From Spirochaetia bacterium (GTDB taxonomy: Bacteria > Spirochaetota > Spirochaetia > DSM-16054 > Sediminispirochaetaceae): a stretch of DNA of 64,000 nucleotides. The position numbers and the translations under genes are program-made. The DNA lies in contig JAXHMY010000002.1 in NCBI GenBank assembly GCA_034520965.1, forward strand, positions 96,001-160,000, written 5' to 3'. The notes beneath the pieces were generated by a model. It saw only the letters and a list, made by a program, of their open reading frames with translations. It searched no databases and had not been told where the DNA came from. Below are positions 1 through 64,000 of the stretch, piece after piece; positions within the stretch are counted from its first letter, which is position 1; every line of letters begins with the position of its first letter.

Positions 1-471
1 ACAAAGATAAAAAGCATTACCCAGCAGTTAAAATCGCGCTTTCCCGATTCTCCCGAATATGGCCTTTTGCAGGAGCAGGTTAAACGAAAACCAACCGCCG
101 AGATTGCCCTGGGGATGCTGAGTGTTCCAGATTCTCTTCAGACCCACGATGATGCGGTATCGGACACACTGATTCAGTCTACAGAAAAATCTTCTTCAAG
201 TGACGCTTCAGATGGGGAGGGCAAAGCCGGCGAAAATAAGCAGAATCAGAAGAGTCACGCTATTCAGACAGGCTCTTTCAGAGACGCGGAAAACGCCCAC
301 TACATGCAGCGGGAACTGGAGAAGCAAGGTTTTACCGCAATGGTGGTTCAAGCCGATGTGAACGGCTCAACTTTTTACCGGGTGTTGGTCCCGATTGCAT
401 ATGGTGAAACGGAAGAGGAGATAGTACTTCAGTTAAAAGAGAAGAGTTTTGAGGGGTATCCGGTCTACTGA
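1..471 (+). CDS. SPOR-domain protein, 5'-truncated by the window edge
   Basis: Frame is open from base 1 (TKIKSITQQLKSRFPDSPEY...). The C-terminal 'AIQTGSFRDAENA...FYRVLV' is a SPOR peptidoglycan-binding signature. TGA stop at 469-471. Confidence 0.8.
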   Translation, partial: TKIKSITQQLKSRFPDSPEYGLLQEQVKRKPTAEIALGMLSVPDSLQTHDDAVSDTLIQSTEKSSSSDASDGEGKAGENKQNQKSHAIQTGSFRDAENAHYMQRELEKQGFTAMVVQADVNGSTFYRVLVPIAYGETEEEIVLQLKEKSFEGYPVY

Positions 472-2036
472 TCTTCTATTTTCTCAACTTGTTCATACCG
501 AAGAGGCTGTTTTGAAGTAGGGACAAAACCGTTTACTCCGATTTTTCCAGGCACCAGGACGATACGCCGGATAATTTCGTTGCTCTTTTGCTCTTCAAAA
601 TAATCGAATGAATAGCACAGTCGTTCAACTACAATGCCCTGGGAGTTCAAAATCTTCAGTTCCAGCACGTCACTACCCATCGAATAGACGGAAAAGCCTC
701 CGCTATGCTGCACTCCATTGCGCTCGAGGGTAAAATAGGGTGGTTCAAAAGTAAGTTTATCGCCTACATCACTTTCATAGACACCCGTGAGCCTGGGAAG
801 ATGTGCATTTCCTTCGTCACCAAAGGAGAGGTCCGTGCTGAGAAAGGTGCTCTGCAGGGAGTCTCCAATTTTCTGGTACATCCCCGACCATGATGTATTG
901 CTGTCGCGCTGTCCATTATGGGAGTTTATGTCGTAAATCTGTAATCGGACATTGTTAAGATCTTCAATATAAGCAGATATATAGATCCGCATAAAGGGTA
1001 CAATCTCATTCTCCCCTCTGATTGCTAGGCTATTGGCCAAAAACCTTTGAGAGCTGGTCCAGGTGTACACTTCCTGTGCATTTCCGCTGTACAGGGTAAT
1101 AGTCTTCTCGATAGGGTTAAAATGAATCAGTGATCTTTGGCTGTGGGGTGTGTTCCGGCCTGTGTTTTTGGTGTATAACCACGGGCCGCTCAAAAAATCT
1201 TCAAACGTCTCACTCCCGCTCTCAAACAGCTCTTTCAGTCGGCGGTCTTCAACCTCCTGGCCGGAGACCTTTTTCTCGAGCACCTGCTCGTAGCTGCGAG
1301 AATCATTTCGCCAAATATACGTTTTTTTTATTATATCACTCAGGCGGTCGGATTCAGTGTCCGTGCTGCTGGTGACAACGGGAAAACTGCTTCCGTTAGC
1401 AAGACCGTTTTGGTATGACTGACTACGCTTTTCCTGCTGTATTTCGATGGTCCCATCCACTTCAAGTGAAAGTATCCGGTCGAAATAGAGTCCATACTCC
1501 TCGGGAGATGTGGTGCGACGAAAAATATCCATAGTCTGCAGTCCACCGTTATTGAGGCCGCTGCACACAATTTCAAGGTTGTGATCGCCGGTGGTATCGA
1601 TAACAGTAACCTGTAGACCCTTACGGCGTTGTGTGACCGTATCCGACCTCCAGGTAATAGAATATTTATCACGAATGGCATCATAATCTGCTACTAAGAG
1701 GAAGATGTTATTCTTTTCCGACTCTGTATCCTGGGCTACCAGCACCTGCTCCTCATAGCGGTCCAAGTCAAGATTTACATCTACAAGCTGCACCAATTGA
1801 TATCCCGGCGGAAGCTGAACCCGGGGAAATTGCCGATTTTCCTCCTGATAGTCATCGCCGGGGGGGCTTGTAGTGCCTGCTTCCTGGACTTGCTCGGTAT
1901 CCAAGTTGACCTTCTTTGGCTCCTGGAGATAGGGGGAATTATCCTTGGACAAATTGGGATCGCAGGCTGTCAATAAAATTACTGCAACCAATATAACTGG
2001 AAAGAGATGTATTTTCATATTTCGGTATATCTTCAT
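465..2036 (-). CDS. Pallilysin (Tp0751)-related adhesin-like lipoprotein
   Basis: Lipobox LTAC; Asp-rich loops DVNLDLDRYEEQV and DTTGDHNLEIV. Its position beside a VWA gene and cfpA matches the treponemal Tp0750/Tp0751-cfpA neighbourhood as recalled. No HExxH motif. Confidence 0.65.
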   Translation of the reverse strand: MKIYRNMKIHLFPVILVAVILLTACDPNLSKDNSPYLQEPKKVNLDTEQVQEAGTTSPPGDDYQEENRQFPRVQLPPGYQLVQLVDVNLDLDRYEEQVLVAQDTESEKNNIFLLVADYDAIRDKYSITWRSDTVTQRRKGLQVTVIDTTGDHNLEIVCSGLNNGGLQTMDIFRRTTSPEEYGLYFDRILSLEVDGTIEIQQEKRSQSYQNGLANGSSFPVVTSSTDTESDRLSDIIKKTYIWRNDSRSYEQVLEKKVSGQEVEDRRLKELFESGSETFEDFLSGPWLYTKNTGRNTPHSQRSLIHFNPIEKTITLYSGNAQEVYTWTSSQRFLANSLAIRGENEIVPFMRIYISAYIEDLNNVRLQIYDINSHNGQRDSNTSWSGMYQKIGDSLQSTFLSTDLSFGDEGNAHLPRLTGVYESDVGDKLTFEPPYFTLERNGVQHSGGFSVYSMGSDVLELKILNSQGIVVERLCYSFDYFEEQKSNEIIRRIVLVPGKIGVNGFVPTSKQPLRYEQVEKIEDQ

Positions 2037-2040
2037 ACTT

Positions 2041-3030
2041 CTATTGGACTTCCGGAAAGTAAGGTGATAACTTATCTAACACTTTTTGTTTTATTGTTTC
2101 AAGGGGCCAGATGCTCTTAAAACCCGCAGCTGTTTTGTGTCCGCCACCACCGTAGGTCTGGGCAATTTCAGCCACATTTATATTGCCCTTAGAGCGCAGT
2201 GAACATCGCAGAATCCCGGCTTCATTTTCTTTAAAAAACAACGAAACCCTTATCGTTTCACTCTTGAGGGGGACATTTATCAGTGCATCAGCCTCCTCGT
2301 AGATAGCGCCGCACTCGGCAATCATTTCTTTGGTCATGGTCTGTGCAGCCACATGCTGATCATAGAATAGTTCCAAGGTAGAAAGCACTTTTGACTGCAA
2401 ACGCAACGCTGATACTGAATTGCTCTCATATATCTTTTGATATATCTTATTCGGATTCACGCCAACCTTGCTCAAAGTGTAGGCGATCATAAAGGTACGA
2501 GGGCTTGTTTTTGGATAAATAAAGGAGCCGGTATCATACACGATACCCGTAAACAACGCCTCGGCTATCGGGAGAGTCAGTTCAATACCCAAATTTTCAA
2601 ACAGTTCGAATAGAATTTCGCAGGTTGATGAAGCGGATTCTTCAATATGATTTACCTCGACGATATCCTCTTCCGACTCATGATGATCAACGATAAAGTA
2701 GGCTTTTACTTTGGGCAAAACCAGTTCTGCTACCAATCCAATGTTGTGCAAATCGTTTGTATCAAGAATAAGCAGCACGTAATCGGCTATGTCTTCAGGA
2801 AGCTGAGATTCTTCTTTTAAAGTGACAATTGTATCGGCACAGCCTAGAAAAGAATATTTTTGTGCGATGGGATCGCTGTTATACAGTAAAACCTTTTTGC
2901 CTAAAGTTTTAAGCGCTAGAAACAAGGCACATTCGCTGCCGACTGCATCTCCATCGGGAGTTTCATGGACTGTGAGAATAAATTTTTTATTATTTTCGAG
3001 AAAATGAGTCAGACCATCGAAGCCTGCCAT
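2041..3030 (-). CDS. nrnA: DHH/DHHA1 family phosphoesterase (NrnA-like nanoRNase/pAp phosphatase or cyclic-dinucleotide phosphodiesterase)
   Basis: Motifs HETPDGDAVGS, ILD, VDHH, YDTGSF, SLRS and GGGGHKTAAG. Confidence 0.85.
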   Translation of the reverse strand: MAGFDGLTHFLENNKKFILTVHETPDGDAVGSECALFLALKTLGKKVLLYNSDPIAQKYSFLGCADTIVTLKEESQLPEDIADYVLLILDTNDLHNIGLVAELVLPKVKAYFIVDHHESEEDIVEVNHIEESASSTCEILFELFENLGIELTLPIAEALFTGIVYDTGSFIYPKTSPRTFMIAYTLSKVGVNPNKIYQKIYESNSVSALRLQSKVLSTLELFYDQHVAAQTMTKEMIAECGAIYEEADALINVPLKSETIRVSLFFKENEAGILRCSLRSKGNINVAEIAQTYGGGGHKTAAGFKSIWPLETIKQKVLDKLSPYFPEVQ

Positions 3031-3040
3031 AGCACCTCTC

Positions 3041-3664
3041 TCAGTTACGCTGGTTCCACGCGTTCGTAATTTCAGCTGCTAAACGACGCGCTTTTTCTTC
3101 AACTGTAATACCAAGAATTGAAATTTGCCAACCATTCATTGGAATTTCTTTTTTTGGCTGCAACAGATGATGCTCCAGATCGTAAGTTTTACCTGGGTAA
3201 GGACTGCCGGGAGGACCTTCGTGGTAATTATCTGAAAGCAGGAGTATATAGTGCTGCTCGGTAGGTGGTGCAGCAGAACTTTGTATGGCTTGTTCAAATG
3301 TATCCAGGGCAGAACCGATATCGGTATAGTGTCGATCCGCTTTCAAATTACGGAATTTTTCAGCAAGGGCTTCAATTGTAATATCTTGACCAATTCTCCC
3401 CTGAAATAGCTGCTGCCTGCCCCCATAGAAGCTTAGCGCATAGACAAAGTCATCAGACTGCAGTAAGTTATTACAGACAGTCTGTTCCAGGTAATGATTT
3501 ACAGAGCCAATTTCCTGCTTCATCGACAGCGATTTGTCAATTAGGAGGTATACGCTCAAATTACCTGTCCGGGTATCGGCATCGACTAATTGCACCCCCA
3601 TACCTAGAGCCATGGTAATGGAGACTATGGAGATAAAGAGTTTGAAGTACGTTTGCTTTTTCAT
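3041..3664 (-). CDS. Secreted von Willebrand factor A (VWA) domain protein, Tp0750-like
   Basis: Signal peptide MKKQTYFKLFISIVSITMALG; MIDAS DKSLS...TDIG...LSD. The start was moved from the ORF-track 3745 to ATG 3664 (GTG 3667 is also possible), downstream of an AGGA SD. Confidence 0.75.
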   Translation of the reverse strand: MKKQTYFKLFISIVSITMALGMGVQLVDADTRTGNLSVYLLIDKSLSMKQEIGSVNHYLEQTVCNNLLQSDDFVYALSFYGGRQQLFQGRIGQDITIEALAEKFRNLKADRHYTDIGSALDTFEQAIQSSAAPPTEQHYILLLSDNYHEGPPGSPYPGKTYDLEHHLLQPKKEIPMNGWQISILGITVEEKARRLAAEITNAWNQRN

Positions 3665-3802
3665 CACATTTATCCTATCATGATTATACAAGTAAAAGAA
3701 GGAGAAAAAATGTATAAAAAAAAAAACGTGCTTTACATTTTGCATAACATATTGATAATCTATTACTATAGTTAGCAGTAAGCGATTTATAAGGAGAGTA
3801 TA

Positions 3803-5878
3803 ATGGGAAGCATAGATTTACCAAAAAGCCCAATGGTGTTTCATCCAACTAAACGAAGTGCAGTTGGTTCTCGAAACTCCTTGGCACAGGAAAGCAGAGA
3901 TCAACAGGAAGAAGTAGATCGTCTTATGGAAGAAGAAGTTGATAAGGTAGTTAACCACGTTGCTTCGAAACTTCCCTCAGACGTGCTCGAACGCCTTGAC
4001 GTAATGGGTGGCCTTAAAGAGAAGCTGTACAATTACTTCAACCAGAATTATCAAAATATGTTCAACCGGTACATAGTTACCTCAGAAGACGAGATGCTCA
4101 AGAAGGTGCGTAATTTTGTTGACCGGGAAGAGATGAAGGTAACCAGCCGATACACTCCAAAAGAGATATCCTCACTTCTGGATGAAGTCGGCGGCATGGA
4201 TCGGTTTAATACCGGTGAGATAGAGAAATCTATTGTCAATATGTATGGGCATTTACAGGGCCATATTCAGCGCGGTATAAACGACCTTGAAAACCTTACT
4301 AACTCCCTGTTACGGCAGAAAACAGATGTAGGCGCATTTATTCGAGGTGAAAATGCCTACTCCGTAGTTAAATGTTCTTTCAAAGACAACATCTACAAAC
4401 CGAAAACAGTCAGTGATGTAAAGCTCTCCGTAAACATTCTTGATTCTGAGCTTATCAGCCCGATCTTCCACTATCAGGCTACCGTGGAATACATTATCAA
4501 GGACCTGTTGTCGAAGCACATCATGGACGAAATCGATAAAGAGATCGAACAGGTTAAGGATGAACAGATTGAGCAGGGTAAGGAAGAGATGAATGACAGC
4601 GAGATCATCTTCGAGAAGATGCGTCGAGTTGAAAACCATACTTCCGATGAAGGTGATGATCCCGATTCCAAGCGCTATTCCATCATAAGCAAGCGCCTAA
4701 TGGACCGGGTAGAAGGTCTGCGGGCCGAAATAGATCCTACAGAGTTTGATTCTCTTAACATTCGTGAAAATCTGAAGAAGATTATCGATCTTGAGAATAT
4801 TCGAAATCGTGGATTCAATACGGCGATTAACAGCATTACCAGTATTCTTGATACCTCTAAAATGGGCTATCAGTACATTGAAAACCTTAAGAATGCCCGT
4901 GAGCTTCTTATTCGCGAGTACGAAGATATGAACTATCGCGAACTCCCGGATGAACGTTATCAGATCAAATTAAAGTATTTTGATAATGCACAGCTGATTG
5001 AAGAGCGTAAAGCTTACGATGTACAGGTGAAGTCCTTTGAAGTAGAAGTGCAGCACTTGTGGGATGTTCTTGAATTGGTCTATGAAGATAAAAAGATGTT
5101 CAAGCGCGTTACCGATTACAACGATCTTGCCAAGATTTACAAAAACAAAATCCGCCGCAAGATTAAAGACAAAACCGGTGATCCCCTCTATGAAGATATC
5201 GACAAAGTGTGGGATGAAATCTCATTCGTAGAACCTGCTGAAACTCAGGTCGAAAAAATGAACCGTACATATGTGTTTGATAAAGATAAAATAGGCAAAA
5301 AACTTGCCCTCATGCAGGATAAGCTTCAAACCATGTACGGATATCGTTATCCGGTTCAGCGCCGTGTAATCGAAGAACGGTTGCAGTTCCTGCAGCAGGA
5401 GTTTAACAAGTTCGATTACTTGATCAATCCCTATCATATTCAGCCGGGTCTGCTGCTTGATGTAGATATCACCTCCATCAAACGTAAAAAGGCTACCCTC
5501 GACGGAATGGCAAATGTATTGAATGAGTTTCTCCATGGAATCTCAAAAGGTTTTCAAGATGCAGCTTTCGCCTCATTCTCCCGTCGTCGATCAACAATAC
5601 GCGAGGATATCGACCAGCATTTTTCAACTGATATGAATGCCGGTGAAGAAGATTCCGGCGAGACGTCCACCAAAGGGAAGGGGTATCTGGATATGCTGAA
5701 CTCTTCCTCGGAGAGTGCCGGTGCATCAGGTAATGAAACAGTGGTAAAAGAAAGCGGTGGAAAGAAGAGTACCAGCAGTAAGAGCGGTACCGGTAAAACC
5801 AGCGGTAAGGGCAGCAGCTCCAGCAAAAAGCGGGGCCGCCCAAAAAAGAAAAAAGATGACGGATTAAAATCTATGTAA
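3803..5878 (+). CDS. cfpA: Cytoplasmic filament protein A (spirochaete cytoskeletal protein)
   Basis: N-terminus '[26 protein letters not shown]' and coiled-coil body typical of treponemal CfpA; 691 aa; strong SD AAGGAG. Confidence 0.92.
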
Positions 5879-5893
5879 TCTGAAATAATTTCA

Positions 5894-5923
5894 CAGCGCC
5901 CCCTTTTGGGGGCGTTGCTATTT
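5894..5923 (+). terminator. GC-rich hairpin after cfpA (weak terminator or mRNA-stabilising stem)
   Basis: CAGCGCCCCC-TTTT-GGGGGCGTTG followed only by CTATTT. Confidence 0.55.
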
Positions 5924-5949
5924 GATTAAAGAATCAAGAGGAAAAAGGT

Positions 5950-6946
5950 ATGGAAGTTCAAAATCAATTCGAACACCTTTCAACCAGGAGTGGTTTTAAT
6001 AAAGCCCTTGGACATTTCAGAAGCATTTCGGAGGTTATCGACCATATTGACGAAGGACGTAACCTTGCCGATTTACTGAATTACTTTTTAGATGAGAAGG
6101 AAATTCAACAGCAGCAAATTCTGCCGACTGTGTTTGCTCTTCTTCATGATAAATACGGTTATTCTTTTCACTCCCATACAATGGAAAAGAGTTTAACCGA
6201 TTTTTCTTACATTCTTAAAGAACTACCGCGATGGAAAGCTGTTGATGTAGTGCTCATTTACTTCCATCCTGATCTGGGAGCTCAAGTTATTAACCCTAAG
6301 AATGAAGACCATTTCGGCTCGCTTAACGTATTAAAAGAAAATGAACTTTTTACCATTTACTGCAGCGCCGGCAATGCCCAGGATGGCGGTAAGAAAGAAC
6401 AAAAGGCATTGCAAACACTAGTAAAAATGCTGAACGGTGCGAAGATAAAAACTCCCGACACGCTTCTAAAAGGAAAATTTAAAGCCAAAACTGTCGAGTT
6501 TGCCACTGAAGAAGAGGATGTTGAGGAAGAAGCTGAAGTTGAAGAAGAAGGAAACAGCAGAAGAGGGTGCCGCTCCAGAAAGTGCTGAGAAGGCCGAAAC
6601 ATCAGAAACCGGAAAACGCAGGATGACGCCTTTCTATTCAATTCCGGTTACTAATGAGCTCTTTCACAATGGAAATGTAGAAGCCTGGAAAAAGGTTATA
6701 CAAAGTTATCAAGCAAAGCATCCCGGTCTTGATGTATATATCTATTACGATGGAGAAAGGATTCATGATATCCATTCCCTTTTCAAGTGGGGCAAAGTCA
6801 AACACGGCAGCACCATACTGGTTGCTGTAGCTGGAGAAGATATTCAAGATGTCGCCAAGCTGCAGCGTTACTTACGCCAGGGTGCCAGCCCGCAGTTTGA
6901 GGCGTTTCTCCGGTATCCTGTAAACACCATACTGAATCTATTCTAG
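5950..6946 (+). CDS. Uncharacterised protein with an unknown N-domain, an acidic linker and a C-terminal HPr-like domain; interrupted by a +1 frameshift at about 6548-6551
   Basis: ORFs 5950-6588 and 6500-6946 join into about 331 aa if one base is removed in gaagaagaaGgaaaca; the Glu-rich linker continues across the junction. The C-terminal part contains VTNELFH...DVYIYYDGERI..HSLFK...GSTILVAVAGED. Confidence 0.7.
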
Positions 6947-6954
6947 GGGGTATT

Positions 6955-9597
6955 ATGAATAAAGCAGTACATTTCTTTAGTCGTAATAAATATGTAAAAG
7001 AAACCAAAACTTGGGAGTTGTTCGGCATTCGCGGTAAACAGGCTATGGAGTTTGCCGCGTTAGATCTTCCAATCGTACCCGGTTTTATTCTCGATTCACA
7101 AATAGCCGCACATCTTGATAATTTTAAACTGGCAGCCGAACTTCCGGAATTGATCACACTTTTTGAACAGGAAACCGGTAAAAAGTTCAACGATCCTAAA
7201 AACCCATTGCTTCTGAAGGTGGTTATAAGCCCCAATTTAGCAATTGTTCATTACCCTACGCTCCACAACTTCGGACTTACCGATGAAACCTTGCCTGGTT
7301 TTAGCGATTATGTCGGAGAAGAGTTTAGTTATCATGAAGTTTTGTTCCTAATTCACGGATTGTTCCAAGTAGAACATAAAATTGCCGAGATTCAGGAAGA
7401 TAAAAAAAATATACAACTGTATACTAACAAAATTTCAAGCCTTGAGTCGGTCCTTCACAATGAAACCTCTAGTGCAAAATTAAAGAAAACACTAGAGGAT
7501 ATGCGTTCCTATCTGCCGGACGACTTTTTCTCCAACGCGTATGCACAACTCGAATATTGTCTTCGCCGAATCAGTATACTGCTGAGTATAGACGAACTTG
7601 ACAATGAAGACGCCGCCTTGATTGTTCAGCCCATGGTATACGGAAATTACGGCAGCGATAGTGGCAGCGGTGAATATGCAACCAGAAATCCGGTAACCGG
7701 ACAGGACAAAATATTCGGCTGGTATGTTCCCGATACTTTTAATTCTGAGGAACGTAAAGGCCAGGATGTAGCCGGTTTATCACCAACATATGTAAAAGAG
7801 CTTGAGAAGACAGCCAAAACGGTAGAAGACCATTTTATGGAAATTCGATCAATCCGTTTTACCATTGAAAATAAGAAACTGTGGTTTGTCGATCAGCGTC
7901 CCCTGGTTACCAAATCTACCCAAGCCGATATACAGCTACTTCTAGATTTGCATCGGCGTAAGAAGATAACCGACAATTTCCTCATCCACGCCATCAAGCC
8001 GGATCAGCTAAATGAAATACTCCATCCGGTTATTCATCCTGAGTCTGTAAAAGAGTTCAAAGAGATTAGCGGCGGTATAGCAGGTGCCCCCGGTGCAGCT
8101 ATCGGCAGGGTCTATTTTACGACCGATTCACTTCTGGATGCATATAGAAATGCTCAGCAACAGGGCGAAGACACACAAATGATCCTCTGTATGCCGGCCA
8201 CCTTTGCCGACGATGTGAAGGCTATCGAAGTAGCCTCCGGAGTGCTCTCTTCCGAAGGTGGTTATTCCGCCCATGCCTCGGTAGTTGCACGGCAGTACGG
8301 AAAGGTGTCTCTGGTCCAAAAGGATCTTAAGGTTACCAACAAGAGTGCCAAAATTGGCCAACACACGCTGAAAGAGGGTGATCTGATTACCCTGCAGGTA
8401 CCCCATTACGGTGAGCCCCATATATATCTGGGTCAGGCTGAACTTATTGAACCGGATCCAAAGGATTCAGGTTTATTAGATTTTGTGCATTTGATAAAAA
8501 AACATGTAAAAGACTTCCATGTGCGGGTAAACGCGGATACCGGCAAAGATTCTCAGCTAGCGGTAGCTTTCGGAGCCGAAGGTATCGGCCTCTGTCGTAC
8601 CGAACATATGTTCTTTAAAGAAGAACGAATAAATGTATTCAGACAGATGATCCTCTCTGAGAATGAAACCGATCGTCGAAAGGTTCTTAATAAACTTAAA
8701 AAGATGCAGAAAGACGACTTCTACAGTATCTTCAAAGCCATGAACGGAAAAGAAGTTACCATACGCCTGCTTGATGCTCCTCTGCACGAATTCCTCCCTC
8801 ATAACAAAGCTCAAACCAAGGCTTTTGTAAACTACATGCACACCGAAGCGGGCAACACAAAAATTACGGAAAAACAGGTAAATGATATATCGGAAAGTCT
8901 GCAAGAGTTTAATCCGATGCTGGGCCATCGCGGATGCCGAATTGCGGTTTCTTATCCTGAAATTTACGAGATGCAGGTTGAGGCTGTCTTTGAAGCTGCC
9001 TTTAAGGCTCGCAAGGATGGGGTAAAGGTATATCCGGAAATAATGATCCCTCTGATCATGAACTCCGATGAGCTAAAACTTATTATCTTCGGTAAAAAAA
9101 TTGAAGGAAAGAACTACCGCGGTTTAAGCGATATTGAAGAGGAGGTCCGTAAGAAGCTGAAAGAGAAATCCGAAATGGAACACCATTTCGGTACCATGAT
9201 CGAGCTGCCCGTGGCAGCCCTGGCGGCCGGCGACATCGCCCGCTACGCGGATTTTTTCTCCTTCGGGACTAATGACCTCACTCAAACCACTATCGGCCTC
9301 TCACGGGACGATTATACCTCTTTCATGCCCGATTATACGCTGTTTGACATCATTCCAGGTAATCCCTTCAAAGAATTGGATCCTTATGTAAAAGAATTAA
9401 TCAGCACTGCAGTAAGGCGAGGGAAAATGACACGGCCCGGCTTATCAACCGGTCTTTGCGGAGAACACGGCGCAATACCGCAAAACATTCGCTTCTGCAT
9501 CGATGCCGGCTTGGACTACGTTTCATGTTCGGTATATTCGGTGCCGATTGCGTTGCTGGCGGTTGCCCAGGAAGTTGTGCCTGAAGCAAAAAAGTAG
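6955..9597 (+). CDS. ppdK: Pyruvate,phosphate dikinase homologue with a degenerate ATP-grasp domain (intact phospho-His and PEP/pyruvate domains)
   Basis: GGYSAHASVVAR (His440), GIGLCRTEHMFF, TIRLLD, NPMLGHRGCR, GTMIE, SFGTNDLTQ and GLCGEHG are retained. The N-terminal GGKG, VSVRSG and DMEF...LQTR motifs are altered. Confidence 0.85.
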   Translation: MNKAVHFFSRNKYVKETKTWELFGIRGKQAMEFAALDLPIVPGFILDSQIAAHLDNFKLAAELPELITLFEQETGKKFNDPKNPLLLKVVISPNLAIVHYPTLHNFGLTDETLPGFSDYVGEEFSYHEVLFLIHGLFQVEHKIAEIQEDKKNIQLYTNKISSLESVLHNETSSAKLKKTLEDMRSYLPDDFFSNAYAQLEYCLRRISILLSIDELDNEDAALIVQPMVYGNYGSDSGSGEYATRNPVTGQDKIFGWYVPDTFNSEERKGQDVAGLSPTYVKELEKTAKTVEDHFMEIRSIRFTIENKKLWFVDQRPLVTKSTQADIQLLLDLHRRKKITDNFLIHAIKPDQLNEILHPVIHPESVKEFKEISGGIAGAPGAAIGRVYFTTDSLLDAYRNAQQQGEDTQMILCMPATFADDVKAIEVASGVLSSEGGYSAHASVVARQYGKVSLVQKDLKVTNKSAKIGQHTLKEGDLITLQVPHYGEPHIYLGQAELIEPDPKDSGLLDFVHLIKKHVKDFHVRVNADTGKDSQLAVAFGAEGIGLCRTEHMFFKEERINVFRQMILSENETDRRKVLNKLKKMQKDDFYSIFKAMNGKEVTIRLLDAPLHEFLPHNKAQTKAFVNYMHTEAGNTKITEKQVNDISESLQEFNPMLGHRGCRIAVSYPEIYEMQVEAVFEAAFKARKDGVKVYPEIMIPLIMNSDELKLIIFGKKIEGKNYRGLSDIEEEVRKKLKEKSEMEHHFGTMIELPVAALAAGDIARYADFFSFGTNDLTQTTIGLSRDDYTSFMPDYTLFDIIPGNPFKELDPYVKELISTAVRRGKMTRPGLSTGLCGEHGAIPQNIRFCIDAGLDYVSCSVYSVPIALLAVAQEVVPEAKK

Positions 9598-9636
9598 TGT
9601 CGCTTTTTAGATGCCTTGTATAGAAGAAATTTAGAA

Positions 9637-9676
9637 GGAGCTGTCCGAGAAGTATCTCAGACAGCTCCGTTTTTTT
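9637..9676 (+). terminator. Rho-independent terminator ending the cfpA-ppdK-like unit
   Basis: GGAGCTGTC...GACAGCTCC stem followed by GTTTTTTT. Confidence 0.8.
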
Positions 9677-9735
9677 AAAATATTATTAAAATAATTCCGA
9701 CGGTTCGGCCAGCGCAGGCCTTTACATTGATGGGT

Positions 9736-10284
9736 TTACCACACTCCGAACTTTTTAATACCTGTAATAACCAGTTCAGCTGCCTTGCGGGCATCCGTAC
9801 GGGGAATTTGGGCCTCTTTGTTGAGTGTTTCTTGGAAGAAGAAATTTAATGTATCCAACACCTCTTCGGTTTTGTAGAAAATCAAAGAAAAATTGACTCC
9901 GGTTGGTCGAAGGATAGTAAAGGAGGAATACGAAATAATCGGTTCTTTACTTACCATTACCCGGGTTTGATTTTTCGCGCTAAAAGTATCTACTTCGGAA
10001 AAACGATGTGGAATCTTCAGTCCGCGATCACGTCGAAACGGTTCGATATACTTTTGCGGGAAGCTTGCCGGCTCGACAAGGACAAACAGTTTACTCCCGT
10101 CGGTTTCAAAGGTGAGCCCTTCATCACTTGCATAGAGGTTTTTTACATTGTCATAGGACACTACTTCATAAATAGCATAGGCCGAGGTTTCTTTAAAAAA
10201 AGAGGAAACAATATACCCTCCCTCTTCTTTGGGTAATTTGCCTTGTGAGTATGCCTGAAACAGATCGAGTGCTTTTGGTGCCAT
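9736..10284 (-). CDS. Hypothetical cytoplasmic protein (182 aa)
   Basis: Clean ORF with strong SD AAAGGAG and its own sigma70-like promoter; no recognisable motif. Confidence 0.75.
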   Translation of the reverse strand: MAPKALDLFQAYSQGKLPKEEGGYIVSSFFKETSAYAIYEVVSYDNVKNLYASDEGLTFETDGSKLFVLVEPASFPQKYIEPFRRDRGLKIPHRFSEVDTFSAKNQTRVMVSKEPIISYSSFTILRPTGVNFSLIFYKTEEVLDTLNFFFQETLNKEAQIPRTDARKAAELVITGIKKFGVW

Positions 10285-10374
10285 TATCCGCTCCTTTCTT
10301 ATAGTTTCGCATGCCGCTTCGCGGCAACCGAAACAGCGAAAATAGCCGTATCCGGCTATTTTCTTATATTACAC

Positions 10375-10402
10375 AGTATAGTATCAATAATTTAGAAGTC
10401 AA
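10375..10402 (-). promoter_or_regulatory. Sigma70-type promoter for the 182-aa gene
   Basis: Minus strand TTGACT (10402-10397), 16 nt spacer, TATACT (10380-10375). Confidence 0.6.
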
Positions 10403-10428
10403 TCCAGTAATTTTTTTTCTTGCCAGCA

Positions 10429-10469
10429 ATTCGCAATTTGAAAATTTTGGAAAATTTCAAATTGCGAAT
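10429..10469. repeat. 15-bp perfect inverted repeat
   Basis: ATTCGCAATTTGAAA-N11-TTTCAAATTGCGAAT. Confidence 0.85.
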
Positions 10470-10515
10470 GCTTACATTTTGTTTAAGATAAGTAGTTTAT
10501 CTTAAATATTTTATG

Positions 10516-10560
10516 GGAATTCTCATTTTGGAATCTTATGACTTCCAAAATGAGAATTCC
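10516..10560. repeat. 18-bp perfect inverted repeat
   Basis: GGAATTCTCATTTTGGAA-N9-TTCCAAAATGAGAATTCC. Confidence 0.9.
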
Positions 10561-10596
10561 TGTTTTCTTGCAGTTCAGCGCGTTTAGACCGGGCGT

Positions 10597-12492
10597 TTAA
10601 ACGGTTGCAGATTTTAAGTTTTCAGCCCGCTCGTAAAAACGCTGTGCAAATTGCTCCATGCCCCGCTGTCGATAAATTTCCGCCACATTGTAATAGGCTC
10701 TCCAGTCCGTCGGTTCTACTTCCTGGGCGGAACGAAATGCCTCTAAGGCGGCGGAAGAATTACCCGCTTTGTACTGCATAACCCCATAAATGAGATACAA
10801 GTTAAGCGAAGGTGAGGGGAGATATGCAATGGCAGCCGACAATAGCTGCAGCGCATGGGTTTTCCGCCCGGTTTTCGACAAACAAAATATGAGAGGGCGT
10901 AGGTATTCCTCTTTTTCGGGCTCCTGCTGCAAGAGTCCCCGATATATCACGGCCGCCTGGTTGTAATCCTTAATCTTTCGATAACAAATTGCCCGGATAC
11001 GGTTTAGATACCGCGAATCCTGTACATAGGGAAGGACAGCTTCTATCTGCTTTAAGGCGGACTGATATTTTTCATCGGCATATAAGTGTTGAATATAGGC
11101 GGTTCTGATTTCTATGTCGTGGGGTTCAAGTTTGAGATAATTTTTACAGAGGCGGCCGAGGTCGGGCAGCTTAACCTCATCGCGCAGTTCAATAATTCCT
11201 CGGTATGCTTCTGTATTCTCAGACGAAAGGCGTATGCCCTTCCGGTACCACTTGACGGCCTGTTCCGGTTGGTCATCGTCAGCATACGTGTCGGCAACAG
11301 CTTGAATCAGCAGTAGATCGGGGCCAAACTCTTTTATCGCTCCATACAGCTCATCTAATATAGTCTGAATGTCGAGGGGTAAACGACTTCTGCACACAAC
11401 CCGGTAATAACGGGCGGACTCATTGTCGGGATGATAATGAAGGATACTATCTATCTGCTGCAGCATTTTAGGGTATTCACCTATATCCCACCAGATCATG
11501 CTCAATCCAAAATGTGCATGTAAATTCGAACGATCCCGCTCAACCGCCCGGGTAAAGTGATTTATAGCCCATTCGGTGTATCCCAGCCCCCGATAGGACT
11601 CCGCCACCAGCAATCGGATTGGAATATCCCGGCTGTTTTGCTTAAGTATATATAGGCCATGATCTAGGGCTTTTTGGTAGTCCCCCCGCTGGAGATATTG
11701 AAAGGCCAGGGCATGGTCCGCCTCACTGCTCTGTACAAGTGGAGAATTGGGATGGGTGCGTGCCAACAGACTTAGCAATTCACGCCCGCGCTGCTCATTA
11801 CCGGACTGGATGTTGAGAATTGCGGTTCGATACAGTATCAGCTCATCCTCGGGTGATTCAGCAAAAGCCGCCTCATAAGCCTCAACAGCCGCCTCATACT
11901 CACCGGTCTGACGGTACAACATTCCAAGATACAAATTGGTAAGAATATTCTCTTTACCCTTTTGTTTTAAAAACTCAAAAGCTTCTCCGGCATACTTGGT
12001 ATCTCCAGCCCTGAAATGCTGTATTCCGCTGACTAACAGCGCATTCAAATAGCCGGAGTAGAGATTTTGATCGGTTGGATACTCCTCGACTAATCTTCCT
12101 AAGATATCAGAGGCCTCGTCCGGCTTGTGTAGTTTTAGCAGGGTATAGGCCAGTAGCATTGCAGGCTGGAAAAATCCGGGTTTGAGACAAAGGCACTTTC
12201 TAAAATGTACAGCCGCGGAGGAATGGATATTCATCGCTAAAAATGATCTTCCCAAGAAAAAATGACCCGCCGCCGAGTCCGAGCGTCGATTGACAAAAGT
12301 GCGCAGTGCATCTATGGCCCGAGAGTATTCGCCTATCCCGTGAAAACTCCGTCCAAGGTAGAGAAAGGCTTCATCCATACTGTCGTCTGCGCTGATAAGA
12401 TAGAGAAGCTTATTCGCCGCTTTACGGTACTCTCGTTTTCGCCCCAACTCTATAGCCTCTTGGAGCAATTGGCTGGTTTCAGAGGTGTTCAT
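10597..12492 (-). CDS. Tetratricopeptide repeat protein
   Basis: Repeated TPR patterns along 631 aa, e.g. AFLYLGRSFHGIGEYSRAIDAL and AYYNVAEIYRQRG. Confidence 0.85.
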   Translation of the reverse strand: MNTSETSQLLQEAIELGRKREYRKAANKLLYLISADDSMDEAFLYLGRSFHGIGEYSRAIDALRTFVNRRSDSAAGHFFLGRSFLAMNIHSSAAVHFRKCLCLKPGFFQPAMLLAYTLLKLHKPDEASDILGRLVEEYPTDQNLYSGYLNALLVSGIQHFRAGDTKYAGEAFEFLKQKGKENILTNLYLGMLYRQTGEYEAAVEAYEAAFAESPEDELILYRTAILNIQSGNEQRGRELLSLLARTHPNSPLVQSSEADHALAFQYLQRGDYQKALDHGLYILKQNSRDIPIRLLVAESYRGLGYTEWAINHFTRAVERDRSNLHAHFGLSMIWWDIGEYPKMLQQIDSILHYHPDNESARYYRVVCRSRLPLDIQTILDELYGAIKEFGPDLLLIQAVADTYADDDQPEQAVKWYRKGIRLSSENTEAYRGIIELRDEVKLPDLGRLCKNYLKLEPHDIEIRTAYIQHLYADEKYQSALKQIEAVLPYVQDSRYLNRIRAICYRKIKDYNQAAVIYRGLLQQEPEKEEYLRPLIFCLSKTGRKTHALQLLSAAIAYLPSPSLNLYLIYGVMQYKAGNSSAALEAFRSAQEVEPTDWRAYYNVAEIYRQRGMEQFAQRFYERAENLKSATV

Positions 12493-12595
12493 ACCTGTAT
12501 GCTACTGTGTGAAGAACTATTTTTCCACCTTTTTTAGCCGTCAAATTGACAAATATTGATCTTTCTGTAAACATAGACGGGTCTGGAGGCAAAAA

Positions 12596-13816
12596 ATGAA
12601 GGTAGTAGTAATAGGGGCCCAATGGGGCGATGAAGGAAAGGGTAAGATAGTTGATTTTCTGGCGGAACAATCAGATTTGGTGGTTCGTTTCTCCGGCGGC
12701 GCAAACGCAGGCCACACGGTAGTACTCCGTGATAAAACCTACAAACTGCATTTAGTTCCCTCTGGTGTAGTCTACGAGGATAAGCTGGTTGTATTGGGTT
12801 CAGGTATGGTCATTGATCCGGAAAGCCTGTTCAATGAACTAGCTACCCTTGAGGAGCAGGGCATCAACTGGCAGGGAAGGGTATTTATATCCGACCGGGC
12901 CCACGTGGTTCTACCTGAATATAAAGAAACCGATAAGCAGATGGACAGTAAGCGCAGAAATCCAATTGGAACTACCGGCCGTGGAATCGGAGTTGCCTAC
13001 GCACAGAAGGCGAACCGTGACGGTATTCGCATTGGAGACTTAAACGATAACGAATTTCTCACAAGCCTCCGTCCGAATGAACGGGAATTCCTAGACCCGT
13101 TTATTGACCGCCTCCGAACAATGAGTATCAACCTTGCGGAGTTCATGCAGAATTACAGTAATGAAAAAGTACTCTATGAAGGGGCTCAAGGGGTTCTTCT
13201 TGATATTGACGTGGGCAGTTATCCCTATGTGTCCTCCGGCTGTTCGGCTGCCGCTGGGGCCTGTGTCGGTGGTGCTATTGGACCACGCAGTATTGACCAA
13301 GTTCTTGCAGTATTTAAAGCATACAGTACAAGAGTAGGGAATGGACCATTTCCCTCAGAATTTACCCATGAGCGGGACGGTGACCTGGGAGATACCATCC
13401 GTGAAATTGGGCATGAATATGGAGTTACAACCGGAAGACCTCGCAGATGCGGGTATTTAGATTTAGTAGCAATGCGTTATGCCTGTCAGACAAACTCTAT
13501 TGATTCACTAGTACTTACACATCCGGACGTATACGATACCTTCGATGAAGTTTCCGTGTGTGTCGCCTACAAAATCGATGGGCAGGAAACAACATCCTTC
13601 CCCTCTTCGGCCAGAAAGCTGGAAAGAGCCGAACCGGTACTGAAAAAGTTTCCGGGATGGAAAAAGTCTATCACTGCAGCCACTTCTTTCGATGAGCTAC
13701 CGGAAAATTGCCGAAGCTACATCAACTTTATCGAAGAATACACAGGCACGGCAGTCGGAATAGTATCGGTGGGTCCCGACCGGACTCAGACTTTCATTCG
13801 AAAAAAAGTGTGGTAG
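12596..13816 (+). CDS. purA: Adenylosuccinate synthetase
   Basis: GAQWGDEGKGK, GGANAGHT, IGTTGRGIG and EYGVTTGRPRRCG; SD GGAGG. Confidence 0.97.
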   Translation: MKVVVIGAQWGDEGKGKIVDFLAEQSDLVVRFSGGANAGHTVVLRDKTYKLHLVPSGVVYEDKLVVLGSGMVIDPESLFNELATLEEQGINWQGRVFISDRAHVVLPEYKETDKQMDSKRRNPIGTTGRGIGVAYAQKANRDGIRIGDLNDNEFLTSLRPNEREFLDPFIDRLRTMSINLAEFMQNYSNEKVLYEGAQGVLLDIDVGSYPYVSSGCSAAAGACVGGAIGPRSIDQVLAVFKAYSTRVGNGPFPSEFTHERDGDLGDTIREIGHEYGVTTGRPRRCGYLDLVAMRYACQTNSIDSLVLTHPDVYDTFDEVSVCVAYKIDGQETTSFPSSARKLERAEPVLKKFPGWKKSITAATSFDELPENCRSYINFIEEYTGTAVGIVSVGPDRTQTFIRKKVW

Positions 13817-13844
13817 CTCGAATTCAGAAACATTACCCAATTTA

Positions 13845-13874
13845 GGACGCCCTGTAAAATTTTACAGGGCGTCC
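13845..13874. terminator. 30-bp perfect palindrome between convergent genes (probable bidirectional terminator)
   Basis: GGACGCCCTGTAAAATTTTACAGGGCGTCC lies between the purA stop and the convergent DUF59 gene stop. Confidence 0.6.
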
Positions 13875-13894
13875 AGTGCGTATAAAGGAAACTC

Positions 13895-14173
13895 TTATGT
13901 CGGAACAAATTCAACATTAAAATCGGAAAATTGCCTGTTCAGTTCCTCTTTTATTAGTCGATAGAGGGTGTTCTCAATTGCCATTGATATCCCCACGCAG
14001 GTCATACAAGCAGGCCGATGAGAGCTAAACTTAGTAAACACATAAATTGTAGACCCCTCCTCGCTGTACCGAAATTTCTCAATAACTCCTAGATCACCAA
14101 TCGGAAGATTACTTTCCGGGTCTTTTACATTCTCTAACACCGCATCAAGCTTGTTTTTAACTTTCTGGTCCAT
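13895..14173 (-). CDS. DUF59/MIP18-like Fe-S cluster assembly domain protein
   Basis: LENVKDPESNLPIGDLGVI (DPE...DLG signature) and RPACMTC. Confidence 0.7.
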   Translation of the reverse strand: MDQKVKNKLDAVLENVKDPESNLPIGDLGVIEKFRYSEEGSTIYVFTKFSSHRPACMTCVGISMAIENTLYRLIKEELNRQFSDFNVEFVPT

Positions 14174-14175
14174 AT

Positions 14176-14388
14176 CTACTTTTGTGTTGATTCCGACTTC
14201 GTGTTGAGACCTATAATTTTATACAAGCCGCAGAAACTCATTGCACCCGTTGCCAGCAACACCACCGCCGCGATTCCTAATATAACCGCCAGACTACCTT
14301 CAACAGTACCAGTTAAAACCAAAGCTAAAAACACAATTGAAATTACGTACCTTACAATTTTATCAACCTTGCCTACATTCTTGTTCAT
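14176..14388 (-). CDS. DUF2892 (YgaP-like) small membrane protein
   Basis: MNKNVGKVDKIVR, two TM helices, FCGLYKIIGLNT; SD AAGGAG. Confidence 0.85.
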   Translation of the reverse strand: MNKNVGKVDKIVRYVISIVFLALVLTGTVEGSLAVILGIAAVVLLATGAMSFCGLYKIIGLNTKSESTQK

Positions 14389-14452
14389 TTTGAACTCCTT
14401 ATAAAAATACTACTATATAGATAATATATAAACAGAATGTCACAAATACAAC

Positions 14453-14489
14453 AAAAAAAGCTGGATCGCGGTAGTAGCAATCCAGCTTT
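14453..14489 (-). terminator. Rho-independent terminator on the minus strand
   Basis: AAAGCTGGAT...ATCCAGCTTT stem with a T-run on the minus strand, downstream of the 73-aa gene. Confidence 0.7.
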
Positions 14490-14527
14490 AATCTATGTAA
14501 ACCCACAAATGGATAAGGAGAAACTCC

Positions 14528-14749
14528 TTATGCCGCCGGGCGGGTAGACGAGTTTTTCATCACGGAGTTTATACCGCTCTCAAGAAACAGCCGTTCATAC
14601 TGCTGTTTTGCAAGAATCAGATATGACCATGTTACAGCAAAGGCAGAAATAATAATTCCCGCTAGAAGTACGTGTATATTCAACTGTAATTGAACTGCAA
14701 GACCGCTGAGAAAGATTCCACTAAATAATAGTGTTAGTGCATATTTCAT
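14528..14749 (-). CDS. Small two-TM membrane protein
   Basis: Two hydrophobic helices, SD AAGGGGG, upstream TTGACA-17-TAAATT promoter and a downstream terminator. Confidence 0.65.
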   Translation of the reverse strand: MKYALTLLFSGIFLSGLAVQLQLNIHVLLAGIIISAFAVTWSYLILAKQQYERLFLESGINSVMKNSSTRPAA

Positions 14750-14836
14750 AAGATCCCCCTTAAAAATATCTTTATATCGATAATAATTTAACGTTTTATC
14801 ACAATAGTGTCAAGGCTTTCTTATGATTTTTAGAAC

Positions 14837-15806
14837 TTAATGCTGATTTTTTTCAGTAGCCGACTTGATAAAAGCTTCAACTTCACCGGCGTTAGTCATG
14901 CCTGAACGTGCTCCCATAACTATTGTGTTAAGCGCACCGCAGGCATTTGCAAATTGAGCGATTCTACGCAGAGGCCACTGCTTTATCAAGCCATACAGCA
15001 TGCCGGCGTGAAAGGCATCACCGGATCCGGTACCGTCTACGGGGGTAATCGTAAAGGCCGGACTCTGAAAACTCTCTTCGGCGGAGGCCACAAAACAGCC
15101 CTCACTGCCGTGCAGATCAGGGCGACAACTTCGTTCCCGTATCGCTGCTGCAGGGTTTCGGCCATTTTAAGCGGATCAGCTGTGTCTGCCAGCTGTTCCG
15201 CAGCGCCAATACAGGGGATAAAGTAATCGCAAAGTCGAATTAGCTCATCGAGCTCTTCGGCACTGCAGAGGCCCAGTTCATTGATCAAATCGTGTGAGGG
15301 TATATCTAAATCGAAGCTGACCTTTACCCCATTTCTCTTGGCAATAATTGCCGCCTCAATTGAGGGAGCCAATTTCATCTCTGAGCCTTCCAAATGCAGT
15401 ACACGCGCAGAGGATATGTAATTCTGACAGCTGCGTATATATTCGATGGTAATCGTATCGAGCACATTTGGAAAAAGGTGATTGTCCGTTCCCCCTCTTT
15501 ATCAACCACAATCCATGTCCACGGAGAATGCGTTCCGGCTTCTACTGTACAGGCCGACATATCAATACCGTCTTCCCGGCTATATTGTTGCAGCAATGAA
15601 CCGAAGTTATCATCACCAATTTTGCCGATAAAGCCGGTTTTTAATCCTAATCGAGCCAGGCCGGTAAGGGTATTTCCCATAACGCCGCCGGGATAAAGCT
15701 CATACTTCTCTGGTGGACACACAACCTTGGCATCGGCAGTGGGTATCCGATACAGTTGTATAACTTGATCAATTGCATTTACTCCGAAACCTACTATATC
15801 TAACAT
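14837..15806 (-). pseudogene. PfkB/ribokinase-family carbohydrate kinase with two frameshifts
   Basis: Three overlapping ORF pieces carry GGVMGN...LARLG...GKIGDDNFG, then VSFDLD, then DGTGSGDAF...ANACGA. Frame breaks lie at about 15470 and 15112. Confidence 0.8.
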
Positions 15807-15930
15807 AAAACAAAGTATAGCTTGCACATCGAAAATGGGCAAATTATTTTTTTTGCGGCTCAAGCAGTGCTCAAGCAGTGCTAAACTGCATAAACACCGG
15901 AAACCTTCCTGGAAATCTTCCCAAAAACCA

Positions 15931-18120
15931 TCAGCCGGGAAAGCGCAGCAGCCAGGTACGGTGAATCTTTTTATTTCTTGAAAAATCCTGGGGGAGGGTT
16001 TCCAGGCTTATTTCCTTGATGTCAAACAAATCATACAGGGCTGGGTCCAGCTGAAAGCGACGATAATTGTTTGAAAATATTATTTCTCCTGAAGGTTTCA
16101 AATGTTCCGCTGCAAGAGTAAGCACGCGCACATGGTCTCTTTGAACATCGAATACATTCTCATCGCTTTTACGGTTGGAAAAGGTGGGAGGATCTACAAA
16201 AATAAGGTCGTAAGTCTCGAAATCGGATGAGAGAAACTCAAAAACATCCCGTCGAACAAACAAATGCGAATCCGAAGTATAGCGGTTCAAAGCGAAGTTC
16301 TTTTTTCCCCACTCCAGATAAGTATTACTGGTATCAACTGAGACGGTTTTTACTGCCCCGCCATCCGCAGCGTACACACTGGCAGTGCAGGTATAAGCAA
16401 ACAGATTTAGAAATTTTGATTGATCAGATTTTTTCCGTATAATTGACCTAGTAATGCGATGGTCAAGAAACAGGCCTGTATCCAGGTAATCAGCAAAATT
16501 GACATAAAACTTAAGCCCCCCTTCTTTCACTATAAAAAACTCGTGCTCAGCGCCCATCTTTGAATATTGGGAAGAGCCCTTCTGACGTTTTCGCTGCTTC
16601 AGAAAGATACTGTTTTCATCAATTTCAAAACATTGAGGAATAGCTGCAAGGAGCTCTTGTAAACGCTGTTCGGCGGCCTCCGGTTCAATCTCTTTGGGAG
16701 GAGCGTATTCCTGAACTACCGCGTAACGATCTTCATATACATCCACAGCAGCCGCATATTGAGGTATATCCGCATCGTATATCCGATAAGAGCTCACAGC
16801 GTTCTTCTTTAGATACTTTTTTAAGAGGCGCTTGTTCTTTAATATGCGATTTACAAGCATATTTACACCGGAGGTCTGATCATCATCTTGAACGGAAGGT
16901 GTACCTTTGGTGAAAGTAGAGCCACCGGCAGCATCCTCGGGCGGAACAAATGAATTAGCTGTATCAAGGGTAATTCTTACCAATACAATTTTCAGGTTTC
17001 CATTGTAAATTGTATTAATTCTATCGGCGCGTAGGCCTAACTGCTTGGCCGCAGCCTTATCGGGGGCCAAAATCGCGGCGGTATAGTTGGGAAAATGTTC
17101 TTTTATCCATTTACCAAACTGCGAATAAAGGAGATCTACCTCCTCACGTTTTTGCAGACGCACCCCGTAGGGAGGGTTGGCAACCATCAGCCCCGGTGCG
17201 GCCGCTTGCAGGGGAACTTCCAAATGCTCGAAGGGCTGGGTTTTTAACTGAATTTTATCCGAGAGGCCGGCCCGCTTTATGTTTTCAGCAGCTGCATCTA
17301 CAGCCTTCCGGCTTTTGTCGGATCCATAAATAGGAGGTATCTGTGAAAGTCCCTTCGCTCTGGCTGTTTCAGCCTCAGAGTGCACAGCATTCCAGGTTTC
17401 GGTTTCATGGTCTTTCCATGCCTCAAAGCCGAAGCGCCTTCGCAGCAATCCGGGGGCAATATTTCCGGCTATCAGTGCAGCTTCGATCGGCAGGGTTCCG
17501 GACCCGCACATGGGGTCAATCAACGCCCCTCCCTGAGCTGCAATCTCCGGCCAGCCGGCTTTGAGAAGTATGCCCGCTGCGCTCGTCTCTCTCAGTGGAG
17601 CCTTGGTGCCGCTTAAGCGGTAGCCGCGTCTATGCAGGCTGTCACCGGACAAATCTAAGTATACCGTAGCACTCTGTTTTTCCGTATGCAGATGAAAACG
17701 CATATCCGGATTTTCGGTATCCACATTAGGCCGCTCGCCGAAGCTCTTCCTAAAGGAGTCTACAACCGCATCTTTTACCTTGAGTGCTGCATAATTGGCA
17801 TTCTTTACCCTCGATTTAGATACATTCGCATCGATAGCAAAGGTTGATGAAATCGAAAAGAGATCTTTCCAGTTAACTTCAGCTGCACCGGTGTAAATAT
17901 CATCTTCCTGGGTAAACTCAAATTCATGTAATTTCAGGAGCACCCGAGAAGCAACTCTGGACCACAGGCAGAGTTGATAGGCGGTACGCAGCTCACCCCT
18001 AGCGCGGCAGCCGGCCACGGTTTGTTTTATATCGGATGCACCCAGTACTTCCAGCTCGTCCTTCAAAAGTGGCTCGAGATAGCGGGTGCAGGTAATAAAG
18101 AGCGTATACATGTTTCTCAC
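15931..18120 (-). CDS. rlmKL: Bifunctional 23S rRNA m2G2445/m7G2069 methyltransferase
   Basis: THUMP domain, SLHRRGYR, APLRET, DPMCGSGT and NPPYG, then a second MTase with YLDTGLFLDHR, LNLFAYT and DPPTFSN. Confidence 0.95.
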   Translation of the reverse strand: MRNMYTLFITCTRYLEPLLKDELEVLGASDIKQTVAGCRARGELRTAYQLCLWSRVASRVLLKLHEFEFTQEDDIYTGAAEVNWKDLFSISSTFAIDANVSKSRVKNANYAALKVKDAVVDSFRKSFGERPNVDTENPDMRFHLHTEKQSATVYLDLSGDSLHRRGYRLSGTKAPLRETSAAGILLKAGWPEIAAQGGALIDPMCGSGTLPIEAALIAGNIAPGLLRRRFGFEAWKDHETETWNAVHSEAETARAKGLSQIPPIYGSDKSRKAVDAAAENIKRAGLSDKIQLKTQPFEHLEVPLQAAAPGLMVANPPYGVRLQKREEVDLLYSQFGKWIKEHFPNYTAAILAPDKAAAKQLGLRADRINTIYNGNLKIVLVRITLDTANSFVPPEDAAGGSTFTKGTPSVQDDDQTSGVNMLVNRILKNKRLLKKYLKKNAVSSYRIYDADIPQYAAAVDVYEDRYAVVQEYAPPKEIEPEAAEQRLQELLAAIPQCFEIDENSIFLKQRKRQKGSSQYSKMGAEHEFFIVKEGGLKFYVNFADYLDTGLFLDHRITRSIIRKKSDQSKFLNLFAYTCTASVYAADGGAVKTVSVDTSNTYLEWGKKNFALNRYTSDSHLFVRRDVFEFLSSDFETYDLIFVDPPTFSNRKSDENVFDVQRDHVRVLTLAAEHLKPSGEIIFSNNYRRFQLDPALYDLFDIKEISLETLPQDFSRNKKIHRTWLLRFPG

Positions 18121-18849
18121 CTAATCATTTATCAGTTGGACATCAGGGGGCAGATTGTAAATTACATCCTTCCGTTCTATAACAATCCGACTTTTTTTCT
18201 GCAGTTCCGCGTCTGCTTTAATACTAGCTAAAAGTTCAAGGGTAGGGTTTATAGCTATCGGTCGCCCAACTCTCCGCAGCATCGATAAATCTCCATTCGT
18301 ATCCCCATACGCATAACTTTCAGTCAAATCGATATTGTAATCTTGCTCCAGCTGATGTATAGCTTTATTTTTACTCTCAGAATCCCACATGGGAACTACC
18401 TCTCCAGTAAAGCGCCCCTGCTGGTCCAGAAGGTATTCAGCACCCCGGTATGCATCTATTCCGAACTTTTCGGCCATTTTTGATACTAAAAAGGTTGGGC
18501 TGCCTGAAATAAAAAGTACCTTATGCAGATTATCCTGGTGCCACTTAATGCGGTCCCGGGTAAATTTATATACAATGTCGCCATTTAATCGAATTACCTG
18601 GCTGCCGATAAACTCAAGATCACTCTTTTTGCGTCCTTTCAACGCTTCAATATAAATATCTATCAACTCCAGCATATAATCTTCGTAGTGTCTTACTCGC
18701 TTACGCCACTCTTTATAGGTGTATTTTACATTCGAATGCCATAAGCGCGGATCGATTACTTCATATTTTACCAGTTTTTTAAAATGTTCTATCATTAACG
18801 AATTACGATGCAAAGTACCGTCAATGTCAAAAAATGCACCAATGTTCAA
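18121..18849 (-). CDS. HAD-IB family hydrolase (SerB-like phosphatase)
   Basis: FFDIDGTL, ISGS, K and YAYGDTNGD; TTG start with GAGG SD. Confidence 0.85.
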   Translation of the reverse strand: MNIGAFFDIDGTLHRNSLMIEHFKKLVKYEVIDPRLWHSNVKYTYKEWRKRVRHYEDYMLELIDIYIEALKGRKKSDLEFIGSQVIRLNGDIVYKFTRDRIKWHQDNLHKVLFISGSPTFLVSKMAEKFGIDAYRGAEYLLDQQGRFTGEVVPMWDSESKNKAIHQLEQDYNIDLTESYAYGDTNGDLSMLRRVGRPIAINPTLELLASIKADAELQKKSRIVIERKDVIYNLPPDVQLIND

Positions 18850-18885
18850 TTTAATTCCTCACAGTTTGGATTAATATTGAGTATT

Positions 18886-19524
18886 TCACAGTTTGTTTTG
18901 ATGTTCAACTCTACGGTGGATATACGCGAACTCACTTAGCAGCATTGCAGTTGCTCCCCAGATGCGCCCTTTAGAACTTTTGTAATAGGGTGCGGCTATC
19001 TTTCCACTGCTGGAATCAAATATCCCCTCTTCAGGTTTTTGTAAAAACTCTTTTAGGGGCAGGGGAAGTATCTCCTCCACCTCACTCGGCTGCGGCCGCA
19101 TTTCGACTTTACCATGGGTACAGGCGACTACTGGAGTTACGGAATAGTTACTTACGGCTATAAAAAGTGGCGTCAGAACACCTAATACTTCAACTTCCTT
19201 CGGATCAATACCTATCTCCTCATGCGCTTCGCGCAGAGCAGTTTCGATTGGAAAGTTTTCGGCCCCTTCATGGGCACCACCGGGCAGCGCAATTTGTCCG
19301 CCGTGAGTACCATTTGCGCTACGCCGAATAAGGGGGAGGTAAATTTCAGATTTAGCTTGATACAGCAGAATAAGCACCGCCGCCGACCGGGAATTATGGG
19401 GTTCATTCATATACTGAGCATCAATACGGCCCTTTGGGGAAAGCTCCATATGAACCGACAGCCCCGGCAGTGATTCGGAATTTAGATACTTACACAAGGT
19501 GTCACAGTATTTCTCAAATTGCAT
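18886..19524 (-). CDS. NUDIX CoA pyrophosphatase (NudL/PCD1-like)
   Basis: AAVLILL...RRS...HGGQIALPGG...ALREAHEEIG...IWGATA. Start chosen at ATG 19524. Confidence 0.85.
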   Translation of the reverse strand: MQFEKYCDTLCKYLNSESLPGLSVHMELSPKGRIDAQYMNEPHNSRSAAVLILLYQAKSEIYLPLIRRSANGTHGGQIALPGGAHEGAENFPIETALREAHEEIGIDPKEVEVLGVLTPLFIAVSNYSVTPVVACTHGKVEMRPQPSEVEEILPLPLKEFLQKPEEGIFDSSSGKIAAPYYKSSKGRIWGATAMLLSEFAYIHRRVEHQNKL

Positions 19525-19659
19525 TATCGTAAGTATTATAACTATTTCCGGCTTATGCAACAACAGGTGGATGGGAGTAGCTATTCTCATTTACATGTTG
19601 CATATATTATGAATTCCAAAATGAATTGCTGTTTATAAACGGCTCTGGTATGATAAGCC

Positions 19660-20982
19660 GTGGAGCATCCTGAATGGTACCGTTTAGATAATACAGCAAA
19701 CCTCTATCCATCTGTTATCAGTCGCCGCAACACGACTCTGTTTCGTATTTCAATCCATTTGCACCAACCGGTCCAAGTTGACCGGCTTACTCGGGCATTA
19801 CAAAAATTAGTACCTCGATTTCCCTATTATCAAGTCCACCTCCGTAAAGGTGCCTTTTGGTATACCTTGGAAGAGAACCCCCGAATACCTCTGCCCGTGA
19901 TCGACAGCAAAAGCCCCTGCCGATATATGCCGATTAAGCAACGGGGTGTACTTCCATTCAGGGTGCGGGTTTTTAGCCGTACCATGGCCGTTGAGTTCAG
20001 TCATGCAATCACCGATGGGACAGGGGCACTCATCTTTACAAAATCACTTTTGGCCGCGTACCGTCTAATTGATTTAGCCCCCGATTCGTCAGAATATAAA
20101 GCTCTGTACAGGGAATTTTCGGAGGATCCGGAGATATTTCTATTCGATCAGCCCCCCAAAGCAGAAGAGTTTAAAGACGCATTTCTAAGCCACTTCGATC
20201 CGACCATACCAACGCCGGATCAAGAAAAAAAAGTGTTTCATCTGCCGGGGCGTAAACTTCCGATAGGCCAATATCGGGTAATTACAGGAGACATGCCTCT
20301 TAAGGAGGTTCGCTCTTTAGCCAAGTCTCACAATGCCAGTTTAACTGAATTTTTAACGGCAGTTTATTTTGACGCGCTGCAGCAAATTCAGGAAATAGTG
20401 AAAGCAGATAAGGTGCGGGGTAGGTGGAATCCGGTTTCTGTAATGGTCCCGGTTAATCTTCGAAATATTTTGTTTAGTCGCAGTATGAGAAACTTTTTTC
20501 TCATATTGAACCCGCTGTTGGATACCCGCTTAGGCCATTATGATTTGGATGAAATAATTCACAAGGTCCACCACTTTATGCAGACCCAGCTTGATCATCG
20601 ACACCTGAAACAGCAGATTAGCCGCAACGTAAAGGGAGTGGTTAACCCTCTTCTGAGAATCTCCCCCTTGCTGTTAAAGAATATCGGTCTAAAAATGATA
20701 TATCGGGACTTTGGTGAAAACCGCTTCACCGGAAGCCTTTCCAACCTCGGAATGGCCGTTTTTCCACCTTCTCTGGAGGAGATTGTGAGAACCTTGGAGT
20801 TTGTTCCGCCCCCCAGCACAGTTTTAGGGGTAAAATGTGGTGCCCTCAGTTATCGTGGTCACTTACGGCTTACCTTTGGAAGCTTACTCGAGGAGACTGC
20901 TTTAGAGCGGCTTGTGTTTTCAAAATTAAGAAGTTACGGCATACCAATACATATATCCGGTAACTGGAAAGGAGAGGAATAG
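19660..20982 (+). CDS. Alcohol acetyltransferase-like / condensation-fold CoA-dependent acyltransferase
   Basis: WYRLDNTANLYP N-terminus, HxxxDG motif (FSHAITDGTG), PVNLR...SMRNF and SNLG. Confidence 0.8.
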   Translation: MEHPEWYRLDNTANLYPSVISRRNTTLFRISIHLHQPVQVDRLTRALQKLVPRFPYYQVHLRKGAFWYTLEENPRIPLPVIDSKSPCRYMPIKQRGVLPFRVRVFSRTMAVEFSHAITDGTGALIFTKSLLAAYRLIDLAPDSSEYKALYREFSEDPEIFLFDQPPKAEEFKDAFLSHFDPTIPTPDQEKKVFHLPGRKLPIGQYRVITGDMPLKEVRSLAKSHNASLTEFLTAVYFDALQQIQEIVKADKVRGRWNPVSVMVPVNLRNILFSRSMRNFFLILNPLLDTRLGHYDLDEIIHKVHHFMQTQLDHRHLKQQISRNVKGVVNPLLRISPLLLKNIGLKMIYRDFGENRFTGSLSNLGMAVFPPSLEEIVRTLEFVPPPSTVLGVKCGALSYRGHLRLTFGSLLEETALERLVFSKLRSYGIPIHISGNWKGEE

Positions 20983-21698
20983 TGCCATATTGCCCATACT
21001 GCGGTGTTGAAGTTGATCAGGATACCAGCAATTGTCCACTTTGCGACGGAAACATCCCCAAGGAAGGCCCTCCGCCGCTTTTAAAAGGAGACTATCCGCG
21101 CAAGGAACATCAGCTCTATTATAAGCGGCGATCCTTTACTTCCGAAGAGCGAAGAACTGTTTTGTGGTTCTTCAGCCTTCTGTTTTCTGTGCCTATGACT
21201 ATCGTGCTTGTGGTTGATTTACTACGAGACTGGGCAATCAGCTGGTCTTTGTTTGCACTAGTCGGCATCATTGGTATTTGGGTCGGAATAGCCGTAGGAC
21301 TGTTTATTCGCAAAGCCTGGCTGTTGATGCTGCTCTATTCAGCACTGATTTTAACTGTGAGCCTTGTCATAAATTTGTTAGCCGGAACTTTTTATCTGTT
21401 TTTAGCGTGGAATATGCCTATCATACTTATGGCAGCTGTGCTGATCACCCCTTGTGCCTTATACGCAAAATTTACCAGCCGAAAAGGCTTCAATGTTGCA
21501 GGTATGATTATGTGGGCAATTGGTCTATTTTGCATTGGAATTGACGTACTTATCGGTCTGAACTCGGAAAGTCGTCAATTTCTGCATGGATGGTCGTTGA
21601 TCGTAGCAGCCGCACTAGGGCCAGTGGGGGCCCTGTTGATGTACGTACATTACCGGCTGGGTAAGACGATGTCCTTTCGGCGGTTCTTTCATGCGTAA
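20982..21698 (+). CDS. Membrane protein with an N-terminal zinc ribbon (DUF6320-like)
   Basis: CPYC...CPLC followed by about 6 TM helices; its start overlaps the acyltransferase stop (translational coupling). Confidence 0.75.
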   Translation: MPYCPYCGVEVDQDTSNCPLCDGNIPKEGPPPLLKGDYPRKEHQLYYKRRSFTSEERRTVLWFFSLLFSVPMTIVLVVDLLRDWAISWSLFALVGIIGIWVGIAVGLFIRKAWLLMLLYSALILTVSLVINLLAGTFYLFLAWNMPIILMAAVLITPCALYAKFTSRKGFNVAGMIMWAIGLFCIGIDVLIGLNSESRQFLHGWSLIVAAALGPVGALLMYVHYRLGKTMSFRRFFHA

Positions 21699-21716
21699 GA
21701 AAGACATAAGAAATAA

Positions 21717-22077
21717 TGGAGGTGAGGGGAGTCGAACCCCTGTCCTACTGGGCACCCTGTAAGCGTCTACAAGTTTAGTCCCGACTTATTGTTTCGGAGA
21801 CAGTACGGAGCCGGTACAAACCAACCGTCTCCTAAGATCGACTTTAATGTCCCCAACTCCCGTCGAACATGAAGCCGGGTAAGCTCCGGTTTCTTTCAGG
21901 CATCTATTCCCTCGGAACAGCGTGAATAGAACCCGAGACTACGTTATCTACGCAGCCATTGCAAAATCTGCATTATTATTGTCTGCAGTTAAATTAATGT
22001 CCAGTTTATGGAGTTGTGGCAGCTCCACTTGCAACCTACAGCCGTGCAAGACCAGCAGTCGAATCCGGTACACCCCC
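21717..22077 (-). ncRNA. ssrA: tmRNA; tag peptide (A)ADNNNADFAMAA
   Basis: 5' GGGGGTGTACCGGATTCGAC and 3' GGGGTTCGACTCCCCTCACCTCCA with a G3:U70 pair. The resume codon follows TAACT; the tag ORF at 21986-21948 ends in AA. Lies directly downstream of smpB. Confidence 0.96.
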
Positions 22078-22175
22078 GCGGCTACGTATAAAGTAACATT
22101 TTATAGCAATTAAATCAACATGCCGAGTAATTCTGCGCGCCTGGCAATGTCTGAAATGTTGTGACCTTATGTTGC

Positions 22176-22658
22176 TTACCTCATACGGTCGCGCATTTCC
22201 CTCTGAGCATCACGCTTTAGATCACGATCCTTTATAGAGTTGCGTTTGTCATGGGTTTGCTTTCCCTTACAAATGCCGATGAGCACTTTTACCATACCCG
22301 CCTTCAGGTACACCTTCAATGGCACCAAAGTATATCCGCGCTCATCAACCCTGCGTTGAAGACGTTTAATCTCTTGTTTATGGGCTAATAGACGCCGTTC
22401 CCGAAGGGGGTCATGGTTGTGGATATTCCCAAACTTATAGGCGGCTATATGAAAGCCGAATAAGATCAACTCGCCGTTCATCACCCGAGCGTAAGAATCG
22501 GTAAAAGAGAACTTGCCTCCCCGGATAGATTTTACTTCAGTCCCTTGTAATTCGATACCGCATTCAAGGGTATCTTCTACCGTATAGTTAAAGCGGGCCT
22601 TTCTGTTATCGGCCAGCACCTTAATTCCGCTTTTTCCACTAGTTTCAGTTTCCGACAT
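22176..22658 (-). CDS. smpB: SsrA-binding protein
   Basis: NRKARFNY, GIELQGTEVKSIR, HDPLRERRLL and GKQTHDKR; start at ATG 22658 after SD GGAG. Confidence 0.97.
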   Translation of the reverse strand: MSETETSGKSGIKVLADNRKARFNYTVEDTLECGIELQGTEVKSIRGGKFSFTDSYARVMNGELILFGFHIAAYKFGNIHNHDPLRERRLLAHKQEIKRLQRRVDERGYTLVPLKVYLKAGMVKVLIGICKGKQTHDKRNSIKDRDLKRDAQREMRDRMR

Positions 22659-22659
22659 T

Positions 22660-24351
22660 CTACTCTTCCTCTCCCGAATCCAGTACAATTGGTTCTAGGA
22701 CAATTCGAAACCCTACAAAGGGCGAGCACCACTGGGGCGGGTGGGAGGCACGCCGCCATACCGGTACCTCAGAAGCTCGATTCACCCAGCTTCCCCCGCG
22801 TATCGACTTTTCACTTCCATCGAAACCTGGTACTGCAGCCCCATAAACTCCGTCGAGCACATCCGAGGTAAAATACCAGTTTTCGTTCCATTCCCATACA
22901 TTTCCCTGCATATCAACCAGACCAATTAGACCCTCACGGCTGTAGTTTGCCGCTTGAGGAGCGTCAAATCCACTTTCCCTGACTATTGCACGGGCGCCGC
23001 TGTTTTTTCGGGCGGCAAACTCCCATTCAGTTTCGGTGGGCAAGCGCACGCTAAACCGCTCTTTTAATTCAGAGGGCAGCTTTGACTCAAGCCATTTACT
23101 GTAAGCCTTGGCTGCATACCATGATACGTGTGTTACCGGCAAGGAGGAACTCTGAGAGGTTTCAAGCGAGTTGATAGCTGCATAGCCTAAATATTGTTCA
23201 TCAACCTTTCCCTGCTGAATAAGCTTATCCATGTGTTCTGCATTCCAGTCCGGCTCTTCCTGCAAGAAACGCTCGAACTGTCGCCTCGTGACCTCACCGC
23301 TGGAAATATAGTAAGGCTCCAGCCTCTCGAGGTGAGGAAACTCACTCAGTTGGGAAAAATCATATTCAGCTGAATTCATTGGAAACTCATTGTTACCCAC
23401 AGCCACCTGGCCAGGAGGAGTAATTTCTATAAAAGTGTGTTCCTGCACCTGCAGGGGAACCGACTCTAATTCGCTCTGTGCATACATTTCAAGGAAGGGT
23501 ATACCGTTTAAATGCTCTTTCAGGTCATCACGATCAACCTTATATTCCGGAAGGAGTTCCTCAGCCAAACTGGAGTTCTCCCGAAGGGCGGCTTCAATGT
23601 AGAGTGCAGCTAAAGTCGGTGAGGCACCCCTGCTGACCAATAGCTCCTGTGCTGATTGAATCAATCGCCTTGAGACTTCAACAGAGGTGTATTTTTTTGT
23701 GGACAAAAACCGGTACTCTGGAGAGTTCAAAGAGTGTAGTGCCGCTGCCACATCAATGAGTTGTTCAAAAGAGGCAATATTGTTTAGAAGCATGTGTGAA
23801 AAATCGTACATCCTTTCCGATATAACCTCTTCTGAGGCAAGAAACTCTGAGACCGCCTGCACTCCCCTAAAGGGATAAGGATAATGATCGTAAAAAGAAC
23901 CAACCAACGACCAGTTTGCTACCTGGCCGAATCTCCAGTTGAGGTACTCCTCGGATTGTGAGATATCCATATTCACCAAGTGAGTTTCTGCACGATTAAA
24001 TAAAAGTGTTCCAAATATTTTACCAGGCACTTGGAGTTCTTCATCTTGAGTCTCAAAATAGGGTTTTTCATAACGAACGCTATGTGTCCCCGCCGGGATG
24101 AAACGGGTAAACGGGGTTGAGTCTATATATACGCCATCAACAAATACAGCTACCCCTTTGGGCTGCGAAACAAACTGTATATTTGAGCCATACTTACGTA
24201 TTCCGGGCAGTATAAAGATTGAGAACAAAACCGCCAACAGGAGGAAGGCATATAAAACTGTAAGGTATAGACCAGGTTGAATACCGAATATAGGCTTCAA
24301 TTTCACATCAGAGACTTCTTCTAGCTCGATGTGCTTCTTTTTCTTTTTCAT
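22660..24351 (-). CDS. Membrane-anchored PEGA + FGE-sulfatase (SUMF1/PvdO-like) domain protein
   Basis: N-terminal TM; PEGA (SQPKGVAVFVDG...TP); PVTHVSW, RLPTETEWEFAAR, DMQGNVWEW, RGGSW and GFR. Confidence 0.85.
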   Translation of the reverse strand: MKKKKKHIELEEVSDVKLKPIFGIQPGLYLTVLYAFLLLAVLFSIFILPGIRKYGSNIQFVSQPKGVAVFVDGVYIDSTPFTRFIPAGTHSVRYEKPYFETQDEELQVPGKIFGTLLFNRAETHLVNMDISQSEEYLNWRFGQVANWSLVGSFYDHYPYPFRGVQAVSEFLASEEVISERMYDFSHMLLNNIASFEQLIDVAAALHSLNSPEYRFLSTKKYTSVEVSRRLIQSAQELLVSRGASPTLAALYIEAALRENSSLAEELLPEYKVDRDDLKEHLNGIPFLEMYAQSELESVPLQVQEHTFIEITPPGQVAVGNNEFPMNSAEYDFSQLSEFPHLERLEPYYISSGEVTRRQFERFLQEEPDWNAEHMDKLIQQGKVDEQYLGYAAINSLETSQSSSLPVTHVSWYAAKAYSKWLESKLPSELKERFSVRLPTETEWEFAARKNSGARAIVRESGFDAPQAANYSREGLIGLVDMQGNVWEWNENWYFTSDVLDGVYGAAVPGFDGSEKSIRGGSWVNRASEVPVWRRASHPPQWCSPFVGFRIVLEPIVLDSGEEE

Positions 24352-24358
24352 GATTGAA

Positions 24359-24410
24359 AATGTACAGTTTCGGTTCTAACTTGTCAATGTAACACATCTA
24401 TGCTAATAAT
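24359..24410. promoter_or_regulatory. Overlapping divergent sigma70 promoters (FGE-smpB side and lepB side)
   Basis: Minus: TTGACA (24387-24382)-17-TACATT (24364-24359). Plus: TTGTCA (24381-24386)-17-TAATAA with an extended TG. Confidence 0.6.
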
Positions 24411-24436
24411 TGATTGGTGCTGGAGAAGGAGACTAA

Positions 24437-25408
24437 ATGGAAAAATGGTATGAAACTGTACAGAGTTTCACTGAAAGATATCTCACACGCAGGAAACGAA
24501 AAAAAGCGTATATAAAGGCCAAGCAGAAGGCAAAAAACCCCATTATTGACTGGATTGAAGCCTTTTTATGGGCCGCAATAGTGGTACTTCTGATCAACCA
24601 ATATGTAGCCCAGGCATATCAAATTCCTTCCGGCTCCATGAAAAATACCTTAAAGATACAAGATCGTATTTTTGTAAATAAAATGATCTACGGGCCGGAG
24701 CTCATACCGGGGGCACTAAAACTCCCCGGTTTTGTCTCTCCGACCCGGGATGAAGTAATTATTTTCGAAAGTCCAACCTATATATCAAAGGGCCCCCTGT
24801 TCGATACATTGCAGCGCCTGATCTATATGCTCACCTTTTCGATGGTTGATATTGACCGCGATGCAGAGGGAAATCCTAAACCCCACTTTCTTATCAAGCG
24901 CGGAGTAGGAATGGCCCAGGACAGACTCCGGTTTGAGCGGGGTAATTTAGAACTGCGCCCTCCCGGCTTTGAAGAATGGATTCCGGAGGACTCCTTTAGG
25001 AACTTAGCGGGTCTCCAAGACAGGACGCGGCGTCTCATCGAATCTTCTAGCTATGAATATATTAAGGCTTCTGCCTTTCATGATGCGTATCAGAGTGCCG
25101 GTTTGCAGCCCTCGGCGGAGTTAAGCCGACAAGCAGAACAGATGCCCCAGGTAACGGATATGTTCGCCTGGATGAAGTACCGAAACGAAATGTTGTATAA
25201 AATTTATCCGCAAGAGCGTCGGGCCGGAGCCCTATGGCGAAAGTTCGATACCGGATGGTATATTGCTGAGGGTTACATATTTCCGTTAGGAGACAACCGG
25301 GACAATTCAAGGGATGCACGTTATTTCGGCCCGGTCGCTTTAGATAATGTACTAGGAAGAGCAATGTTTATTTATTGGCCCTTAGACCGTTTTGGAACTA
25401 TACACTAA
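24437..25408 (+). CDS. lepB: Signal peptidase I
   Basis: IPSGSM (catalytic Ser), LIKRGVG (catalytic Lys) and GDNRDNSRDARYFG. Confidence 0.95.
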   Translation: MEKWYETVQSFTERYLTRRKRKKAYIKAKQKAKNPIIDWIEAFLWAAIVVLLINQYVAQAYQIPSGSMKNTLKIQDRIFVNKMIYGPELIPGALKLPGFVSPTRDEVIIFESPTYISKGPLFDTLQRLIYMLTFSMVDIDRDAEGNPKPHFLIKRGVGMAQDRLRFERGNLELRPPGFEEWIPEDSFRNLAGLQDRTRRLIESSSYEYIKASAFHDAYQSAGLQPSAELSRQAEQMPQVTDMFAWMKYRNEMLYKIYPQERRAGALWRKFDTGWYIAEGYIFPLGDNRDNSRDARYFGPVALDNVLGRAMFIYWPLDRFGTIH

Positions 25409-25431
25409 TATTTATATATACGGGGAGAATC

Positions 25432-26214
25432 ATGTCTAAAAGGTCACGTGCACTACGCTACTATCGCAGCTACAAACCACAGGGTCCGTTTAAAAAGAGT
25501 GTCCGTTTCCTGCTCAAACTAATTGTTGTAGTGTTTCTGTTTCACTTACTTATTAGCACTCTATTGGTCAGTTCATATCAAGTTTCTCTTCAGAGCAACA
25601 CTGATGCTTACTCCGAACAACCCGTATATGCCGGCCGTATCCTTGCCAGCCCGTTATTATACGGCCCCAGGTTAAACATACTTGATTATCGTATTCCCTT
25701 ACTAAGAACCGCTAAACGGGGAGAAGTGGTAGTAAGCGAATTCGGAGGTGTACCTGAGTTATCCTGGTACGCCCACGGCCTTAACAGTATATCCAAATTT
25801 TTTACGTTCAATAATTACATTCCCTTTGATGAAAATGAGTTTTCCCATATAAGCCGCTATCAAATTATGCGGGTGGTTGGAATGCCCGGGGACGAGGTGA
25901 GGCTTGATACCTATCGAATAAAAATAAAAACAGCAAGCTCCAGCTATTTTATAGATGAACAGGAGGTTCTGCAGACTGATTATAAGTTAGTTATTCCGAA
26001 TCTCCAGGATACAGGTAGTAACAATTCAGGAGATAGCCAATCCGGTGGTCTCTCTGGTTCGCAGGACACTTTGCAGCTCGCATCGGGCGAGTACCTGTTG
26101 GCACCGGATGACAGAACTCATTTTGCTCTTTCCCGTTATTGGAAACCAGCTACTATGAAAAAAATCGTAGCTAAAGCTCTTCTCGTCTATTGGCCTCAGT
26201 TCCGTTTTTTATAG
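25432..26214 (+). CDS. Signal peptidase I paralogue (S26 family), general-base Lys missing
   Basis: TM helix, RGEVVV, QIMRVVGMPGD, YLLAPDDR and C-terminal YWP; start ATG 25432 after GGGGAG. Confidence 0.75.
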   Translation: MSKRSRALRYYRSYKPQGPFKKSVRFLLKLIVVVFLFHLLISTLLVSSYQVSLQSNTDAYSEQPVYAGRILASPLLYGPRLNILDYRIPLLRTAKRGEVVVSEFGGVPELSWYAHGLNSISKFFTFNNYIPFDENEFSHISRYQIMRVVGMPGDEVRLDTYRIKIKTASSSYFIDEQEVLQTDYKLVIPNLQDTGSNNSGDSQSGGLSGSQDTLQLASGEYLLAPDDRTHFALSRYWKPATMKKIVAKALLVYWPQFRFL

Positions 26215-26215
26215 C

Positions 26216-27463
26216 ATGACCGGCGATTATCGTTATCCGGAACTCCCTATCTACGTACATATTCCCTTTTGTCGCCTCAAATGCGGCTATTGCGATTTCT
26301 ATTCCCTTAGCTCAACTGATGTGCAGCTGCAGACCCAAGTGATACACAACATACTTGTGCAGCTGGAGGTGCTTCTGAATACTCTGCAGCCCAGGCGGGT
26401 TCCATCGGTTTATATCGGAGGCGGTACACCGAATTCGCTCGCCCCACAGCTGTTTCAAAAACTTATCTCCGGCATTGATGCTCTTACTATTCCATTCCGG
26501 AAAGAGAGCTCCGGTTTTAATCCAACCTTTGAATGGACGGTAGAGCTAAATCCCGAGCTAATTACATACGAACAAATATCCTTTCTAAAAGAATCAGGGG
26601 TGAACCGGCTTAGCGTGGGCGTACAGAGTTTCTCAGAGGAGGCGTTAACACTCATAGAGAGAAATGCCGGTCTGGCTGAGACTTTGGACGGCCTTGCATT
26701 AGTCACTGAACACTGGACAGATCGTTGGAATCTGGACATTATCACCGGTTTACCCCGGCAAACCGCAGCGGAGGCACAGAAGGATATTGAAACAGCTATT
26801 GGATATTCACCGACCCATATTTCTCTGTATGCGCTTACCATAGAGGAGCATACTCCATTAGAAAGGAGGATACAGGCCGGGAAGTTTTCCCCTCAATCTG
26901 CGGATGATACAGCGGAGGTTCTAAAACTGCTGTGGAGTACCCTCAAGCTGCACGGATTTACACATTACGAGGTGTCCAACTTCGCCCGTCCGAATCTGGA
27001 AAGCCGGCACAATTTATACTATTGGAGGATGAAGCCCTACGCCGGTATCGGTCCGGGGGCGGTATCAACCCTCAGAAACTCAAGGGGGCTTCCCGCTCGA
27101 GGACAAATTCCTCAAGACATAAAAAAATTTGCTCAAAGCAGCAATCCCTCTACCGAACTTGAGTGGGAAGAGCTTCTGCCGTCCCAATTTATGCTCGAAT
27201 ATCTGATGATGGGCCTCAGGACTATTCCCGGGATCGATGCAGCTGTGTTTCGCCGCATCTTTGGTTTAGATATTGAGAAAACTCTCTCAGAAACTATCCG
27301 GCAACAGACTGCCCTCGGGAGGCTGCGCATCCACGAGCTTAACGAGAGGACCTATGTGAGTGTAACCGAAGCAGGTATGATGCTGCTCGACCACATCCTC
27401 ATTCAAGCTGCTCGTGAAATAGAAGATATTGAACCCGACCTGGAGTGGCCGATCAGCTTTTAA
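26216..27463 (+). CDS. hemW: Radical SAM heme chaperone HemW (HemN-like)
   Basis: YVHIPFCRLKCGYCDF, GGGTP, YEVSNF and HNLYYW. Confidence 0.9.
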   Translation: MTGDYRYPELPIYVHIPFCRLKCGYCDFYSLSSTDVQLQTQVIHNILVQLEVLLNTLQPRRVPSVYIGGGTPNSLAPQLFQKLISGIDALTIPFRKESSGFNPTFEWTVELNPELITYEQISFLKESGVNRLSVGVQSFSEEALTLIERNAGLAETLDGLALVTEHWTDRWNLDIITGLPRQTAAEAQKDIETAIGYSPTHISLYALTIEEHTPLERRIQAGKFSPQSADDTAEVLKLLWSTLKLHGFTHYEVSNFARPNLESRHNLYYWRMKPYAGIGPGAVSTLRNSRGLPARGQIPQDIKKFAQSSNPSTELEWEELLPSQFMLEYLMMGLRTIPGIDAAVFRRIFGLDIEKTLSETIRQQTALGRLRIHELNERTYVSVTEAGMMLLDHILIQAAREIEDIEPDLEWPISF

Positions 27464-27482
27464 TAAGCAGCTACTACTTAGG

Positions 27483-27525
27483 GCAGAACAGAAGCAGAGC
27501 GGAGCGGCGCGGCGCGGCGCGGCGC
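27483..27525. repeat. Degenerate pentanucleotide tandem repeat
   Basis: GCAGA ACAGA A GCAGA GCGGA (GCGGC)x4 GC. Confidence 0.7.
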
Positions 27526-27608
27526 CTCAGCAGAAAAGTAGGCAATCTTGACTGTCAACGTCCATTATGATACTTTCCTAGTATTCACTCAAAGATAAAG
27601 GAGCAGCC

Positions 27609-28358
27609 ATGTCCGGCCACAATAAATGGTCTTCCATTAAACATAAAAAGGGCGCCGCAGACGCCAAGCGTGGTAAAATCTTTTCCAAGATTATTAAAGA
27701 AATTACGGTAGCCGCCCGTGCAGGCGGGGGCGACCCGGAGACGAATCCCGCCCTTAGAACAGCAATTACGAAGGCAAAATCAGAAAATATGCCCAAGGAT
27801 AATATTGAGCGGGCTCTTAAAAAGGGTACCGGTGAACTTGGTGGAGCGGACTACGTTGAACTAACCTATGAAGGCTACGGACCCGGCGGAACGGCCATAC
27901 TGATTGAAGCTCTTACGGATAATAAGAACCGTACCGCCGCCGATATTCGCAGTATTTTCAGCAAACACGGGGGGAACCTCGGTGAAACCGGTTGTGTGTC
28001 CTACCTGTTCCAGCGTAAAGGAATTATCACTTTTGATGCAGCTAACTACTCGGAAGATGAGATATTGGAGGCTGCTCTTGAAGCGGGAGCCGAAGATGTA
28101 TCCGGCTCCGATGATGAGATCGAAGTAGTAACCAGTTCTGATGATTTTTTTACCGTTTCAGATGCCCTCGAAGCGGCCGGTTATACATCTGAACGCGCCG
28201 AAGTAGCCATGGTTCCGGAGGTTACCCTTTCGCTTGACGACGAAACTACCGCCAAAGCGCTGCGGCTGATTGAGCGGATCGATGACAATGAGGATGTAAA
28301 GTCGGTATCAACAAACCTTGATATACCCGACGATTTTGATCCAGACTCTATCGAATGA
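27609..28358 (+). CDS. yebC: YebC/PmpR family protein
   Basis: [22 protein letters not shown] and TDNKNRT. Confidence 0.95.
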
Positions 28359-28858
28359 TCCGTATTCTGGGGATTGACCCCGGGTTAGCACATACCGGCT
28401 GGGGACTGATCGAGGGACACAGCAGCCGGCTGCAGCATATAAAGCACGGCAGCGTGTCCACAAAGGCTCATACCGAGCACGCAGAACGGTTGCTGACAAT
28501 TTACACAGAGATACAGTGTCTCATAAAAGAGTTTTCACCCAGTTTTGTAGCCGTCGAGGCTCTCTATTTTGCAAAAAACCGCAGCAGCGGTATACCGGTG
28601 GCCGAAGCCCGAGGGGTGATTCTGCTGGCCGCCGCGACCTCCTTACTACCGGCCCGCTCTTTTACGCCCTTACAGATAAAACAGGCTTTAACCGGCAGCG
28701 GCCGAGCATCAAAACAGCAGGTTCAAGAAATGGTAAGACTTATGCTGGGGCTCTCTGCTGTTCCCACGCCGGACCACGCCGCCGACGCATTGGCAGCCGC
28801 TATTTGCGGCTATCACAACTACCAATTTGATCGAAGCGCAGATAGGGGGAGAGGATGA
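28355..28858 (+). CDS. ruvC: Holliday junction resolvase
   Basis: [22 protein letters not shown] and DHAADALA. Confidence 0.96.
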
Positions 28859-29451
28859 TTCATAGTTTATACGGACGGATAAGTGGACAAAACGGACGTT
28901 TTCTCTACCTGCGCCAGGGCGGTATAGAATGGTCAATCGAGGTAAGTCTCCAATCGCTGGAAGATCTAGTAGCCCAGGATGAGGAGGTGCGGGTGTTTAC
29001 CCATCTGCACCACCGAGAGGACCACATGCAGCTGTACGGCTTTTCTACCGAAGACGAGCGGGATCTTTTTCTTGAGATTATCAAGGTATCCGGAATCGGG
29101 CCTAAACAGGCCCTGCGTATGCTCTCCGGTTTACGCCCTCAGGAGTTCATCGACGCCATTGATAATGACCGGGTCGACCGCCTCTCCCAGCTTCCCGGGG
29201 TCGGTAAAAAAACTGCCGGCAAAATTATTCTGTCCCTGCGAGGAAAAATCCTTACCGAAAAACAAGACCAGGCGGCGGATCGGCATCCTGAGCTGGTGAA
29301 CGCCCTGACCGATATGGGATTTGACCGTAAACGGGCAGGGCAAGCGCTGCAGGAGGTTGCCAAAAGCATGGATTCTGATACACTTTCAGACAGCGAACAG
29401 GAGCATGAGCTTTTTAGAAGGGCAATTGTCTACTTAAGCGGCTCAAGTTAA
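28855..29451 (+). CDS. ruvA: Holliday junction branch migration protein
   Basis: LYGF, VSGIGPKQAL and PGVGKKTA. Confidence 0.96.
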   Translation: MIHSLYGRISGQNGRFLYLRQGGIEWSIEVSLQSLEDLVAQDEEVRVFTHLHHREDHMQLYGFSTEDERDLFLEIIKVSGIGPKQALRMLSGLRPQEFIDAIDNDRVDRLSQLPGVGKKTAGKIILSLRGKILTEKQDQAADRHPELVNALTDMGFDRKRAGQALQEVAKSMDSDTLSDSEQEHELFRRAIVYLSGSS

Positions 29452-29503
29452 GTAGCTCAAGTAAGGCCTTTCAAGGGGAAACTTTCACAGGGAAACAGGC
29501 AGC

Positions 29504-30529
29504 ATGGATAACACACAATACTTAGACGGTTCATTCGACAGCCAGGAAGATTCTCAGGAACAGCTGCTGCGGCCCCACTATCTGCGCGATTTTCAGGGAC
29601 AGGAAGCGCTAAAGGAAAATTTGGGAGTGTTTATCACTGCCGCCCGTGAACGAGGAGAAAGCCTGGACCATGTTTTTTTAAGCGGCCCTCCGGGCCTTGG
29701 AAAGACCACTCTGGCCGGGATTATGGCCAACGAAATGGGGGCGGACTTTAAGGTAACCTCCGCGCCTGCCCTGGAGAAACCGAAAGATATGGCCGGCATC
29801 CTGACCACTATGACCGAAAATTCCGTGTTTTTTATCGATGAAATTCATCGTCTTAAACCGGCCCTGGAAGAGATGCTCTACATAGCCATGGAGGATTATG
29901 AAATCGACTGGGTAGTCGGCCAAGGTCCATCCGCCCGTACCATGCGCATTCCGATTCCCGAATTTACACTGATAGGAGCGACTACCAAAGCCGGACAGGT
30001 GGCGGGGCCGCTTTACAGCCGCTTTGGTATCTCCGTACGGATGGACTTTTATACTCCCGAAGATATCGCCCGAATTATCCGCAGAACCGCCTCCATCCTT
30101 CACGTTGATATTCAAGAAGGTTCCATCGAGCAGCTGGCCGGCAGCTCCCGGGGTACCCCGCGGGTTGCCAACCGACTGCTGCGCAGAATGCGTGACTATG
30201 CCCAGGTGTTAGCCAACGGTAAAATTGACTCCCAGGTAGTAACGGAGGGGTTGAAACGCCTTGAAATTGACCACTTCGGTTTGGAGAAACACGACCGGGA
30301 GATACTGCGCACTATTATCCAAAACTACCACGGCGGGCCGGTGGGTGCCGAAACCCTTGCAATTTCTGTGGGAGAAGCAATCGAATCATTAGAGGACTTT
30401 TACGAGCCTTACCTGATTCAGCGCGGTTTTTTGCAACGAACCCCCCGAGGCCGTATGGTCACCGATTTAGCCTATTCCCATCTCAATTTGCACAAGAGGA
30501 ACAATGAAGACCAAGACCTTCTCTTTTGA
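29504..30529 (+). CDS. ruvB: Holliday junction helicase
   Basis: [25 protein letters not shown] and RTPRGR. Confidence 0.97.
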
Positions 30530-31520
30530 GCTGCCGGAGGAGCTGATTGCACAACACCCGGCGGAAAAACGGGGCAGCAGTCGTTTGATGCGGGTACAGC
30601 GCAAAACTAAAACTATTAGTCATCACAATGTACAAGAACTTCCTGAACTACTGCCGGAGAATGCCTTATTGGTCATGAATAACTCCCGGGTCCGGAAGGC
30701 GCGCATATACGGAATTACCGAACACGGTGGAAAGGTCGAGTTTTTGTTAATTGAACCACGCGGTTCAGGTAAATGGAAGGCGATGGTCTCCAAAGCAAAA
30801 AAACAGAAACCCGGACGTAGCTATCATTTTCCGGGAGAAGTACGTGCGCAGATCATAGATGTTGAGGATGAGTTTAGAATCATGGAGTTCTCGCCGGAAA
30901 TAGACGATGAGTATCTGGACCTTTACGGCCATATGCCTCTGCCGCCGTATATCCACAGGACAGATACCTCAGAAGACAGCAACCGCTATCAAACCGTCTA
31001 TGCAAGTGAAACCGGCTCGGTGGCAGCTCCTACCGCCGGACTGCACCTTACCGATCACATACTCCAGCAATTAGCCGCAAAGGGAATCGAGCAGGCCCAT
31101 GTTACCCTGCATGTGGGAATCGGCACTTTCCTGCCGATACGCACCGAAGAGGTAGAGGCTCATAAAATGCATAGCGAAGTATATACGATTCCCCGGGAAA
31201 CCGCCGAGTTGGTAAACCGGGCTAAACAGGACGGGCGCCCCGTGTGTGCAGTGGGAACAACTTCGGTTCGAACCCTCGAATCGGCCTGGAAAGACGGAGC
31301 CCTCGAGTCCGGAGATGGAAGCACTGAACTGTTCATTTATCCGGGTTATCAATTCAAAGTCGTGGATCAGATGCTGACAAATTTCCATACACCCGAGTCG
31401 AGCCTATTAGTAATGGTGTCGGCCTTTGCGGGGACTCAGTTTATGGAGCGAGCTTATGCGGAGGCCATCCAGGAGAGGTACCGATTTTTTTCCTACGGCG
31501 ATGCAATGCTGATTCAGTAG
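30504..31520 (+). CDS. queA: S-adenosylmethionine:tRNA ribosyltransferase-isomerase
   Basis: [29 protein letters not shown] and [10 protein letters not shown]. Confidence 0.97.
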
Positions 31521-32158
31521 GTATTCTCATCCATAGCTTCAAAATCAAGCCGCACCTTGCTCAAACGTTGTAAATCCTTGTGGATAATCTCCTGATAATC
31601 CAGGTCGCCGGAACTGATGCGGAAGCGCTCGTCCTCCCAGGCCTGAACTTCCTCCAGATGTATATAGGGCATTTTCTCCAGCTGAGCCCACCAAAGCAGC
31701 GCTTCTTCCCAGTAGTGCAGGGCTGTTTCATAATAGTGTTCGGCAATTTCCAGGCTTTCCAAATTTTGATCTTTCCAGGGCTGGTTGTAAAAGTAGGCGA
31801 CCCGTTTATCATATTCGGAACCCCATAAACGGTACTGTTTTACCATTTCCAGATTCACGTGCATTTTAAATAATGAACGGTACCGGCTCCACTCTTGCTG
31901 GTCGTCGATGGTCGCCATTGCATTGAGAGGGTTTACAAAGGGCCGTTTCAAGGCACGCTCCAGATACCAGATGTTTTCCTTAAAATCTTCAGGGTATTGA
32001 TAAAAGTTCTGGTGGTAGAGCTTATAGTACTGCTCGGCGTAGTACAAATTGTAGGCATTTCCATTGTGCGGCTGTATAAACGTACCTGCCAACAGAAAAA
32101 AAGCACACAGAGCAATGAGATATTTACGTTGGAAAAAATTGTTGAAGCATCCTGACAT
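31514..32158 (-). CDS. Hypothetical exported helical protein
   Basis: Signal-peptide-like N-terminus and Tyr/Trp-rich body; directly follows tmk. Confidence 0.7.
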   Translation of the reverse strand: MSGCFNNFFQRKYLIALCAFFLLAGTFIQPHNGNAYNLYYAEQYYKLYHQNFYQYPEDFKENIWYLERALKRPFVNPLNAMATIDDQQEWSRYRSLFKMHVNLEMVKQYRLWGSEYDKRVAYFYNQPWKDQNLESLEIAEHYYETALHYWEEALLWWAQLEKMPYIHLEEVQAWEDERFRISSGDLDYQEIIHKDLQRLSKVRLDFEAMDENTY

Positions 32159-32162
32159 TACT

Positions 32163-32804
32163 CTAATTATCGGAAGGAGAAAGCCGTTTCCATACCAATT
32201 CTTCCAACTCTTCCACCGGCAGTGTGCCGTCGAATATATGAATATTCATTGAAGTGTGTTCAAAAAGGGTAAATGTGTGAAAGTAGTTGGAGCGTATCTC
32301 ATCCTGCAGTTCCATCCGCTCGTAAATTTCCTGGGTAGTGTTCCGCTGCACAACCCGCCGATACCCCTCATCCGGCGGGACGTCGAGAAACACAAGGTCC
32401 TGGGGCAGCGGAAAGTAACGGTTCAATTCCCACACCGCATCAAAGTTCCAATCTACCGACTGGTAGGCCAGCGATGAGAACAGATAACGATCGCAGATAA
32501 CTTTAGTACCTTGCTCAAGCTGTGCCAGAATTCCTTCCTCGGAATGGTAAATATGGTTGTGTCTATCCGCAGCGAATAGCTTGGCAAGAGTTCCTTCTGC
32601 AACTACTTGATCGTGTTGTAAAACCTGTCGCACAGCCTTGCCTATAAAGCTTTCAGTGGGTTCACAAGTATATCTGCTGTGGACTCCCATTTTTTCAAAC
32701 TTTTGCTGTAACAAACGGCATTGTGTAGTTGTTCCTGAACCATCAAGCCCTTCAAGAACAATGAAATTTGATAAAACTTCAAAATGCGGTAACTCGGTTT
32801 TCAT
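32163..32804 (-). CDS. tmk: Thymidylate kinase
   Basis: EGLDGSGTTTQ, EP, LFAADR and CDRYLFSSLAYQ. Confidence 0.93.
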   Translation of the reverse strand: MKTELPHFEVLSNFIVLEGLDGSGTTTQCRLLQQKFEKMGVHSRYTCEPTESFIGKAVRQVLQHDQVVAEGTLAKLFAADRHNHIYHSEEGILAQLEQGTKVICDRYLFSSLAYQSVDWNFDAVWELNRYFPLPQDLVFLDVPPDEGYRRVVQRNTTQEIYERMELQDEIRSNYFHTFTLFEHTSMNIHIFDGTLPVEELEELVWKRLSPSDN

Positions 32805-32939
32805 AATTACAAGTTATACTAATGAAATTATATCTCTTTGTCATCTTTTATTGCAAAAAATGGTATTTTTAATGTAGATTTAAAATGCTTGACTAAACTA
32901 TTGATAAACTATTGATGTGGCTGAAGCGAGGTGATTTAA

Positions 32940-35900
32940 CTGAAACTGCATATACGGACTATCAAGCCGTTGCCTACACTTATTTTTCTACTGCTGCTCA
33001 TACTGACTGTGATAGTTCTGCTGCCTGTTCAATCTGAAATTGATTCGTACATGAGTGCGTTAAAGCAGGATGCAATTGCTTCACTGGAGAAAACCCTCAA
33101 CCGCTCAATCAGTTATGAAAGCATATCACCGTCTCTGCTTCTCTATCTTGAGGTGAGGGGTGTCGTAATAGAAACCTTCACACCGGAGGGCCCTAAAAAT
33201 GTCGATATAGGAAAAATTAGGGTGCACTACGATTTCTGGTCCATGGTTAAGGGTGAAATGTTTTCCGCGGTAACAGAAATCAGGCTCATCAATTCAAGCT
33301 TTTCAATAGATCAAGTCAATGATAAAGGTTTAATACAAAGAATTACAACACTATTAGGCCTGGCTGAAGAACAAGAGGATGTTGTCATAGACCTCCCCGA
33401 CCGCCTAAAAATCAGTGGCCATAATATAAACATCAGCTATCGAAATCCTGAAATTTCACTGTTTGTTTCAAACCTTTCCTTCGACCTTTCCAGTCGGGAT
33501 ACCCTTCTTCAGTTGGAGGCCCATGGGAAATCCATGGCCGAGTTTACCCGCGAGATTCCTGTCGGAGTCAGCAGCTTGAGATCAGCCGAGAGTGATTTTA
33601 AGATAAACAGCCGCTATTCTACCGAGAAAGGGCAAACTTTATCCCAATTGTCCCTCGATAATTTTACCTCGAACTTGTTGGACTTCAGCAGTCTTACTTT
33701 AGAGGTCGACACAAATGAGCAGAAAGTTAGTATCCGCAAAATTGAGGACCGCTCCCCCTGGGATTTTAAGATCGATTACCTGCCGAATACCGAAAGTATC
33801 CAGATAGAGTTTGCCGCAATAGAATTCTCTCCTATACAAAACATTAAGCCCCGGGGCGACCTCTTTCCCTATTCAGCCTGGCTGAACTCCGTTGTAAGTG
33901 GTACAGCCCATTTAAACTACAATTTTGCAGCTCAAAGCATACATTACCGCAGTCAGATAGAGATAAACGCCGACAACGAGTTTCTGCCGTTTCCCGTCTA
34001 CATGAGCACCAAGGTCAGCGGTAGCAACAATTTTGCAGTGTTTGATCATTTATCATTGAGATCCTCACACATAGATGCGGATTACCGGGGAACCGTGCAA
34101 TTTGAAAGGCCCTTTGCTACCGGCTATATCAATATTCAAAAACTTGCTTTGGGGAAGAGAACTCTACAGGGAAATGCATCGATTGAAGGGACTCGCGAAG
34201 AGTTTTTTATCAAATCATCCTCGGTGGCTGTAGATTCAATAGAAATCAAAGACATTCTTATAAACGGGACTTTAGATTCTGAGGAAGTAGATTTTGAAGT
34301 TTCTGCAGGGCACCATTTACAGGAACCTGATGATGATCAGGAGAGACAGAATATTAGAATAGATGGTACGTATGTGTTCACAAAGAACCCTTTTCTTGAA
34401 CTCTCCATGTCAACTGATAATGTGTCAACTGAAGCGATGTTACAAGAGTTTGTACCTGAACAAATAAAACAATCTGTGCTCAATACACCTCTCTTTTTAA
34501 CTACAGAGGCGTATTTAACCACCAATTTTAAGCGTTTTTCATTTTCTGTGCTGCCGCTCATAGTAAACAACTCGGATGGAGAGGAGCTAGCCCGCGGATC
34601 CATAAATGGGAATAATGAACGCTTAAGAATAGAAAATGCGACTTTAAACCTTGACAGGTATAATATTGGCGGAGATATCGAACTTACCAAACAAACCGAT
34701 GTTACCTACAATTTCAAAAGCTCCGTTTCTGTTAATTCGGTCAACTATGATTTCCGAGGGAGGCTGCACCAGGGAAATACCCTGGTAGTTCGAGGAAACT
34801 ACGGGGTGTATTTAGGCCTGGTGATGCAATCAAAATTTACGGCCGTTTCCTTGAAAATGGACAGGATTCCACTGCCTCTAGGTGATAAAGGGGTATCCGA
34901 ACTAACTTTTAACGGAAGAGGAGTGTACCGCTCAGAAGATAATTGGAATATACAAGTAAAAGAGTTGCATATGCGTGACTTACCTCAACTGCCGGAGGAT
35001 AACCAGCTTGTCCTTTCCGGCAGTATGCGCCCGGGACTATTCCAAGTGAATACACTACAGTATTCCGATGGTATATCAGTTCTCAATGGAAATATCGATA
35101 TCGACTATCAATCATTAGAACCGTTTAAGGGTGATGTATTGTTGAACTTATCAAATGAAAATGAAATGGAAATGTACCGGCTGGTTGCCCGCCGAAATCA
35201 GACGGGACTTCAGTCAAATCTGCAGGTAGAGGCTGCCCCACTGTCCAGGTTTCGTGAGCTTCCTATAAAGGGAATGCTGTCAGGCAGTGTAGATATAAGC
35301 GGAACACTTCAGAAGCCTCAAGTCGACTTTTCTATGAACCTTGATGACGGAGAATTTCGTAACGGACCACTGCTTCTGGAGACGGCCGGGCGCTATAATG
35401 AAGAGATGCTGGACCTGAGCTATGTCCACGCTGAATACCGTTCACATCTGCTTCAAAGAACCAAAGCCAATTTTGATTTTAATTCTGGAGATTTCGCTTT
35501 ACAGGGTGAATACCGCAGTATTTTCTCCCGTAAAAGAGCCTCTGCACATATTAAGCTTACTGGGAACGCGGGGGATATACAACACCCTCTTGAGTTTCAA
35601 AAAATCGGCTCTACCGATGTATCAGCTGAGCTTGCTATTGAACAAATCGAACTGCTTGGTGAGCAGAGAGACAGCTGGTATTTTCAGGCTCTACGCAAAG
35701 ACGGTACTCTACGCTTCAGCGGCGGCCCTGAGGATGCGGTAGAAGGAGTATTCGAAGAAAGCGGAGCATATCAACTCTCCCTCTCAGAACCTCTGCCGGT
35801 TCAATTTAACGGAAGCGGAAACTTGTCGGAGGAAGATTTTCTTACTAAAATCAATGATATTTATATCGATGCGAACCTGATAGGAATGTTTGGAGTAGAT

Positions 35901-37277
35901 GCTATAGATTTTAACTCCGGCTTTCTCACTGGAGACCTTCTGATAGACGGAGCTATAAACGACCCAGAATTCAACGGTGCCCTCGAACTGCAGGGATTAA
36001 GCGGAAACGTGAAGTTTGTTGCAGAGCCAATCGATGCGTTCAGTACTAGGATTGATTTTGAGGGCAAAGAAGCTACCGTTCAGCCGGTGAGAGTAAGTAC
36101 TGGAGGCCGGCAAGCCCAGCTAATTGGCAGTTTTGAGTTCGACCGCTGGACACCCATCAATATTAGAGTAGAGGTTGAAACCCTGCATCCCGAAGGGGTT
36201 CATGTTATCTACAAGGAGGCGGCCTCCGGTCTTAGCGTTGACGCCTATGCCCTGGGTACCTTTATTTTTCAACAGGGTATCGACAACAACCTCATTCAAG
36301 GTAACCTTACCGCCCGCAATAGTGTGATTACCCTAGAGGATAAACAAACTGTTGATATAAGACCTACAACCCCTTTGGTTGTCGATCTGAGCATCAAAAC
36401 CGGAAGAAGGGTGGAGTTTCTGTGGCCCCGCAAAAATCTACCGATTTTACAGGCTTTTGCAGAACCTGACCAAACAGTTAATATATATTTTGAAAGCCTT
36501 ACCAATACCTTCCGACTTACCGGAGAAGTAAACATGCAGGGGGGCGAACTGTATTATTTTCAGCGCAGCTTTTACATAAAAGAGGGAATGATAGCTTTCA
36601 ATGAAGATAAAAACAATTTCGATCCGCTATTGAACGTAGAGGCGGAGATTAAAGAGATAGACAACAGTGGGCGCCCGGTTACCATCTCTTTGATCGTCGA
36701 TAATGAGCCATTAAGCACTTTCACCCCCCGATTTGTGTCGCAACCGGCATTGAGTACTGTTGAAATTGCGAATATACTGGGAGCAAATCTGTACACCCAG
36801 TTTTCTGGAACTCAGACAGATCTGACTTCCGCTTTGTTGTTGACTGGTGATATTTTTAGTCAGTTTAGTGTGGTAAGAACCTTTGAACAACAAGTGAAAG
36901 ATGCGTTTAACTTGGATCTTTTTTCTTTAAGAACCCAAATGGTTCAAAACATAATACTCGAGCGAGTTCTGAATCAGAATATTACCCAGGACCCGGAAGA
37001 AAATGTAACCTTGGGTAGGTACCTTGACAATACTACCCTGTTCTTGGGAAAGTATCTGGGAAATGATCTGTTTTTTGAAACTTTGCTCCAAATACAGCAG
37101 GATCCGATTTCAACAGGAGATTTTCAGGGGGATGAGTTAAACTTTACCATGGAAGTTGGGTTAGAATGGAATACGCCTCTTTTCTTACTTAACTTATCTA
37201 TACGCCCTGATTTTGTGGAACCGCTCAATAGCATCGAAAATACAAGTGTGGGCTTATCATGGGATTACTCATACTAA
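32940..37277 (+). CDS. tamB: Translocation/assembly module TamB-like (AsmA family) protein
   Basis: N-terminal TM anchor, long beta-rich body and DUF490-like C-terminus (FDPLLNVEAE, GKYLGNDLF); directly upstream of bamA. The SD points to CTG 32940, while the ORF track uses TTG 32970. Confidence 0.85.
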   Translation: MKLHIRTIKPLPTLIFLLLLILTVIVLLPVQSEIDSYMSALKQDAIASLEKTLNRSISYESISPSLLLYLEVRGVVIETFTPEGPKNVDIGKIRVHYDFWSMVKGEMFSAVTEIRLINSSFSIDQVNDKGLIQRITTLLGLAEEQEDVVIDLPDRLKISGHNINISYRNPEISLFVSNLSFDLSSRDTLLQLEAHGKSMAEFTREIPVGVSSLRSAESDFKINSRYSTEKGQTLSQLSLDNFTSNLLDFSSLTLEVDTNEQKVSIRKIEDRSPWDFKIDYLPNTESIQIEFAAIEFSPIQNIKPRGDLFPYSAWLNSVVSGTAHLNYNFAAQSIHYRSQIEINADNEFLPFPVYMSTKVSGSNNFAVFDHLSLRSSHIDADYRGTVQFERPFATGYINIQKLALGKRTLQGNASIEGTREEFFIKSSSVAVDSIEIKDILINGTLDSEEVDFEVSAGHHLQEPDDDQERQNIRIDGTYVFTKNPFLELSMSTDNVSTEAMLQEFVPEQIKQSVLNTPLFLTTEAYLTTNFKRFSFSVLPLIVNNSDGEELARGSINGNNERLRIENATLNLDRYNIGGDIELTKQTDVTYNFKSSVSVNSVNYDFRGRLHQGNTLVVRGNYGVYLGLVMQSKFTAVSLKMDRIPLPLGDKGVSELTFNGRGVYRSEDNWNIQVKELHMRDLPQLPEDNQLVLSGSMRPGLFQVNTLQYSDGISVLNGNIDIDYQSLEPFKGDVLLNLSNENEMEMYRLVARRNQTGLQSNLQVEAAPLSRFRELPIKGMLSGSVDISGTLQKPQVDFSMNLDDGEFRNGPLLLETAGRYNEEMLDLSYVHAEYRSHLLQRTKANFDFNSGDFALQGEYRSIFSRKRASAHIKLTGNAGDIQHPLEFQKIGSTDVSAELAIEQIELLGEQRDSWYFQALRKDGTLRFSGGPEDAVEGVFEESGAYQLSLSEPLPVQFNGSGNLSEEDFLTKINDIYIDANLIGMFGVDAIDFNSGFLTGDLLIDGAINDPEFNGALELQGLSGNVKFVAEPIDAFSTRIDFEGKEATVQPVRVSTGGRQAQLIGSFEFDRWTPINIRVEVETLHPEGVHVIYKEAASGLSVDAYALGTFIFQQGIDNNLIQGNLTARNSVITLEDKQTVDIRPTTPLVVDLSIKTGRRVEFLWPRKNLPILQAFAEPDQTVNIYFESLTNTFRLTGEVNMQGGELYYFQRSFYIKEGMIAFNEDKNNFDPLLNVEAEIKEIDNSGRPVTISLIVDNEPLSTFTPRFVSQPALSTVEIANILGANLYTQFSGTQTDLTSALLLTGDIFSQFSVVRTFEQQVKDAFNLDLFSLRTQMVQNIILERVLNQNITQDPEENVTLGRYLDNTTLFLGKYLGNDLFFETLLQIQQDPISTGDFQGDELNFTMEVGLEWNTPLFLLNLSIRPDFVEPLNSIENTSVGLSWDYSY

Positions 37278-37299
37278 TATATTTAACGAGGGAGATTAT

Positions 37300-39837
37300 A
37301 TGCGCAAAGGCTGCTTAGCAATCATACTTTTTACCAGCATTCTGTTTGGTCTTACCGCCCAGGAGGACCAGGCCTGGTATATAGACAAGCCGATAACCGA
37401 TATCCAATTTCAAGGCCTACAGCATGTGGACCAAAACGAGCTGGACCCCATTGTAAAACCGTTTATCGGTAGGAACTTTTCCGACAGCCTGTTTATGGAC
37501 CTTCAGAGCAAGTTGTATGCCCTCAATTATTTTTCCAGGATACGAGCTGAGGCAGAAGCACTGACTTCGGCACGGGAAGAAGTTGTGTTGATTTTTACGG
37601 TGGAAGAGCGACCGATAATTGATGAGATTGTGATTAACGGAAACAATAATGCCCGGGATTCAGAGATTTTAGACACAATACTTCTGAAACGCGATGATAT
37701 TTTGACCAAGAACAAGCTGTCTGTAGACGAGAATGCTATTAAAGACCTGTATCTGGAGAAGGGGTTTCCAAACGTAGAAGTCTCTTCCGAGAGTGAAGTG
37801 GATGAGGAGGAGAACACCGTTAAGGTAATCTTTTCGATCGACGAGGGGTATCAAACCCGGATTCGTTCAATACGGTTCTCCGGAAACACCTTCGCCTCGG
37901 AGGACACCCTCAAAAAGCAGTTGGAAAGTAGGGAACAGTCCTTTTTTCACAGCGGAGTATTCAAACAGAACCAACTTGAACAGGATAAATCAAACATCGA
38001 GGAATATTACCGGCAACGCGGATTCATTGATGCTCAAGTGGTTGAGGTTGAACGGGAAGTAATAGACACGGAAGGAAACAGAAACTTCCTTGAATTAACT
38101 TTTTTTGTTGAAGAAGGCTCTCAATGGACCTTCGGCGGAATCAAGTTTGAAGGGAATAAACTCTTCAGCGATGAAGAGTTGTCGAACAGAGTCAGCTTAG
38201 AGGAAGGGGAGACCCTCAATCTGAATCAGCTGCAGCAAAGTTTTGCCCGCATCAGCGATATGTATTACAATGACGGCTATATCTATAACGATATCAGACG
38301 CCAGGAACAACGTAACCCGGAAAACCGAACAGTCTCTTATACCATCACTATAGTAGAGAAGGGACGGGCCCACATTGAAAATATTTTGATTAAGGGCAAC
38401 CAGAAAACCAAAGACAAGGTAATATATAGGGAACTTCCCATTGAAACCGGAGACATCTTCAGCAAAGAGAAGGTCATTTCCGGTATGCGAAATCTGTACA
38501 ACACGGGACTCTTTGCCGATGTAGCCCCGGAAACCCCATATGGAAGCGCCGAAGGTTTGATGGACCTGGTTGTCAACGTGGAAGAAGCCAAAACTACCAA
38601 CATCAACTTTGGAATTACCTTTACAGGACAGGCCGGTGAGTTTCCGGTCATCGGTTTTCTACGCTGGAACGACAACAACTTCCGAGGCCTCGGCGAACAA
38701 CTGTCTATTGGAACCGAACTCTCCGGCAACCGACAAAACCTGAACTTTAGCTATAACACCAACTGGTTGTTCGGCAGGCGGATGTCCGGGGGCATCGACT
38801 TTGATATCAAGCACACCAAGAACACCGATGTAAGGCAAGATATTCAGGATCAACGCTTTACCAAGGAGCAATACGATAACAATGAAGCAGCTCCTGATCC
38901 CTATGACACGTATCAAGAGTATCAGGATGCCTTGGAAAGCGGTGAATCGATCGATGATGCCTATTTGATGGAATACGACGAGTGGGAGTTCTCCACCGGA
39001 GTTTCAACCGGCTACAGCTGGCACCTGAATAAGGGGCGTTTGGGCACCTCAACCGGTGTTCGTACAGGCCTTTCGATTATTGACTATGACGAGGGACTCT
39101 ACCGTCCCTATAACCCGGCGGTCCGTGAAAACCTGAATCAGTGGAGGTTTAACAACCGGTGGTGGTCACGGGCCTATTGGGATACCAGAGACTTTATATT
39201 CGCTCCTTCCAAGGGATACTATTTTGGGCAGACCCTCACCTACGGCGGTGGTCTGCTGGGCGGTATAAGCCATTATATAAAAAGCCAGACCAAAGCTGAG
39301 TTTTTTCATACCCTTCTGGATGTACCGGTGCTGGACAACTGGAACCTGAAAACGGTCTTCGTTATGCACAGCTCCCTCTCGTTCATCCTTCCCCAGTTCT
39401 ACAATGACAACGGTTCATGGACACAGGGTATTGAGGCAAGCACCAGCTACCTGCTTTATACGGACGGAATGAATATTGCCCGCGGTTGGCCCCGTAAGTT
39501 TAACGGCGAGGCGATGTGGGACAACTGGCTGGAATTTCGCATTCCAATTGCAGAACAGGTATTGTGGTCCGACCTTTTCTTCCGCTCCACCGGCTTTTGG
39601 GAAGATCGATCTCAGTTCGGTCTTATTAACGAATCACCGGAAAATTACCTTTTCAGCTATGGAGCAGGAATAAGATTCACTATACCTAATTTACCTTTAG
39701 GTTTGTATATGACAAAGTTATTCAAACTCGATGATAATGGTAATGTTCTATGGCAAGGGGGGCCAATCTTCAGCGATCCGGATGATCCTGAATCAGGCTG
39801 GCGTCTGGTACTTACCATCAATATTGATCTTATGTAG
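37300..39837 (+). CDS. bamA: Outer membrane protein assembly factor
   Basis: Signal peptide, POTRA repeats (GNQKTKDKVIYRE, LYNTGLF) and NFRGLGEQL barrel start; ATG 37300 after GAGGGAG. Confidence 0.93.
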   Translation: MRKGCLAIILFTSILFGLTAQEDQAWYIDKPITDIQFQGLQHVDQNELDPIVKPFIGRNFSDSLFMDLQSKLYALNYFSRIRAEAEALTSAREEVVLIFTVEERPIIDEIVINGNNNARDSEILDTILLKRDDILTKNKLSVDENAIKDLYLEKGFPNVEVSSESEVDEEENTVKVIFSIDEGYQTRIRSIRFSGNTFASEDTLKKQLESREQSFFHSGVFKQNQLEQDKSNIEEYYRQRGFIDAQVVEVEREVIDTEGNRNFLELTFFVEEGSQWTFGGIKFEGNKLFSDEELSNRVSLEEGETLNLNQLQQSFARISDMYYNDGYIYNDIRRQEQRNPENRTVSYTITIVEKGRAHIENILIKGNQKTKDKVIYRELPIETGDIFSKEKVISGMRNLYNTGLFADVAPETPYGSAEGLMDLVVNVEEAKTTNINFGITFTGQAGEFPVIGFLRWNDNNFRGLGEQLSIGTELSGNRQNLNFSYNTNWLFGRRMSGGIDFDIKHTKNTDVRQDIQDQRFTKEQYDNNEAAPDPYDTYQEYQDALESGESIDDAYLMEYDEWEFSTGVSTGYSWHLNKGRLGTSTGVRTGLSIIDYDEGLYRPYNPAVRENLNQWRFNNRWWSRAYWDTRDFIFAPSKGYYFGQTLTYGGGLLGGISHYIKSQTKAEFFHTLLDVPVLDNWNLKTVFVMHSSLSFILPQFYNDNGSWTQGIEASTSYLLYTDGMNIARGWPRKFNGEAMWDNWLEFRIPIAEQVLWSDLFFRSTGFWEDRSQFGLINESPENYLFSYGAGIRFTIPNLPLGLYMTKLFKLDDNGNVLWQGGPIFSDPDDPESGWRLVLTINIDLM

Positions 39838-39849
39838 AAGGAGTAGAAC

Positions 39850-40362
39850 GTGAAAAAAATTGCACTGGCAGCAGTGATATTCTTTGTAGTCGTCAGTTTC
39901 GCCGGAGCGGCGAAACTGACTATGGTAGGGGTGGTCGATCTTACAAAAATCGTGTCGGACTATTTTCAGGAGTCTTCCGCCTGGCGGGAGATTGACCGAA
40001 TGGTGGAAAAAACCGAAGAAACCATTGAAGAGCAAAAGGAAGAAATAAACCAACTTGAACAGCAGAAACTGGAAGCCCTCGAAGCCGGGGAGCAGCAGAA
40101 GTCTCTGCAGCTTGAACAGGAAATTAACAAAAAGCAGGAGTACATGAAAGAGTACAACCGCATTATGAACGACCGAATTGAAAACAAAAAAAGTAATTTG
40201 CTAACATCCTCCAGTTTTTCCAGAGAAATCTTACGGGCAGTTGAAAATGTAGCCGATCAGGAGGGCATTTCAATTGTGCTGCGAAAAAAGGACCCCAACA
40301 TTCTTTATTACAACTATGAGGTTGAAATTACCGAGAAAGTACTTGAGTATCTGCGCCGATAG
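39850..40362 (+). CDS. skp: Skp/OmpH periplasmic chaperone
   Basis: Signal peptide, VGVVD, coiled coil and EITEKVL; follows bamA. Confidence 0.85.
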   Translation: MKKIALAAVIFFVVVSFAGAAKLTMVGVVDLTKIVSDYFQESSAWREIDRMVEKTEETIEEQKEEINQLEQQKLEALEAGEQQKSLQLEQEINKKQEYMKEYNRIMNDRIENKKSNLLTSSSFSREILRAVENVADQEGISIVLRKKDPNILYYNYEVEITEKVLEYLRR

Positions 40363-40379
40363 CATCGGCCGAGGTGTAT

Positions 40380-43031
40380 ATGGCTGACGAGTCTCCGATG
40401 ATGAGGCAGTATAAGAGGATTAAATCGCAGAACAGCGATGCGATCCTCTTTTTTCGCCTTGGCGATTTTTACGAAATGTTTAACCGGGATGCAAAAGAGG
40501 TCTCCCATCTGCTTAACCTCACCCTTACAAAGCGTAACGGGATTCCCATGTGCGGAATCCCGTATCATGCCGCTAACTCATACATTCCCCGTTTGCTGCG
40601 GGCGGGCAAAAAGATTGCCATTTGCGAGCAGACCACCTTGCCGGAAAAGGGCAAGGGAATTGTCGAGCGTGAAGTGGTGGAAATTGTGACTCCCGGCACC
40701 ATTACCGAAGAGGATTATCTCGACCAGCACAAGAATAACTACCTAGTTTCAATTGGCTCTTTCAAACAGGGCATTGCCCTCTGTTATATCGATATTTCTA
40801 CCGGGGAGTGCGGGGTCCGCGATTTTCCCTTTCAGCCTAACGACGAACTATTGCGGGAAGAGTTAAGCCGCTTGGATCCGACGGAAGTACTTTTGCAAGA
40901 ATCGCTGCTTGAACAACGGGAGGCTTTGGCCCGGTTTTTTGACGGTAAATCTCACATCGTCCTGAACCGTTATCCCGACTGGACCTACGATTCGGCCGGC
41001 TCATACGAACATCTGCTGCGTTTTTTCGGAGTACATAACCTCAAGGGCTTTGGATTCGAAGAAAATGATCCGGTTCTCAGTGCCTGCGGAGTGCTGTTTG
41101 AATACATTGAGGAGAATGCAAAACATGCAGCCGCCCACATACGCAGTATACGCCGTATACAGTCACAGGCATATGTAGGCTTAGACGAAGCGACCCAAAA
41201 GAATCTGGAGCTGGTTTCAAATATGACCGACCGTCGCCGCAGTTACACCCTTCTAGAAGTAATCGATCACACACGGACCGCAATGGGCGCAAGAACCCTG
41301 CGCAGCCGCTTACTGCATCCGCTTCGGGACATCTCCGTCCTGGAGCAGCGCCTGAACCACGTAGAGCTGTTTTATAAAGACCAGATGACCCTTTCGCAGC
41401 TGCGCAGCCGGTTGGCCGGTGTAAGAGACATTGAGCGGCTCACCTCGCGAATTGCCCTAGACAAGGCCCATGGGAAAGATCTTTTGGCAATTCAACACTC
41501 CCTTGCACAGGTTCGCGAACTCTCAACTCTGCTTCCTCCTCAGGCAGCCCTCGAAACACTCGATACGGAGCCCATTGACTACAGCCGAATAGATGCACTC
41601 ATTGATCTGCTTGCACATGCAGTTCATGAAGACCCATCGATCTATTTAACCGAAGGACGCTTGATTCGGGCCGGGTACAGCTCCGAGCTTGATGGGCTGC
41701 GCGAGTTAAAACAGAACAGCAGCCGGGTGTTGAGTGAGTATCTCGAGAGTGAACGACAGAACTCGGGCATTCAAAACTTGAAAATCAAATACAATAAAAT
41801 AATTGGCCATTTTCTGGAAGTCACCAAGTCCAACCTTGAACGGGTTCCGGAACACTTTATTCGACGACAGTCCCTGGTGGGCAGTGAACGCTTTACGACA
41901 AACCGCCTAAATGAATTGGAGGAGAGCCTGAATAACGCTGCCGAACAGATAGTCGAGCTTGAAAAAAAGCTGTTTCTTGCCCTTCGAAGTCAGGTTCGTG
42001 AATACATAGAGCAGCTTCTTTCGCTATCTAAGAGTGTAGGTGCCCTTGACTGCCTGCAGAGCCTTGCCTATGCAGCCACGGTACACGGCTGGCGAAAACC
42101 GACCCTCCATGAAGGTGCTGAAATCAATATAACCGAGGGGAGGCATCCGGTGGTTGAGTACCATGATGCTCCGGGTTCTTTCATTCCTAATTCCATGAAA
42201 TTGCACTCAGGCGGCCAAAGTTTTGCGCTCATCACCGGACCGAACATGTCCGGTAAATCCACCTTTCTGCGGCAAACGGCCCTCATTGTGCTGCTTGGCC
42301 AAATTGGATCTTTTGTACCGGCAGAAGAGGCGAGTATCGGGCTGGTAGATAGGATATTCTGCCGAGTTGGCGCCTCGGATAACCTTGCCCGGGGAGAATC
42401 AACTTTTCTGGTAGAAATGAATGAGACCGCCTATATTCTGAACTCGGCAACAGTGCATAGTCTGGTAATCATGGATGAAGTTGGACGAGGAACCAGCACC
42501 CATGACGGACTGTCAATTGCCTGGGCTGTGAGCGAATTTCTACTACAACAGCACGCTAAAACCCTGTTTGCCACCCATTACCATGAGTTAACCGCCCTCA
42601 AAAGTGAATCTATTCAAAATCTGTATCTAGAGGTAAAAGAGGATCAAGGGGAGATTGTGTTTCTTAAGAAAGTCCGGCCGGGGAATGCAGGCCACTCCTA
42701 CGGCTTGCACGTGGCGAAACTGGCGGGCCTTCCGGAATCCGTATTGGATAGGGCCGCCGATATCCTGGGGTCCCTCGGAGAACTGGAGAACACCCTGCCG
42801 GCCCTGCAATCACCCGCTGAGCCTTCTGCCAAACAAACCGGCTCAAGAACCGGTTCAGCCCTCCCTGGTACTACTCCTACGGCCGGCAGGAATAGATCAC
42901 AGCAATCATCACTCTTTGATGTGTCGGAGATGCTCATGGCGGAGATCCGCCAAGTTGACATCAACGCGACCCCTCCAATCGAAGCGCTAAATAAAATTGC
43001 CCGTTGGAAGTCGGAACTTGAAGCAGAATAG
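40380..43031 (+). CDS. mutS: DNA mismatch repair protein MutS
   Basis: SPMMRQY, FFRLGDFYEMF, ITGPNMSGKST, STFLVEM, DEVGRGT and ATHYHEL. Confidence 0.97.
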   Translation: MADESPMMRQYKRIKSQNSDAILFFRLGDFYEMFNRDAKEVSHLLNLTLTKRNGIPMCGIPYHAANSYIPRLLRAGKKIAICEQTTLPEKGKGIVEREVVEIVTPGTITEEDYLDQHKNNYLVSIGSFKQGIALCYIDISTGECGVRDFPFQPNDELLREELSRLDPTEVLLQESLLEQREALARFFDGKSHIVLNRYPDWTYDSAGSYEHLLRFFGVHNLKGFGFEENDPVLSACGVLFEYIEENAKHAAAHIRSIRRIQSQAYVGLDEATQKNLELVSNMTDRRRSYTLLEVIDHTRTAMGARTLRSRLLHPLRDISVLEQRLNHVELFYKDQMTLSQLRSRLAGVRDIERLTSRIALDKAHGKDLLAIQHSLAQVRELSTLLPPQAALETLDTEPIDYSRIDALIDLLAHAVHEDPSIYLTEGRLIRAGYSSELDGLRELKQNSSRVLSEYLESERQNSGIQNLKIKYNKIIGHFLEVTKSNLERVPEHFIRRQSLVGSERFTTNRLNELEESLNNAAEQIVELEKKLFLALRSQVREYIEQLLSLSKSVGALDCLQSLAYAATVHGWRKPTLHEGAEINITEGRHPVVEYHDAPGSFIPNSMKLHSGGQSFALITGPNMSGKSTFLRQTALIVLLGQIGSFVPAEEASIGLVDRIFCRVGASDNLARGESTFLVEMNETAYILNSATVHSLVIMDEVGRGTSTHDGLSIAWAVSEFLLQQHAKTLFATHYHELTALKSESIQNLYLEVKEDQGEIVFLKKVRPGNAGHSYGLHVAKLAGLPESVLDRAADILGSLGELENTLPALQSPAEPSAKQTGSRTGSALPGTTPTAGRNRSQQSSLFDVSEMLMAEIRQVDINATPPIEALNKIARWKSELEAE

Positions 43032-43067
43032 CCTAGTTTCCCCTCTTATAGGAAAGAGGGGGAAACC

Positions 43068-43784
43068 GTGAATTGCTTGTTCAATTTTTTACTTCCCGTT
43101 TATCCGCTGCGCTGCAGCCTGTGTGGCGAGCCGCTTTTGCAGCAGCCCTGTTTGAAAATGGGCATCTGCAGCCGCTGCGTAGGTTTTCTGCGAAAAGAAT
43201 CAATAAGGGGTGCCGACATCTGCAGTACCTGCGGAATGCCTCTTATCTCGGAAAGAGACAACTGCCTTAACTGCCGCACAAAGCAGCACTATTACAGTTC
43301 ACACCGGTCGCTTTTTATGTATCAAGGCTGGGCACGCAGTGTGCTGAAAGCGTACAAGTTTCAATCAATATCCTCGCTGTCGCTTCTTTGGGCACAGCTC
43401 CTGTTCGAGGCAATTCAACAGGAGTTTTCCCAGCCGCCCCTCATCGTGCCGGTACCTTCCCGGGGGAGATCTGTTCGTACCCGCGGTTGGGACCAGATGG
43501 AGTTGATTCGCAGGGATCTCAGTCGGAGATATTGCCTGATCACTGCTAAAATACTCAGCCGTACCGGCGGTTCTTCTCAAAAAAAGTTGAATTATACCCA
43601 GCGAATGCTGAACCTCTCCGGTCACATAAGCTGCACTTGTACCGCGACAGAACTTCCACAGAAAATTCTTCTAATCGACGATGTGTATACTACAGGTGCA
43701 ACAATAGATGAGTGTTCCAGGGTACTTCAACAGGTGGGAGCAACAGAGATTTATGCCCTTACCCTGGCGATAACCCCGTATTGA
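43068..43784 (+). CDS. comF: ComF family protein (zinc finger + PRTase)
   Basis: CxxC pairs, PVP...RGWDQ and LLIDDVYTTGAT. Confidence 0.9.
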   Translation: MNCLFNFLLPVYPLRCSLCGEPLLQQPCLKMGICSRCVGFLRKESIRGADICSTCGMPLISERDNCLNCRTKQHYYSSHRSLFMYQGWARSVLKAYKFQSISSLSLLWAQLLFEAIQQEFSQPPLIVPVPSRGRSVRTRGWDQMELIRRDLSRRYCLITAKILSRTGGSSQKKLNYTQRMLNLSGHISCTCTATELPQKILLIDDVYTTGATIDECSRVLQQVGATEIYALTLAITPY

Positions 43785-43799
43785 AAAGTACTGGTTGTA

Positions 43800-43828
43800 T
43801 TGACTATTTACACAAGCGATGGTACATT
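43800..43828 (+). promoter_or_regulatory. Sigma70 promoter of the rimP-nusA-infB operon
   Basis: TTGACT-17-TACATT with an extended TG. Confidence 0.65.
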
Positions 43829-43856
43829 AATTGTAACAGTAGAACGGTACGGAGGT

Positions 43857-43886
43857 AAAAAGGAGTCGTTTCAGGACTCCTTTTTT
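43857..43886 (+). terminator. Terminator-like attenuator hairpin in the rimP leader
   Basis: AAAAAGGAGTC-GTTTCAG-GACTCCTTTTTT between the promoter and the rimP start. Confidence 0.7.
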
Positions 43887-43894
43887 ATGATATA

Positions 43895-44362
43895 ATGGAA
43901 TGGAAGGTTGATGAGAGCGAATTGTATGTGGAGCTTGAGCCTGTAATCCGGGGTCTGGGTTATTCAGTTGTTGAATTATCCCGTCAAGCAACCAAAGGTC
44001 GCTTACAGATACGAGTAGTTATTTATCACTACAATGGTATAGGACTCTCCGATTGTGAATTGGTGCATAAAACCATTCAACCAAGAATAGAACTTATAGA
44101 AGAGTCGGAAGATGTATATCTTGAGGTAACTTCTCCGGGGGTAACCCGAAAGATCAAGAATGGAACCGAATTTCCAATATTTATTGACCGCCCGGTCAGA
44201 ATTTTGATGCAGGATGCTGATGATTGGCTAAGCGGAACAATACACGGTGGGAATGAACAGGAAGTACAACTTCTTACAAAGCAAGGAGAAATTGCCGTCT
44301 CCCTGCCGGATATAAAAAAAGCCAAGTTGGCATTTTCGCAGGAGGATAAAAAAACAAAATGA
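43895..44362 (+). CDS. rimP: Ribosome maturation factor
   Basis: GIGLSDC and YLEVTSPG; first gene of the nusA operon. Confidence 0.9.
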   Translation: MEWKVDESELYVELEPVIRGLGYSVVELSRQATKGRLQIRVVIYHYNGIGLSDCELVHKTIQPRIELIEESEDVYLEVTSPGVTRKIKNGTEFPIFIDRPVRILMQDADDWLSGTIHGGNEQEVQLLTKQGEIAVSLPDIKKAKLAFSQEDKKTK

Positions 44363-45945
44363 CGTCAGGATTAGCCGATGCAATTCGCGGATTGGTACAG
44401 GATCGCGGAATTCCGGAAGACCTTGTGCGCAAAACCATAGAGGACTTTCTATTCGCCGCATATAAAAAGAAATTTGGTACCAGTGAGAATGCAGTGGTAC
44501 GCTTTAGTGATGACGGGTCGGAAGTTGCAATTTTTGCACAGAAAGAGATTGTGGAAGAAGTAGAAGATCCGGTATCAGAAATTGAACTGGATGAGGCCTT
44601 AGAATATAACGATGAATGTGAAGTCGGTGATGAACTTCTGATTGAAATTAACCCTCAAAGTTTTGACCGTATTGCTGTACAAAGTGCAAAGCAAAAGGCA
44701 AAACAGACCCTGCGGGAAATCCAAAAGGATACCCTTTACTCCGAATATAAGGAGAAAGAGGGGGAGATGATCATCGGTTATTATCAGCGCGAGCGGAACG
44801 GTAATATCTTTGTCGATCTTGGCAAAGTAGAAGGCATTATGCCCAAACGTTACCAATCGCCCCGTGAGGTATATCGACCGAATGATCGCATTAAGGCAAT
44901 GATTTATGAGGTAAATAAATCCAATACCGGACTTCAAATTGTACTATCGCGTACCCATGCGGAGTTTGTGAAACGAATTTTCGAGCTTGAAGTACCGGAA
45001 GTATACGATAAGACTGTTGAAATATTCAAAATAGTTCGCGAGCCCGGCTACAGAACCAAGCTGGCGGTCTACTCAAACCGTGATGACATTGACCCGGTAG
45101 GAGCCTGTGTCGGAATGAAGGGTGTACGAATACAGTCCATTGTCCGGGAGCTCGAAGGGGAGAAAATCGATATTCTGAAATTCGAAACAAATCCCCGGTT
45201 GTTTATAAAAAATGCACTTTCACCTGCGGAAGTTGAAAATGTATATATTTTAGACGAGTCAAAGCGGCAAGCCCTGGCAGTAGTCAAGGACAGCCAGCTT
45301 TCCCTGGCTATCGGCAAGCAGGGCTTAAACGTTCGCCTGGCAAACCGCCTGGTGGACTGGAATATCGATGTAAAAACTGAAGATCAGTTTGCAGAACTCG
45401 ATATTGCCGGACAGAACAAGCAGGAACTAAATGCCCTGTTCACAGATATAGAAACAGAAGAGGAGATTACCACGATTTCAGAACTCCCGGGTATCTCTGA
45501 AAGGCTGTCGGAACTTCTGTACGCAAACGGCATTGAACTAATAGAGTCATTAGTTCAGTTAGATCCGGAAGATCTTGCAAAATTAGAGGGTATAACTAGC
45601 CAGGATGTAGAGACTATCCAGTCGATCATTTCTGAAAATCTTGATATAATCGAAGAACCAAGTTCAGAAGAGGACTTAGAAGAAGAATATGAAGAGGAGG
45701 GCGAAGCAGCTCCTGAAGAAGCGGAAGAGTTCGAAGAAGAACCAACTGCGGAACAAGAGGAAGTTGCCGAAGAAGCGCCTGTTGAAGAGGAAGCAGTTGA
45801 CACAGAGCCTGCTGACGAGTATGAAGAGGAAGAGGTGTATGAGTGTCCGGAATGCGGGCATGCAATCACAACAGATATGACCTCTTGCCCAAATTGCGGT
45901 GTCGGTTTAAGCTTTGAAGTCGAAGAGGAAGTAGAAGAAGAATAG
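44359..45945 (+). CDS. nusA: Transcription termination/antitermination factor NusA with an acidic tail and C-terminal zinc ribbon
   Basis: S1 and KH domains (REPGYRTKLAV, DPVGACVGMKG, AIGKQGLNVRLA); tail CPECG...CPNCG. Confidence 0.97.
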   Translation: MTSGLADAIRGLVQDRGIPEDLVRKTIEDFLFAAYKKKFGTSENAVVRFSDDGSEVAIFAQKEIVEEVEDPVSEIELDEALEYNDECEVGDELLIEINPQSFDRIAVQSAKQKAKQTLREIQKDTLYSEYKEKEGEMIIGYYQRERNGNIFVDLGKVEGIMPKRYQSPREVYRPNDRIKAMIYEVNKSNTGLQIVLSRTHAEFVKRIFELEVPEVYDKTVEIFKIVREPGYRTKLAVYSNRDDIDPVGACVGMKGVRIQSIVRELEGEKIDILKFETNPRLFIKNALSPAEVENVYILDESKRQALAVVKDSQLSLAIGKQGLNVRLANRLVDWNIDVKTEDQFAELDIAGQNKQELNALFTDIETEEEITTISELPGISERLSELLYANGIELIESLVQLDPEDLAKLEGITSQDVETIQSIISENLDIIEEPSSEEDLEEEYEEEGEAAPEEAEEFEEEPTAEQEEVAEEAPVEEEAVDTEPADEYEEEEVYECPECGHAITTDMTSCPNCGVGLSFEVEEEVEEE

Positions 45946-45964
45946 GAGATTTAGAAGGAAATTT

Positions 45965-48829
45965 ATGGCAGAGGAACAGGAAAAAAAACAAGACAAACCA
46001 AAAGCGACTCTTATTAAGCATAAAAAGACTCCCGCAGCGCAGTCTTCGAAAGGAAAATCTGAAGGAAAGTCCGAAGATAAATCAGAAGGAAAATCTGAAG
46101 GTAAATCTGAAAAAAAGAAAGTTGTAGTAGTTCGCAAAAAGAAAAAAACGCCTGCTACAGACGACACGAAGACAGTAAAAGCCCATAAAGAGCGCGAGGA
46201 GCGTAAAGCAAAATCGGCAGAACGCTCTCAGCCCGAGTCCAAGGAAGAACAAAGCACTCCCTCTGCCCCAAGTGCGTCAGGAGAAAAAGAAACCCCTGTT
46301 CGAAAAGGATCTCCTAAGCCCGCCCCAGTAAGGGGAGAAAGAGTTAACTTCGAAAACTATAACCGTCCCAGCCGTCCAAAACGCAGTCCGGAAGCGGCTG
46401 CCGAAGGTGGTACTGCTGCGGCGTCGGATACACAGCGCCAAACCCGCGCTCAAGACAGCACCGCAGCACCTAAGAGCGGTGCCCCGGCTCAACAGGGCTC
46501 AGCCCAAAAACCAGGCACCGGTGGTACTCAACGTCCTGGTGATCGTCGAGATCAGCAGGGAGCCGGACAGCGACCGGAAGCAAGACAGGATCGAGGACCA
46601 CGTCCTGCGGACCGTTCTGCCGAAAATCGCCAGGCACCGGGCGGAAGGCCTCAGCAGCAGGGTGGTCGTCCCGCACCAGGTGGGAGACCTCAGCAGAGTG
46701 GCCGTCCGGCACCAGGTGGGAGACCCGCTCCAGGGGGGAGACCCCAACAGGGTGGTGGCCGTCCGGCACCAGGCGGGAGACCCCAGCAGGGTGGCCGTCC
46801 CGCTCCGGGTGGGAGACCACAGCAGGGGGGACGTCCGGCACCAGGCGGGAGACCCTCACCAGGCGGACGTCCAGCACCAGGCGGACGTGGTAAACCGGGC
46901 GAGTCAGCGCCTCCAGGCCCTAATGATGTAGATCAGAGCAAGACCCACGCGGCTAAGAAGTTCTATAAATCGAAAAAGAAGCAGGATTACCGCGCAAAGA
47001 AAGAGAAAACACGGGAAAAAGAGTTTCAGATGAAGCGGAAACCCGAGTATCAGAAACGGGCGAATCCGGTTCCAAAAGAAATAGATATCATGGAAGTAAT
47101 TACGGTTTCGGAACTGGCCAAGAAAATGAACTTAAAGGCCTCCGAACTGATTGGAAAACTCATGAGCATGGGGATGATGGTTACCATTAACCAGCAGATC
47201 GATGCAGATACGGCCGAACTGATAGCCGAAGAATACAGCTGTAAGGTGAACATTGTTTCACTGTACGATGAAACAATTATTGAAACTGAAAAAGATAAAG
47301 AAACAGAGCTCAAACCAAGACCGCCAATTGTCACGGTAATGGGACATGTCGACCATGGTAAAACTAAGTTGCTCGATGCAATCCGGGAAACGGATGTGGT
47401 TGCCGGCGAACACGGTGGAATTACACAGCACATTGGTGCGTATAAGGTAAGACCTAAGAACGGCAGCAGCGATATTGTTTTTCTTGATACACCAGGTCAC
47501 GAAGCCTTTACCTTGATGCGCGCACGAGGTGCACAGGTTACCGACATTGTTATTCTAATAGTTGCAGCCAACGACGGAGTTATGCCGCAAACTGTAGAAG
47601 CGGTAAACCACGCCAAAGAGGCGGGAGTTCCAATTATTGTAGCTGTGAATAAAATTGACCTGCCCGAGGCAAACCCCGATAGGGTAAAACAGCAGCTGGC
47701 GGAGTACGACCTCCTGCCGGAAGATTGGGGCGGTACTACCTTATTTAATGAGATATCAGCACTGAACCATATAGGCATAGAAGAGCTGCTGGAAACCCTT
47801 GCCCTGCAGGCGGAGATTCTTGAGCTAAAAGCCAATTATGACTGCCGTGCCGAAGGTAAGGTAATAGAATCTCAGGTGGACCACGGCCGTGGTATTGTCT
47901 CCACGGTGATTATTGAAAGAGGAACCCTGCATGTGGGAGACACTTTCGTAGCCGGAGTTTTCCCAGGAAAAGTACGGGCTATGTTCGATGACAAAGGAAA
48001 CAAACTCGAAAGCGCCACACCGGCCACACCGGTCGAGATACTCGGTTTTACCGGTATTCCCGACGCTGGGTCTCCCTTTCAGGTAACCGAAAGCGAGCGG
48101 CAAGCCCGTCAGGTTGGTGCGAAGCGCCAGGAACTTGAAAAACAGGGTGAAGCCCAAAACGTCAAGAAAGTAACTCTTGATACCTTGTATGATTCAATAC
48201 AAGAGGGTGAAATCCAGGAACTTAAGGTAGTTATCAAGGGAGATGTCCACGGCTCGGTAGAAGCCCTGCAGACTGCACTGGAAAAACTTTCAACGAAAGA
48301 AATTAAGTTGCGGGTAATTCACGCTTCCGCCGGCGCAATCATCGAAAACGATGTACATTTGGCCTCAGCATCTAATGCAATTATTGTCGGCTTTCACGTC
48401 AGACCGACTCCCAAGGCCCTGGAACTTGCAGAGCAGGAAAAAATTGATATCCGTAAATACAACGTCATATATGATGCGGTGGACGATATCAAAAAAGCTA
48501 TGGAAGGCATGCTGGCACCGGACATCAAGGAAGAAGTTATCGGTAACGTTGAAGTTCGAGATACCTTTAAGGTACCGAAAGCCGGTATGATTGGCGGTTG
48601 TTATGTAACAGGCGGCAAGGTGAAGCGAAACTCTATGGTTCATATTATCCGCGATGGAGTTCAAATATACACGGGCAAGGTTTCCTCGCTTAAACGTTTC
48701 AAGGAAGACACCCGTGAAGTTGAAGCCGGATACGAATGCGGTGTCGGAATTGAAAACTTTAACGATTTGAAGGTCGGTGATCAATTCGAGGTGTATGAAA
48801 CTAAGGAAATCGCAAAGACCCTTGAATAG
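45965..48829 (+). CDS. infB: Translation initiation factor IF-2
   Basis: GHVDHGKT, DTPGHEAF, NKID and SSLKRFK. Confidence 0.98.
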   Translation: MAEEQEKKQDKPKATLIKHKKTPAAQSSKGKSEGKSEDKSEGKSEGKSEKKKVVVVRKKKKTPATDDTKTVKAHKEREERKAKSAERSQPESKEEQSTPSAPSASGEKETPVRKGSPKPAPVRGERVNFENYNRPSRPKRSPEAAAEGGTAAASDTQRQTRAQDSTAAPKSGAPAQQGSAQKPGTGGTQRPGDRRDQQGAGQRPEARQDRGPRPADRSAENRQAPGGRPQQQGGRPAPGGRPQQSGRPAPGGRPAPGGRPQQGGGRPAPGGRPQQGGRPAPGGRPQQGGRPAPGGRPSPGGRPAPGGRGKPGESAPPGPNDVDQSKTHAAKKFYKSKKKQDYRAKKEKTREKEFQMKRKPEYQKRANPVPKEIDIMEVITVSELAKKMNLKASELIGKLMSMGMMVTINQQIDADTAELIAEEYSCKVNIVSLYDETIIETEKDKETELKPRPPIVTVMGHVDHGKTKLLDAIRETDVVAGEHGGITQHIGAYKVRPKNGSSDIVFLDTPGHEAFTLMRARGAQVTDIVILIVAANDGVMPQTVEAVNHAKEAGVPIIVAVNKIDLPEANPDRVKQQLAEYDLLPEDWGGTTLFNEISALNHIGIEELLETLALQAEILELKANYDCRAEGKVIESQVDHGRGIVSTVIIERGTLHVGDTFVAGVFPGKVRAMFDDKGNKLESATPATPVEILGFTGIPDAGSPFQVTESERQARQVGAKRQELEKQGEAQNVKKVTLDTLYDSIQEGEIQELKVVIKGDVHGSVEALQTALEKLSTKEIKLRVIHASAGAIIENDVHLASASNAIIVGFHVRPTPKALELAEQEKIDIRKYNVIYDAVDDIKKAMEGMLAPDIKEEVIGNVEVRDTFKVPKAGMIGGCYVTGGKVKRNSMVHIIRDGVQIYTGKVSSLKRFKEDTREVEAGYECGVGIENFNDLKVGDQFEVYETKEIAKTLE
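46634..46890 (+). repeat. Coding tandem repeats (GGRPAP/GGRPQQ) in the IF-2 N-terminus
   Basis: More than ten GRP-containing units with varied synonymous codons. Confidence 0.85.
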
Positions 48830-48875
48830 AACCGAAGAAAAATCTGACTGTTAAAACAGTCCGGAGTAGACAAAT

Positions 48876-49223
48876 ATGTCCGATATAAAAACACGCAAAG
48901 TAGCGGCGAGAATCCGCGAAGAAATAGGTACACTAATAGTCCGGGGGATCATTAAGGACCCCCGGGTTACCGCTGAATTATCGGTAACCGAAGTAGATGT
49001 GGCAAAAGATACAAGTACTGCAAAAGTTTATATTTCAAGTTTTGGAACAGAACGGAATCTAACTGCCGGCGTGGAGGCTCTTAACCACGCCGCCGGTTTT
49101 ATCCAGTCCAGGCTTGCAAAAACACTTCATACGAGAAACACCCCTAGGCTGCGCTTTTTTGATGATCATTCTATCGAATACGGTACTGATATGATTCAAA
49201 AGCTAAAGGAACTCGATTCTTGA
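48876..49223 (+). CDS. rbfA: Ribosome-binding factor A
   Basis: IKDPRV, AKVYIS, AAGFIQ and TPRLRF. Confidence 0.95.
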   Translation: MSDIKTRKVAARIREEIGTLIVRGIIKDPRVTAELSVTEVDVAKDTSTAKVYISSFGTERNLTAGVEALNHAAGFIQSRLAKTLHTRNTPRLRFFDDHSIEYGTDMIQKLKELDS

Positions 49224-50104
49224 ATTCAAAGCAGTCAGGCTTAATTTTTCTAAATAAGCCTACCGGTATTACCTCTTTCCAAGCACTGAACGCAATTAAG
49301 AAGAGCTTAGGTCATGGTAAAATTGGACACACCGGCACGCTTGATAAGTTTGCCGAGGGTTTGCTGATTGTTTTAGCCGGTAAGAACACCCGTTTGGTCC
49401 CCTATTTTGAGGGGCTGGACAAAACTTACCTGGCGGATATTCGCTTTGGAGCTACTACAGAAACCCTGGATACTGAAAGCCCCGAGATTGAACAGACAAT
49501 TGTACCGAATATTACACATATAGAAGCTCGGTTGAAAGATTTTCATGGCGAGCAGGAGCAGATACCTCCCCAGTATTCTGCGGTGCATGTAGATGGAAAA
49601 CGTGCATATCAGAGGACTCTTCAAGGAGAACACGTAGAGATTCCGTCGCGAAACATTAATTTTTACAGCATTGAAGTTTTGAGCTGGTCAGAACCGGTCT
49701 TATCTGTGCGGATTCACTGCTCAAAGGGCACCTATATACGCGCCTTCGCCCGAGATCTTGGAATAGCCTGCGGATCAAAAGCGTATCTTGAAGGCCTTCA
49801 AAGGACAAGGATCGGCCATTTTGATGTGAACAATGCGGTCGACCCGGAGGAATTTAAGCCTGAACAGCACCTGCAGTCGGCAACTCCGGCACTTCTTCAA
49901 CTTCCCGGAATAACTGAAATTATGATGGAGGAACAGTGGGTACCAAAAGTTTTGAATGGTAACCCAATTCAGCCGGAGTGGCTCGATATTCACGAGGTTC
50001 CCGATGGGCTCTATGCTCTGGTAAGCAGCCGGGGCGAGCTTTGTGCATTAACAGAGTTAAGCGACAATAAGTGGAAGTATCGCTATGTTGCAGAGAGGAA
50101 CTGA
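49220..50104 (+). CDS. truB: tRNA pseudouridine-55 synthase
   Basis: KPTGITS, GHTGTLD, PPQYSA and CSKGTYIR. Confidence 0.95.
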   Translation: MNSKQSGLIFLNKPTGITSFQALNAIKKSLGHGKIGHTGTLDKFAEGLLIVLAGKNTRLVPYFEGLDKTYLADIRFGATTETLDTESPEIEQTIVPNITHIEARLKDFHGEQEQIPPQYSAVHVDGKRAYQRTLQGEHVEIPSRNINFYSIEVLSWSEPVLSVRIHCSKGTYIRAFARDLGIACGSKAYLEGLQRTRIGHFDVNNAVDPEEFKPEQHLQSATPALLQLPGITEIMMEEQWVPKVLNGNPIQPEWLDIHEVPDGLYALVSSRGELCALTELSDNKWKYRYVAERN

Positions 50105-50918
50105 AGTAAAGGTCCTTTCATGGGACGTGTTTACCGGGCAGCGGCCGATGAGGCAAGAAAGCGTAGCCCTTACTATAGGAGTGTTTGACGGAATCCACCG
50201 GGGTCACCAAACTCTTATCGAGAAAATTGTGAACAGGACTGAAAGTGTGCCGACAGTGCTAACTTTCCGCTTTAATCCTCGGCGGTTTTTAAAACCCCAT
50301 CTGTTTCCCGGTGATATTACCTCACAGCATCAGAAGCTGGAGATTTTGGCGGAGCATGGAGTCAAGACAGTCATACTCATTGACTTTTCCAACGATTTTA
50401 GTAAACTGTCAGGTAATGATTTTTTGATGGCAATACGCCAAAGTTGCAATTTAACCTATTTGGTGCTTGGAGATAATTTTAGGTGCGGTTTTCAAGGTAA
50501 GACCAGTGCCTACGATGTGAGAAATATTATGGCAGCGTACAATACACCTGTTGAAATTGCACCACCGGTCAGCTGGAAGGGTGCGACCCTCAGCAGTACC
50601 CGTATTAGAGCTGCACTAAGAGAGGGGCAGATTAAAGACGCCGCTGAAATGATGGGGAGAAACTACATTATAGATATTGCAAACACACCTCAAACTATTG
50701 AGGATTCATATAGAACGATAGGAAAAATGGGATTGCACCAGGTTGTACCACCTCCGGGTACCTATCTGGCAGACATCAAAACCCCTACACACACAACTTC
50801 CGTTCATCTTGATGTGACACAGGAGTACCTCCGGTGGCATCAGCCGGATGAGGAAGAATCCGTATTGATTGAATTTAAAGACATTAAAGGTAAAGGAGAA
50901 AGAAGCTATGCTTGCTAA
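50085..50918 (+). CDS. ribF: FAD synthetase (RibF family) with a degenerate kinase domain
   Basis: [18 protein letters not shown] and SSTRIR are present; the C-terminal GFPTAN kinase motif is absent. Start position uncertain. Confidence 0.8.
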
Positions 50919-51174
50919 AGAGAAAAAAGAGGAAATTGTTAAGGAATTCGGTAAAGACGCCCAGGATACCGGGTCTACCGAAGTACAAATAGCGCTCACC
51001 ACCGCCCGAATTACAGAACTCACAGAACATCTGCGGGATAACAAAAAAGATCACAGCAGTCGCAGAGGCCTGCTGAAGCTGGTAGGACACCGGAGAAATC
51101 TGCTGAAGTACCTCAAGAAAACAGATCTTGATAAGTACCGGGAAATTCTCAAGCGTTTGAATCTAAGAAAATAA
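50908..51174 (+). CDS. rpsO: 30S ribosomal protein S15
   Basis: [10 protein letters not shown] and [16 protein letters not shown] 50908 after AAGGAG. Confidence 0.97.
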
Positions 51175-51186
51175 AGGATAGATTAT

Positions 51187-53400
51187 ATGACTCATAAAGT
51201 GAGTATTAAAATAGGTGAAGAAGAACTCGTTCTAGAAACCGGACACATGGCCAAGCAGGCTAACGGCTCTGTATTTGCTACCTACGGCGGCACGGCAGTT
51301 CTCGCTACCGCCTGTGCGAGTAACAATGTATTAGAGAATATAGATTTCGTACCCCTGCAAGTGGAATACAACGAAAAATATTATGCAGCCGGAAAAATTC
51401 CCGGAGGCTTCCTGAAACGCGAGGGACGTCCCAAGGAAAAAGAGATTCTGGTATGCCGGCTCATTGACCGGCCTTTACGACCTCTGTTTTCAAAAGCCTT
51501 TAAGCGGGAAATACAGGTAGTACCTACAGTTATTTCGGCCGACCAGGTTAATCCGCCTGATATGGTGGCAATGGTTGCCGCATCGGCTGCAGTAGTAATA
51601 TCCGACATTCCCTTCGATGGACCGGTCGGTGCCGTACGAATTGCAAAAGTAGGGAACGATTTTGTTCCCAATCCCTCGTTCGAAAAAACAGAAGAAAGTG
51701 AACTTGATATTGTCGTAGCCGGAACGGCGAGCGGTATTACCATGGTGGAAGGTGGAGCAAAAGAGGTTCCAGAAGATATCATGCTGAAGGCTATTCAGAC
51801 TGCCGAACCCATTATTGCCGAGTTATGCCGGGTTCAGCAGGAACTGGCTGAAAAGGTCGGCAAGGTAAAGCTCCCTATGGCTCCTGAAGTTCCGCCGCTG
51901 CAAAACCGGCAGGAAATCTGGGACTTTGCTTATCCAAAAATGGAAGAGGCCTGCTTCGTTCTCGGTAAACACGAACGCAGTCATGCCATTTCTGAAGTAA
52001 AAGATGCTGCAAAAGAAAAGTTTGCCGACTCGATTACCGAGGATAACCAAAAACAGTTCGGCGCTATTCTAGACGATATGGAAACCCAGATTGTACGCTC
52101 TTCAATTTTAGAAAAGAACCTTCGTACCGATGGCCGCGAACCGGATAAAATACGTCCAATTACGTGTGAAATCGGCGTACTCTCGCGTACCCACGGTAGT
52201 GCACTGTTTACTCGTGGTGAAACTCAGGCCTTAGCCGTTACCACTCTTGGTACTGCGTACGATGAACAGATGCGGGACAATATTGATGGTGAAAAGAGCT
52301 TTGAGCATTTTATGCTGCACTATAACTTTCCTCCCTTCTCGGTTGGTGAAACCGGACGAATGGGTACCGGACGTCGGGAAATTGGTCACGGCCACCTGGC
52401 TTTAAGGGCACTTGAAGGCGTACTGCCGAAGAAAGAGATTTTTCCGTATACCATCCGGCTTGTTTCTGAAATTCTTGAATCCAACGGTTCATCTTCTATG
52501 GCCACCGTGTGCGGCGGCTCCTTGTCATTACTGCAGGCGGGTGTGCACATTCGCAAGCCCGTAGCCGGAATTGCAATGGGGCTGGTAACCGATGGTGAAA
52601 AATCCGTTATTCTCAGCGATATTCTTGGTGAGGAAGATCACCTTGGTGATATGGATTTTAAGGTAACCGGTACCGAAGATGGAATTACCGCCTTTCAGAT
52701 GGACATTAAAATTGCCGGTGTAAGCTCCGAGCTTATGTCACGGGCAATGGAACAGGCTCGGGTTGGTAGACTGCACATTCTTGATATTATGAACGCTACT
52801 ATCAGTGCACCCCAAGAAGATCTCTCCGAGTACGCACCTAAAATTATCACCATGAAGATTGACGAAGAGAAGATTGGTGCGGTCATTGGACCGGGTGGCA
52901 AGGTCATCAAGGGTATCAGTGAGCAGACCGGTTCCGATGTAAAGATAGACGACGATGGAACCATTAAGATATTCGGCAAAACCCAGGCACAAGCAGAAAG
53001 CGCACAAGACCTGGTGAAACAGATTATCGAAGAGCCTGAAGCCGGGAAAATTTACCAGGGCAAGGTGAAACGTATTCTTGACTTTGGCGCGTTCGTCGAA
53101 ATTCTGCCCGGTAAAGAGGGGCTAGTCCATATTTCTAAGCTTTCACGGGAACGGGTACAATCTGTAGAAGATGTACTTGAGCTGAACCAAGAGATTCCGG
53201 TTAAACTGCTGGAAGTAGATAGGATGGGACGGCTGAACCTCAGTTATATCGATGCGATTGATCCCGATGGGGCACCGCAAGGCGGCGGAGAATCCCGCGG
53301 CAGTGGCGGCGGACAGCATCGAGACCGTGGAGACAGAGGTGATCGAGGGGGTGACCGAAAAGGAAACTCTCACCGGCCTCCCAGCCGCCGGAGAGATTAA
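51187..53400 (+). CDS. pnp: Polyribonucleotide nucleotidyltransferase
   Basis: [39 protein letters not shown], then KH and S1 domains. Confidence 0.98.
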
Positions 53401-53403
53401 TCG

Positions 53404-53841
53404 ATGAATAAAATTGTCGTTCATGGAAGTTTTGGGTCGGAGAATGTACCACAATACACTTCTGCCCATGCTTCTGGAGCCGATATACAAGCCCTGCTTG
53501 AAGAACCGCTCACCCTGCAACCGGGCGAGCGGGGACTTGTGCCTACCGGTATTGTACTGGAGATCCCTGATGGCTACGAAGCGCAAGTACGGCCGCGGTC
53601 AGGCCTGGCAATTCGGCATGGCGTGGGCGTTTTAAACGCTCCCGGTACTGTCGATGCCGATTATCGGGGTGAAATAAAAGTAGTACTGATAAATCTTGGA
53701 CAAGAGCCGTATACCATACAAAACGGAGACCGTATTGCACAGATGGTATTTGCACCGGTAATCCGAGCTGAATTTTATCACAATATTAAATTATCTGAAA
53801 CTGAACGCGGATCAGGTGGTTTCGGCTCCACCGGAACCTGA
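53404..53841 (+). CDS. dut: dUTP diphosphatase
   Basis: [27 protein letters not shown] and [10 protein letters not shown]. Confidence 0.96.
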
Positions 53842-53861
53842 AAAAGTGGTACACTTTTTAG

Positions 53862-55205
53862 ATGAGCGCTCCATCTTTCACTTCTATCTTTCAAAAGAGC
53901 TTTCGAACTACCTATCACAGAAGGTATCACAGAATATCCCTCTACATCGGCTCGGAATTTCTGTTCTCTTTTTTTGTGGCCTTCCTCTTTTTTTTCGGCA
54001 TATTTTTTGTAAACCAGCTGTTGCTCTTAGCGGAAGAGATTTTGGCCAAAGATGTGGGTTTGCTTGATGTAGCACTGCTTATTATCTATTCGCTGCCTGC
54101 AATTGTATCTTTTACTTTTCCCTTTGCCTCGTTGGTAGGCGGCCTTATGGCTATTGGGAGGCTCTCTTCAGATAGCGAAATTCTGGCCTTTCGTGCCTCC
54201 GGAATACCATACCGCCGCCTTTTATACCCATTGATCGTATTAGGGCTTGCATTTTCTCTTTTCTCTTTCGCCATGGGGGATTATTTTCTGCCTAGGGGCA
54301 CTCTAAGCTTTGGGAAACTCTATCGCGAAATTTTGTATTCAAATCCGGCTTTGGAGCTTGAGTCAAACTCGGTGAAAGAGTACCAGGATACCACCCTCGT
54401 AACCGGTGAAATAATTGCAGGGACCATCTACGATCTGGTTATCATGGATACAACCGATGAAGGGGAAAAACGGGTTATTATGGCCGATACAGCTCTGCTC
54501 AGAGAAAGCAGCAGCCAGAGCGGTGTTATCGGGCTGACCCTGCGCAACGTCTTTGGCCATGCGGTACCTGCCAAAGCAACTAATAACTATCACTATTTTG
54601 AAGCTGAAGAGATGATATACAATATTCTGCTGCGTGATATCAGCTACTCCCTCGGCTCATTGACGCCGCGGGAGATGAGTAGTATAGATGTATATAAGGA
54701 AATCCGCATAAAAGAGGCGGCTCTAAAGGAACGCATCAAAAATCAAGCGCTCGCAGTTGAACAGGAGCGTTACCTTCTTCTGCAAGGTTACCTACACAGG
54801 GTGTACAGTCCTGCATCTAATTCCGCACCCGGCTCTTCATCCGGCTCTGCGCAAAATCAATTAGAACAGAAATACTCCCAGTTTCAACAAATGAAAAACC
54901 GAGAGATTCAAAGTAAATCCCTGCAAATACACAAAATCGAATTATACAAAAAAATGGCAATTCCCTTTGGATGCCTTGCTTTTGTGTTTTTCTTTTTTCC
55001 CGCAGGCACTTTCTCTAAAAAAAGCGGACGTTCCGTAGGCTTTGGGATCGGTTTATTAATCTCGGTGCTCTACTGGGCCATGCTGTTTGCCGGGCAGACC
55101 CTGGGTTTGCGAATGGACTTCTCTCCAGTAGCTGCAATGTGGCTGCCGAATGTAATCATTGTAGCTATTGGTATAATTCTATATCGAGCAAGGTTATCAC
55201 GATGA
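53862..55205 (+). CDS. lptF: LptF/LptG (YjgP/YjgQ) permease
   Basis: RLSSDSEILAFRASGI; 3 TM + periplasmic domain + 3 TM. Confidence 0.85.
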   Translation: MSAPSFTSIFQKSFRTTYHRRYHRISLYIGSEFLFSFFVAFLFFFGIFFVNQLLLLAEEILAKDVGLLDVALLIIYSLPAIVSFTFPFASLVGGLMAIGRLSSDSEILAFRASGIPYRRLLYPLIVLGLAFSLFSFAMGDYFLPRGTLSFGKLYREILYSNPALELESNSVKEYQDTTLVTGEIIAGTIYDLVIMDTTDEGEKRVIMADTALLRESSSQSGVIGLTLRNVFGHAVPAKATNNYHYFEAEEMIYNILLRDISYSLGSLTPREMSSIDVYKEIRIKEAALKERIKNQALAVEQERYLLLQGYLHRVYSPASNSAPGSSSGSAQNQLEQKYSQFQQMKNREIQSKSLQIHKIELYKKMAIPFGCLAFVFFFFPAGTFSKKSGRSVGFGIGLLISVLYWAMLFAGQTLGLRMDFSPVAAMWLPNVIIVAIGIILYRARLSR

Positions 55206-56296
55206 AAACGCTTCATTTTATGCTGCTCAGAAGTTTTTTGCCGATATTTCTCATATCACTTCTGTTTTTTGTACTTACCCTTGAAATGGTTGATGTGTTT
55301 GCAAACCTGTGGCGCTATCTGAATAATGACGCTTCCATCAAGGAAATACTGCAAGTTTCGCTGCTCTACCTGCCTACAAGTACAAGTTATGCGCTTCCGC
55401 CGGCCCTTTTGTTTGCCGTTTCATTTACCCTCGGCAATCTTTACGCCCGTAACGAGCTGATTGCCATTTTAGGGGCCGGAATTTCCTTTGTAAAACTAAT
55501 TGTGCCGCTATTTGTAATCGGTCTTTTGTTAAGCTTTGCTTATTTTTTCTTCCACGAAGCCCTGGTAATTGATACCTTCGCACACAAAAACCAGCTGTCC
55601 CGAGAATTACTTGGCCAGAAAGTTTCCTACAGTAATACCGATATTACCGTAATAGGAGAGACCAATAACAATGTATATCATGCCGATTATTATAACGATT
55701 CGGCTAAAACTCTTTCCGGTCTTACGGTACTGCAGAGAGGGGCGCACTCTAAGTTTATAGGAAGAATAGAAGCCGGGTGGGCTGAATTTGTATTGGATAA
55801 CGATGGAAAAGGCAGCTGGGTGCTGCATGAGGTGAATGAATATAAAACCGCTGAAGAGGGGGAATTGGTACACAATTCTCATAGACGCATCGACGCCCCG
55901 TTTATCGAACTAACCCCCTTTCATTTTCAACGTAAAACAAAAAATGTTGAAGAGCTGCATTATGGCGAGGCACGCGAATGGATAGAGGCGTTGAGAAAAT
56001 CCGGCCGTAGTGGTTATAAGGCCGCCCTTACGGATTACTATAAGCGCTTTTCATTTGCCCTGACTCCCTTTATAGTAATACTTATCTCGGCCGCCATAGG
56101 ATCCAGGTTCAAAAAAAATATTTTGCTTATGAGTCTCATGGTCAGTCTAATTTTGTCCGTGATATATTATGTGAGCGACATGATCTTGGGTTTATTCGCT
56201 AAACAGGGTATTATTGAACCTGCAACCGGAGCATGGGCGGCGGTGCTCTTTTTTCTAGCTGCCGGTACTATTTTACTAAGACATGCCAAAACTTAA
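55202..56296 (+). CDS. lptG: LptF/LptG permease
   Basis: NELIAILGAGIS and the same topology; ATGA overlap with lptF. Confidence 0.85.
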   Translation: MKTLHFMLLRSFLPIFLISLLFFVLTLEMVDVFANLWRYLNNDASIKEILQVSLLYLPTSTSYALPPALLFAVSFTLGNLYARNELIAILGAGISFVKLIVPLFVIGLLLSFAYFFFHEALVIDTFAHKNQLSRELLGQKVSYSNTDITVIGETNNNVYHADYYNDSAKTLSGLTVLQRGAHSKFIGRIEAGWAEFVLDNDGKGSWVLHEVNEYKTAEEGELVHNSHRRIDAPFIELTPFHFQRKTKNVEELHYGEAREWIEALRKSGRSGYKAALTDYYKRFSFALTPFIVILISAAIGSRFKKNILLMSLMVSLILSVIYYVSDMILGLFAKQGIIEPATGAWAAVLFFLAAGTILLRHAKT

Positions 56297-56307
56297 GAGG
56301 GAAGATC

Positions 56308-57453
56308 ATGCTTTTTAAAACAACTCATAACGATTCGGGTAGTCGTGCTCGTACGGGAATATTAGAACTGCCCCACGGCAGTGTGCCTACACCGATGTTT
56401 ATGCCTGTGGGAACAAATGCAACTGTAAAAGCGATGCTCCACGAAAGCATTTCCAAAATAGGCTACAACCTTATTCTTGGTAATACCTATCACCTGTTTT
56501 TACGGCCGGGGAAGGAGGTGATAGATCATTACGGGAGTCTACATAATTTTAGTAACTGGCAGGGAAACATTCTTACCGACAGCGGCGGCTTTCAGGTGTT
56601 CAGCCTGGCTCCATTTCGGAAAATAAAAGAGGAAGGGGTAAGATTTCGCTCCCACATCGATGGAGCTTACCATATGCTCACCCCGGAAGACGTCGTAGGC
56701 CTGCAAGAGAGTTTTAAAAGCGATATTGCCATGTGTCTGGATGTCTGTACGCCTCCCGACATCACCTATAAACAGGCCTTGGAGGCACTGGAACTGACCA
56801 GCCGCTGGGCCGCCCGCAGCAAAAAACGCCGGCAACAGGCCGCCTCAGACTGGCAGGGACATTTGTTTGGTATTATCCAGGGCAACTTTTATAAGGACCT
56901 GCGAAAACGAAGCACCGAAGAAATTTTAGAACTCGACCTGCCGGGGGTAGCGATCGGCGGTTTATCAGTGGGAGAAACATTTAGCCAGTTCGAAGACTAT
57001 CTTGCCCATTCAGCTGAACTGCTGCCCCAGGAAAAACCGCGATACTTGATGGGTATCGGAACCCCCGACTATATTCTGAGCGCCGTTGAACACGGTATCG
57101 ACATGTTCGACTGTGTGTTTGCAACCCGTACCGCTCGTACCGGTACTGTATTTACCGACGATGGTATGATCGCCCTTAAGAAAGCAGCCCATCGCTTTGA
57201 TAAAGGTCCAATTGTAGAAGGCTGCACCTGTCCCGCCTGCAGCCAATACTCCCGGGGCTATCTACGGCACTTATTCAAAACAAACGAGATTTTAGGTTCA
57301 ATGCTGGCAACTGAACATAATCTACAGTATCTGTACGATTTTATTCAAAAGATACATACCGCTATTTACAACAACAGTTTTAGAGAGTTTAAGGCAACTT
57401 ACTTAAAACGCTTTTTTGCCGGTAACACAAAAAATGCCGTCACCACAGAGTAA
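56308..57453 (+). CDS. tgt: tRNA-guanine transglycosylase
   Basis: TPMFMPVGT, NTYHL, TDSGGFQ, GGLSVGE and CTCPAC...H. Confidence 0.97.
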   Translation: MLFKTTHNDSGSRARTGILELPHGSVPTPMFMPVGTNATVKAMLHESISKIGYNLILGNTYHLFLRPGKEVIDHYGSLHNFSNWQGNILTDSGGFQVFSLAPFRKIKEEGVRFRSHIDGAYHMLTPEDVVGLQESFKSDIAMCLDVCTPPDITYKQALEALELTSRWAARSKKRRQQAASDWQGHLFGIIQGNFYKDLRKRSTEEILELDLPGVAIGGLSVGETFSQFEDYLAHSAELLPQEKPRYLMGIGTPDYILSAVEHGIDMFDCVFATRTARTGTVFTDDGMIALKKAAHRFDKGPIVEGCTCPACSQYSRGYLRHLFKTNEILGSMLATEHNLQYLYDFIQKIHTAIYNNSFREFKATYLKRFFAGNTKNAVTTE

Positions 57454-57457
57454 CAGT

Positions 57458-59041
57458 ATGAAAGAGCAAAGCACCGGGCAGAGCACCCTAGCTACATTTA
57501 TTGTGATGTCCAGCACATTCATCTCAAGAATTCTGGGCTTTGTAAGAACCGCTGCAATCACCGCAATTTTCGGTGCCACCGGCAAAGCCGACATTATCAA
57601 CGTCACCTTTGCAGTACCTAACAATCTGAGAAAATTGCTGGCTGAAGGAGCTCTCTCATCGGCCTTTATTCCGGTGTTGTCCGAGGCAATTGTGGAAGAG
57701 GGGGAGCAGCCGGAGCGTTCAAAACTTTTAGTTCGCCATTTAATTGGATTCCAGCTGCTCATTATCATTCCATTGTGCAGCCTTTCAATTATTTTTGCAG
57801 GCCCCCTTATTCAGTTTGTCCTAACCCAGTTTAAGGATGCTGAGCAGCTTGCATTATCGACCAAGCTGTTCCGTTTTTTTATTAACTATTTACTGTTTAT
57901 CAGCGTAAGTGCGGTAATAATCGGAGTACTCAACTCTCACAGCCGTTTTTTCATTCCGGCTATTACCCCAATTATCTTTTCTGTGTCGGTAATAGCTTCT
58001 ATCATCATATTTCACAGTTCCCTAGGCATATTTTCAATGGCGGTTGGGGTGCTGATCGGCGGAGCGGGACAGGTGGCATTCCAATATCCGCTTTTCCGGC
58101 GAATGGGTTATTCTGTCCTGCCGGCCTTTGACTTTGTACGTAACCCGGACTTTGTGCGTATTATGCGCCAATGGGCACCGGTGGTAGCAACCTCCTCAGT
58201 TTTCACAGTAAACCAACAGGTTGCCTTTATTCTGGCCTCAGGGTTAGAAACCGGAAGTGCCTCGGCTCTCTCCTACGCCCTGGTATTCTGGCAGCTGCCC
58301 TTCGGCATATTTTCAACTTCCATCACCACTGTGTTGTTTCCCAAGATGAGCCGGCAGGTTTCACAAAACGACCTCTCAGGACTGCGTGAGAGCGTGCAGT
58401 ACGGCCTACGCTTCCTATTGGCACTCCTGATACCCTCGGCACTTGTTATGAGTCTGATGGGAAGTGAGATTATATCGATAGCGATTCAAAGGGGTATGTT
58501 CCGCACTGAGGACACCGAATTAACCGCCTTTGTACTTACCGGTTTTTGTTACGGCCTATTTAGCGTGGGAGCCTTCAATTTCTTGCAGCGCTATTTTTAC
58601 AGTTCCAAACAGTACGCTTTTCCATTTTATGTTGCTTTAGGAGTGCTGATAGTTGATGTGACCTTATCTTTAATTTTGAAAGAGACGGCACTGCGGGTGG
58701 CCGGTCTCTCGATAGCCAACTCCATCTCCTTTAGTCTGGGGCTTATTGTTCTCTTTTTGCATGCATATCGTCAATTAGGTTGGCTTTCCCTGGGGGCACT
58801 TGGATTAACGGCTCTGAAAGTTATTGGAGCATCCTTGCCGGTGGCTCTTGTAATTCTTAAAATGCAGTCACTCTTTGGTCCCTACTGGCGCACCGGAAGC
58901 AGCCTGGCCGGATTAGGCTTTCTGCTGATAGAAATTGCAGTTATAATGACAATGTATGTAGTTTTGTACCGTATTTTGAGGGTTGAAATGGTGAGCTATT
59001 TATTTAAGCGCTTCAAACGAAAAGCCGAGAAGGAAGGGTGA
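57458..59041 (+). CDS. murJ: Lipid II flippase
   Basis: SRILGFVR, PNNLRKLLAEGALSSAFIP and about 14 TM helices. Confidence 0.93.
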   Translation: MKEQSTGQSTLATFIVMSSTFISRILGFVRTAAITAIFGATGKADIINVTFAVPNNLRKLLAEGALSSAFIPVLSEAIVEEGEQPERSKLLVRHLIGFQLLIIIPLCSLSIIFAGPLIQFVLTQFKDAEQLALSTKLFRFFINYLLFISVSAVIIGVLNSHSRFFIPAITPIIFSVSVIASIIIFHSSLGIFSMAVGVLIGGAGQVAFQYPLFRRMGYSVLPAFDFVRNPDFVRIMRQWAPVVATSSVFTVNQQVAFILASGLETGSASALSYALVFWQLPFGIFSTSITTVLFPKMSRQVSQNDLSGLRESVQYGLRFLLALLIPSALVMSLMGSEIISIAIQRGMFRTEDTELTAFVLTGFCYGLFSVGAFNFLQRYFYSSKQYAFPFYVALGVLIVDVTLSLILKETALRVAGLSIANSISFSLGLIVLFLHAYRQLGWLSLGALGLTALKVIGASLPVALVILKMQSLFGPYWRTGSSLAGLGFLLIEIAVIMTMYVVLYRILRVEMVSYLFKRFKRKAEKEG

Positions 59042-60477
59042 TGTACACAAAATTTTTGTTTCTTTACGGATCTTCGGATCGATTATTACAACCGCACCTC
59101 CATCAAGTGGGGCTAAAAGTACTTCTGCTTGGAATGCTTCTTTTGTTCACACTCGTTGTACAGCCCCTGCTTGCCCAGGAAACTTCGGAAACTGAGACAG
59201 AAAATGAAAAAGAAGAGATAAGCCTTGAGGAGCAACGAAAACTTACTATAAAGTACGGAATAGACTCGCAGATATTAGAGCTCATTTCGCAGCTTAAGGA
59301 TCAAAAAAACGATGACTATCTACCCGAATTGGAAGAACAGTTTAGCACTACCTCCAATACAAATATCAAAGCTTCAATCGTCGGTTTATTTGAATCTTTA
59401 GAGAACGATGGTATTGTTGATGAGGCTTTTGAGCAACTGAAGGAATATGACGACCTGGAAGCGGATTTTGTATTAGATTTAATACACTATATTGATGAGT
59501 ATCAGACCGACTCCATCACCGCCGTATTTTATGAAATGCTCGACGATCCAAGGACGGAAGTTGCCTCCGCAGCTCTCAAGGCAATAGGGGAATCAGAACG
59601 AGAGCAGTATGCCCAGAAACTCCTGGACCTGTATGAAGACCAATTGTTCCGTGATGCACTGAAAGCTCCACTTATTACCGCTCTCGGAGAGCTTGGAGAT
59701 CCTGAGGCCTTTGAGATGCTGGACAGAATTGTGAGCGATGAAGATCAATCAAAATCGCTGCGGTGGAGGGCGTGCCTGGCCTTAGGAAAAATAGGCGGAG
59801 ATAAGGCCTTCGAATCGGTAAGCCAACTCTTGAATGACGACGACCCAATTCTGCGTTCCTACGCCGTGAGCGCCCTTGGTTATTTTGATCAGGACGGCAC
59901 TGTGAAGATCCTCATCGACGCTTTAAGAGACGGCATGTGGAGAGTGAGGGTACAGGCAGCCGAAGCTCTCGGTCGCAGGCAGGCTAATGAGGCGCTGGAT
60001 ATCCTTAAGTATAAAGCTGAATACGATCCGGATATAAGAAATGTCCGGCTTACCGCCGTACGGGCTATCGGTAAATTAGACAGTCGCGAAGGCTATAACT
60101 TTCTGCGTGAACTCTACAGCTCACAGAAAACCCCTGCGGGACTTCGCACCGCAGCAATTAAAATACTAGTTGAGGAGGATCTGAAAAACTCTTTAAATGT
60201 GATCAACGAAGTGTTTGAAGAGGAGTGGGGGAAAGACAAATCGTCTATTTTAGATTACACCTGTAAAATGTTATCAACTAAAGAATCCAATAGCTTAGCT
60301 CCGCTATATAAAAAAATGTTGAACCATCCCTCTCATATAAACCTGCTGTACTACGGACTGCGAGGGGTTAGACTGAATAAAGTCGGCTCGCTTAGAGCAG
60401 AAGTAGAGGATTTGACAGCCAAAAATGTAAGTCGCGGAGTACAATCGCTGGCCAAAAAGGTGCTTGAGGAACTATAA
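59041..60477 (+). CDS. HEAT-repeat protein with an N-terminal signal/anchor
   Basis: Repeats such as LRWRACLALGKIG, LRSYAVSALG and VRVQAAEALG. Confidence 0.85.
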   Translation: MYTKFLFLYGSSDRLLQPHLHQVGLKVLLLGMLLLFTLVVQPLLAQETSETETENEKEEISLEEQRKLTIKYGIDSQILELISQLKDQKNDDYLPELEEQFSTTSNTNIKASIVGLFESLENDGIVDEAFEQLKEYDDLEADFVLDLIHYIDEYQTDSITAVFYEMLDDPRTEVASAALKAIGESEREQYAQKLLDLYEDQLFRDALKAPLITALGELGDPEAFEMLDRIVSDEDQSKSLRWRACLALGKIGGDKAFESVSQLLNDDDPILRSYAVSALGYFDQDGTVKILIDALRDGMWRVRVQAAEALGRRQANEALDILKYKAEYDPDIRNVRLTAVRAIGKLDSREGYNFLRELYSSQKTPAGLRTAAIKILVEEDLKNSLNVINEVFEEEWGKDKSSILDYTCKMLSTKESNSLAPLYKKMLNHPSHINLLYYGLRGVRLNKVGSLRAEVEDLTAKNVSRGVQSLAKKVLEEL

Positions 60478-60487
60478 CAAGTCGCTT

Positions 60488-62465
60488 CTAATCTACCACG
60501 TCAGAATCAGGTTGCCCCGGAGCATCAGTCATATGCAGCAAACGGTTGATACGTTCCAGTGGGGGTATATATTTCTTAAATACCAACGCCGTTTCTTTCC
60601 CTGTTTCAGGGGATACTACTCTGAAGTGGCGTCCCAGACAATTATCAACCGGTTTACCCCGCAGTTCAGGAAAACAATCCTCTTGTATCGGGGTAAAAGT
60701 AAACGTGTCATCTACACGGCGAATATCTGCAATCACTCCTTCCAGCTTTATGGAGGTTATTTCAAAATCAGCTTCTCCTGGAGCCCCAATTGAATAACTG
60801 GTACCGGGGCTGAACCACTGTGTATTTCTTCCTAAAAAGTTATGCTGAAAATCGGCACGCATTTCAAGCCCGATATCACCGGGTTTTTCCCTACCGGAAC
60901 TGCGTCCTAAGTTACGTTTGGCCCTCTGCTGGGAGCTCCTGGTCTGAGCTCTTTCAGCAAAGGAGAGCGGAACTTTGTCGCGGTTCGCTTTTTCCCGGGC
61001 GGCAAAGCTTCCAAGTACTGACAGGCTGTCTTTATCGCTGGAAGCCTCGTTTAAACCCTTCCCACGCTTCTCTGAAGCTCTGAAAAGCTCTGTAGTTTCT
61101 TTTGTTTTGGAACTCTGAAAACTCTTAAAGGTATCCTGGGCATCCTTTGCAGGTTTATTTTTTCCGACTGTGCCGGAACTGCTTCCGTAGGGGCTTACTT
61201 TTTCTTTTGAACGCTGTGAAGCCTCGCTCAAACGGGTAGAAGAGTCATCCTCATCTTTCCGGAATCCCAGCCCATCCGCAAAGTTGCGTTCCGAGGGAGC
61301 ACGGGTGCTAAGACCCGTCACATCCGGACGGCCGGTTCCGACTGCTTGGCGACGTTCACTGTCTTTCCTGCCGACTGCTCCTATAAAACGCCGGACTAAA
61401 AACAGGATCAATATGAAGATCACCACCAAAAGTGCTATCAGCAGATAATTCAAATTAAAAGCAGAACCGCTCCCACCGCCGGTTTTTTGTGCTGCAGCGC
61501 TTACATCAAGCTGAATTTCCTGTACGAGGGGAAAGGCATTTGAAGCCCCTTCGATGCTCAAGGTAAGCTGGATGGTATTAAGACCTTCCACAGTATCCTG
61601 CGGTAATTCCAATTCAGCATTTAACGGCTGTCTCTCTCCGGAGGAACTATAACCGATTCTGAACCTTTGAGTAAATTTACTCCCCTCTGCTCTATACCGG
61701 TAAGTCGGACTTCTGTTTCTATGCTCCCGTGATTTATAAAGGTGAGGGGTAGGGTAAAACTTTGTGTGTCAACTTGAATAATACCGGAGGGATATATAAT
61801 TTCAACCGCGCCGGTAGCAGCCAGAGCTGTTTCATCCATACTCCCCTCATGGGTAACGACGCTCGAACCGAGAAGGGCTGAAAATTGTGCGAGAAGACCG
61901 GTTTGGAGTCCGGTGGTATCCCCACTGGGAGGAAATATCACCACATTTACGTCCCAGCCGTTACGCTTAAAATAGTCGGCAATGCTTTCCACACGGTTCT
62001 CATTCTCGGACGCATTTGCATAACTGCTGTCAAGTGGTGGATCATGCACATCATCGGAGATAATCAATAACTCTTTATTGCTGTGCAATGGAAGCTCTTT
62101 GGTAAAATCGCCCAGAAATTTTAAAACTTCTACAATATCGGTATGCTGATCCAAGGGTTTGATAAGCATCAACCGAGCTAAAACTTCTTCTATGTTCTGT
62201 TGGTCACGCAGGGGCCGACTGATTTCCAAATCGGCATTCCCCCCAAAACTGATAAGATGAAAGGTATCACGATAGGAAAGTTTACGCTTGATAACATCCG
62301 TCACCAATAATTCAACCTGGCTGCCCTTTTCTTGAAACATGCTTTTGGATGTGTCCAGCATGAGCACAAAATCGGTTGCCTTCTGTGCCCATAGTGGACT
62401 TGCAGCCACGGAAAAGAAAATTAAAAGCACACAGCTGAATTTGAAGAGCAACTGTGTTCGAACAT
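60488..62465 (-). CDS. Membrane-anchored VWA + Ig-like protein, split by apparent single-base deletions
   Basis: Signal peptide, MIDAS DTSKS...TDI...ISD, Ig-like segment, TM (LLIALLVVIFILILFLV) and cytoplasmic tail. ORFs 61621-62586 and 60488-61612 join with one extra base at about 61639. Confidence 0.7.
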
Positions 62466-62479
62466 GAGACAGCGAAGAA

Positions 62480-64000
62480 TTAGAACTTCGCCGCTTCGAT
62501 TTTTTTGATACCGTAATGATATTCACGTTCATTGATTTCAAATTTGACCTCTTCTCCCTCTTTGTGGTTCCATAGCTTACCACCAAAAGGCGACAGATAA
62601 GAAATTATATGTTTATCCGGGTTTGATTCCCAGGGACCAAAAAACTCATAGACTTCTTCTTTGTCAGTTTTGTAGTTGTGGAGGGTCACTTTAGTACCAA
62701 ATGATACTTTTGAAGGATCCACATCTTTTTTATCAAAAATTGTTGCCCGTTCGATCTCTTCCTTCAATTTAGCTGCACTCAAATTCAGCATTTCAAGTTT
62801 CTCTTTGCCGGCCTTATATTCAGCATTCTCTTTTAGGTCGCCAAGTTCACGGGCTGCCCCAATTTCCTTGGAAGTCTCGGGCATTTCGACATCAACGATC
62901 TGTTGCAGTCGCTTGGTTTTTTCCTCGTAACGGGGGGCTGTAACCAATAAGCCTCTTGATACGGTCTCTTTCTCTTCCTCGCCATAAAACTTGTAGTCGG
63001 GAAAACGCTCAGTTATTCTGTGTTTCAGTGATTCTCTGAGTTTTGGATCTAACTGATCGACATCATTTACAAGTGAGAAAAGCCTATTAATTGATTCCGG
63101 GTCAGTTTTCATTATGAACTCTTCCAGCTTTTCATCTCCAAACAGAAAACTTTGTATCTGTTTATTAAGCCGGCGGTTCACACTTACATCGCGTTTATTA
63201 TCAATTTCTCTGAAGGTAATATCCAGTAAGTGGACCATCCCAATAAGTACCTTTTCGTAGGACAGTCCGTATTTATCTTTCCACACATTCTCAGGAAAAG
63301 TTCTGGCAGTCCATATAAAGGCCTCGCGCTTTTCACGATATTGGTCGAGGAGAAAAGTAAATAATTCCTGCAGGTTATTTTGGTAGCCCTTATTCTCAAG
63401 TTCATCAATAATATATCTTGAAAGGTGATAGGGAAACAGCTTAACAAACAATTCGGGCCAGTTGGGGGAGTTGCGTTTTATTCTTTCAAGAAAATCCCGT
63501 TTTAGTTCATTGTCCTCAAGGTTTTGAAAGATAGTTTCAATCTCGCGCTCTTTTATCTGGTTCAGAAGATCTTTAAAACTCAGTTCAAGACCGGGATTTA
63601 AGAAGGGATAATCCCTAATAATCCGGTTTACAATTAAGAAACCGGCAAAAACGTTTTCATTTACCTGGCTGTAGGATTTAAGAAATCCGGTAAAATATTC
63701 GAACATTTCAGCAAAATAATCCGACTCAGGATCGCTGTGTTTAAGAAACTCTCTTAACACCTTCAGGCGGCCGAAAAAGCTTTTCTCCGCTCGAAAACGG
63801 TTGTAGGTTTTCTCTTCGAAACTGATAGGGGTATCACGAACAACGTAATGGTCAACTTTTTCAGGTAAGTTACCAAAGGATGAGTTTGTTTTAAGGATTT
63901 TTCGAGCCTCGGTACTCCAGCTTGTCCATTCATTCGGGGTAAGTACACTCGGCACCAGCTCAGCCTTAATTTGCTTCATATTTGCGGAATTGTCGTAGCT
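62480..64000 (-). CDS. greA: Long-form transcription elongation factor GreA; N-terminus lies beyond the window
   Basis: C-terminal ARELGDLKENAEY, VSFGTKV and ISYLSPFG; frame open to the window end. Confidence 0.9.
   Translation of the reverse strand, partial: SYDNSANMKQIKAELVPSVLTPNEWTSWSTEARKILKTNSSFGNLPEKVDHYVVRDTPISFEEKTYNRFRAEKSFFGRLKVLREFLKHSDPESDYFAEMFEYFTGFLKSYSQVNENVFAGFLIVNRIIRDYPFLNPGLELSFKDLLNQIKEREIETIFQNLEDNELKRDFLERIKRNSPNWPELFVKLFPYHLSRYIIDELENKGYQNNLQELFTFLLDQYREKREAFIWTARTFPENVWKDKYGLSYEKVLIGMVHLLDITFREIDNKRDVSVNRRLNKQIQSFLFGDEKLEEFIMKTDPESINRLFSLVNDVDQLDPKLRESLKHRITERFPDYKFYGEEEKETVSRGLLVTAPRYEEKTKRLQQIVDVEMPETSKEIGAARELGDLKENAEYKAGKEKLEMLNLSAAKLKEEIERATIFDKKDVDPSKVSFGTKVTLHNYKTDKEEVYEFFGPWESNPDKHIISYLSPFGGKLWNHKEGEEVKFEINEREYHYGIKKIEAAKF

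Follow-up and report, generated by a model that had tools for sequence, protein, structure and literature searches.

Why does a gene annotated for a glycolytic enzyme lie beside the gene of a cytoskeletal filament? In Treponema, the loci TP0748-0747-0746 (T. pallidum) and TDE0842-0844 (T. denticola) are annotated as encoding a filament protein, a hypothetical protein and a glycolytic pyruvate phosphate dikinase (PPDK), and all three have orthologues, arranged identically, in a 64,000-nt stretch of a Spirochaetia bacterium genome (contig JAXHMY010000002.1), hereafter the window. T. denticola depends on CfpA filaments to divide normally, to keep a normal nucleoid shape and to be infective (PMC3398590). 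A preliminary description of the window had proposed that the PPDK-like protein passes phosphate from phosphoenolpyruvate (PEP) to an HPr-like neighbor and thereby influences CfpA. We evaluated this proposal using the following features:

3803..5878, + strand: cfpA, cytoplasmic filament protein, 691 aa (NF040882, 1198.7 bits against a cut-off of 500)
5894..5917, + strand: GC-rich hairpin directly 3' of cfpA (z -4.0), with a putative function only
5950..6549, + strand: 5' stretch of the TP0747-family middle gene, encoding an N-terminal domain of ~175 aa and the start of a low-complexity linker
6545..6555, + strand: one-base frameshift within the middle-gene linker, where close relatives are in frame
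6623..6946, + strand: C-terminal domain encoded by the middle gene, 107 aa, with an HPr fold assigned by predicted structure and structure searches
6665..6667, + strand: codon of His15 of the HPr-fold domain, a candidate phospho-acceptor just before helix 1
6955..9597, + strand: PPDK paralogue (TP0746 family), 880 aa, with a remodelled ATP-grasp domain (about 1-340), a His domain and a PEP barrel
8272..8274, + strand: codon of His440 of the PPDK paralogue, equivalent to the PPDK/Enzyme I phospho-histidine
9637..9676, + strand: intrinsic-terminator-like hairpin (9637-9668) with T7 to 9676 (z -5.7)

Layout and conservation of the locus

The cfpA, TP0747-family and PPDK-paralogue genes form a real, conserved locus. 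Of 401 Spirochaetota genomes, 134 have cfpA or the HPr-fold gene and 129 of these have both, and the HPr-fold partner gene and the PPDK paralogue co-occur in 131/131, counting G295 and setting aside G388 (E 2e-27, 30% identity) as a probable canonical PPDK; kin genomes are not independent, and these counts overstate co-occurrence. The partner gene adjoins the paralogue in 76/80 and 80/80 loci, and 6 of the 78 informative loci have cfpA at another place in the genome. A canonical PPDK is also present in 76 of 80 genomes with the locus and a canonical Enzyme I in all 80, with true PtsI and HPr encoded away from cfpA. The linkage across spirochaetes that had been anticipated is thus borne out, as is the T. 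pallidum gene order given in the preliminary description, the proteins of locus L032 being listed as CFPA_TREPA, Y747_TREPA and PPDK_TREPA.

The coordinates agree with the intergenic gaps originally described, 71 nt between cfpA and the middle gene (5878 to 5950) and 8 nt between the middle gene and the PPDK paralogue (6946 to 6955). Closure of the unit by one strong terminator holds only in part: the hairpin and T7 run at 9637-9676 are real, but a second strong hairpin (5894-5917) follows cfpA, and the unit is therefore not closed by a single terminator (z-scores are relative to 200 shuffles). Strong folding within 70 nt 3' of cfpA was found in 65/71 relatives versus 6/71 control stretches, and this hairpin is likely a partial terminator or an mRNA-stabilizing stem that would let CfpA exceed its partners. 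Promoter-like matches occurred at chance level (14 found, 17 expected) and for that reason were dropped as real signals. An RNA contig of a ~90% relative extends from the middle gene into the PPDK paralogue, which is not proof of one transcript, and TDE0842-0844 are jointly repressed in T. denticola (PMC3914990). A cfpA insertion mutant could be polar on the middle gene and the paralogue.

Two details of the preliminary description needed revision. The middle gene, taken there as a single ORF, reads in the window as two frames (5950-6588 and 6500-6946), because compared with relatives it carries an additional base near 6550, and the assembled 5' frame ends at a stop at 6588. Likewise, 6623-6946 does not encode a product of its own and was rejected as a separate gene; it is the C-terminal domain of a ~330-aa protein, and its Met is kept in only 26/80 relatives. 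The middle gene is a single ORF in 79/80 and 73/77 relatives (152/157 overall), close relatives included, on which ground a programmed frameshift was rejected, and its 5' part was matched in 80/80 related loci. Contigs of two sequencing runs show a one-base net difference at the frameshift site, and those of the best-matching run leave 6501-6552 uncovered, with none crossing the site; the frameshift is probably an assembly error. The N-terminal domain of the middle protein had no PDB, Pfam or Atlas match, and sequence comparisons gave no support for reading it as another HPr fold. Pfam PF27497 is attached to the protein and may be an existing description of the fold.

The PPDK paralogue and its neighbor with a predicted HPr fold

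The paralogue carries ATP-grasp domain, His domain and PEP barrel on one chain, the full PPDK architecture, with whole-chain identity in the 35% class, and scores 654.6 bits against TIGR01828 (PPDK), below the cut-off of 843.45. The PEP barrel (PF02896, 231 bits) and phospho-His domain (PF00391, 34.7 bits) are present. His440, R548, R604, E750, N773, D774 and C835 are invariant in 76/76 paralogue copies, with His440 retained in 10/10 further copies, upholding the description of these two modules as intact; we take the barrel residues to form the PEP site. The ATP-grasp domain is altered. Arg95 and Glu324 of the Flaveria enzyme bind ATP (PMC5507339) and align to R97 and E327 of this genome's canonical PPDK. 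In the paralogue, the ATP/Mg Arg position (R92/R95) is V/I in 75/75 and the Glu position (E323/E324) is K/R in 75/75, the EDVVAG loop is lost, and the regulatory Thr is replaced by Ser/Ala in 76/76. Canonical PPDKs from such genomes retain K27, R97, E283, D284, D325, E327, Q339 and R341 (30/30). Calling the ATP/Pi site defective nevertheless goes too far, in that all 75 copies have Arg for Lys at the K22 position and 52/75 have a basic residue, Arg or Lys, at the Arg337 position; judged by its residues, the site is remodelled and not blank. No paper giving C. symbiosum PPDK residue names was found in the literature searched.

In the 22 genomes with both proteins, mean N-domain identity is 0.68 for canonical PPDKs versus 0.40 for paralogues, compared with 0.63 versus 0.60 for the His domain and 0.62 versus 0.63 for the barrel. 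At the level of sequence identity, constraint is shown to be relaxed on the paralogue N-domain alone. The paralogues branch separately from the canonical PPDKs, a split that has a FastTree support of 1.0. In the complete genome G295, an intact 586-aa copy without the ATP-grasp domain adjoins the partner gene and both histidines are kept, and five divergent loci from outside the spirochaetes show further erosion of the N-domain, with both histidines and the barrel retained. The residue replacements, the relaxed N-domain and the canonical PPDK in 76/80 of the same genomes give good support to the earlier view that this 'ppdK' is not an ordinary dikinase. By profile scores it is not an Enzyme I family member either (TIGR01417, 94.9 bits, below 341.7), and the helical HPr-binding domain of Enzyme I (PF05524) gave no match at E 1.

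For the product of 6623-6946, AlphaFold predicted the HPr beta-alpha-beta-beta-alpha-beta-alpha open sandwich (pLDDT 94), and HPr chains came first in two structure searches, in agreement with the HPr-like fold first suggested. HPr/Crh chains occupied every row among the Foldseek matches listed to rank 32 (best E 0.005), and the top five VIA-align matches were HPr/NPr (Z 7.7-5.5). Matches to HPr chains gave rmsd 2.2-2.8 over about 80 residues with Z 7.0-7.7, which are middling scores. His15 precedes a helix (16-32) in the model, and, at the level of aligned ranges, VIA-align positions it no more than one residue from HPr His15. It is His in 80/80 copies, in 80/80 of a second set and in 7/7 divergent operon copies; the 13-residue stretch around His15 is nearly invariant as a whole, so its conservation does not mark it out from its neighbors. 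Of the stand-alone homologues that show no PPDK-like neighbor in the flanking DNA examined, 0/22 have His15, although these 22 probably belong to a single clade and their loci are mostly short. His15 is also absent from four full-length divergent homologues that may or may not lie beside a PPDK-like gene (P0200, P0209, P0216 and P0244).

By sequence, the domain does not belong to the HPr family, and its predicted kinship is by fold only. The G-x-H-x-R-P motif, found in 9/9 true HPr, is absent, the family reading L-F-H-N-G-N without Arg17/Pro18 of HPr. None of 62 family members matched PF00381 at E 5, searches of Pfam and NCBIfam gave no significant HPr link, a PDB profile search gave chance matches only, and hhalign against HPr gave a probability of 3%. 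An ESM Atlas 'HPr domain-containing' cluster at 0.81 is a lead only.

A possible relay and competing explanations

We lean slightly towards an Enzyme-I-like relay, proposed from sequence and structural models, in which phosphate would pass from PEP to His440 to His15 and act on the CfpA filament. The paralogue would take phosphate from PEP onto His440. In PPDK, as in Enzyme I, the barrel and His domain move phosphate in either direction between PEP and the histidine (PMC5371819), so that His440 phosphorylation would follow the PEP:pyruvate ratio. The former ATP-grasp domain would take the place of the helical HPr-binding domain of Enzyme I and serve as a dock for the HPr-fold domain; the His domain would swivel off the barrel, meet the docked domain there and hand the phosphate to His15. 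The pair would be located on the filament or its membrane anchor, with its phosphorylation state altering CfpA filament assembly or anchoring. Models of a complex between the full-length paralogue and the HPr-fold domain scored 0.33, 0.17 and 0.19 against a mark of 0.32, which gives no answer either way. Two candidate CfpA partners or controllers and two residues, His440 and His15, are thereby named. If the relay exists, a PTS-like pathway has been rebuilt independently from a metabolic enzyme, aimed at the cytoskeleton, and ties the filament to the carbon state of the cell. It is likely undescribed, as no HPr-fold or lost-ATP-site reading of the TP/TDE locus was found in the literature searched.

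A possible but doubtful alternative makes the paralogue a structural or sensing part of the filament, its dimers bridging or anchoring CfpA and being reshaped by PEP binding or His440 phosphorylation, with the HPr-fold domain as an adaptor whose His15 is structural or phosphorylated by Enzyme I. In the 100,000 g envelope pellet of T. denticola, TDE0844 and CfpA are both among the 16 major bands (PMC3931704), which fits the relay as well as this role; the structural-protein abundance of the paralogue there favors this role, and so does the absence of TDE0843 from those bands, which counts against the relay. Pelleting might also reflect a large oligomer that does not bind CfpA, and despite this listing no clear membrane-spanning stretch was found (best 19-residue hydropathy about 1.6). 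Also in favor of the structural role, a high transcript level is reported for TP0746 in T. pallidum (PMC8525777), the title of one paper reports unidentified bridging and anchoring filament components, and canonical Enzyme I, encoded in 80/80 genomes, could be the donor. This donor would be disfavored if, as the same weak hhalign alignment (3%) suggests, HPr Ser46 corresponds to Asp49 (Asp in 74/80, Asn in 6/80), given that a PDB title calls S46D HPr 'impaired'. A purely structural part also leaves unexplained the HPr fold and an HPr-position His linked to the paralogue more tightly than cfpA is. We consider it unlikely that relay and structure are combined in a PEP-run cytoskeletal machine, with paralogue dimers as the CfpA ribbon bridges or anchors and cycles of transfer from PEP to His440 to His15 driving or gating remodelling in segregation and division; were this so, PEP would power a cytoskeleton in place of ATP or GTP, and both pyruvate kinase and a working PPDK would be missing from the syphilis agent.

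It is decidedly improbable that the paralogue is a new enzyme whose remodelled N-domain binds a small-molecule acceptor, His440 ferrying phosphate to it from PEP. Rifampin phosphotransferase has swapped domains around the same His swivel. The polar residues R26, K88, S92, H104, Q225, R298, E305, Q314 and S321, some of them cationic, are invariant in the spirochaete N-domain and could form a ligand site, and the basic residues kept at the K22 and R337 positions point the same way. Against this, R26 is Gln in 5/5 divergent copies, H104 is replaced in the divergent copies aligned there and in 5/5 unlinked copies, N-domain identity is relaxed and the G295 copy dispenses with the domain; the HPr-fold partner would also be left unexplained.

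It is highly improbable that the paralogue is still a working dikinase whose nucleotide site has diverged and which is expressed along with cfpA so as to provide ATP close to the filament. This reading draws on the full PPDK architecture, on PMC10013896 and PMC8525777, which treat TP0746 as glycolytic, and on the T. pallidum-type genome G088, where no pyruvate kinase was found and the paralogue is the sole PPDK-like protein. Against it, both ATP-binding residues are replaced, with a basic residue in place of the acidic one, the EDVVAG loop is lost, a canonical PPDK usually coexists, and G088 encodes GTP-PEPCK and the oxaloacetate decarboxylase beta subunit, a possible bypass to end glycolysis. 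Even if the relay is wrong, TP0746/TDE0844 are probably misannotated as a glycolytic dikinase, which would change the view of how T. pallidum finishes glycolysis.

Relation to known systems

The proposed relay resembles the PTS pairs Enzyme I/HPr (PtsI/PtsH and the regulatory EI-Ntr/NPr) in its PEP barrel and swivelling phospho-His domain, which would report PEP:pyruvate, and in a partner with the predicted HPr fold and a His before helix 1. Unlike Enzyme I, the donor is PPDK-derived and has a remodelled ATP-grasp domain in place of the helical HPr-binding domain; unlike HPr, the acceptor is without GxHxRP and is the C-terminal domain of a 300-420-aa protein; and unlike PTS genes, these travel with a cytoskeletal gene. 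With PPDK (TIGR01828; C. symbiosum 1DIK/1KBL, Flaveria 5JVJ/5JVL) the paralogue shares the three-domain architecture, His440 and all checked barrel residues, but differs in its replaced ATP/Mg residues and regulatory Thr, its lost EDVVAG loop, its score below the family cut-off and its own clade. Mycobacterial VadK (Rv1127c) is likewise a PPDK descendant and a regulatory histidine-phosphorylated protein, a role that we propose here; it has kept its ATP-binding domain along with the His domain and receives its phosphate from ATP (PMC13400623), whereas the spirochaete paralogue has kept the PEP barrel and His domain and lost the ATP residues, making it the mirror image of VadK.

Layout and linkage of the cfpA locus

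The features of the locus are as follows; the first three form a divergent run (465-3745) upstream of cfpA.

465-2036, minus strand: pallilysin-barrel lipoprotein
2041-3030, minus strand: DHH phosphoesterase
3041-3745, minus strand: vWA-domain gene
3803-5878, plus strand: cfpA (NF040882, 1198.7 bits)
5894-5917, plus strand: strong hairpin 3' of cfpA
5950-6946, plus strand: middle gene (partner), in two frames as assembled (5950-6588 and 6500-6946)
6955-9597, plus strand: PPDK-like ORF of 880 aa (paralogue)
9637-9676, plus strand: hairpin with a T run at the end of the unit (z -5.7)
9736-10284, minus strand: 182-aa protein without a Pfam or NCBIfam match

The preliminary description had correctly placed cfpA, the gaps of 71 nt (cfpA to middle gene) and 8 nt (middle gene to paralogue), the PPDK-like ORF and the final hairpin. 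It had also taken the middle gene as intact and the unit as closed by one terminator, and neither point held. The middle gene carries one surplus base near 6550 in the window; close relatives are in frame, and an uninterrupted frame, 298-422 aa long, spans the gene in 79/80 loci; a second set (n = 80) has it unbroken in 73 of the 77 loci that could be assessed. The frameshift is likely an assembly error, because two ptsP-like Enzyme I genes of the same assembly (C1:65590-67137 and C2:26693-28903 of G000) are also broken into several frames. A second strong hairpin follows cfpA, where the 70 nt 3' of the gene fold with z < -2 in 65/71 relatives versus 6/71 stretches within cfpA; it would allow an excess of CfpA over its partners. 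The vWA gene adjoins cfpA in 10/80 loci, and the 182-aa protein lies near the trio in 9/80 (identity 42-59%).

A survey of 401 genomes of the phylum Spirochaetota detected the middle protein's C-terminal domain in 131 and CfpA in 132 (129 with both, 2 with the domain alone, 3 with CfpA alone and 267 with neither). Matches to the N-domain of the paralogue (E < 1e-25) occurred in 131 genomes, namely 130 of the 131 with the middle gene and G388, whose weak match was set aside as probably a canonical PPDK. In the 131st middle-gene genome, G295 (L051, 2723-4483, and L218, 2919-4880), the middle gene is followed immediately by an intact 586-aa paralogue without an ATP-grasp domain, whose start overlaps the partner stop, and cfpA is relocated and diverged (54% identity); this may be a module in decay.

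The genes do stay together in other spirochaetes. In loci taken from 80 of the remaining 130 genomes with the middle gene, the paralogue adjoins that gene in 76 (the remaining four being 5 kb off or elsewhere in the genome) and cfpA adjoins in 72 (2 at contig ends, 6 elsewhere), while in a second set of the 80 closest loci the figures are 80/80 and, with sufficient upstream DNA, 74/74, related genomes in all these counts not being independent. The trio put forward for T. pallidum is indeed present, the proteins of L032 being listed as CFPA_TREPA, Y747_TREPA and PPDK_TREPA; the L026 proteins are catalogued under T. denticola, and the TDE0842-0844 annotations match the trio. Further contigs, from outside the spirochaetes (L210-L216), carry the trio in copies that branch deep in the tree; their proteins are assigned to Deltaproteobacteria or to bacteria without a name, and the Deltaproteobacteria-labelled organisms would be expected to form cytoplasmic filaments. 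There the trio sits between ccm-like genes and lon, and the annotation given to CfpA is 'cytochrome C oxidase subunit II'.

The partner domain and its histidine

An HPr fold had been proposed for the C-terminal domain of the partner (6623-6946), and structure prediction agrees. The model of the 107-residue domain (pLDDT 94) has the strand and helix order of HPr, with His15 immediately preceding helix 16-32. The Foldseek ranks listed, up to 32, are all HPr/Crh chains (best E 0.005), and among 48,161 chains compared by VIA-align four HPr and NPr came on top (Z 7.7-5.5; best unrelated chain 5.4). By sequence the domain is not HPr: PF00381 matches none of the members, hhalign gave 3%, and L-F-H-N-G-N replaces the G-x-H-x-R-P of HPr. 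The N-terminal domain of the partner gave no match in the PDB, Pfam or the ESM Atlas, and Ala, Lys and Pro are abundant in the linker.

His15 is present in 80/80, 80/80 and 7/7 operon copies. A wider homologue set (130 representatives out of 1.84 billion proteins) gave 132 aligned stretches, 24 of them short of the site; His occupies the site in 96 of the 108 covering position 15. The other 12 comprise 5 short stand-alone proteins, 4 divergent full-length ones and 3 stretches from two long proteins that are probably unrelated. In 22 loci of stand-alone homologues (L188-L209), mostly short, a PPDK-like neighbor was not seen; His15 occurs in 0/22 and a His at 16 in 3. Judged from these sequences, the pattern fits retention of His only next to its donor, and its absence from all 22 is probably a single event. 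The stand-alone copies are paralogues, because one locus-tag prefix covers both His-less stand-alone copies and a full-length His15 copy. Some are labelled SAR324 or Deltaproteobacteria, and in the one locus scanned the flanking genes are AICAR-transformylase-like and UbiE-like.

Conserved and altered residues of the paralogue

The paralogue has the complete PPDK architecture, yet scores below the TIGR01828 cut-off. Its PEP and phospho-His modules are intact, as had been claimed: His440 and barrel residues R548, R604, E750, N773, D774 and C835 are conserved in 76/76 paralogues. The regulatory Thr of PPDK is Ser or Ala in 76/76. The K22 position is Arg in 75/75 paralogues and the EDVVAG loop is lost; if the predicted hairpin is aligned without gaps, Q335 is matched by Glu/Asp in 75/75 and R337 by Arg in 36, Lys in 16 and another residue in 23 (n = 75). 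In Flaveria PPDK, Arg95 and Glu324 are direct ATP contacts (PMC5507339). These correspond to R97/E327 in the canonical PPDK of the same genome and to V90/R301 in the paralogue, and in 75/75 copies having the domain the Arg position is V/I and the Glu position K/R. The ATP site described as defective has thus lost its ATP-binding Arg and Glu, but is better called remodelled, given Arg at K22 and the frequent Arg/Lys at R337. Basic residue 301, opposite acidic 313, could occupy the metal site.

As a control, 30/30 canonical spirochaete PPDKs keep all ATP-site residues compared. Across 22 two-paralogue genomes (231 pairs), N-domain identity is 0.68 for canonical PPDK versus 0.40 for the paralogue, with no difference in the His domain or barrel. 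The spirochaete paralogue N-domain has invariant residues of its own, which argues against a simply dead domain; R26 and H104 are altered in divergent and unlinked copies. Five loci (L083, L085, L086, L091 and L092) encode a paralogue of ~965 aa with an N-domain insertion of ~90 residues.

A candidate relay and its alternatives

On balance we favor a relay in which PEP would phosphorylate His440, the partner would dock on the paralogue in the place formerly for ATP, His440 would pass the phosphate to His15, and the phosphorylation state of the partner would signal PEP:pyruvate to the CfpA filament; we infer everything in this scheme that goes beyond the genes present, their conserved residues and the modelled fold. 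PPDK and Enzyme I phosphorylate His from PEP with the same two domains (PMC5371819). Apart from co-inheritance, two published data sets concern a link to the filament. One is the joint repression of TDE0842-0844 in co-culture (PMC3914990). The other is the band list for the T. denticola 100,000 g envelope pellet (PMC3931704), which places TDE0844 and CfpA among 16 major bands, each >1% of protein, and does not include TDE0843. No clear membrane-spanning stretch was found in the paralogue, so it may pellet together with the filament, though size alone could explain the pelleting. Mutants of cfpA have condensed chromosomes and show filamentation (PMC3398590). CfpA residues 675-685 (5821-5860) form a basic tail with KKRGRPKK, which matches the Pfam AT-hook model weakly (E 0.3).

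Rather unlikely, in our view, is a paralogue serving as a structural or sensing part bound to the filament, with the partner as an adaptor or PtsI substrate. The pellet bands speak for it, as does Enzyme I, which occurs in 80/80 of the genomes tested (80 of 130). A new small-molecule phosphotransferase is improbable; the N-domain's own invariant residues speak for it, but it gives no role to the HPr-fold partner. That the paralogue is a working dikinase is very improbable, with the ATP-binding pair replaced throughout and canonical PPDK in 76 of the same 80 genomes, even if TP0746 is still classed as a glycolytic enzyme in two papers (PMC10013896, PMC8525777). A search of G088, which encodes the T. 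pallidum proteins, found neither a canonical PPDK nor a pyruvate kinase match. It did find PtsI and HPr, together with GTP-PEPCK and a subunit of oxaloacetate decarboxylase; the last two enzymes could take PEP to pyruvate.

Among mostly open-access full texts, the original cfpA papers not included, we found no account of an HPr fold in the partner, of ATP-site loss in the paralogue or of such a relay. The new Pfam family PF27497, which is attached to the partner, may already cover the fold. A mirror-image precedent for the paralogue is VadK, a PPDK turned regulator (PMC13400623). The closest known system is Enzyme I/HPr: the proposed pair would work alike, but its proteins are members of neither family.

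Follow-up and report, generated by a model that had tools for sequence, protein, structure and literature searches.

The analysed stretch of DNA, 64,000 nucleotides long and referred to here as the window, encodes a module of three genes in the order cfpA, a gene like T. pallidum TP_0747 and a gene annotated as ppdK by similarity. The C-terminal domain of the middle gene product is predicted to have the fold of the phosphocarrier HPr, with a conserved histidine (His15) at the HPr active-site position. The neighbouring protein is derived from PPDK; its ATP-site residues are replaced and its phospho-histidine and PEP-site residues are kept. We consider it rather probable that this neighbour serves as an Enzyme-I-like, PEP-driven donor of phosphate to His15, in a relay tied to the CfpA filament. 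The first-pass annotation of the window had proposed a hidden HPr-like phosphocarrier domain; it overlooked a frameshift in the gene and drew no link to the downstream PPDK paralogue without ATP-site residues.

Organisation of the module

The features of the module are collected in Table 1. The terminator-like hairpin that follows cfpA may be a candidate setter of the transcript ratio within the module.

Table 1. Features of the cfpA module and their positions in the window
Feature	Position	Strand	Remarks
cfpA, cytoplasmic filament protein, 691 aa	3803..5878	+	first gene of the module; NF040882, 1198.7 bits against a cut-off of 500
Terminator-like hairpin in the gap between cfpA and the TP_0747-like gene	5894..5917	+	10-bp stem with 8 GC pairs, T-rich tail
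TP_0747 orthologue, N-terminal domain	5950..6500	+	PF27497 (TP_0747_N), about 180 aa
Low-complexity linker, frameshifted (+1) in this assembly near 6545-6556	6501..6622	+	whole gene spans 997 nt; break located by aligning the DNA with the closest relatives, L077 and L078
C-terminal HPr-fold domain (predicted), 107 aa	6623..6946	+	β1-α1-β2-β3-α2-β4-α3 and a C-terminal extension
His15, candidate phospho-acceptor	6665..6667	+	directly N-terminal to helix 1 (16-32 in the model); conservation and DSSP
PPDK-derived protein, 880 aa, TP0746 orthologue	6955..9597	+	altered ATP-grasp domain; swivel His and PEP/pyruvate domains intact
His440 of the PPDK-like protein	8272..8274	+	equivalent of the PPDK phospho-histidine (His455, C. 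symbiosum numbering); alignment to 1DIK; 79/79 in alignment A4

Upstream of cfpA and divergent from it, the minus strand (465-3745) encodes a pallilysin-domain protein (PF18663, E 7e-13), a DHH phosphoesterase and a vWA protein, a gene set which we take to resemble the TP0750/TP0751 neighbourhood of T. pallidum. A 182-aa ORF on the minus strand (9736-10284), convergent with the PPDK-like gene, has no Pfam match.

The same operon is found in T. pallidum as TP0748 (cfpA)-TP0747-TP0746 (ppdK) and in T. denticola as TDE0842-0844. In the parts of the literature available to us TP0746 is described as a glycolytic PPDK and the middle gene as hypothetical. Table 5 in the accessible text of PMC3914990 lists TDE0842-0844 as repressed together, and from gene order only TDE0843 would be the orthologue of the TP_0747-like gene. 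Mutants of cfpA are described, in an excerpt of PMC3398590, as filamentous cells with condensed chromosomes.

The N-terminal family PF27497 (TP_0747_N) was found on 119 of 120 homologues among the matches listed, and its presence on the N-terminal part identifies the protein of the split gene as the orthologue of T. pallidum TP0747. Within the window the two parts are on ORFs in different frames (5950-6588 and 6500-6946), and the gene span is of the form 3n+1. The closest relatives encode a single protein of about 330 aa, one of which (P0003) is 99% identical within the domain. In each of the 105 further genomes that have a match the frame is uninterrupted and 259-425 aa long, by which a programmed frameshift is ruled out. 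The tether to an N-terminal domain by a Glu-rich linker, as first described, is borne out in the relatives, where both domains are on one ORF in 108 of 109 loci (the exception is a 315-aa ORF without a detectable N-domain), but not in the window itself with its two frames. The Glu-rich character of the linker also holds locally but not generally, D and E exceeding 35% in 7 of 91 homologues.

Compared with the window, a relative's contig has a 3-nt insertion at 6507 and a 4-nt deletion at 6550, and the frameshift falls in the purine-rich part of the linker. None of the contigs of the best-matching sequencing runs spans 6501-6552. Among 14 gene clusters of this assembly that were checked for split genes one was found, the TP_0747-like gene itself, and the frameshift is probably either misassembled sequence or a lesion confined to this genome. 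The best-matching runs are of salt pan origin.

Predicted fold and conserved residues of the HPr-like domain

The C-terminal domain is highly conserved: of 3219 candidate proteins, 3118 match it at E<=0.001. An AlphaFold2 model built from a 37-sequence alignment (pLDDT 92.9) has the order strand-helix-strand-strand-helix-strand-helix with a short additional helix, which is the open-faced β-sandwich of HPr (β-α-β-β-α-β-α). This fold had been named beforehand as a check on the HPr proposal. A search of 48,161 representatives with VIA-align places four HPrs at the top with Z of 7.7, 7.6, 7.3 and 7.1 (rmsd 2.2-2.7 Å over 77-80 residues), a Z below 8 being possibly a common arrangement. These matches span almost the entire HPr chain and are well apart from other folds, the best non-HPr being aIF2-alpha with a Z of 5.5. 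In Foldseek the ranks 1-25 (24 rows) are all occupied by HPr or Crh chains, the best with E 3.4e-3, probability 1.00 and TM(target) up to 0.66, and no match of the model reaches E<=0.001. The weaker model from the single sequence (pLDDT 66.6) already has HPrs at ranks 1-7.

Sequence comparisons do not recognise the domain as HPr. PF00381 has no match to the window ORF at E<=10, is absent from the best 25 families for 91 homologues, and finds in the genome of the window a sole match, the HPr on contig C8. The hhalign score against 30 spirochaete HPrs is 15.0, and 30 column-shuffled controls reach 16.5. No family of Pfam or NCBIfam matches the C-terminal domain. The HPr-like domain of the first-pass annotation, aligned by eye, is upheld by the predicted fold and not by the sequence. 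We describe it as a predicted HPr fold with the active-site His position that stands outside the HPr family; the model resembles HPr by fold only, the sequence match being not above chance. The HPr paralogues NPr and Crh likewise combine this fold with a regulatory task of their own (NPr reaches Z 5.4 in VIA-align). They are detectable by PF00381-like profiles, whereas the present domain is not detected by PF00381.

Searches of PDB sequences with phmmer and hmmsearch returned chance matches only, such as cytochrome b5 and WY-repeat proteins, and a cluster of the ESM Atlas labelled 'HPr domain-containing' (0.81) was set aside as it is under the lead level of 0.9. The N-domain was also compared with HPr by hhalign, giving a score of 15.1 over 28 columns (E 0.03; maximum of 30 shuffles 13.5); its score against the C-domain is inside the shuffle range.

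Conservation of residues was followed in two alignments. The first, A3, was drawn from 100 loci at which the domain occurs together with the first 505 residues of the neighbouring protein. Filtering at 95% redundancy left 79 rows, of which the closest was replaced by the window; this alignment is conditioned on operon linkage. The second, A1, is a broader set of 91 full-length proteins. The translation on which the HPr proposal had been built is present in the window, and its histidine (codon CAC) is residue 15 from the ATG at 6623. Conservation of this histidine in orthologues, also named in advance as a check, is complete in the operon-linked set (79 of 79) and high in the broader one (87 of 91). 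With the register against HPr inferred from the aligned ranges, His15 lies at the N-terminus of helix 1, as in HPr. Asn16, Gly17 and Asn18 are likewise invariant in all 79, so that the H-x-R-P motif (Arg17-Pro18), which had been seen to be replaced in the window, is Gly17-Asn18 throughout. True HPrs need Arg17.

An SLFK motif had been read as the Ser46 motif of HPr. Its serine codon (TCC, 6776-6778) is correctly placed and is residue 52 from the same ATG, but the position is Thr in 35, Ser in 25 and Ala in 19 of the 79 orthologues of A3, and Ser in 37, Thr in 26, Ala in 25 and other residues in 3 of the 91 proteins of A1. Since roughly one orthologue in four has Ala here, the identity is coincidental; this variation rules out HprK-type regulation as a candidate, and Ser46 regulation of the domain appears unlikely.

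Invariant residues make up 36 of the 107 positions in the 79 orthologues. They cluster in positions 9-23 (12 residues, in the His loop and the start of helix 1) and 53-60 (7 residues, in helix 2 and the loop), and positions 24-44 contain 2. Helices 1 and 2 of HPr make up its Enzyme I docking face. The final Leu-Phe of the C-terminal extension is near-invariant.

A group of 16 stand-alone homologues of 118 aa is encoded at loci without a PPDK-like gene and without cfpA. A His is present at the His15 column in none of them and one column later in two. In these metagenome loci (L187-L202), which belong to another lineage, the gene has a conserved place between purH-like and methyltransferase-like genes, according to ORFs read by eye; the loci are short and look like one lineage.

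The PPDK-derived neighbour and co-occurrence of the genes

The product of the downstream gene shares with PPDK (TIGR01828; PDB 1DIK/1KBL, 5JVL) the order of its three domains, His455 and every PEP-site residue that was compared. It scores 654.6 bits against the TIGR01828 equivalog, the cut-off of which is 843.45, and 94.9 bits against TIGR01417 (Enzyme I), with a cut-off of 341.7. The N-domain matches PPDK_N, and no N-terminal family of Enzyme I is found among the matches listed.

Individual residues were compared with C. symbiosum PPDK (1DIK) and nine canonical spirochaete PPDKs. We take K22, R92, D321, E323, Q335 and R337 to be the nucleotide and Mg ligands of the ATP-grasp domain, and R561, R617, E745, N768/D769 and C831 to be the residues of the PEP/pyruvate site (C. 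symbiosum numbering). The canonical K22, R92, E323 and Q335 occur in none of the 79 PPDK-like orthologues, which have Arg at the first position (78), an aliphatic or aromatic residue at the second (79), Arg or Lys at the third (73) and Asp, Glu or Asn at the last (79). D321 is canonical in one orthologue and R337 in 57, whereas all nine canonical PPDKs retain every ATP-site residue. E279-D280 are also replaced. The phospho-histidine equivalent to His455 is kept in 79 of 79, and 30 of the 31 full-length rows have every PEP-site residue, the remaining row being truncated. The regulatory Thr453 of PPDK is Ser or Ala in the PPDK-like proteins; PF03618, the family of PPDK regulatory kinases, was not found in the five genomes searched and therefore offers no explanation of this change.

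The altered ATP-grasp domain has near-invariant residues of its own, R26, H104, Q225 and Q314. His104 (7264-7266), present in 78 of 79 where canonical PPDK has Leu, is a candidate for an extra relay or ligand residue. Mean identity in the N-domain is 38% within the PPDK-like group against 67% among canonical PPDKs, while the corresponding values are 57 and 61% for the His domain and 61 and 60% for the PEP domain. Judged from these identities the N-domain is relaxed and the His and PEP domains are not. In a quick maximum-likelihood tree, from which ORFs shorter than 800 aa were excluded, 29 PPDK-like proteins form a clade apart from the nine canonical ones (SH-aLRT 100, stem 1.58).

Elsewhere in the genome of the window lie genes for canonical PPDK, Enzyme I and HPr, and canonical PPDK is also retained in at least six genomes bearing the module. 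Two short frames of the same genome (G000:C1:65590-66627 and G000:C2:28019-28903; 345 and 294 codons) have Enzyme-I-like PEP-binding domains and are possibly split or truncated genes. At four loci (L049, L052, L053 and L062) of the families f11, f25 and f33 the PPDK-like protein is about 965 aa long and has some 90 residues inserted in its N-terminal domain.

Co-occurrence was surveyed in 301 genomes of the phylum. Since related genomes are not independent, plain counts are given without a statistic. The HPr-like gene is present in 106 genomes with a single match in each, the altered PPDK in 105 at E<=3e-32 (104 in common with the HPr-like gene) and cfpA in 107 (105 in common), in contrast to canonical HPr, which is found in 297. 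Two genomes, G078 and G105, have the HPr-like gene with the altered PPDK under the threshold; in both a divergent PPDK-like copy adjoins the gene, and that of G105 is broken. The locus concerned in G105 (L065, on contig C312) has a very divergent, broken PPDK-like gene beside an intact HPr-like gene and cfpA, where either the donor may have decayed in a single lineage or the assembly may be poor. Presence of the module is patchy inside families, as in f2 (10 of 28 genomes) and f11 (2 of 8), and this mixed presence inside several families suggests repeated joint loss. In seven genomes of family f44 all three genes are retained, on different contigs.

Proposed relay and alternative explanations

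PPDK and Enzyme I have a common PEP-to-His chemistry, as set out in the available portion of PMC5371819, so that loss of the ATP site together with an HPr-fold partner could yield an Enzyme-I-like donor by few changes. The relay that we favour builds on the observed conservation and loss of residues, gene order and co-occurrence and on the predicted fold, and would extend them to phosphotransfer, docking and coupling to CfpA. Its intact residues suggest that the TP0746-like protein would bind PEP and phosphorylate its own His440. The ATP-grasp domain, with its nucleotide and Mg ligands replaced, would serve as a docking site for the HPr-like domain and no longer in the formation of ATP, and the swivelling His domain would then pass the phosphate to His15. 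In the most speculative step, TP_0747_N on its flexible linker would couple the CfpA filament to the state of phosphorylation and hence to the PEP/pyruvate ratio.

The proposed pair is similar to HPr (PF00381) and Enzyme I (TIGR01417) in the predicted fold, the His position and a partner with PEP-binding and swivel-His domains. Unlike HPr, the HPr-like domain lacks H-x-R-P and a conserved Ser46, has a C-terminal extension and is fused by a linker to a 180-aa domain. Unlike Enzyme I, the candidate donor is derived from PPDK, and its ATP-grasp-derived domain would take the place of the helical HPr-binding domain. The canonical pair is present separately in the same genome.

Several observations weigh against the relay. 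His15 lies inside an all-invariant block, so its conservation alone does not point to a catalytic role; 4 of the 91 homologues in the broader set lack this histidine, and Gly is at the Arg17 position. The fold matches have Z of 7.1-7.7, under 8, and no Foldseek match at E<=0.001. The retention of R337 in 57 of 79 and the near-invariant residues of the altered ATP-grasp domain suggest that it may bind a small phosphorylated ligand. A genome of the sample, G102, without pyruvate kinase and canonical PPDK fits the textbook view of TP0746 as making pyruvate and ATP.

The logic of such a relay, from Enzyme I to HPr, is known; its components, where they derive from and the tie to the cytoskeleton appear to be undescribed in print. 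In the open-access literature, outside of which most subscription papers lie, no description of the HPr fold or of the altered ATP site was found, and nothing was found under TP0747. If the relay is true, it is a second, independently derived PEP-to-protein phosphorelay beyond the PTS, the little-understood CfpA filament gains a candidate regulatory input, and the standing annotation of TP0746 is challenged.

At the nucleotide positions given for TP0746 variants in the accessible part of PMC10013896, the altered PPDK gene of G102 encodes Ala869 and Pro655; the protein is therefore identified with TP0746. The same part of that paper assigns to TP0746 the formation of pyruvate and ATP in T. pallidum. 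The only PEP-utilisers found in G102 are the altered PPDK and an Enzyme I-sized gene, and the genome encodes a bypass of GTP-PEPCK and an oxaloacetate decarboxylase beta subunit. This gene set cuts both ways, favouring a metabolic role of the altered PPDK and yet offering a bypass under the relay. If the relay is true, TP0746 of T. pallidum would have to be re-annotated. With neither ATP-site residues in TP0746 nor a pyruvate kinase or canonical PPDK in the genome searched, the way in which glycolysis ends in the syphilis agent would then also have to be reconsidered. The main text of the paper on the iTP251 model (PMC12097511) makes no mention of the dikinase.

A bolder claim, which we put forward tentatively and hold to be doubtful, is that Enzyme I was invented a second time in spirochaetes, with PPDK as the starting point. 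Proteins like TP0746 would be PEP-dependent protein histidine kinases with TP0747 as their private HPr-fold carrier, carbon flux would be reported to the CfpA cytoskeleton, and the PPDK of T. pallidum would make no ATP, glycolysis leaving through GTP-PEPCK and oxaloacetate decarboxylase.

HPr binds glycogen phosphorylase and Rsd. The HPr-fold domain could similarly be a non-phosphorylated adaptor or regulator that binds the PPDK-like enzyme and tethers it to the CfpA filament, with the histidine as part of a binding surface. The absence of Arg17 and Ser46 and the invariance of one third of the domain, as is typical for an interface, agree with such a role, and HPr folds do serve as allosteric partners (PDB 9s8b and 4xwj are among the fold matches). 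We regard it as unlikely because it leaves unexplained the retained PEP-to-His chemistry of the partner and the loss of its ATP site in all orthologues, as well as a histidine exactly at the HPr phospho-position that is lost in the stand-alone homologues.

In another explanation the PPDK-like protein would be an enzyme of metabolism that uses a different small molecule as acceptor, in reactions such as PEP + Pi to pyruvate + PPi or PEP + ADP to ATP, and the HPr-like protein would be its subunit or intermediate carrier. A conserved cationic cleft (R26 in 78 of 79, Arg or Lys at 301 in 73, R315 in 57 and H104 in 78), the high expression of ppdK in T. pallidum recorded in the available text of PMC8525777, and the lack of pyruvate kinase and canonical PPDK in G102 are in its favour. 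The acidic Mg ligands, however, are lost or charge-reversed, at least six genomes with the module also keep canonical PPDK, and a housekeeping glycolytic step would not be expected to go so strictly with a gene for a filament and one for a protein of HPr fold; we hold this explanation to be improbable. It is hardly credible that the current annotation is correct, with an ordinary PPDK beside an unrelated hypothetical protein and an HPr likeness due to a chance ferredoxin-like fold, given a score under the TIGR01828 cut-off, the systematic loss of ATP-site residues, a separate PPDK-like clade on a long stem, and top ranks occupied by HPrs alone in both fold searches.
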